The notes under the pieces were generated by a model. The model did not search any database and was not told the DNA's origin. It saw only the letters and a program-made list of their open reading frames with translations. DNA of 26,896 bases, from IMG/VR virus record IMGVR_UViG_2061766007_004337; one strand, given 5' to 3'. The translations under genes and the position numbers were made by a program. Source of the DNA: an uncultured virus (IMG/VR IMGVR_UViG_2061766007_004337). Taxonomy: Duplodnaviria; Heunggongvirae; Uroviricota; Caudoviricetes. Below, in pieces: positions 1-26,896 of the stretch (positions within the stretch are counted from its first letter, which is position 1; each line of letters opens with the position of its first letter).

Positions 1-708
1 TGCGATCGTCTCGTCTTTGCTGATCAGCGCTGACGGCCTGCAGAGGTCGTGACGTTCTGTCAGCCAGAGAAAATCCAGGAGAAGAAGATGGTCCTTGCCG
101 GGGAAGAGACGCATGCCTCGCCCGACCATCTGCTGATAAAGGGAACGGATCTTTGTCGGCCGGAGCACCACGATGCAGTCCACACACGGGCAGTCCCAGC
201 CCTCGGTCAGAAGCATGCTGTTGCAGAGCACGTCGTAATGACCGTTATCGAAATCCTGAAGGATCTGTTCCCGGTCCGGGCTGTTGCCGTTAATCTCCAC
301 GGCGGAGAGCCCCGCTTCATTGAGCATGGCGCAAAACTTCTGAGAGGTTGCGATCAGGGGGAGAAAGACCACGGTCTTCCTGCCCTTGCAGTAATAGACC
401 ATGGCGTCCGCGATCTGGCGGAGATACGGATCAAGGGCGCTGCCGATGTCGTTTACGGCAAAGTCGCCGTTGCTGATGCCTACGCTGCCGAGGTCCAGCT
501 TCAGCGGGATCATCTGCGCCTTGATCGGGCAGAGATAGCCGTCCCGGATAGCGGAGGCCATGCTGTATTCGTAGGCTTTGCTGTCGAAGTACTCGCCGAG
601 GTTTTTCTGATCTCCGCGATCGGGGGTGGCGGTGACACCGAGGACATTGGCACCGTCAAAATGATTGAGCACCTTCTGATAGCTGTCCGAAAGGCAGTGG
701 TGCGCTTC
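1..708 (-). CDS. SF2 DEAD/DEAH-box helicase (phage/IRC3-like), internal fragment
   Basis: Not in the ORF track; manual minus-strand translation is open across 1-708: EAHH (motif II)...LGVTATPDRGD (motif III)...KTVVFLP...LLTEGWDCP...QMVGRGMR (motif VI). Truncated by the N gap and the window edge. Confidence 0.92.
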
Positions 709-718
709 NNNNNNNNNN

Positions 719-945
719 GAGAGCTCCGCCATACGCACACGCTCCGGAGGGAAAAAACTATCGTCCCAGTCGATGAAGCGGTCGACGTCATTGGCCTGAC
801 GCTCATTGCCGTCCCGGTCCGTGTATGTGCGGGGCTTGAAGTGGGCGCGGCCGCGGCTGCCCGGGACACGGGACCAGTCCATCACCAGGCGCTCTCCGTG
901 CTTCTTCTGGCCGATGCAGCGGAAGAAAGCGGAGATGCGCCACTC
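719..945 (-). CDS. DUF669-like putative ssDNA-binding protein, C-terminal fragment (second variant)
   Basis: Manual translation EWRISAFFRCIGQKKHGERLVMDWSRVPGSRGRAHFKPRTYTDRDGNERQANDVDRFIDWDD; overlaps in protein sequence with 956-1335. Confidence 0.75.
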
Positions 946-955
946 NNNNNNNNNN

Positions 956-1335
956 CCGTCCCGGTCCGTGTAGGTGCGGGGCTTGAAGTGGGCGCGGCCG
1001 CGACTGCCCGGAACACGGGACCAGTCCATCACGAGGCGTTCACCGTGCTTCTTCTGGCCGATGCAGCGGAAGAAAGCGGAGATGCGCCACTCCAGCAGGC
1101 GGTTCAGGATAAGATCCGTACGGATGCTGGCGATGCCGTCGTCGGTCTGCACCTGCAGGGTCAGCTCCGCCTTGTTGCACGGAGCCATCTTGGCGCTGCC
1201 CGGGAAACGGCCGCGCTCGAAGCCGGTCACGGTGAAGTTGTAGTCGCCCTCGGGCAGGATGATGAACTCCTGACCGTCGTTCTCAATAGCGTCGTCCCAG
1301 TCAAAGCCGGTGTTGTTGTTAACGAAGTCTGCCAT
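956..1335 (-). CDS. DUF669-like putative ssDNA-binding protein, N-terminal part
   Basis: ATG at 1335 with AAGGAGG upstream; MADFVNNNTGFDWDDAIENDGQEFIILPEGDYNFTVTGFERGRFPGSAK...; lies directly downstream of the AAA_24 gene, as is typical of phage recombination modules. Confidence 0.78.
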
Positions 1336-1353
1336 TGTTTTTATCCTCCTTAA

Positions 1354-1743
1354 TCAGTTGCGGGCGCTGCGCCCGTTATCGATGAGCTCAACGATCTGCG
1401 GCCAGTACTTGATAAGCCAGCCAGAGATGAACTTCGCAGGGTATTCGCTGACCGGAACCGTCTCCGGATAGTGGCCCTTGTCCGACACGACCTTCCGCAC
1501 TTCGGCCTCGGTCACCCCGCTCTCCGCCATGACCTGGCGGAACTGCTCATAGGGCGTGTCCTCCGTGGCGGAGGGAGGAGCGGGCTTCCTGGCCGGCTCA
1601 AAGGCGAAGGCAATGTTGCCGTAGTCCAGGTCGATGACCTCCGGCAGCGCGATGCGGGTCTTGGCGTCCCACGCCGGATGATGCGCCGTGTAGATGACGC
1701 GCTTTCCGCCCTGAGCCTTTTTCGTGTCGTTATCCGCGGTGAC
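1354..1743 (-). CDS. AAA_24 (Sak4-like) ATPase, C-terminal fragment
   Basis: VTADNDTKKAQGGKRVIYTAHHPAWDAKTR...WLIKYWPQI...ARN*; continues the 2844-3266 and 13541-13762 fragments. Confidence 0.85.
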   Translation of the reverse strand, partial: VTADNDTKKAQGGKRVIYTAHHPAWDAKTRIALPEVIDLDYGNIAFAFEPARKPAPPSATEDTPYEQFRQVMAESGVTEAEVRKVVSDKGHYPETVPVSEYPAKFISGWLIKYWPQIVELIDNGRSARN

Positions 1744-1753
1744 NNNNNNNNNN

Positions 1754-1822
1754 TTCCTGGCCGTCGTTCTCAATAGCGTCATCCCAGTCAAAGCCGGTGT
1801 TGTTGTTAACGAAGTCTGCCAT
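1754..1822 (-). CDS. DUF669-like protein, N-terminal fragment (second variant)
   Basis: MADFVNNNTGFDWDDAIENDGQE; near-identical to the start of 956-1335. Confidence 0.7.
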
Positions 1823-1840
1823 AGTCTTTTTCCTCCTTAA

Positions 1841-2026
1841 TCAGTTGCGGGCGCTGCGCCCGTTATCGATGATCTCAACGATCTGCGGCCAGTACTTGAT
1901 AAGCCAGCCGGAGATGAACTTCGCGGGGTATTCGCTGACCGGAACCGTTTCCGGATAGTGGCCCTTGTCCGACACAACCTTCCGCACTTCGGCCTCGGTC
2001 ACCCCGCTCTCCGCCATGACCTGGCG
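1841..2026 (-). CDS. AAA_24 ATPase, C-terminal fragment (second variant)
   Basis: RQVMAESGVTEAEVRKVV...IIDNGRSARN*; near-identical to the end of 1354-1743. Confidence 0.8.
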   Translation of the reverse strand, partial: RQVMAESGVTEAEVRKVVSDKGHYPETVPVSEYPAKFISGWLIKYWPQIVEIIDNGRSARN

Positions 2027-2036
2027 NNNNNNNNNN

Positions 2037-2503
2037 TTCGTTTCCTCCCGCATCTTTTCTACAACGCTCTCAGGGCCAGTGATTTGCACTCCGCTGCCAA
2101 GGGAGAAGATCCAGCCGAGGAACTGGTTGCTGATTGCCACCTCAAAGGAAGTCTTAAAGTAGCCTTCGCCGTCCGGCATGATGATCAAATCTTTTCCGAA
2201 GCGATCGATAAACACGCCTACCATGCCGTTTTCTCCGCGGACGGTGACACGTACTTCATCTCCGCCATACATGCCGAAGAGCTGCTTGCCGTACTTGGCA
2301 AGGTCAAACGCCCGGAACTCTTTCTTGCCGAGTCTGGCCTGATCGGTTATGGCGAGGTCAACCATCTTGTCGACGCGATAGTGCTTAATTGCGGCGTCCT
2401 CGGCATCATAAGCGACCATGTAATAGTTCTCATCATCCCACATGAGACACCAGGGGCTCACTACATACCAGGCGCCGTCCCGGCGGAACTCCATCTCTTT
2501 TTT
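2037..2503 (-). CDS. WYL-WCX transcriptional regulator, C-terminal fragment
   Basis: YVVSPWCLMWDDENYYMVAYD...KHYRVDKM (WYL core) and FLGWIFSLGSGVQITGP (WCX); appears to complete the N-terminal fragments at 23589-24357. Confidence 0.9.
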
Positions 2504-2513
2504 NNNNNNNNNN

Positions 2514-2833
2514 CTCTGGCCCGGTGATCTGCACCCCGCTGCCCAGGGAGAAGATCCAGCCTAGGAACTGGTTGCTGATTGCCACTTCAAAGGAAGTCGT
2601 AAAGTGGCCTTCGCCGTCCGGCATGATGATCAAATCTTTTCCAAAGCGATCGATGAACACACCTACCATGTGATTCTCGCCCCGGATGCTGACCCGTACT
2701 TCTTCGCCGCCATACATGCCGAAGAGTTGCTTGCCGTACTTGGCAAGGTCAAACGCCCGGAACTCCTTCTTGCCGAGCCTGGACTGATCGGTTATGGCGA
2801 GGTCAACCATCTTGTCGACGCGATAGTGCTTAA
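2514..2833 (-). CDS. WYL-WCX regulator, C-terminal fragment (second variant)
   Basis: KHYRVDKMVDLAITDQSR...VQITGPE; few amino-acid differences from 2037-2503. Confidence 0.88.
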
Positions 2834-2843
2834 NNNNNNNNNN

Positions 2844-3266
2844 GTGGGCGGTAATGACGACATGGATCCCGGCGGAGATGACGAGATCGCAGGCCGACAG
2901 GAGCCGGGAGAACTCCTCGCCCATATAGGTGTAGCCCTTGCCGTAGCCGAAGCTTTCGATGGAGTTCTGCTTGTACTTGGCGCAGAGATAGGCCGTGATC
3001 AGCTGCTCCGCCCAGTCGGCGGTATCGATCACGAGGGTCTTGCAGATGCCGGGAGTGGCGGCGACTTCCTTCACGATGGAAAGCAGTTCCTCCCAGGATT
3101 GGGGCTTGTCGATGCGGCGGACGTCCATGTGCGCCGTGCCTCCCTCGGTGTCGATGATGACGGGGTCGGGGAATCTGGCGGCAAGGCTGGACTTGCCGAT
3201 GCCCTCCGGACCGTAGATGACGACCTTCTGGGCGCGATTGATTTTTCCTTTGGTGATGTTCAGCAT
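2844..3266 (-). CDS. AAA_24 (Sak4-like) phage ATPase, N-terminal part
   Basis: ATG at 3266 after AAGGAG; Walker A GPEGIGKS, DTEGG, Walker B TLVIDT, GYGKGY signature. Confidence 0.9.
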
Positions 3267-3277
3267 GTTTTTTCTCC

Positions 3278-3448
3278 TTATCTCAGGGAGCAGGAATAGT
3301 CCTGCACGACGGTGCAGCCCGGGACGTTCGTGCCGGCGCTGATCAGCTTCTTGACTTCCGCCTTCGCCACCTCGGGCGCCGGGATACGGAAGCACTCGGT
3401 AAACTTGTTCCGCTTGAGCCAGCGGACGGCTTTTTCGGCGTCTTCAAC
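3278..3448 (-). CDS. Siphovirus Gp157-like protein, C-terminal fragment (second variant)
   Basis: VEDAEKAVRWLKRNKFTECFRIPAPEVAKAEVKKLISAG...SCSLR*; contiguous with the AAA_24 start. Confidence 0.8.
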   Translation of the reverse strand, partial: VEDAEKAVRWLKRNKFTECFRIPAPEVAKAEVKKLISAGTNVPGCTVVQDYSCSLR

Positions 3449-3469
3449 NNNNNNNNNNGCGTTTTCTCC

Positions 3470-3985
3470 TTATTTCAGGGAGCAGGAATAGTCCTGCACG
3501 ACGGTGCAGCCCGGAACCTTCGTACCGGCGCTGATTAGCTTCTTGACTTCCGCCTTCGCCACCTCGGGGGCCGGGATACGGAAGCACTCTGTAAATTTGT
3601 TCCGCTTGAGCCAGCGGACGGCTTTTTCGGCGTCTTCAACTTCCACACGGGAGGTTTTTCTGTAGCTGAAGGTGGCAACGCCAAGATCTGTTTTCTGACC
3701 GGCGCACTCCCGGTCCAGAATCTTCATCAGGCGGTCCGAGGTCTTCTCCAGACGCGTCCGGCGCTCCTTGAGCCTGTTCTCCTCGGCTTTTACCGCGGAG
3801 ATCTCCGCCCGGAGGTTCAGCACCAGCTTCGCCAGATACTCCAGGATGGAATGCTTCTCCATCTGAAGGGCGTCGATCCGCTCCAGCACCGCATCCGTGC
3901 TGTCCGGCAGCTCGCCGGTCTCCGGATCGGGCTCCAGCTGATCCAGCAGGGACAGGATCGCCGCATGGATCTCATACAGCTTCAT
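3470..3985 (-). CDS. Siphovirus Gp157 family protein
   Basis: 171 aa; MKLYEI start, coiled coil with KAEENRLKERR, C-terminal KAEVKKLISAGTKVPGC; upstream of the AAA_24 gene. Confidence 0.85.
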   Translation of the reverse strand: MKLYEIHAAILSLLDQLEPDPETGELPDSTDAVLERIDALQMEKHSILEYLAKLVLNLRAEISAVKAEENRLKERRTRLEKTSDRLMKILDRECAGQKTDLGVATFSYRKTSRVEVEDAEKAVRWLKRNKFTECFRIPAPEVAKAEVKKLISAGTKVPGCTVVQDYSCSLK

Positions 3986-4179
3986 TGCCGGACTCCCTCC
4001 CGCACCGGAAGATTGCGGATCTCGATCTCCTCCACAGAGCTGTCCGGGACGATCAGCGTCACCTGGCGCAGTTCGCCGAACAGATATCGAAGGAGCCGCT
4101 CCCGCAGACGCACATTCTGGAGTGCGACAACGCCGTTCAGGGGCTTTTTGGACACACTGACTTTCAAACTGTGAGTCAT
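3982..4179 (-). CDS. hypothetical protein (65 aa)
   Basis: AAAGGAG RBS; stop overlaps the Gp157 start (ATGA). Confidence 0.8.
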   Translation of the reverse strand: MTHSLKVSVSKKPLNGVVALQNVRLRERLLRYLFGELRQVTLIVPDSSVEEIEIRNLPVREGVRQ

Positions 4180-4255
4180 TTTCGTTCTCCTTTCCGAGGG
4201 CGGTGAAAAAACCCTCTACTTAATCGCGGTGGGAAAGGAAAAATAGGACGTTTTT

Positions 4256-4744
4256 TCAAAAATATTTTTTTATTTTTTTCAAAGCCCTCCGATAACGGTG
4301 AGAAACCGCGCTCTGATCTTCGTTATGCAGCCGGGCGTACTCTTTAATGGGAACCCCGTCCAAAGCCACCGTAATAACGAGATTTGCCGCGTCGGGCTTC
4401 AACACTTTACGGATGCGGCGGCAGGTCTCCTCGTAGTTGCGCTTCATCTCTTCGCCTTCTTCCTGGCGGGTGTCCGGGATCAGGTCGAAAAACGGGTCTT
4501 CATCATCGTCACCGGCAAGCGCAGACTCAGTGACATTGTGATCGTTGAATCTCCGGTCCTGATTTACTTCCGGGCGATTGATCTGCTCGTCCATGATCTC
4601 CTGCATGGAGCGTGGCGCTACGGATTCTTTGTCCTCAGCCGCGGCGAGGCGCATCTCATAGTCCGTGCGGATGGTTATTGCGCACTCCTCATCGGGAACG
4701 TCAAGCGTGGTGACCTGTCTCTCATAAACGATTCTGATTTTCAT
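4256..4744 (-). CDS. mobile-element sigma-70 region-4-like / sigma-like HTH protein
   Basis: 162 aa; C-terminal LKPDAANLVITVALDGVPIKEYARLHNEDQSAVSHRYRRALKKIKK fits a region-4 HTH; AAAGGAG RBS. Confidence 0.78.
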   Translation of the reverse strand: MKIRIVYERQVTTLDVPDEECAITIRTDYEMRLAAAEDKESVAPRSMQEIMDEQINRPEVNQDRRFNDHNVTESALAGDDDEDPFFDLIPDTRQEEGEEMKRNYEETCRRIRKVLKPDAANLVITVALDGVPIKEYARLHNEDQSAVSHRYRRALKKIKKYF

Positions 4745-4871
4745 TTCTGCAGCTCCTTTGGATTTTTGAAATCCGCAGAAGCTGCCGGGATCCGCAAAAG
4801 CAGACGACGGCCGGGATACAGCAAACCCTTACGGGGAATTACTGATCCTGGCCGTCGTGCAGCTCTGCGGA
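4745..4871 (-). promoter_or_regulatory. structured 5' leader (SD-sequestering hairpin plus alternative pairing) of the sigma-like gene
   Basis: Long hairpin 4791-4871 capped by CCC-GUAA-GGG; second hairpin 4749-4785 pairs GCAGCUUCU with AGGAGCUGC (the SD); conserved in the second copy 5088-5216. Confidence 0.65.
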
Positions 4872-4884
4872 CTCGGTTTTGTGT

Positions 4885-5034
4885 TTAGTTTGGGAAACTG
4901 TTCACGAGGAAACAGCCGGCGTCCGTCCGAACGAGCTCGGTATAGCTGCCTCGCGTGTCTATGGCGTATTTTCCGCCGGGGGGCAGGATGATGACCTCAA
5001 ACTCTCTGGAGTTCATCCGTTCGATTCTTCCGGT
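4885..5034 (-). CDS. 67-aa hypothetical protein, C-terminal fragment (variant)
   Basis: TGRIERMNSREFEVIILPPGGKYAID...NSFPN*; homologous to 5231-5434. Confidence 0.65.
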   Translation of the reverse strand, partial: TGRIERMNSREFEVIILPPGGKYAIDTRGSYTELVRTDAGCFLVNSFPN

Positions 5035-5044
5035 NNNNNNNNNN

Positions 5045-5087
5045 CAAGTGTGGTGACCTGTTTTTCATAAACGATTCTGATTTTCAT
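5045..5087 (-). CDS. sigma-like protein, N-terminal fragment (second variant)
   Basis: MKIRIVYEKQVTTL versus MKIRIVYERQVTTL at 4744. Confidence 0.7.
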
Positions 5088-5216
5088 TTCTGCAGCTCCT
5101 TTGGTTTTTTTGAAATCCGCAGAAGCTGCCGTGATCCGCAAAAGCAGACGACGACCGGGATACAGCAAACCCTTACAGGGAATTACTGGATCCTGGCCGT
5201 CGTGCAGCTCTGCGGA
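5088..5216 (-). promoter_or_regulatory. second variant of the sigma-gene structured leader
   Basis: Same stems as 4745-4871; substitutions include G-C to G-U changes. Confidence 0.62.
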
Positions 5217-5230
5217 TTTTGTTTTGTTAT

Positions 5231-5434
5231 TTAGTTGGGGAAACTGTTCACGAGGAAGCAGCCGGCGTCCGTCCGGACGAGCTCTGTATAGCTGCCTCGC
5301 TTATCTATGGCGTATTTGCCGCCTGGGGGAAGGATGATGACCTCAAACTCTCTGGAGTTCATCCGTTCGATTCTTCCGGTCAGACCGTCCGCCATGCAGA
5401 CGAGATGACCGAAGCAGTCTGTGATGCGTTCCAA
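5231..5434 (-). CDS. hypothetical protein (67 aa, TTG start)
   Basis: GGAGGT-AACA-TTG at 5434; ERITDCFGHLVCMADG...; the ORF-track start at 5494 lies inside a terminator stem, so it is unlikely. A variant N-terminus is at 5620-5670. Confidence 0.7.
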   Translation of the reverse strand: MERITDCFGHLVCMADGLTGRIERMNSREFEVIILPPGGKYAIDKRGSYTELVRTDAGCFLVNSFPN

Positions 5435-5446
5435 TGTTACCTCCGT

Positions 5447-5502
5447 AAAAAAAGGCCGGTATAAACATCCCTGATAATCCTCAGGAATGCTCATACCGGC
5501 CT
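5447..5502 (-). terminator. intrinsic terminator/attenuator, 22-bp stem
   Basis: AGGCCGGUAUGAGCAUUCCUGA-GGAUUA-UCAGGGAUGUUUAUACCGGCCU then a U-run; the three G-U pairs work only on the minus strand. Confidence 0.85.
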
Positions 5503-5681
5503 GATTCTGTATGATCGATCTGGCTCAATAAGAGCGGATATATTGTTTTTTGAGAGCGAGTCCCTGCGATCGCGGGTCTCTGCTTACGGCCGCTGCCGTT
5601 CAGCGGCTTNNNNNNNNNNGCCGTCCGCCATGCAGACGAGATGACCGCAGCAGTCTGTGATGCGTTCCAATGTTACCTCCG

Positions 5682-5741
5682 AAAAAAATAAAGGCCGGTA
5701 TAAACATCCCTGATGCTTTTCAGGAATGCTCATACCGGCCT
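5682..5741 (-). terminator. same terminator, second variant
   Basis: Identical 22-bp stem, different loop (AAAGCA), U-rich tail. Confidence 0.85.
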
Positions 5742-5822
5742 GATTCTGTGTGTCGATCTGGCTCAATAAGAGCGGGTATGCTGTTTACTTGAGAGCGAGT
5801 CCCTGCAATAGCGGGTCTCTGC

Positions 5823-6017
5823 TTATGGCCGCTGCCGTTCAGCGGCTTGGACCACCTCGGCAAACAGACAGTCCAGCGAGATCTCATCTGTCTTGTTCGT
5901 CCTGGGGTTTTTTACGCGGAGAGCGTGTGTTCCGTCCTCATGAAGCACCGCCTCTCCGATCGGGATCTTCAAGTTGGGAGTGTAGACGAACCCGGGGGAT
6001 AGTTTTTTCACTTCCAT
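5823..6017 (-). CDS. hypothetical protein (64 aa)
   Basis: AGAAGGAGC-ATG at 6017; MEVKKLSPGFVYTPNLKIPIGEAV...; variant fragments at 6302-6415 and 5584-5609 keep the same frame. Confidence 0.78.
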   Translation of the reverse strand: MEVKKLSPGFVYTPNLKIPIGEAVLHEDGTHALRVKNPRTNKTDEISLDCLFAEVVQAAERQRP

Positions 6018-6052
6018 GCTCCTTCTGAAATAATTGAATTCCGTTCTGCTAT

Positions 6053-6291
6053 TCACGTATACATCATACCCGGCATCCTCACCTTATCCCTTCCGTCACA
6101 AGGCATCTTTAGGTCTCCGAGAAGCACTGCATAGGTAACGGCGCGCTTTCCAAAGCGGGCGCGGAGAGCTTCGATCGTGTCATCCAGCTTCTCGCGCCGC
6201 TCGCGCTTCTCATTATCTACGAAGAAGGAAAGCTGCTCTGCCTCCGCTTTGGGCACGAGGTCTGTCGCCCGGATGCATACGGCTCTGACGT
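6053..6291 (-). CDS. dinB: Y-family DNA polymerase, C-terminal fragment (variant A)
   Basis: VRAVCIRATDLVPKAEAEQLSFF...RARFGK...MPGMMYT*; QLSFF is a beta-clamp-binding-like motif. Confidence 0.85.
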
Positions 6292-6301
6292 NNNNNNNNN
6301 N

Positions 6302-6415
6302 TGGGTTTTTTACGCGGAGAGCGTGCGTGCCGTCCTCGTGAACCACCGCCTCTCCGATTGGGATCTTTAATTTGGGGGTGTATACGAACCCGGGTGATAA
6401 ATTTTTCACGTCCAT
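6302..6415 (-). CDS. 64-aa hypothetical protein, N-terminal fragment (variant B)
   Basis: MDVKNLSPGFVYTPKLKIPIGEAVVHEDGTHALRVKNP. Confidence 0.72.
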
Positions 6416-6509
6416 GCTCCTTCTGAAAACTGATAATTCTGCGACCTGCTTATCACGTAAATCGGACTTCGGTCATCGGGTTTCTGCTCTTGCACCAACA
6501 CACCCCTCC

Positions 6510-7640
6510 TCAAAAAGGCAACTCTCCGTCATCAAAGGCGTCAAACGGCGAAGCGGGAGGATCGTCTTTGAAGTCGTCCTGCATGAAAGCGTCGAGAGCA
6601 GCGAGATGCTCTTTCTTGATCCTTGGATGCTTCATTTGCTCTGCGACAGTGGAGAAGAGGATGTCAACCAACCGAGCAAGCGGTGAAGTGCCCCGATTAT
6701 CCACCAGGAAGCTGGTGCCGACGTTTGGTGTATAGATCCACATTTCCTTTGCCAGAGCATCAGCGTCATTCATGGCGTGAACGCTCTTTTCAATATCCAT
6801 CAGGAAAAGCGTCGCCCCGTTTTTCAGGCCGAGATGATAGCAATCACCATGAATCGATGTGTGGACGTCAAATGCGTTTGAAGGGAAGACGATCCGCGAT
6901 ACTTTTTGGGGGTATTCTCCGCCGCTTTCCTCAAAGAACGACTCAAAGCTGAAAAGTGGGTGATCAACGATGCCGTTTATATCCGTTTCCAGACGGTCGA
7001 GTTGATCGGCAGACTCTTTGTACCAGTACAGCTTATCTGCAGTCGTATCCGAGACCAGCTTTTGGATCAAAGAGACCAGATAGGATTCGGTCGGCGTCAG
7101 CTGGACAAGATCAACGGTGAGCAGAGAATCTATGCTGATCCCGAAAGCTTTAGCCGCAGCCATCACGAACTCGATCGTGGGCTCGCTGTTGTTGTTGGGC
7201 TTTTCAAGGCGAGACATATAACCCGCCTGACAGCCGGCATCTTTTTCAATCTGTCCGAGCTTGACCTCAGGATGCCGCTTAAGGAGTTCACGGATGTTAG
7301 AAAAGCAGATATACTTATTGAAACTTCTCACGGCAGTGAAGGCAGTCTCAAACTCAGCGATATTAGCTTTTAGCTCGGCTACCCTGGCTTCAAGAGCAGA
7401 GCGGTCGACCTTGATGTGCTCGGCCTCCAAACGGCTGCGTTTGCGCTCTTCGTCCGATACGGTATTGTCACTGGCGATCGTGGTCAAATCGTTCTCTTTC
7501 TCTTTGTACGCCGCGATCTTTTTCTCCATCGCTGCCATTTCGGCCTGCATCCGCTGAACGCGATAGATAAGCTCACGACGTGCTTCGAGATCCGCTCGAG
7601 CCTCGTCCATTTCTCGGATTTCTTTCTCCCAGTCGATCAT
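6510..7640 (-). CDS. coiled-coil + XRE-HTH + uncharacterised C-terminal domain protein (376 aa)
   Basis: N-terminal heptad-rich region of about 105 aa; central KLGQIEKDAGCQAGYMSRLEK...PTIEFVMAAAKAFGISIDSLL HTH; acidic tail FDDGELPF; GGAGG RBS. Confidence 0.82.
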   Translation of the reverse strand: MIDWEKEIREMDEARADLEARRELIYRVQRMQAEMAAMEKKIAAYKEKENDLTTIASDNTVSDEERKRSRLEAEHIKVDRSALEARVAELKANIAEFETAFTAVRSFNKYICFSNIRELLKRHPEVKLGQIEKDAGCQAGYMSRLEKPNNNSEPTIEFVMAAAKAFGISIDSLLTVDLVQLTPTESYLVSLIQKLVSDTTADKLYWYKESADQLDRLETDINGIVDHPLFSFESFFEESGGEYPQKVSRIVFPSNAFDVHTSIHGDCYHLGLKNGATLFLMDIEKSVHAMNDADALAKEMWIYTPNVGTSFLVDNRGTSPLARLVDILFSTVAEQMKHPRIKKEHLAALDAFMQDDFKDDPPASPFDAFDDGELPF

Positions 7641-7681
7641 TTTTCAACCCTCCAGGCAAATACTGTTTTCAACTTGCCTGT

Positions 7682-7721
7682 ATTATAAACCAGGACAGCA
7701 TACTTGTCAATATTAACAAGT
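7682..7721 (-). promoter_or_regulatory. consensus sigma-A promoter with overlapping palindromic operator
   Basis: TTGACA (7705-7710)-17 nt-TATAAT (7682-7687); 20-bp palindrome ACTTGTCAATATTAACAAGT (7702-7721, one mismatched pair) covers the -35. Confidence 0.85.
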
Positions 7722-7762
7722 CAGTATTCTCAATTGTTTTTGTAAACAAATTATGACGGCCG

Positions 7763-8986
7763 CTATGTGTACATCATCCCCGGCATCCTCACCTTATCTC
7801 TTCCGTCACAGGGCATCTTTAGATCTCCCAAAAGCACAGCATAGGTTACGGCGCGCTTCCCGAAGCGGGCACGGAGGGCTTCGATCGTGTCGTCCAACTT
7901 CTCTCGCCGCTCATGCTTCTCATTGTCAACGAAAAAGGAAAGCTGCTCTGTCTCCGCTTTGGGTACGAGGTCTGTTGCCCGGATGCATACGGCTCTGACG
8001 TCTTTGTCCCACAGGTATCGCTCCTTGAAAAGGGCGAAGCCCGCCGCGGTGATTTCGCTCGGCGACTGTGTCCGAACCGGCAGCTTGCACTGCGCCTGCA
8101 TGCCGGAGAGGTCGTTTGTTCTGATCCAAATCTGGACGCCTCTGGCGGTGAGCCCGTGAAGGCGGAGCCTGTGGCCGACGTCCTGGGAGAGTTCAAACAT
8201 GACCTTATATACTTCCTCTTCATTTTTCAGATCGGCTGTGCAGGTGATCCCGTGGCCGACCGATTTGACAGGACTCACGAAATCCTTATGCATGACCCGC
8301 GACTGATCCGTTCCCGTAGCATACCGCCACAGCGCCAGACCGTTCACGCCGAACCAGGATCGCAGAAGCTCGGGCGGAGTTTCCGCGATCTGCCCAATCG
8401 TATGGATCCCATATTTTGAGAGCTTTGCCTCCGTCGCCGGCCCGACGTAGATCATGTCGGAAGCAGGGAGGGGCCATACCTTTTCCCGATAATTCTCCCG
8501 GGTAAACTCTGTCGTGGCATCCGGCTTTTTGTAGTCACTGCCCAGCTTTGCAAAGATCTTATTGAAGGAAACACCTACGGAAACTGTCAGGCCGAGCTCC
8601 TCGCGAGTGGCAGCGCGGATCTCCTCGGCGATCTTCTTTCCGGAACCGAACTGGTATTTTGAAGCGGTCACGTCGAGCCAGCACTCATCCATGCCGTAGG
8701 GCTCAACCATGTCGGTGTATCGGTAATAGATCTCGTGAGCCAGCCTGGAATACTTCAGGTACTCGTCATACTGGGGCGGGACCACGACCAGATCGGGGCA
8801 TCTCTGCCGCGCCTCCCAGTTGACCATCCCCGTCTTGACACCGGCCTTCTTTGCCAGCTGCGACTTGGCCAGGACGATCCCGTGACGGTTCTCCGTCGAC
8901 CCGCATACCGCGACAGGTTTTCCGCGGAGGCTTGGGTCAAGCATCATCTCGACCGAGGCATAGAAAGAGTTCATATCGCTATGCAA
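7763..8986 (-). CDS. dinB: Y-family DNA polymerase (DinB/UmuC-like), near complete (variant B)
   Basis: LHSDMNSFYASVE, AKKAGVKTGM, GMDECWLD, SVGVSFNKIFAKLGSDYKKPD, C-terminal QLSFF; only the first few codons fall in the gap. Confidence 0.95.
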   Translation of the reverse strand: MHSDMNSFYASVEMMLDPSLRGKPVAVCGSTENRHGIVLAKSQLAKKAGVKTGMVNWEARQRCPDLVVVPPQYDEYLKYSRLAHEIYYRYTDMVEPYGMDECWLDVTASKYQFGSGKKIAEEIRAATREELGLTVSVGVSFNKIFAKLGSDYKKPDATTEFTRENYREKVWPLPASDMIYVGPATEAKLSKYGIHTIGQIAETPPELLRSWFGVNGLALWRYATGTDQSRVMHKDFVSPVKSVGHGITCTADLKNEEEVYKVMFELSQDVGHRLRLHGLTARGVQIWIRTNDLSGMQAQCKLPVRTQSPSEITAAGFALFKERYLWDKDVRAVCIRATDLVPKAETEQLSFFVDNEKHERREKLDDTIEALRARFGKRAVTYAVLLGDLKMPCDGRDKVRMPGMMYT

Positions 8987-8996
8987 NNNNNNNNNN

Positions 8997-9968
8997 AGCG
9001 AAGCCTGCCGCTGTGATCTCGCTCGGCGACTGTGTTCGAACCGGCAGCTTGCACTGCGCCTGCATGCCGGAGAGGTCATTTGTTCTGATCCAAATCTGGA
9101 CGCCCCTGGCGGTGAGCCCATGAAGGCGGAGCCTGTGCCCGACGTCCTGGGAGAGTTCGAACATGACCTTATATACTTCCTCTTCATTTTTCAGGTCGGC
9201 TGTGCAGGTGATCCCGTGGCCGACCGATTTGACAGGGCTCACGAAGTCCTTATGCATGACGCGCGACTGATCTGTTCCCGTGGCATACCGCCAGAGCGCC
9301 AGACCGTTCACGCCGAACCAGGACCGCAGAAGCTCGGGCGGCGTTTCCGCGACCTGCCCGATCGTATGGATCCCGTATTTTGCGAGTTTCGCCTCTGTCG
9401 CCGGCCCGACGTAGATCATGTCGGAAGCAGGAAGGGGCCATACCTTTTCCCGGAAATTCTCCCGGGTAAACTCTGTCGTGGCATCAGGCTTCTTGTAGTC
9501 GCTGCCCAGCTTTGCAAAAATCTTGTTGAAGGAAACGCCTACGGAAACTGTCAGGCCGAGCTCCTCGCGAGTGGCAGCGCGGATCTCCTCGGCGATCTTC
9601 TTTCCAGAACCGAACTGGTATTCTGAAGCGGTCACATCGAGCCAGCACTCATCCATGCCAAAGGGCTCCACCATGTCGGTGTATCGGTAATAGATTTCGT
9701 GAGCAAGTTTGGAGTACTTGAGATATTCATCATACTGGGGAGGGATTACGACCAAATCGGGGCATCTCTGCCGCGCTTCCCAGTTGACCATACCCGTTTT
9801 GACTCCGGCCTTCTTTGCCAGTTGAGACTTGGCCAGGACGATCCCGTGACGGTTCTCCGTCGATCCGCATACAGCGACAGGCTTTCCGCGGAGGCTTGGA
9901 TCAAGCATCATCTCGACCGAGGCATAGAAAGAGTTCATATCGCTATGCAAAATCACTCTGTCTTCCAA
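8997..9968 (-). CDS. dinB: Y-family DNA polymerase, N-terminal part (other variant)
   Basis: Probable TTG start at 9968 after GGAGG (LEDRVILHSDMNSF...); mostly synonymous differences from 7763-8986. Confidence 0.92.
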
Positions 9969-10123
9969 AACTTCATCAACCTCCCGGATTATTTTTGATT
10001 TTCCTATTGACAAAATGAAGCAGCCAATGTATATTTGCCTTAGAAACTTCATTTTCGGTTCATCGAAAGCATAACAGCAAGATAAACTCTTGTCAATACC
10101 TGAAATGAATTTGATGAAGTTTT
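9967..10123. promoter_or_regulatory. face-to-face promoters and repeated operator motif between dinB and the XRE gene
   Basis: Plus strand: TTGACA(10007)-17-TATATT(10030). Minus strand: TTGACA(10096)-17-TATGCT(10073) with a TGn extension. Motif CTTCAT/ATGAAG recurs; perfect 13-bp inverted repeat at 9967-9979 and 10111-10123. Confidence 0.75.
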
Positions 10124-10148
10124 GAAATTTTTGAAAGGAAGAAACGCC

Positions 10149-10491
10149 ATGACGTTTTCCGACAAAATCAAAAGGTCGAGAGAAATTGTCGGCCTGACAC
10201 AGCAGGAACTCGCGGATGCCGTGGGCATTTCCAAGCGCGCTGTTGCNNNNNNNNNNCTGCACTGACCCGCTGGCAGATATCGAAAAGGATGACTACGTGG
10301 AAGAGGCCCGCCAGATGTACGGTTATATTGGCGCCCGTGATGTGGACCGCCTTCTGCAGGACAATGCCGCCCTCTTTGCCGGCGGTGAGCTCTCCCAAGA
10401 GCAGAAGGACGCCTTCTTTGAAGCGGTGATGAAAGCGTACATCACCTGCAAGGAAGAGGCCCGCGCTAAGTTCGGCCGCAAGAAGGAGTAA
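10149..10491 (+). CDS. XRE-family (ImmR-like) repressor, spans one N gap
   Basis: MTFSDKIKRSREIVGLTQQELADAVGISKRAVA...[gap]...AKFGRKKE*; the missing middle is supplied by the 10668-11048 copy. Confidence 0.88.
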
Positions 10492-10511
10492 ACTTCCGGC
10501 TGGCTGAACGT

Positions 10512-10544
10512 GTCAGTATTTTTGTACAGGGTAGAGTGTATATT
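10512..10544 (+). promoter_or_regulatory. putative promoter downstream of the XRE gene (for immA)
   Basis: GTCAG-N6-TGTAC-N11-TATATT followed by GGAGG; the same elements are conserved in the inverted copy at about 10615-10647. Confidence 0.5.
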
Positions 10545-10667
10545 GTACATGGAGGCTGGGAGAGGATCCGTCACCCCGGTCTACTCTACAATACTGCCAN
10601 NNNNNNNNNCCTACAATATACGCTCCACCATGTACAAAAAAACTGACACGTTCAGCCCGCAGAGGGT

Positions 10668-11048
10668 TTACTCTTTCTTGCGGCCGAACTTAGCGCGGGC
10701 CTCTTCCTTGCAGGTGATGTACGCTTTCATCACCGCCTCAAAGAAGGCGTCCTTCTGCTCCTGAGACAGTTCGCCGCCGGCAAAGAGGGCTGCGTTGTCC
10801 TGCAGAAGGCGATCCACATCACGGGCTCCGGTATAACCGTACATCTGACGGGCCTCTTCCACGTAGTCATCCTTTTCGATATCGGCCAGCGGGTCAGTGC
10901 AGGTGTCGTCAAGCAGATAGGTAACGGAAACCTTCAGCGCCTTCGCCAGCTTTACGATCGTTCCTCTTCTGGCCTTGGCATCCTCTGATTCGTATGCGGC
11001 AACAGCGCGCTTGGAAATGCCCACGGCATCCGCGAGTTCCTGCTGTGT
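10668..11048 (-). CDS. XRE-family repressor, second variant (5' truncated, opposite orientation)
   Basis: TQQELADAVGISKRAVAAYESEDAKARRGTIVKLAKALKVSVTYLL...; C-terminus nearly identical to 10257-10491. Confidence 0.85.
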   Translation of the reverse strand, partial: TQQELADAVGISKRAVAAYESEDAKARRGTIVKLAKALKVSVTYLLDDTCTDPLADIEKDDYVEEARQMYGYTGARDVDRLLQDNAALFAGGELSQEQKDAFFEAVMKAYITCKEEARAKFGRKKE

Positions 11049-11071
11049 NNNNNNNNNNGGAGGGTTTGAGA

Positions 11072-11418
11072 TTGTCCTACACTGAAATTTGCAGGGCGGT
11101 CGAGGACGTACAGAAGAAGTACAATGAGCGTGATCCCTTCAAGCTTTGCAGGCTTATGGGTATCATCCTCATCTTCCAGTCATTAGGAACCGCCCCGGAT
11201 GCGATCAAAGGTTTTTTCCTTGAGAGCAAGCGTATCCGCACTATTACCGTCAATAGCGATTTACCCAGAGCGATTCAAAAAATCATTGTGGCTCATGAGC
11301 TTGGGCATGCCATCCTGCACCGCCGCAGCGGCATTGCCGCCTTCCATGAAATCGGTCTTTTTGATTCGAGTTCCAAAATGGAAAAGGACGCCAACCTTTT
11401 CGCCGCAGAGTATCTGCT
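11072..11418 (+). CDS. ImmA/IrrE-family (DUF955) metallopeptidase, 3' truncated
   Basis: GGAGG plus TTG start; ERDPFKLC, AHELGHAILH (HExxH), EKDANLFAAEYL. Confidence 0.92.
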
Positions 11419-11428
11419 NNNNNNNNNN

Positions 11429-11539
11429 TACCTCGTTCTCAACGGCAATCGTATCAATCGCTATCATGCTGCCATCGGTGAATTTCAGTTCCACACAGCA
11501 GTTATCCATATTGTAGGCACAAGATATTAAGGTTTTCAT
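11429..11539 (-). CDS. small mobile-element protein resembling DUF6061, N-terminal fragment
   Basis: GGAGG RBS; MKTLISCAYNMDNCCVELKFTDGSMIAIDTIAVENEV; family assignment from recall only. Confidence 0.55.
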
Positions 11540-11636
11540 GGTATTTCCTCCATAATTCGTGATATAAAGAGAAAATCCCGTCTGACTTCCTGTTANNNNN
11601 NNNNNNNNNNNNNNNNNNNNNNNNNNNNTACCGTCA

Positions 11637-11682
11637 GCTAACAGTTGATAAGTACGTTAGTTCCTTATCACTGTTAAGCCAA
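11637..11682. repeat. imperfect palindrome / putative recombination site, repeated at 14004-14038
   Basis: Arms GCTAACAGTTGATAAG and CTTATCACTGTTAAGC around an 11-nt spacer; 11648-11682 matches 14004-14038 at 33 of 35 nt. Confidence 0.6.
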
Positions 11683-11701
11683 GCGCCTGCGGGATTTCTC
11701 T

Positions 11702-11802
11702 TGACCCCATCTGGTTAACATAATTCGATGTTCGGCCCCATACCCTATCTACTTGACCCCACTTTGGCATGAGGCTGACCCCACTTTTCTGGGATGGGGT
11801 CA
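11702..11802. repeat. TGACCCCA iteron-like repeats
   Basis: Direct copies at 11702, 11754 and 11776 (the last two 22 bp apart); inverted copy at 11796-11802. Confidence 0.55.
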
Positions 11803-13472
11803 CTGTATCAAAATCAGGGTTATTTGCCAGAAAAAAAGGTGACGATTACATCAAGTTCCTGCTACGTAAATTCTCCCATAAGTCCATTTTTGAAAGCGTA
11901 TACGCATCCGCGGCTGATGCGGGTGATATGATTGACGGTTCGGAGCCGGATGATGATGAAGAGCCTGAACTTGAAGCAGAGCCAATCGAAACTGCCTCTG
12001 GAGAGTTTCTTAGACCTGTTGAAATCGCGGACTATGTCAACAGCTTAAACGAAACAGCTGAATACTGGTACTATACGTTCTACCCTGAAGAGTGCAGCGG
12101 GCTCAGCATGGAAGAAAAGATTTGGCTTGGAAGGCTGAACCGTATTGGAATCGGATATTTCAGACCCATTGTCGCGGTTTCTCTGATTCCCGATGTGGGG
12201 GTTTCCAAGGCAGAGCGAGTTGCCTTTTTCAGAGCGGTCGAGCGGTTTATCTTCATTAATTTCCGAATGGCTATGTATCAGTCCAGCTATTTGAGCAGCG
12301 ACTACTACAGAAAGACTCGGGAACTGTATCGACAGGAAATCACCATTCCGGAAATCACCGAAGCGTTGAACAGCAAAACTGACCAGAACGCTCCCGATGC
12401 GATCAAGGTCTTTGTCACAAGAATGAACCGCAGGTTCATTTCTGCGGATGGTTTTTATAGCTGGCGAGATCTGAGGTATTTCCTTTACGAATACGAATTT
12501 ACGCTTGCCGAAAAGCACAAAATTGAAAAGCTGGACTGGGCAGTGCTCACGAAGGTTGTCAAAGACAGACTAACCGTCGAGCACATTCTTCCGCAGACGC
12601 CGACGAAACTTTACTGGCGCAACCAGTTTAGACAGTTCACAGCAGAGGAGATAAAAACACTATCAGCTTCTCTGGGCAATCTTTTGCCATTATCCCAAAG
12701 CATCAATTCCGGGCTTCAGAATGACAGCTTTGATGACAAGAAAACTCGCGGGTATTCAAATGGATGTCATTCTGAGATTGAGGTTTCAAAAGAGCCCAAC
12801 TGGGATGCTCAGCACATTTATGAGCGCGGTATGAAGCTCCTCAGGTTCATGGAACAGCGTTGGGGATTCATGTTTGAAAACGAAGATCAAATGGAGGAAC
12901 TCCTTCATATCAGTTTCGTTAACGATGGGCGGGAGATACCGGAAGAGATTCTTAAAGAAGCAACTCCGGAGACCACCCCCGACATAGAGAAAAACAGAGC
13001 AATACCGCAGGACATAAGGCTGAAGTATTGGACATACGCCCTTCCTCTAATCAGAGAAGCGCATGGTGGATCAGGTCACCCGTACGGCAACGTAAACCCA
13101 AGTAATTCAAATTACAAAGACGGATTCTTTGGTATCCCGGGTATCCATCTTTACTGTTCGGTAAGGATGAAGCCAAAAGGTTGTGGGGCTAGCCTGTGGA
13201 TAGATACTGGCAAGCAAGAAACCAGTAAAGCGATGTTTGACCTTTTATACGCTCGAAAGGATACGATTGAACGTAAGATGTCGATGCCCTTAATCTGGAA
13301 CAGGAACAATGACAGCAGGGCATGCAGCATCAATATCACATTGGATGGGGCAGACTTTACAAGTGAAGCTGAATGGCCAGAAATTGCGGCGTTCCACGCG
13401 AGTATGACAAAAGAGCTTGCGGACAATGTCGTCTATCCGTATGAGGAAGCAATCCGAGCTATAATCCGGTGA
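11769..13472 (+). pseudogene. GmrSD-like (DUF262-DUF1524-DUF4268) restriction endonuclease lacking its N-terminal domain
   Basis: HNH/DUF1524 motif LTVEHILPQ...LGNLLPLSQSINSGLQN; DUF4268-like C-terminus; no DGQQR (DUF262) motif; the first ~20 codons run through the repeat region. Confidence 0.72.
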
Positions 13473-13504
13473 TGACACGATAATCGAAAACAAACGGATA
13501 TAGC

Positions 13505-13530
13505 AAAAATGGCAGGGAAAACTCCCTGCC
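13505..13530. terminator. hairpin downstream of the GmrSD-like gene
   Basis: GGCAGGGA-AAAC-TCCCTGCC preceded by an A-run; right side cut by the gap. Confidence 0.65.
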
Positions 13531-13540
13531 NNNNNNNNNN

Positions 13541-13992
13541 CGCCGCCGGCATACACGTAGTGGTCACCGCCCATGCCAAGATGCGGAAGTTTGAGCAGCC
13601 CGATGAGATGGGCGCCTATGACCGCTGGGAAATGAAGCTGAGCAAGCAGACGGCGCCGCTGCTGAAGGAATGGTGCGACATGCTGCTCTTCTGCAACTAC
13701 CAGACTTTCGTGGTCACCGCGGATAACGACACGAAAAAGGCTCAGGGCGGAAAGCGCGTCATNNNNNNNNNNCCATCCCGCCTGGGACGCCAAGACCCGT
13801 GTCACTCTGCCGGAGATCCTCGACCTGGATTACAGCAAGATCGCGTTCGCCTTCGAGTCTCCCAAAAAGACCGAACCGCCTGCTACACCTTCCCCGGAGC
13901 CGGAGGATTACTCGCCCTATGACCGGCTGAAAATGCTCATGGCCGAGAGCGGAGTCACCGAGGACGAGGTCCGGGAGGTCGTGGTTTCCAAA
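13541..13992 (+). CDS. AAA_24 ATPase, central and C-terminal fragments (further variant, one N gap)
   Basis: HVVVTAHAKMRKFEQPDEMGAYDRWEMKL...KEWCDMLLFCNY, then HPAWDAKTR...MAESGVTEDEVREVV. Confidence 0.85.
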
Positions 13993-14045
13993 NNNNNNNN
14001 NNAATAAGTAAATTAGTTCCTTATCACTGTTAAGCCAACGTTTTT

Positions 14046-14430
14046 CAGATTTTCAGTCCCATCTATACAGATTTCAGTCCCGCCTTTAAAAAACGTTGTA
14101 TACGTTTATACATAAGGCATCAAATGCATTTTAGTCCCGGTAGTCCCAGTTTCTCTCAAGCCTTTATATATAGAGAGAATACTATTCTTTTCCGGATCAC
14201 TATGTACCCATATCTACAGTAAAAGAATTCCATATTATTAGATTATATAATTACTTCTATTTTGGGACTATTTTCTTTATATAGAATATTAAAAACCTTA
14301 TTATATAAGGGTTTATAAGGATTATATAAGAAAAAAAGCAATCCCGTTTTTACAGATTTCAGTCCCAGTATTGGTGATGTCAATCCCAAATTCATGTAAT
14401 TCAGTCCCGGTTTCAGCGATTTTGATCCCA
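14046..14430. repeat. iteron-containing putative replication origin
   Basis: TCCC cores at 14342, 14363, 14384, 14405 and 14426 (exact 21-bp period) and at 14057/14078; consensus CAGATTTCAGTCCC; they flank an AT-rich tract at about 14220-14340; located downstream of the helicase gene. Confidence 0.7.
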
Positions 14431-14600
14431 GTCTGGTTTTGTCCAACTAAAACATTCACTTCACCCTTTCCTTCATTCTGTAGACCCAGTCCACGAGCAC
14501 ACCGGCTATACCCACGCGCGGCCCGGCGCGGGGCAGAAAAAAAGCGCCCGCCATCTCGGCGAGCGCTCGCNNNNNNNNNNNNNNNNNNNNNNNNNNNNNN

Positions 14601-16995
14601 TTGATCCGTTTCCGCATTATTGCTCACCAGTTCAATCCGTTTCGCCTCTGCCTGTCTTGTAGCTTCAACTACCACATTAGACTGACTTCGACCCAGATCC
14701 AAATACGCACTCCGAGAATCTTCTCGGGTTTGCTTTCCGCTTGTAGTCTCTTCGTATCCAATAATCCGGCTCTTAACCTCTACAAAATGCCTGAACCGTA
14801 CACTAACCGCGAGCATATCACATACGCCCAGCACGGGGCCTTTAAGAGTATACGCGACATGAATGTACTTTGGCTTTTCGCCCTTACGATTTAATCCATA
14901 CTGTTTAATCGCCGGATGTAGCCGGTGTGTCAAAAGACCGATTTCACTGACTTGTATAATATTTCCTGTCTCGTAATCAATGACATCATACTCGGCCTTG
15001 CAATTTAGTTTTCTTCGACCCTCAACATAATCATACTCAGTGCGATGCTTCCGGATCCACATCTGCAGGTTTGCTTCAAATTTCGATAACGTCATTTCAG
15101 TTACCTTGTAATCGAAACCATTATCTGTGGCCCAGTTCCTGTAAAGTTCAAAAAGCACGGGTGTTGGGATNNNNNNNNNNNNNNNNATCCATTACTTCAT
15201 TCAGGAATTGCAAAGCGGGAATATTGGCCTCACGAATATCCTCTGTATTATGCTCAACAAGTGCAAGAAGCTCCTTTGGATAATCCTCGTACCATTCCAT
15301 CTGCGTCATCAGATAAGAAGCAAGATATTCCCATGTCTCTTCACAGGCTGTAAAGTAAGTCTTGATCCTGGGATCGCCCTTTGCCCCGCTGAAATCCTTT
15401 TCAAAAGCAAGGTCAATCCGGTGCGTAAAAGACGCGCCATCTTTTGTGGACAGCATGGTTTCCTCATTCTGCAGATGCAGGAGCGTCCCATCAAACACGT
15501 AAGAGAACGGTTCATGATACATCGGTCGAAGCTGTACGGACTGATGTCTGCATAGGTTCTTCAGGAAACCGGTTTCTTCGACGACTTTCTTTCCGGAAAC
15601 CTCATCCGAAAACAAAATCCAGGCGCACATAATATTACTTGCCAGTTGAAAATCCTTGCCCCATTTATCAATAGGAACCTTTTCCACTTTGTGTCCGTTC
15701 TGGAAGAAGACCTTCTTATCCTTCCGGCGCGAATATGCCTCGTTTGCGGAATGACTGATCATTCCGACCAGCATATCGGCCAACGTAGATTTTCCATTCT
15801 TTCCATCAGCAACACCGGACTTGTTGATAAAGTTCATCAGATTACCTTCAAGGCCCAGATATCGGCGCAGCATGAACTGCGCGAAGATCATGACCAACTG
15901 GTAGGAAGCGTTTCCCTCCGGTGTATCCTCGAACAGAGATCGAATAAACGTGACCGGATCAAAATCCGCCAAAGGCGCAGGAAACCACCTGAAGCAAGTG
16001 TCCATCTTGTTCAACCAATATATATGGCCATAAGTTGATTCATACATCGGATCAGTATATTCCATGAAAGTCTTCTCTCTTCCGTTATAAACCCCGTTAT
16101 AGAATGGAACCAGATCCGGATCCCAACCTACTTCGACAAGAAAATTCTTGTTCTTCTGGTCATTCGTCAGTTCGCTGCGCAACGCATTTACCGTCTGTGC
16201 CATGACATGCATCGGAGCATCCCCGCCAATCAACTCATTTACAAACGTGTTCAAGACACCATAAAAACCCTCTTTATTGATATCCGGTATCAGTTCCCAG
16301 ATGCCTGAAAAAGATCCGTCCTCGTTATAATGCTTCACAATAATCCGATAATGATCCGCATTCAGTTTCATTACACGAACTGCGCCTGTACTCAAAATGA
16401 GCTTTACTGCCACGCTTGGAGGCAGCATATTTGGAACTGGGTATAGTTTAGCAGTTTTATCATTTTGCCGCATTCCCGCATTATGTGTACTTAAATCACT
16501 TTGGATGGTCGATAAAAGATCATCACTGATTTTAGCACCGTCTGCTAATAGTTGCTTAACTGTAAACGGTCCATTTTGCCGAATATAATTATCCACAACT
16601 GCATTTGTGATTTCCCGTACATTGGCTCTGTATTGTTTTATTGAGATTTTTGGCGCTGACATCGGCACCACATTGACAATAGCACTTGGATTGCCAGAAT
16701 CTGTTCCATCGACAGATGCAATAATATTGCCTTTATCATCCACTGGTGGGTCCTCTTCAGGTGTTTGATCATAGTAATACCCCGGATCATCACCCTGTGT
16801 TGTTCCACAAGTGGGCATACCCGTAGCATCAGCATTTTCCATCATATTACTGGACACATTGTCCTCGCTATCTTGATTTTCAATGCTTTCTTGAGGTACA
16901 ATACACGTGTGAGGAGTGCTGTCTTCGACAGCGTTCGGCGCGGAGTCATCTGGCAGGATGACCGCGCTCTTTTCTTTATCACTCAAATTCAACAT
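14601..16995 (-). CDS. D5/P4-type SF3 helicase (DUF5906-like) replication protein; one internal gap, 3' end unresolved
   Basis: AAGGAG plus ATG at 16995; LVPFYNGVY (D5_N-like), Walker A DGKNGKST, Walker B ILFSDE, motif C LHLQN, C-terminal LFELYRNW winged-helix-like segment. Confidence 0.8.
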
Positions 16996-17188
16996 TCTTT
17001 CGATACTCCTTTCGGGCTTCTGCCGCCCAGCCATAGACAGTTGAGCGGGCAACGCCATATATTCTTGCAATTTCTGGAACCGGGTACATGAAATACAATT
17101 TAGCTAATGTCCAGTTGTCCGGACGATTGCTGGGTCTACCTCGTTTCCGATAAGGAACCACGACATACTTTTTGACTTCTTCTTGCAT
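16979..17188 (-). CDS. small HTH DNA-binding protein
   Basis: RGRP motif then PVPEIARIYGVARSTVYGW; overlaps the helicase start. Confidence 0.78.
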   Translation of the reverse strand: MQEEVKKYVVVPYRKRGRPSNRPDNWTLAKLYFMYPVPEIARIYGVARSTVYGWAAEARKEYRKNVEFE

Positions 17189-17253
17189 TTGATACCACAA
17201 CCCTTCTTGTATAAAATTCTACATTTTTCTACATTTCCGCCCAAAAACACGAA

Positions 17254-17373
17254 ACGGCGAACAGAGCATTGTCGGCCTATATACCGACGCTCTGTCCACC
17301 GTATAGTCCATGGACGGAGGCGAGGCTATCCCTCGCACAATTATATTTTACCAAAAATACTATAGGAAATCAA
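17254..17373 (-). promoter_or_regulatory. promoter and leader hairpin of the HTH-helicase operon
   Basis: TTGATT(17373)-17-TAAAAT(17350) with TGn; hairpin 17254-17302 (14-bp plus 5-bp stems, G-U pairs on the minus strand) followed by UUCGUGUUUUU. Confidence 0.65.
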
Positions 17374-17409
17374 TGATCTCGCACCATTTTCTGGAAATTT
17401 CAGCTACAT

Positions 17410-17988
17410 TTACAGTCTTCTTACTCCAGCTTTTCGAGCCGCCCGGTATAACGTGCTCTCACTTATTCCGTGCCGGGCAGCTGCTTCTTTATACGTCATT
17501 CGTTCCAGATCCTCCAGCGCCGCAACGATCTGCACTTTGGGTGTCGGCTTACGTCCATCCCTGTAATCCGGATCAGTCTTGCGCTTATACGCACGACCGC
17601 CTTGGCACCGTTCAACAATCAGATCGCGTTCCATTTCAGCGAACGCAAGGAACACCTGTAGTATCGCCTTGCCTGTAGCATTACTGATATCAATGATCCC
17701 GACGTTCATGATATTGACAGTGACCCCTGCATCAACCATCCTCTTGACGGTCTGATAGCCTTCAATGCTGGTGCGGCCAATCCGATCCAACTTGGTCACT
17801 ATGACCGTATCCCCCGGCTGAAGCACATCCATCAGCTTATCAAATTCAGGACGATCCATTTTCGTTCCGGTATATACATCCTTAAAAACCTTCTTGCATC
17901 CATTTTTCTTCAGGATCATTTCCTGTTCCTCAAGACTTGTGCCTTGGATCTGTATCTTTGTCGAAACCCTTGCATAACCATATATCAT
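17410..17988 (-). CDS. small serine recombinase (resolvase/invertase family)
   Basis: YGYARVST catalytic motif, VTKLDRIGR, FAEMERDLIVER, C-terminal HTH; GAGGTG RBS. Confidence 0.95.
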   Translation of the reverse strand: MIYGYARVSTKIQIQGTSLEEQEMILKKNGCKKVFKDVYTGTKMDRPEFDKLMDVLQPGDTVIVTKLDRIGRTSIEGYQTVKRMVDAGVTVNIMNVGIIDISNATGKAILQVFLAFAEMERDLIVERCQGGRAYKRKTDPDYRDGRKPTPKVQIVAALEDLERMTYKEAAARHGISESTLYRAARKAGVRRL

Positions 17989-18007
17989 ATATAATTCACC
18001 TCATCAC

Positions 18008-18092
18008 TTTTGACAGTTAATAAATGACAGTCCCCACGACTATATTTTACGTTCATTTTTACACGCTGTCAAATATTCATATTTTTGACAGC
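18008..18092. promoter_or_regulatory. putative res site
   Basis: Repeated TGACAG half-sites (18011, 18025) and palindrome CTGTCAAA-N10-TTTGACAG (18066-18091) directly upstream of the resolvase. Confidence 0.65.
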
Positions 18093-18255
18093 ACAAACGC
18101 TATAACAACATAAACTGCAACTCTTTATTTTTCATATTTTCCACCCGGTCAGAAGAACGCCTAACGGCGTCTCCGGGTGCAAATGTGAGGATTGTTTTTT
18201 TCTGTAAAGCACTTTGAGGATGGAAAACAAGACCAATGAGAAGGAGGGTAGCATA

Positions 18256-18996
18256 ATGAGCGCAACATGTGAACAGCTTACCTTTATTAGCGAGACACAG
18301 CAGCAAGAGCAACGCCGCCAGACTCTGCGCCTGCGTGAACGACTGATGTCTGAACACAGTTTTGAGTCATTTGATGATGAAGAAATCCTGTCAACAGTTC
18401 TCTCCTATGGCGGATCCAAAGATAATTCTTTGCTCATACAACGCCTCATGGACACTTTCGGTTCTCTGAAAGGTGTGCTGGAAGCCACAGCTGACCACCT
18501 CCTGCGTGTTGAAGGTATGACGAAGACTAAAGCAGGCTTGATCTGTTTAATGATACCCATGTGCCGTGCATGGCAACGATGTACCATGCAGACACCGAAG
18601 CGCATTGGCAACAGCCGCGAAGCAGAAACCTTCTGCAAGTCGTTGCTGATTGGCGAACGCATTGAAAAGTTCTATGTTGTAGGACTGAATGCGCAATGTC
18701 AGATACTCGGAGTTAGAAAGGTTTCAGACGGATCACTAAACGAAACATCAGCTTATCCACGTAGAGTCGCTGAAATTTCTCTCTTGTTGAATAGTCATAG
18801 CGTGCTCCTATGTCACGGGCATCCCGGATGTACATGCGCGCCTTCACCTGAAGATATCAGCTCCACAATTCAGCTGCAACGCCTACTCAATGGGCTTGGT
18901 ATCTTACTGTTAGATCATATTATTGTCTGTGGTGACAACTGTTATAGCATGGTAACCCACGGTGACATAGATTATCGCGTTAAAGGGGTGAGATAA
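18256..18996 (+). CDS. radC: RadC-family JAB-domain protein
   Basis: AAGGAGG plus ATG; HhH-like FGSLKGVLEA...VEGM; EKFYVVGLN, HGHPG...PSPED, LLDHIIV. Confidence 0.9.
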   Translation: MSATCEQLTFISETQQQEQRRQTLRLRERLMSEHSFESFDDEEILSTVLSYGGSKDNSLLIQRLMDTFGSLKGVLEATADHLLRVEGMTKTKAGLICLMIPMCRAWQRCTMQTPKRIGNSREAETFCKSLLIGERIEKFYVVGLNAQCQILGVRKVSDGSLNETSAYPRRVAEISLLLNSHSVLLCHGHPGCTCAPSPEDISSTIQLQRLLNGLGILLLDHIIVCGDNCYSMVTHGDIDYRVKGVR

Positions 18997-19391
18997 ATGA
19001 ACAGGCAACACAATAACTCTACCGCAGAAACGTTAAAACTCCTCGAACAAGGCATCAAGTCGCTGGTCAACTCCGACGCCTACAAAACGTATCTGAAAAT
19101 CATGTCCCGCTTCCATTCTTACAGCTTCGGCAATTGTATTTTGATCATGCTTCAATGCCCGACCGCCACCCGCGTTGCCGGTTACCGCACCTGGCAACAG
19201 AAATTTCACCGGCAGGTCAGAAAAAATTCCCACGCAATCAGGATCATCTCACCCTGTTTCTGTGAAAAAGAGCTGCCAGATGGAACCACTGTCACGCAAA
19301 CGTATTTCAAAGCAACATCCGTCTTTGATATTGAGCAGACAGACTCCCTCGACGGGGAAGAATTCCCCGAAGTCTGCCATCAGCTCACTGG
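18997..19391 (+). CDS. ArdC-like ssDNA-binding domain (DUF1738), N-terminal fragment
   Basis: YLKIMSRFHSYSFGNCILIMLQCPTATRVAGYRTWQ...RQVRK...VFDIEQT; starts immediately after the radC stop. Confidence 0.9.
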
Positions 19392-19401
19392 NNNNNNNNN
19401 N

Positions 19402-19795
19402 AGGATAATCACGGAAAAACAACGACACAGGAAACGTTAAAGCTACTCGAAGAAGGTATCAAATCGCTGGTCAACTCCGATACCTACAAAACGTATCTCA
19501 AAATCATGTCTCGCTTCCACAATTATTCTTTCGGAAACTGTATCCTGATCATGCTTCAGTGTCCGACCGCCACCCACGTTGCCGGTTACCGTGCCTGGCA
19601 ACAGAAATTCCGGCGGCAGGTTCGTAGAAATTCCCAGTCAATCCGGATCATCTCACCGTGCATCGTTGAAAAAGAGCTGCCAGACGGAACCACTGTCACG
19701 CAAACGTATTTTAAGGCAACATCCGTCTTCGATATCGAACAGACTGACTCCCTCGACGGGGAAGAATTCCCCGAAGTCTGCCATCAGCTCACTGG
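19402..19795 (+). CDS. ArdC-like N-terminal fragment, second variant
   Basis: TQETLKLLEEGIKSL...FHNYSFGN...; start lost in the gap. Confidence 0.85.
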
Positions 19796-19805
19796 NNNNN
19801 NNNNN

Positions 19806-20135
19806 CGCTTTTACCTTATTGCGCTGAACGCACAATGCCGTGTGCTTGGTAAACGATGCATCAGTACCGGCAGTTTAGCAGAAGTCAACGCATATCCCAG
19901 AATCTGTATCGAAAGTGCCATTTCATACAATGCACACTCCGTGCTCCTATGTCACTCGCATCCAGGGCTTACGTGTGCTCCATCACCTGAGGATATTTCC
20001 TCCACCATACAGCTGCAAAGACTGCTTAACGGCATTGGTATCTTACTTTTAGACCATGTCATAGTTAGTGGTGACAATACCTATTCACTTGTCCAGCATG
20101 GTGACATAGATTATCGCGTAAAGGGGCTGAGATAA
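19806..20135 (+). CDS. radC: RadC JAB domain, C-terminal fragment of a more diverged variant
   Basis: RFYLIALNAQCRVLG...HSHPGLTCAPSPED...LLDHVIV; again abuts an ardC-like start (TAA-ATG). Confidence 0.88.
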   Translation, partial: RFYLIALNAQCRVLGKRCISTGSLAEVNAYPRICIESAISYNAHSVLLCHSHPGLTCAPSPEDISSTIQLQRLLNGIGILLLDHVIVSGDNTYSLVQHGDIDYRVKGLR

Positions 20136-20919
20136 ATGAACAAGCAAAGCTATAACTNNNNNNNNNNNNNNNNNNNNNNNNNNNNNNNNNNNNNNNNNNN
20201 NNNNNNNNNNNNNNNNNNNNNNTATGTCTCGTTTCCATTCCTATTCCTTCGGTAACTGTGTGCTCATCATGATGCAGTGTCCGACCGCAACCCGCGTTGC
20301 CGGTTACCGCACCTGGCAACAGAAATTTCACCGGCAGGTNNNNNNNNNNNNNNNNNNNNNNNNNNNNNNNNNNNNNNNNNNNNNNNNNNNNNNNNNNNNN
20401 NNNNNNNNNNNNNNNNNNNNNNNNNNNNNNNNNNNNNNNNNNNNNNNNNNNNNNNNNNNNNNNNNNNNNNNNNNNNNNNNGCTCAAGGCTTTGACAGAAA
20501 TATCAGCCGTGCCGATCTTCTTTGAAGATATCCCCGGCACGACCAACGGATATTACCATCCCACAGAGAAGAAAATCGTTGTGAAATCTTCTCTGGATCA
20601 GAAGCAGAAGGTCAAAACTTTGCTTCACGAAATTGCGCATTCAATTTTGCATGATCCAGATACCGGCACACGAAAGGACGATAACGTCAATATGCGGGAA
20701 ACGGCCGCCGAATCAATTTCATACGCAACAATGTTCTGGCTCGGTCTCCCGGCTGATGACTATTCTTTCGCATATCTCGCCGCGTATACACAGGATTTCA
20801 CTACACTTCCCGAGTTCCACGCCTGCCTCAACACCATCCAGAAAACTGCTGACTCTATCATCAAACAGCTTGAGCAGAAAGGGATCAAATCATGCATGAA
20901 AGCATCCGTCAAGCCATGA
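20136..20919 (+). CDS. ArdC-like protein with C-terminal zincin metallopeptidase, gapped
   Basis: N-terminal FHSYSFGN segment; C-terminal NGYYHP...TLLHEIAHSILH...ETAAESISY...YSFAYLAAY. Confidence 0.85.
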
Positions 20920-21950
20920 CCAACATTACACAGGGCAGGCCCGCATATACGCCGTCTGCCCCGCCTGATCCGATTTATCACACTCCGGATATGTCTCCAA
21001 AGGAATTGGAGAAATTCATCCATGATCACGGCATCATCGGTCAAAATGAAGCTGTGAAAGCAGCTGCGCTGATCTGCTACAGGCACTTTGTACTACGCAA
21101 CGCCAGCGTTTCTCTCTTCTGCGGCCCGACAGGTTCCGGAAAAACGGAAATCTGGCGCGTCCTTGCACGGGAATTTCCGCAAATATACATTTTTGACAGC
21201 AGTTCTTTGACCAACGAAGGATGGAAGGGATCGAACAAGCTCTCATCCCACTTCCGGGCAATGGATCCCCGCATCCGGGAAAAATCAATTCTCGTCTGGG
21301 ACGAGTTTGACAAATTGTTGGAAACAAAGGTATCCGGAGGCATGAACGTATCAGAAACGATCCAAACTGAATGTCTCCGTATCTTCGATCACGATATCTT
21401 GTTCTACGGTCCCGAAAACAACGGCGATCGACCTTTGACTGTAGACTGTAAGCACGTAAGTTGCGTCTTGCTCGGCGCGTTTGACAACCTGCTTAAGGCA
21501 AAATCAAAATCACAGCAGCATAAATCCATGGGTTTTGGCGGGGAACCGCGTTGCAAAAACAAAACCCTTGGGTACGACAACACAGAAATCAGCTACTTTG
21601 ATCTGCGCCAATTCACGGAAATCAGGGATGAAATTTGTGGACGGATCGACCGTATAACGTGCCTAAAAAACCTGTCCGTCCATGATCACATCCGGATATT
21701 GCTGAATTACGTTGACAACCTGTCAAAAGGTACCGGTTGCAATATCACCGTTGACTTGGCGACCTTGCGTGATATAGCCAGCAAAGCCGTTGCCATGCCA
21801 TTTGGCGCCAGATGGGCTAAAGCCCGCGTCAGCGCCCTGCTTGATGACATGGTTTACGAAAACCCCTTTGAAACCAACTACGTATACTGCCCGGACACAG
21901 AAAGGACGGTGACCGCCCGTGATGAAAGAAATGTGGACACTCCATATTGA
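20892..21950 (+). CDS. ClpX/HslU-like AAA+ ATPase (single module, no zinc finger)
   Basis: IIGQNEAVKA, Walker A GPTGSGKTE, LTNEGWKG pore-loop-like segment, Walker B VWDEFDK, EICGRI, FGARW; alternative start at 20916 (ATGA overlap). Confidence 0.85.
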   Translation: MHESIRQAMTNITQGRPAYTPSAPPDPIYHTPDMSPKELEKFIHDHGIIGQNEAVKAAALICYRHFVLRNASVSLFCGPTGSGKTEIWRVLAREFPQIYIFDSSSLTNEGWKGSNKLSSHFRAMDPRIREKSILVWDEFDKLLETKVSGGMNVSETIQTECLRIFDHDILFYGPENNGDRPLTVDCKHVSCVLLGAFDNLLKAKSKSQQHKSMGFGGEPRCKNKTLGYDNTEISYFDLRQFTEIRDEICGRIDRITCLKNLSVHDHIRILLNYVDNLSKGTGCNITVDLATLRDIASKAVAMPFGARWAKARVSALLDDMVYENPFETNYVYCPDTERTVTARDERNVDTPY

Positions 21951-22323
21951 CATGATCTCTTACGATCCCCACCACGTCGATCCTGATGCTTCCGTCAATC
22001 TCCACATCACATTTCCTTCNNNNNNNNNNAGCATACATCGGATAAAAAGTGATTGGTCATGTGGATGCGGTTATACAACAGAGAAAGCTGATGACTCAGT
22101 TTCCCCTGACACTGGCAGCAAAGCCGATTGATCAAGCCCAGATAAAAAACCGCCCGGCCGGTAACTGCTCCTGCCGGGTTTTCGCTTTTTCCGCCCCACA
22201 AACGCGCCTTTTTTCGCTCCGGCGATCCGCGCGGAAGTTCTTCCTTGAACTCCGCATCAGGGGCGTTACAGGGCAACGTGGAGGCAAACGTTGGGGCGTT
22301 TGATTGTACATTTTCTCTCAATA

Positions 22324-22540
22324 TCAAAGCCCATAGACGCGCACGGCATTATCCCAGAAAAGTCGTTGGTATTCGTCTTCCTTCAATTCCATTTTCATCA
22401 GGCATTCGATATCAGGATGCGGATTCCACATTGGGTAATCCGTACCAAACATCACTCTGTCTACTCCCCATTTTCGGATTAATTCTCTGCCCTTTTCACA
22501 ACCGACCGCATAGAACGTAGAGGAAGCATCCACAACAATA
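22324..22540 (-). CDS. amidohydrolase (Amidohydro_2-like), C-terminal fragment
   Basis: DASS...GVDRVMFGTDYP...LFWDNAVRVYGL*. Confidence 0.85.
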
Positions 22541-22839
22541 NNNNNNNNNNCGACGGCGATTTCTTCGCCTTCACTACTTATTCAAGAGATCACGGTCACC
22601 ACGGCCGTTTTCTGGTCTCTCCGGACGCGCTGAAGCTGGCGACGGAAACGGATAANNNNNNNNNNNNNNNNNNNNNNNNNNNNNNNNNNNNNNNNNNNNN
22701 NNNNNNNNNNNNNNNNNNNNNNNNNNNNNNNNNNNNNNNNNNNNNNNNNNNNNNNNNNNNNCTCCCTGTCCATCTGGTTCAGCACGTACTTGTCACCAGA
22801 CAGCCTGTGAAGTATCTGTATCATGAACCNNNNNNNNNN

Positions 22840-23376
22840 ACCGCCAAAGTGCGCACCGACAAACTTTAGTTTCGGGAATGCCTTCAGAACATTAACAATC
22901 CTGTTTGGATTGGAATAATCGAATCGATGATCGCCTGTATGCACCAGCGCAGGAAGACCCGCCTCGGCGCACAGACCATAAATACGCATGGCTTTGTGAG
23001 AATCCGCTTCGAATTTCTGGAAATCCGGATGCAGCTTTACACCACTCAGACCCAAATCAATCAACTCGCAGAAATCCTGCTCCGGATCTTCTGACTCCGG
23101 GTGCATTGTCCCCAGCCCTGTGAAAGCGCCATCTGATGCAGCCACCTCCGACGCAATAAAGCGGTTTATACTGGACACCTGGTGTGGAGTCGTTGCTACT
23201 GAATGAACCAAAAAGTGCGAAATGCCTGCCTCGTGCCCCGAACTGAGAAGTGTCGCTGTGGTTCCATCAAAGCGATCGAAAGGAAGATTTTCATAGAACT
23301 GATCAATGCCTTCGACCGCTTTCAATGCGATCGCTTCCGGATAAATATGGCAATGAGCATCGAATATCTTGTACAT
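22840..23376 (-). CDS. amidohydrolase (Amidohydro_2-like), N-terminal part
   Basis: IFDAHCHI, GVKLHPDFQ, LVHTGD, GAHFGG metal-ligand motifs. Confidence 0.9.
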
Positions 23377-23403
23377 TTCAAGCTAATCCTTTTTCAGATA
23401 ATA

Positions 23404-23530
23404 TCCATCCATGACCACATCCGGATATTGCTGAACTACGTTGACGACCTGTCAAAACGCACCGGTTGCAATATCACTGTTGATTTGGCAACTTTGCGTG
23501 ATATCGCCAGCAAAGCTGTCACAATGCCAT
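23404..23530 (+). pseudogene. isolated internal fragment of the ClpX-like AAA gene
   Basis: SIHDHIRILLNYVDDLSKRTGCNITVDLATLRDIASKAVTMP matches about 21675-21801. Confidence 0.7.
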
Positions 23531-23588
23531 GGGCTGTCTGTTATTTTGTAAAGTCATTCAAATCAAGTACAACTTCCGNNNNNNNNNN

Positions 23589-24357
23589 CGTATTCCATTG
23601 GTAGTAGTGGAAACGGATTTGCTTGCCGGCGTTGATCGCCTCGTGAAGGATATCCACGTTGTAGTAAATGCTCTCGTTCATGGTCTTTACCCGTCCGGCA
23701 ATAACTACCTGACGGTGAAGATGACTCGCGTCATTTCGGCTTACGAGAGCCTCCAGCTTCTTTATCAGCTCCCGGGATTTTCTTTCCGTGATGAATTTCG
23801 AACTCTGCACGGAATCCACAAGCAGCTTCAGTTCGGGAAGCTCAAAATCTCTCTGGCCAAGGTGATAATATACGCCTTTGCCGACCTGCTCCCGGATGAT
23901 ATCCAGACCGAATTGGCCGAGAAGCTCAATGTCCTGATACATTGTTCTGCGCTCTGCGTTTACACCGTAGGCGCTGAGTTTATCNNNNNNNNNNCTCTGC
24001 ACGGAATCCACGAGCAGCTTCAGTTCGGGGAGCTCGAAATCTCTCTGGCCAAGGTGATAGTATACGCCCTTGCCGACCTGCTCCCGGATGATATCCATAC
24101 CGAAGTGGCTGAGGAGCTCAATATCCTGATACATCGTTCTGCGCTCAGCGTTTACACCGTAGGCGCTGAGTTTGTCTATGATCTCCTGCAGCGTTATCGC
24201 ATGAGTCTCATCAGTCTCCTCTGAGAAGATCTTCACCAGATAGAGNNNNNNNNNNGATGATTTCCTGCAACGTTATTGCATGGGTTTCATCTGTTTCTTC
24301 GGAAAAGATTTTCACCAGATAGAGCATTTTCAGCTTCTGGTTTTCTCCGGCGGCCAT
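23589..24357 (-). CDS. WYL-domain regulator, N-terminal HTH part, as three overlapping variant fragments (24256-24357, 23995-24245, 23589-23984)
   Basis: MAAGENQKLKMLYLVKIFSEETDETHAITLQEII...ERRTMYQDIELL...ELKLLVDSVQSSKFIT...AINAGKQIRFHYYQW; ATG at 24357 after GGAGG. Confidence 0.9.
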
Positions 24358-24387
24358 CGCGCTCCCTCCCTTAACGAATTGGCTGCC

Positions 24388-24470
24388 CTGATTATATCAG
24401 AAAAAAGTACAATCTTCAATGACCAAGTCAGTTTTTCCTGACACCTTTCCTGATAGTATAAAGTCAGGAA
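24388..24470. promoter_or_regulatory. divergent promoters with palindromic operator
   Basis: Minus strand: TTGAAG(24419)-17-TATAAT(24396) with TGn. Plus strand: GTCAG-N6-CTGAC (24427-24442)-N11-TAGTAT (24454-24459) with TGn; further inverted repeat TTCCTGA-N10-TCAGGAA (24447-24470). Confidence 0.7.
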
Positions 24471-24510
24471 GAAGGAAAAAGTGCTGTATTACGAAGGGGA
24501 GGAAAAGAAA

Positions 24511-25317
24511 ATGAAAAGCATTCTTGGTTTTTCCATTAACGACAGGCAGCCGGAAACCACTGTCGGAACGGTCGAGACCGACAACACCCGCCCTGTCCGC
24601 TCACTGGTGCAGGTTCGCTTTGCGAATGACGGTCGCGTTCTGACCTACTACAATGACCGCTTTGCCCTTGAGGTCGGCGATACCGTTTTTGTGGACGGGA
24701 AGCTCGCCGGGAAGATCGGCACCGTCGAGAAGGTCACCACTAAGTTCAAAATCAATCTGGCGGATTACAAGCGCGTTATCTCCAAGGCTGACAGGGAGAT
24801 CCACGGCACCTACACCGAAGTCATGGACAAGATGGTCAGCTTTGACGCGGAAGCCTTTTCTCCCGATCAGTTCCGCACCTGGGTCATTGCTCCCCGGGTG
24901 AAGGATGACGACGAGGAAGACGAGGACGATGTCGTGATCGTCGGCGACGGGTATGAGCTTGACCTGACTGAGATCGAGAAATCCGATGATGTGAACTATT
25001 CTGTGCTTCAGCGCGCGGTCGACTATTGCGCGAACGGCAGCGTGGCTTACCTCTGTGTGCGGGACGGCGTCGGTACGGCGTTCATTAACGGCACGACCTG
25101 GTATGAGGTGAACTTTGCGCTGAACGGGGACAGCCTCACGGAGATGTACTGCGACTGCCCGTACCCCGGGCTCTGCAAGCACCTCCTCGCCGTTGCCATC
25201 ACGCTGCGTGAGATGGGCAAGCAGGATGGGTTCTCGCTCGATCGTGATTTCGTGGCCATCGACTACAGGCAGTTCTGGAGCATGGTCTCCCGAGTCAAAA
25301 AGAGCATCACGCTCTGA
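24511..25317 (+). CDS. SWIM zinc-finger protein
   Basis: GGAGG plus ATG at 24511; YCDCPYPGLCKHLLAV (CxC-x-CxH), preceded by the typical RAVDY...G...YEV segment. Confidence 0.88.
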   Translation: MKSILGFSINDRQPETTVGTVETDNTRPVRSLVQVRFANDGRVLTYYNDRFALEVGDTVFVDGKLAGKIGTVEKVTTKFKINLADYKRVISKADREIHGTYTEVMDKMVSFDAEAFSPDQFRTWVIAPRVKDDDEEDEDDVVIVGDGYELDLTEIEKSDDVNYSVLQRAVDYCANGSVAYLCVRDGVGTAFINGTTWYEVNFALNGDSLTEMYCDCPYPGLCKHLLAVAITLREMGKQDGFSLDRDFVAIDYRQFWSMVSRVKKSITL

Positions 25318-25327
25318 GGAGGAGAGC

Positions 25328-25501
25328 ATGAATATCGCGATAGCCGTTATGCTCCTGTTCTTCCTGATGTCCCTTGCCGGAAGAAAGAGCGGGAAAGCCG
25401 GGGATCGCAAACACGGCGAATCCCCGGGTGGTGAAATCGATGACGCTTCCTGGATAGAGGAACTTGAAATACTGGACATCCTTGACGAGGATCAATTCTA
25501 A
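25328..25501 (+). CDS. small single-TM / signal-anchor protein (57 aa)
   Basis: GAGGAGGAG RBS; hydrophobic MNIAIAVMLLFFLMSLAG then basic and acidic segments. Confidence 0.7.
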   Translation: MNIAIAVMLLFFLMSLAGRKSGKAGDRKHGESPGGEIDDASWIEELEILDILDEDQF

Positions 25502-25534
25502 GACCGAGGCTTAAAACAGAAAGGCGGTGATACA

Positions 25535-26896
25535 GTGATCGTATTGGCTGATTTGGAATGGATTGAAATGGACGGGCGGTTTCTTACGCAGCTCGCTGCC
25601 ATCCGCACCAATGAGAAGTGGGAAACGGTTTCGTATTTCAATGCTTATGTATGCCCGCCGAAAAAATGTCTCGCCTTTAGCGGTCATCTCGCGTTTGGCG
25701 GTGTCCCGGTATCTGTTTATGAGCAGGCGCTTCCGGTGGAGGATGCGGTTCTGAGCTTTATTGAGTGGCTTGAAGAATCCGACATTATCTGGACCTGGGC
25801 TGACAGCAACGCGAGGTTTTTGGAGCAGCTTCGAAAGAAATACGCAGCGGAAACGCCGCTCAGCATCCGGTCTGCTGCCACGAAAGCCAGAGCACTCGCG
25901 GGTGAAAGGAGCGGGACGAACCGTGATCCTTATGCTATTTTAGGAAAGACTCAGCCGCTGCCGGAGCCAAAACACCGGGCAGAGAATGATGTTGAAGCCA
26001 TGAGGCTTCTCTTTGCCAGGCTGGGAATGACAGAAGCATGTCTGCCGGAAAGACCCGCGCCAGTTCCGCAGACGCCTAAAAACACGCAGAAGGCGAAGAA
26101 CCTCCGCACCATAGAAAAATCGGAATACAATTACATCTATCTCCAGGGGGCGGATGTGTTTCACCGCTGTGACTGCAAGCTGTGCCTCAACTCCAGCCGA
26201 CCGATCATGGGTTCCGTCTATTACAGATCGTCGGCTGAAGGCAGAAGGCCGTGCGAGGTCTGCAAGCCCATCCCGAATTTAGTGTTGGTCCCCATAACGG
26301 ATGCGGAGCTGGCAAGGCGAGAAGCGGTTACCGCGGGAGAATTCTCTCGGCGCAATAATGAGATTATCTACGCGAAAATGCTCTCCGGAGAAACCATATC
26401 AATTAAGCGTGGCAACATCCTCGGCTGGTGCCATTTCAAAGGCCATCCAGGAGCGGTCAGCAAGGCCCTTATGAAGGAGCACGACTGTCTCGGCAAGGGC
26501 TGCAGATATTTTGAGCGGGATGAGAAGTGCCCGTATTGGAAACATCTCGAACTGCAGAAGCAGACAGAGGAAAAAAGAAAAGCGCAGATCCAGAAGGAGA
26601 AGCAGCAGAAAGCTATGGACAGCGAACACCTGCGTGTGCTTACTGAAAGCTGGCAGGAATATCTGGATGACATGGATTCCGATATGTATATCGTTCGTGT
26701 AGCGAAAGAAACACCTTCGTTATATAAGATTTTCTATGTCTCTGATAATCGCTTTGCGGACGGTAACCGTTATCCGAATTTCCTTGATACCTTGAAGTTT
26801 GTACATCCCCACTACAGAATTCAACTGCGGCACATACGTGATGTTGACGGGCATTTCGTCACAACATCAGAATACCTCAACAGGCGCAGAAAATAG
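25535..26896 (+). CDS. DEDDh 3'-5' exonuclease fused to Ada-like and further Cys/His metal-binding segments
   Basis: ExoI ADLEW, ExoIII HRAENDV; VFHRCDC...RRPCEVCKP; WCHFKGH...HDCLGKGCRYF; coiled coil; ends with TAG at the window end. Confidence 0.8.
   Translation: MIVLADLEWIEMDGRFLTQLAAIRTNEKWETVSYFNAYVCPPKKCLAFSGHLAFGGVPVSVYEQALPVEDAVLSFIEWLEESDIIWTWADSNARFLEQLRKKYAAETPLSIRSAATKARALAGERSGTNRDPYAILGKTQPLPEPKHRAENDVEAMRLLFARLGMTEACLPERPAPVPQTPKNTQKAKNLRTIEKSEYNYIYLQGADVFHRCDCKLCLNSSRPIMGSVYYRSSAEGRRPCEVCKPIPNLVLVPITDAELARREAVTAGEFSRRNNEIIYAKMLSGETISIKRGNILGWCHFKGHPGAVSKALMKEHDCLGKGCRYFERDEKCPYWKHLELQKQTEEKRKAQIQKEKQQKAMDSEHLRVLTESWQEYLDDMDSDMYIVRVAKETPSLYKIFYVSDNRFADGNRYPNFLDTLKFVHPHYRIQLRHIRDVDGHFVTTSEYLNRRRK

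Follow-up and report, generated by a model that had tools for sequence, protein, structure and literature searches.

Between a small open reading frame (ORF) and a regulator gene on the minus strand of an uncultured Caudoviricetes virus lies a leader RNA of ~130 nt, and the question it raises is whether this RNA can hide and expose the Shine-Dalgarno (SD) sequence of the regulator and, if so, what would decide between the two states. The stretch of DNA analyzed, hereafter the window, is 26,896 nt long. An earlier note on this DNA had proposed a bistable leader in which a 5´ strand (segment A) pairs with one of two downstream strands (B or C), with C otherwise burying the SD (segment D). Reading the window sequence placed all four segments on the minus strand at the proposed positions (Table 1), and both pairings of A hold up across 72 distinct homologues, as detailed below. 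The complementarity of A to C amounts to 13 pairs with one bulge.

Table 1. Positions of the leader, its segments and the flanking genes in the window.
Feature	Position	Strand	Remarks
Terminator-like hairpin, 20 pairs then U run	5693..5740	-	Immediately 5´ of the small ORF
Small ORF, 5´ part	5620..5670	-	TTG start 5670-5668 behind GGAGG
Scaffold insert, two 10-N gaps around a 90-96% variant contig	5035..5619	.	Contig joins, N gaps
Small ORF, 3´ part including stop	4885..5034	-	Continues at 5620-5670 after removal of the insert
Small-ORF stop codon TAA	4887-4885	-	About 12-13 nt before segment A
Segment A, (G)UCCGCAGAGCUGC	4859..4872	-	UCCGCAGAGCUGC itself is 4871-4859; partner either B or C
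Long hairpin P2/P3, GUAA-type apical loop	4802..4858	-	Predicted fold; helices 2-4 covary
Segment B, GCUUUUGCGGA	4801-4791	-	3´ strand of the helix P1 (A:B) that closes the long hairpin
Segment C, GCAGCUUCUGCGGA	4785-4772	-	Anti-SD strand; 5´ half pairs with D, whole complementary to A
Segment D, Shine-Dalgarno AGGAGCUGC	4757-4749	-	Paired with C in the dominant fold
Regulator start ATG	4744-4742	-	Downstream of segment D
Regulator gene, 162 aa, C-terminal sigma-70-region-4-like helix-turn-helix (HTH), no region 2	4256..4744	-	ORF and profile matches

A second copy of the leader had been read as an independent repeat. Its segments A, B, C and D are indeed identical to those of copy 1 and G-C to G-U changes are present (variant leader, 5085-5217), but the repeat itself is a scaffold artefact. 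The window holds 32 runs of N. The stretch 5045-5609 is flanked by 10-N gaps, and the contig within this insert carries both the leader variant and a variant of the small ORF (5231-5434). Contigs from two public DNA runs, X1 and X6, link 5034 directly to 5620 with only three letters between them, a join that is not independent support given that X1 and X6 are possibly the source of the window's assembly. Together with the N gaps, the join indicates that the second copy is a variant contig placed by scaffolding and not a tandem duplicate in one genome. An exact 735-bp stretch of the window was found in 14 DNA runs from animal gut or faecal samples. In two RNA runs (X15 and X16), 151-nt contigs map to the regulator ORF and to the small-ORF variant; the leader is represented there by only a 34-nt partial piece with loose ends, which has no bearing on its transcription, ends or processing.

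Folding of the RNA from 4735 to 4890 gave a minimum free energy (MFE) of -73.9 kcal/mol (z -9.62), a value equaled by none of 200 shuffles, and the variant copy gave -66.5 kcal/mol (z -7.92). In the MFE structure of 4735-4890, A:B closes the long hairpin, and a second hairpin downstream joins C to the SD; the long duplex spans ~20-25 bp and has a conserved internal loop. At equilibrium, the probability that the SD is unpaired was 4.7e-7 for copy 1 and 2.5e-4 for copy 2. Among 49 leaders folded, at least four of five SD positions were paired in the MFE structure of 47, and A:B was present in that of 43. The best SD-free fold cost between +0.6 and +14.9 kcal/mol in these leaders, relying on A:C in 32 of them. 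Since the SD is hidden at equilibrium, the leader is not bistable as had been proposed; the SD-closed fold dominates. When the transcript ended at C, A:C was the MFE structure in 65 of 70 leaders (median advantage 5.75 kcal/mol). A:C is the favored fold only until the SD gets transcribed. The direct-path barrier from A:B to A:C was estimated at ~12.6 kcal/mol (range 9.7-16.7), high enough that A:C may never form unaided.

Covariance-model (CM) matches to the leader numbered 92, of which 72 were distinct, and came from viral contigs and Bacillota genomes. The carriers include Streptococcus phage Javan191, which together with an unannotated faecal phage made up the only two records in the phage GenBank collection; the plasmid collection yielded no leader match. 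Cultured carriers include isolates of Oribacterium, Amphibacillus and Terrilactibacillus. A locus search seeded with 10 closer sequences returned 10 loci, three of them new. CM scores were 51-123 bits on the forward strand, far above the reverse scores (no higher than 45 bits in the run that reported reverse matches), and many of the pairs are G-U, so the structure is specific to one strand, in agreement with the earlier reading of the leader as an RNA element. Over the whole closed-state structure, 88.7% of cells were paired versus 37-52% with slid partners, and changes on both sides were found at 28 pairs, a result matched in none of 500 shuffles. The hairpin that buries the SD (C:D, helix 5), likewise proposed from the window alone, has both-side changes at 9 of its 11 pairs. 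For A:B, 93.6% of cells were paired across the 72 distinct homologues, with both-side changes at five pairs in 21 cells (0 of 500 shuffles match). Covariation among the homologues thus supports the long hairpin, C:D and A:B, and lends A:C little.

The primary sequence of the leader RNA is also unusually strongly conserved, and segment A is the strand with the highest conservation, although the conservation of A, C and D is inflated given that most family sequences were found via patterns taken from A or from C-D. A:C was paired in 96.5% of cells in the 72 distinct sequences, versus 22-46% when slid; by discovery class, the figure was 98.6% for leaders found via A, 93.6% for those found via C-D and 86.2% for those found by protein or CM search. 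Covariation in this helix is thin, with only three doubly changed cells. One leader (L340) carries a C-G to U-A double change in A:C and another (L352) an insertion that is matched in both strands. Segment A was canonical in 9 of the 22 distinct leaders that were found otherwise than through A. The RNAalifold consensus on one alignment (A2) was A:C; in this alignment, whose sequences were found via A alone, AGGAG of segment D and GCGG of segment C are invariant. Within C, CUGCGGA does not vary, even though most of it has no partner in the closed fold. As A and C are both near-invariant, recognition of a repeated word by a protein, or in the DNA, could also preserve their complementarity.

Searches of Rfam 15 at the gathering score returned no matches in the whole window or in eight homologous loci (86,948 bases in total), consistent with the earlier judgment that this is not a named RNA family. 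Only chance-level matches appeared at E<=10 (mir-1271, 18.6 bits versus 80.5; YrlB, 19.7 versus 97). Literature queries with conserved 13-mers retrieved unrelated papers only, and queries by concept retrieved nothing specific. The leader is well supported as a candidate new family of cis-regulatory RNAs, in which every helix of the closed fold covaries.

The gene upstream encodes a small protein of ~69 aa, and matches to a hidden Markov model (HMM) of its family were found upstream of 51 of 53 leaders. That this gene belongs to a tightly co-conserved family had been missed in the earlier note. The TTG start was assigned after the pattern of the variant copy (5234-5434) and of homologues. The model predicts an all-beta protein with seven strands; C13 is near-invariant and C7 common. 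We found no Pfam, NCBIfam or PHROG family for the protein (the Pfam search covered four proteins, at E<=0.01 for that of the window and E<=0.1 for three others). Its 173 clusters are all hypothetical or without a name, and the Atlas gave hypothetical clusters only. The structural model had no Foldseek match at E<=0.001, the best VIA Z score was 4.3, and the matches included no known RNA-binding fold; a CsrA or Hfq fold, considered as a candidate, was absent from the structure matches. Hairpins near the stop codon and in the final part of the ORF occur in many members. A hairpin in the 3´ end of the small ORF showed a modest excess of stability over synonymous recodings, falling in the 5% tail for 14 of 43 leaders, the window's not among them, and when the upstream 100 nt were aligned with MAFFT, RNAalifold gave no consensus in this part of the ORF.

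Downstream, the regulator matched Pfam Sigma70_r4_2 (PF08281; E 2.3e-3, 18 bits) and TIGR02937 (4e-6, 26.6 bits), both below the respective cut-offs of 25.7 and 42.9 bits, with region-4 matches covering residues 67-161. It also matched phrog_11138 (1.5e-19) and phrog_1740, annotated as 'RNA polymerase sigma factor' (2.8e-6). When full sigma-70 membership (region 2 plus region 4) was sought for the regulator, only region-4-type matches were found. For eight homologous downstream proteins, the best family was region 4 in four, another HTH in two and nothing relevant in two. Leader and regulator head a phage replication module in the window as well as in all five genomes examined.

Several features of the locus resemble intrinsic terminators. 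A U-rich tract, overlooked in the earlier note, follows the long hairpin in most homologues, with at least 5 U among 8 nt in 67 of 72 leaders; the tract of the window copies reaches only 4 of 8 (GUCUGCUU). A simple terminator scanner left the long hairpin uncalled in the window and in one other leader (L002), the predicted stems of both being interrupted by bulges. In most members, the long hairpin and its U-rich tail probably also stop part of the transcripts before the regulator. Hairpins similar to the terminator-like one immediately 5´ of the small ORF are found at this position in many homologous loci. A run of at least 4 U between SD and ATG is present in 25 of 71 leaders and absent from the window, and the idea that C:D is a second intrinsic terminator was dropped as a family feature, as only these 25 fit. 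No promoter-like sites for an antisense RNA, which the earlier note had listed as a possible trigger, were found near the leader in the window.

Alongside the structure, conservation, covariation, SD occlusion, conserved A:C complementarity and gene context documented here, we on balance favor a mechanism in which the leader is a cis-acting translational gate that is OFF by default and opened by a trans-acting factor. The leader comprises five working strands. Along the transcript, A lies 5´ of the long hairpin P2/P3, with B, then C, then D on the 3´ side. By default, A would zip onto B, extending the long hairpin, while C would hold D, leaving the ribosome binding site (RBS) buried and the regulator untranslated. 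Segment B would act as a decoy partner that keeps A from C. If A instead paired with C in vivo, in a predicted helix longer and better than A:B, D would be freed and translation may start. Because B is transcribed before C and the closed fold is the global minimum, opening would require a trigger, which would either block B or the formation of A:B or hold A:C in place. We infer that this trigger is a trans-acting factor, the first candidate being the co-encoded small protein. A more elaborate possibility, which we entertain only tentatively, is a two-part protein-plus-cis-RNA timer, made up of the small all-beta protein and the leader, that would license the regulator and the phage replication module. 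The protein would then be made first from the same transcript and bind the nascent leader, at the invariant 5´ strand, the internal loop or strand B, thereby allowing A:C.

Part of the same evidence would also suit a fixed attenuator or insulator with no switch, in which the U-tract hairpin terminates most transcripts and C:D permanently damps translation, keeping the regulator at a low, fixed proportion of the small protein. Under this explanation A:C would have no function of its own, B and C being merely two similar words that match A. The dominance of the closed fold at equilibrium in nearly all members, the high barriers to A:C, the U tract in 67 of 72 leaders and the presence of only three doubly changed A:C cells are all as it would predict. 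We nevertheless consider it unlikely: a probability of 1e-4 to 1e-10 for a free SD would make the gene nearly silent, CUGCGGA of C is invariant though mostly unpaired when closed, A:C is still paired where either strand could vary, and the C-G to U-A change and the paired insertion are specific to A:C. It is less probable still that leader and small protein constitute a processive antitermination module, comparable to conAn of pLS20 or put of HK022, in which the 5´ strand, the hairpin and the protein modify RNA polymerase in cis such that terminators in the early or replication operon are read through. The covarying occlusion of the SD, which indicates translational control, speaks against such a module, while the unusual conservation of the leader's primary sequence and the terminator-like hairpins before and inside the cassette speak for it. 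So does the arrangement of the locus. As with conAn1 and conAn2 (Miguel-Arribas et al., NAR 2021, PMC8191782), a small protein gene and, behind it, a conserved structured RNA that acts in cis open a long operon on a mobile element of Gram-positive bacteria. ConAn1 is described there as carrying PF17362 (pXO2-34), and conAn2 as an RNA of ~300 nt with a GC-rich box and SL1 (PMC8191782). Our leader differs in these other features and in overlapping the RBS, and the small proteins searched, including that of the window, have no match to PF17362 or any other Pfam family, which makes them unlike ConAn1 as described there.

The ribosome translating the upstream ORF had been put forward in the earlier note as one setter of the switch; stalling or termination at the stop codon would keep A open and so choose between A:B and A:C. 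The stop codon does lie 12-13 nt from A in the window, and hairpins at the stop codon and ORF 3´ end are found in many members. Across 49 leaders, however, the spacing is 9-34 nt, mostly ~20-25 nt, which is too far and too variable for the ribosome to touch the arm. A terminating ribosome covers ~10 nt beyond the stop codon, which would leave A untouched in most members. Occupying A would, moreover, release neither C nor the SD, and we therefore rate this proposal as improbable. In early phage transcripts, RNase III sites are known from lambda N and T7, and the near-perfect ~20-25 bp duplex with its conserved internal loop could serve as an RNase III processing or mRNA-stability site that splits the small-ORF and regulator messages. 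Such a role would leave both the B/C duality and the covariation of the SD hairpin unexplained, and appears very unlikely. Finally, the 8-9-nt word in three near-invariant copies might be expected if a DNA-binding protein, for instance the HTH regulator itself, used A, B and C as operator half-sites in the DNA (ATCCGCAG and its inverted versions). This we regard as the least probable reading, given that the helices accept G-U (37 times at one A:B pair, 10 times at A1:C) but no corresponding C-A, that CM scores on the opposite strand are far lower and that P2/P3 and C:D covary with free sequence.

The favored gate, default OFF and opened in trans, has counterparts among described systems. Three-strand translational switches built from SD, anti-SD and anti-anti-SD sequences are known from the ermC leader, the phage MS2 maturation-gene leader and hok mRNA. 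As in these, mutually exclusive helices would govern the RBS and the fold favored during transcription differs from that at equilibrium; unlike them, our leader has no leader peptide overlapping the strands, the upstream ORF ending before A, and it shares no sequence or Rfam relation with them. Com of phage Mu is a four-cysteine zinc finger that activates translation of mom. The likeness lies in a small protein encoded just upstream of a gene with a hairpin-locked start, but the protein here, a candidate RNA binder, is predicted to have seven beta strands and has only one near-invariant cysteine. The closest published analogue is the zipper-type attenuator cATT of pLS20, which adopts its open, antiterminator form by default and whose downstream hairpin acts as an intrinsic terminator (Gonzalez-Alvarez et al., NAR 2026, PMC13401043). 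Both RNAs have a long imperfect central stem-loop with a 5´ flank able to pair with the 5´ arm of the hairpin that comes next, such that the longer zip would block this hairpin. They also share a 5´ flank that is conserved more strongly than any other part, and a place at the head of a long operon of a Gram-positive mobile element. Judged against the same account, our leader differs in that its downstream hairpin buries an SD whereas that of pLS20 terminates transcription, in having an extra decoy strand (B) that would take A first and make the closed form the default, and in its location in a prophage replication module rather than upstream of conAn1 in a conjugation operon.

In temperate phages of Bacillota from the gut and elsewhere, the leader occupies a decision point, before the first regulator that precedes the replication genes. 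Its combination of a decoy, an anti-SD strand and a shared 5´ strand around a long hairpin is near to a zipper-type attenuator, but one that would act on translation, and a zipper principle in translation would broaden its known use. The leader also points to two unstudied families that travel with it, the ~69-aa all-beta proteins and the HTH proteins with region 4 only. If the timer described above proved true, it would be a feed-forward commitment gate without a described precedent in Gram-positive phages, and would rest on a protein family without a known fold relative.

On the minus strand, a ~130-nt RNA leader lies between a small-protein gene and the gene for a sigma-70-region-4-like helix-turn-helix (HTH) regulator. 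Its pairing strands are designated A to D, with the Shine-Dalgarno (SD) sequence in D; in the closed state, A pairs with B around a long hairpin (P2/P3) and C pairs with D, while the alternative helix A:C would free D. Folded as RNA, 4735-4890 reached -73.9 kcal/mol (z -9.62; 0/200 shuffles equally stable), with the long hairpin closed by A:B and the SD paired with C. Since sequence and fold reproduce them, the segment positions and pairings described in the earlier note are correct.

Features of the leader and its surroundings in the window
Feature	Position	Strand	Remarks
20-pair hairpin + U run	5693-5740	minus	variant at 5454-5501; ends 3-10 nt before small-ORF SD
Small ORF	4885-5034 plus 5620-5670	minus	variant at 5234-5434; alignment A1
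Small-ORF stop codon, TAA	4887-4885	minus	followed by a 12-13 nt spacer before A
Strand A, (G)UCCGCAGAGCUGC	4872-4859	minus	
Long hairpin	4858-4802	minus	GUAA-type loop
Strand B, GCUUUUGCGGA	4801-4791	minus	
Strand C, GCAGCUUCUGCGGA	4785-4772	minus	
Small apical helix	between C and D	minus	
Strand D, AGGAGCUGC	4757-4749	minus	
ATG of 162-aa ORF	4744-4742	minus	

The window is interrupted by 32 N runs, most of them 10 long, and has several paired stretches of 83-97% identity, each edged by such gaps. When contigs of four public runs were compared with 4200-5900, one contig each from DNA runs X1 and X6 joined 5034 straight to 5620, with three letters between and 585 bases skipped; X1 and X6 are possibly the source of the assembly and are therefore not independent evidence. 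These data show one leader copy in the DNA as assembled from reads, and 5045-5609 is a variant contig placed into the scaffold, an assembly artefact. Of the second copy reported previously, the identical strands (all of A, B, C and D) and the G-C to G-U stem changes stand, while its reading as a real duplicate fails on the X1 and X6 contigs. The variant (fold of -66.5 kcal/mol, z -7.92) is a useful natural variant and no evidence for duplication. The scaffold is a patchwork elsewhere too, with similar stretches side by side between N gaps (8034-8333 and 8998-9297, 6057-6291 and 7767-8001, 5905-6030 and 6303-6428) and Y-family polymerase genes doubled among the 83-97% identical stretches. Apparent duplications anywhere in the window should not be trusted.

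Neither the window nor eight homologous loci gave an Rfam 15 match at the gathering score, and at E<=10 only chance-level matches appeared, in line with the earlier impression that this is not a named RNA family. The leader was not found described in the literature, searched by conserved words and by concept, and had no match in the plasmid collection. Distant blastn against 50,697 phage records returned one match, Streptococcus phage Javan191, covering the leader only (4871-4767, 75.9% identity); the matched stretch is intergenic and unannotated. When viral contigs and a single genome for each species were scanned with exact patterns, 49 distinct leaders proved true (L177 and L197 were left out as false positives), and a covariance model of 135 positions and 43 pairs was built on them. 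Of the 103 loci returned by the C-D-end pattern alone, 100 were searched with the model, which recognised the motif in 42. A joint model search of 93 sources yielded 92 matches, 72 of them distinct; in a Clostridia sample, 5/150 species genomes matched, counting the starting genome. Among the named hosts are Listeria costaricensis, Selenomonas ruminantium, Oribacterium, Blautia, Intestinimonas, Terrilactibacillus, Amphibacillus, Sporanaerobium and many Oscillospiraceae and Lachnospiraceae MAGs. The exact 4300-5034 stretch was complete in 14 animal gut or faecal DNA runs from several studies (labels include pig, bovine and goat); some of these runs may themselves have supplied the assembly. Such samples therefore commonly contain the element.

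Pairing across 72 distinct leaders, in an alignment fitted to the closed-state model, which thereby favours the closed state
Pairing	Cells paired	Cells paired, slid partners	Changed on both sides	Shuffles reaching this level
Closed state (A:B, P2/P3, C:D)	88.7%	37-52%	28 pairs	0/500
SD hairpin C:D	89.7%		9/11 pairs	
A:B	93.6%	28-58%	5 pairs, 21 cells	0/500
A:C (13 pairs)	96.5%	22-46%	3 pairs, 3 cells	0/500 (pairs), 1/500 (cells)

A:C was thus paired in more cells than A:B, yet A and C are both nearly invariant, an apparent conservation that the search patterns inflate. Pairing of A:C was 98.6% in leaders found via A, where C was free to vary, 93.6% in those found via C-D, where A was free to vary, and 86.2% in the five that came from protein or model searches. 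Individual changes follow the same helix: in L340, a C-G pair of A:C that is a mismatch in A:B has turned into U-A; in L352, strand A has an extra C and strand C a matching extra G; and in several leaders an A:C U-G pair has become C-G. The RNAalifold consensus of the first alignment was A:C. Sense-strand model scores were 51-123 bits, against at most 45 bits for the other strand in a run listing reverse-strand matches. Together with the frequent G-U pairs, this gap shows that the structure belongs to the transcribed strand.

The 49 leaders were then folded, each with 12 nt of coding sequence. A:B was present in the minimum free energy (MFE) fold of 43/49, and at least 4/5 of the SD was paired in that of 47/49. 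The best SD-free fold cost an extra 0.6-14.9 kcal/mol and was built with A:C in 32 leaders. The probability of a free SD ranged from 4e-11 to 0.135 (4.7e-7 and 2.5e-4 for the window copies); given these values and the closed MFE, the leader is not bistable at equilibrium, contrary to the original proposal. For transcripts ending just after C, the MFE fold was A:C in 65/70 leaders, with a median advantage of 5.75 kcal/mol, so with lengthening RNA the predicted minimum shifts from A:B to A:C and then to A:B plus C:D. The findpath direct-path barriers are rough upper bounds: ~12.6 kcal/mol from A:B to A:C within the prefix, and ~12.9 kcal/mol from A:C to the closed state. By this modelling, the unaided RNA most likely proceeds directly to the closed fold, and A:C, if it were formed, could, judging from barrier height, persist for a time comparable to the mRNA lifetime.

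The 8 nt 3´ of the long hairpin's 3´ arm held at least five U in 67/72 leaders and four in the window copies, and the stem is unusually long (~20 pairs). Judged from sequence, this combination makes partial termination ahead of the regulator gene likely in most members, least convincingly in the window. C:D was rejected as a general terminator, with a U run of at least four in only 25/71.

A small-protein HMM matched upstream in 51/53 distinct leaders for which 230 nt or more of upstream sequence was available; the other two have a shorter ORF of ~50 aa with, by eye, the same N-terminal pattern. The protein (~69 aa, consensus MEEIRDCxGRLACxGDAxTG...) has no family in Pfam, NCBIfam or PHROG, and all 173 of its clusters are unnamed or hypothetical. 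Its model is confidently all-beta with seven strands (pLDDT 93.6), without a Foldseek match at E<=0.001 or a convincing structural relative (best Z 4.3). Most members end in Ala-Ala, which resembles a C-terminal degradation tag, and a hairpin adjoining the stop codon usually has the Ala-Ala codons as one of its arms. Another hairpin is centred on a conserved Phe codon in the last ~45 nt of the ORF (e.g. L002, L007, L010, L161); compared with synonymous recodings, it was more stable in 14/43 sequences (5% tail; median z -1.2), with no significant excess in the window's own copies. In many homologous loci, a hairpin and U run similar to that in the window precede the small ORF by 60-100 nt and are followed by a second inverted repeat.

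The upstream ribosome was one of the triggers suggested for the switch. A terminating ribosome protects ~10 nt past the stop codon, and the small-ORF stop lies 9-34 nt from A, mostly ~20-25 nt; in most members the ribosome would therefore stay short of A, and even a blocked A would leave the SD unfreed. Opening would take a factor that stabilises A:C, or one that holds either B or the internal loop (U-rich and CUGCA). The obvious candidate is the small protein, the first to be made from the shared unit and strictly conserved together with the leader; it would act through putative RNA binding.

The leader lies in a prophage early/replication region, with Y-family polymerase genes and an HTH_3 gene upstream and, downstream on the same strand, a 65-aa ORF followed by Siphovirus Gp157, AAA_24, WYL/WCX and SNF2-type helicase matches. 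The only recognised part of the 162-aa protein is the C-terminal region-4-like HTH, which scores under curated cut-offs, and it should not be named a sigma factor. Homologous downstream proteins differ in their N-terminal halves; among eight scanned, the best family was region 4 in four, another HTH in two and nothing relevant in two. In L146 (JAAYUE010000017.1), the region-4-like ORF extends >366 aa into what looks by eye like a serine-recombinase N-terminus. The cassette stands at the head of a phage replication module in 5/5 genomes inspected; the module is composed of either DUF2800 nuclease, Enc34-type SSB and family A polymerase or SNF2 helicase, DUF7307 and polymerase. Type I restriction-modification genes hsdM/hsdS lie directly upstream of the cassette in four of the five (L354-L357, G001-G004), beside an ISL3-like transposase in two of those four, and Javan191 (L001) has annotated methyltransferase genes at the corresponding position. 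Other mobile-element genes in the window scaffold, at 10668-11530, 11769-13472, 17410-17988 and 18214-20135, are a pair of HTH_3 and M78 peptidase genes, a GmrSD-like nuclease gene with DUF4268, a gene for a small resolvase, and two occurrences of RadC and ArdC-N genes.

In function, the leader has analogues in classical three-strand SD switches and in Mu Com-mom. The closest published logic is the zipper-type attenuator of pLS20 (PMC13401043), which has a long central stem-loop whose 5´ flank, its most conserved part, is able to pair with the following hairpin, a terminator, through that hairpin's 5´ arm; the default is the open form, and the trigger is not known there. In the leader, by contrast, the following hairpin conceals the SD, B is an additional decoy strand and the default is closed. 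The conAn protein and RNA antitermination pair is laid out in the same way, with a cis RNA behind a gene, and differs in protein family (PF17362 for conAn) and RNA size (PMC8191782).

The leader observation is real and far beyond chance, and the leader represents a new RNA family, conserved and strand-specific, in temperate phages of Bacillota. The role best supported for it is that of a default-OFF gate on translation of the region-4-like regulator, which in most members probably acts on regulator transcription too. The conserved alternative helix A:C could open this gate, in a putative switch with a putative role for the small protein.
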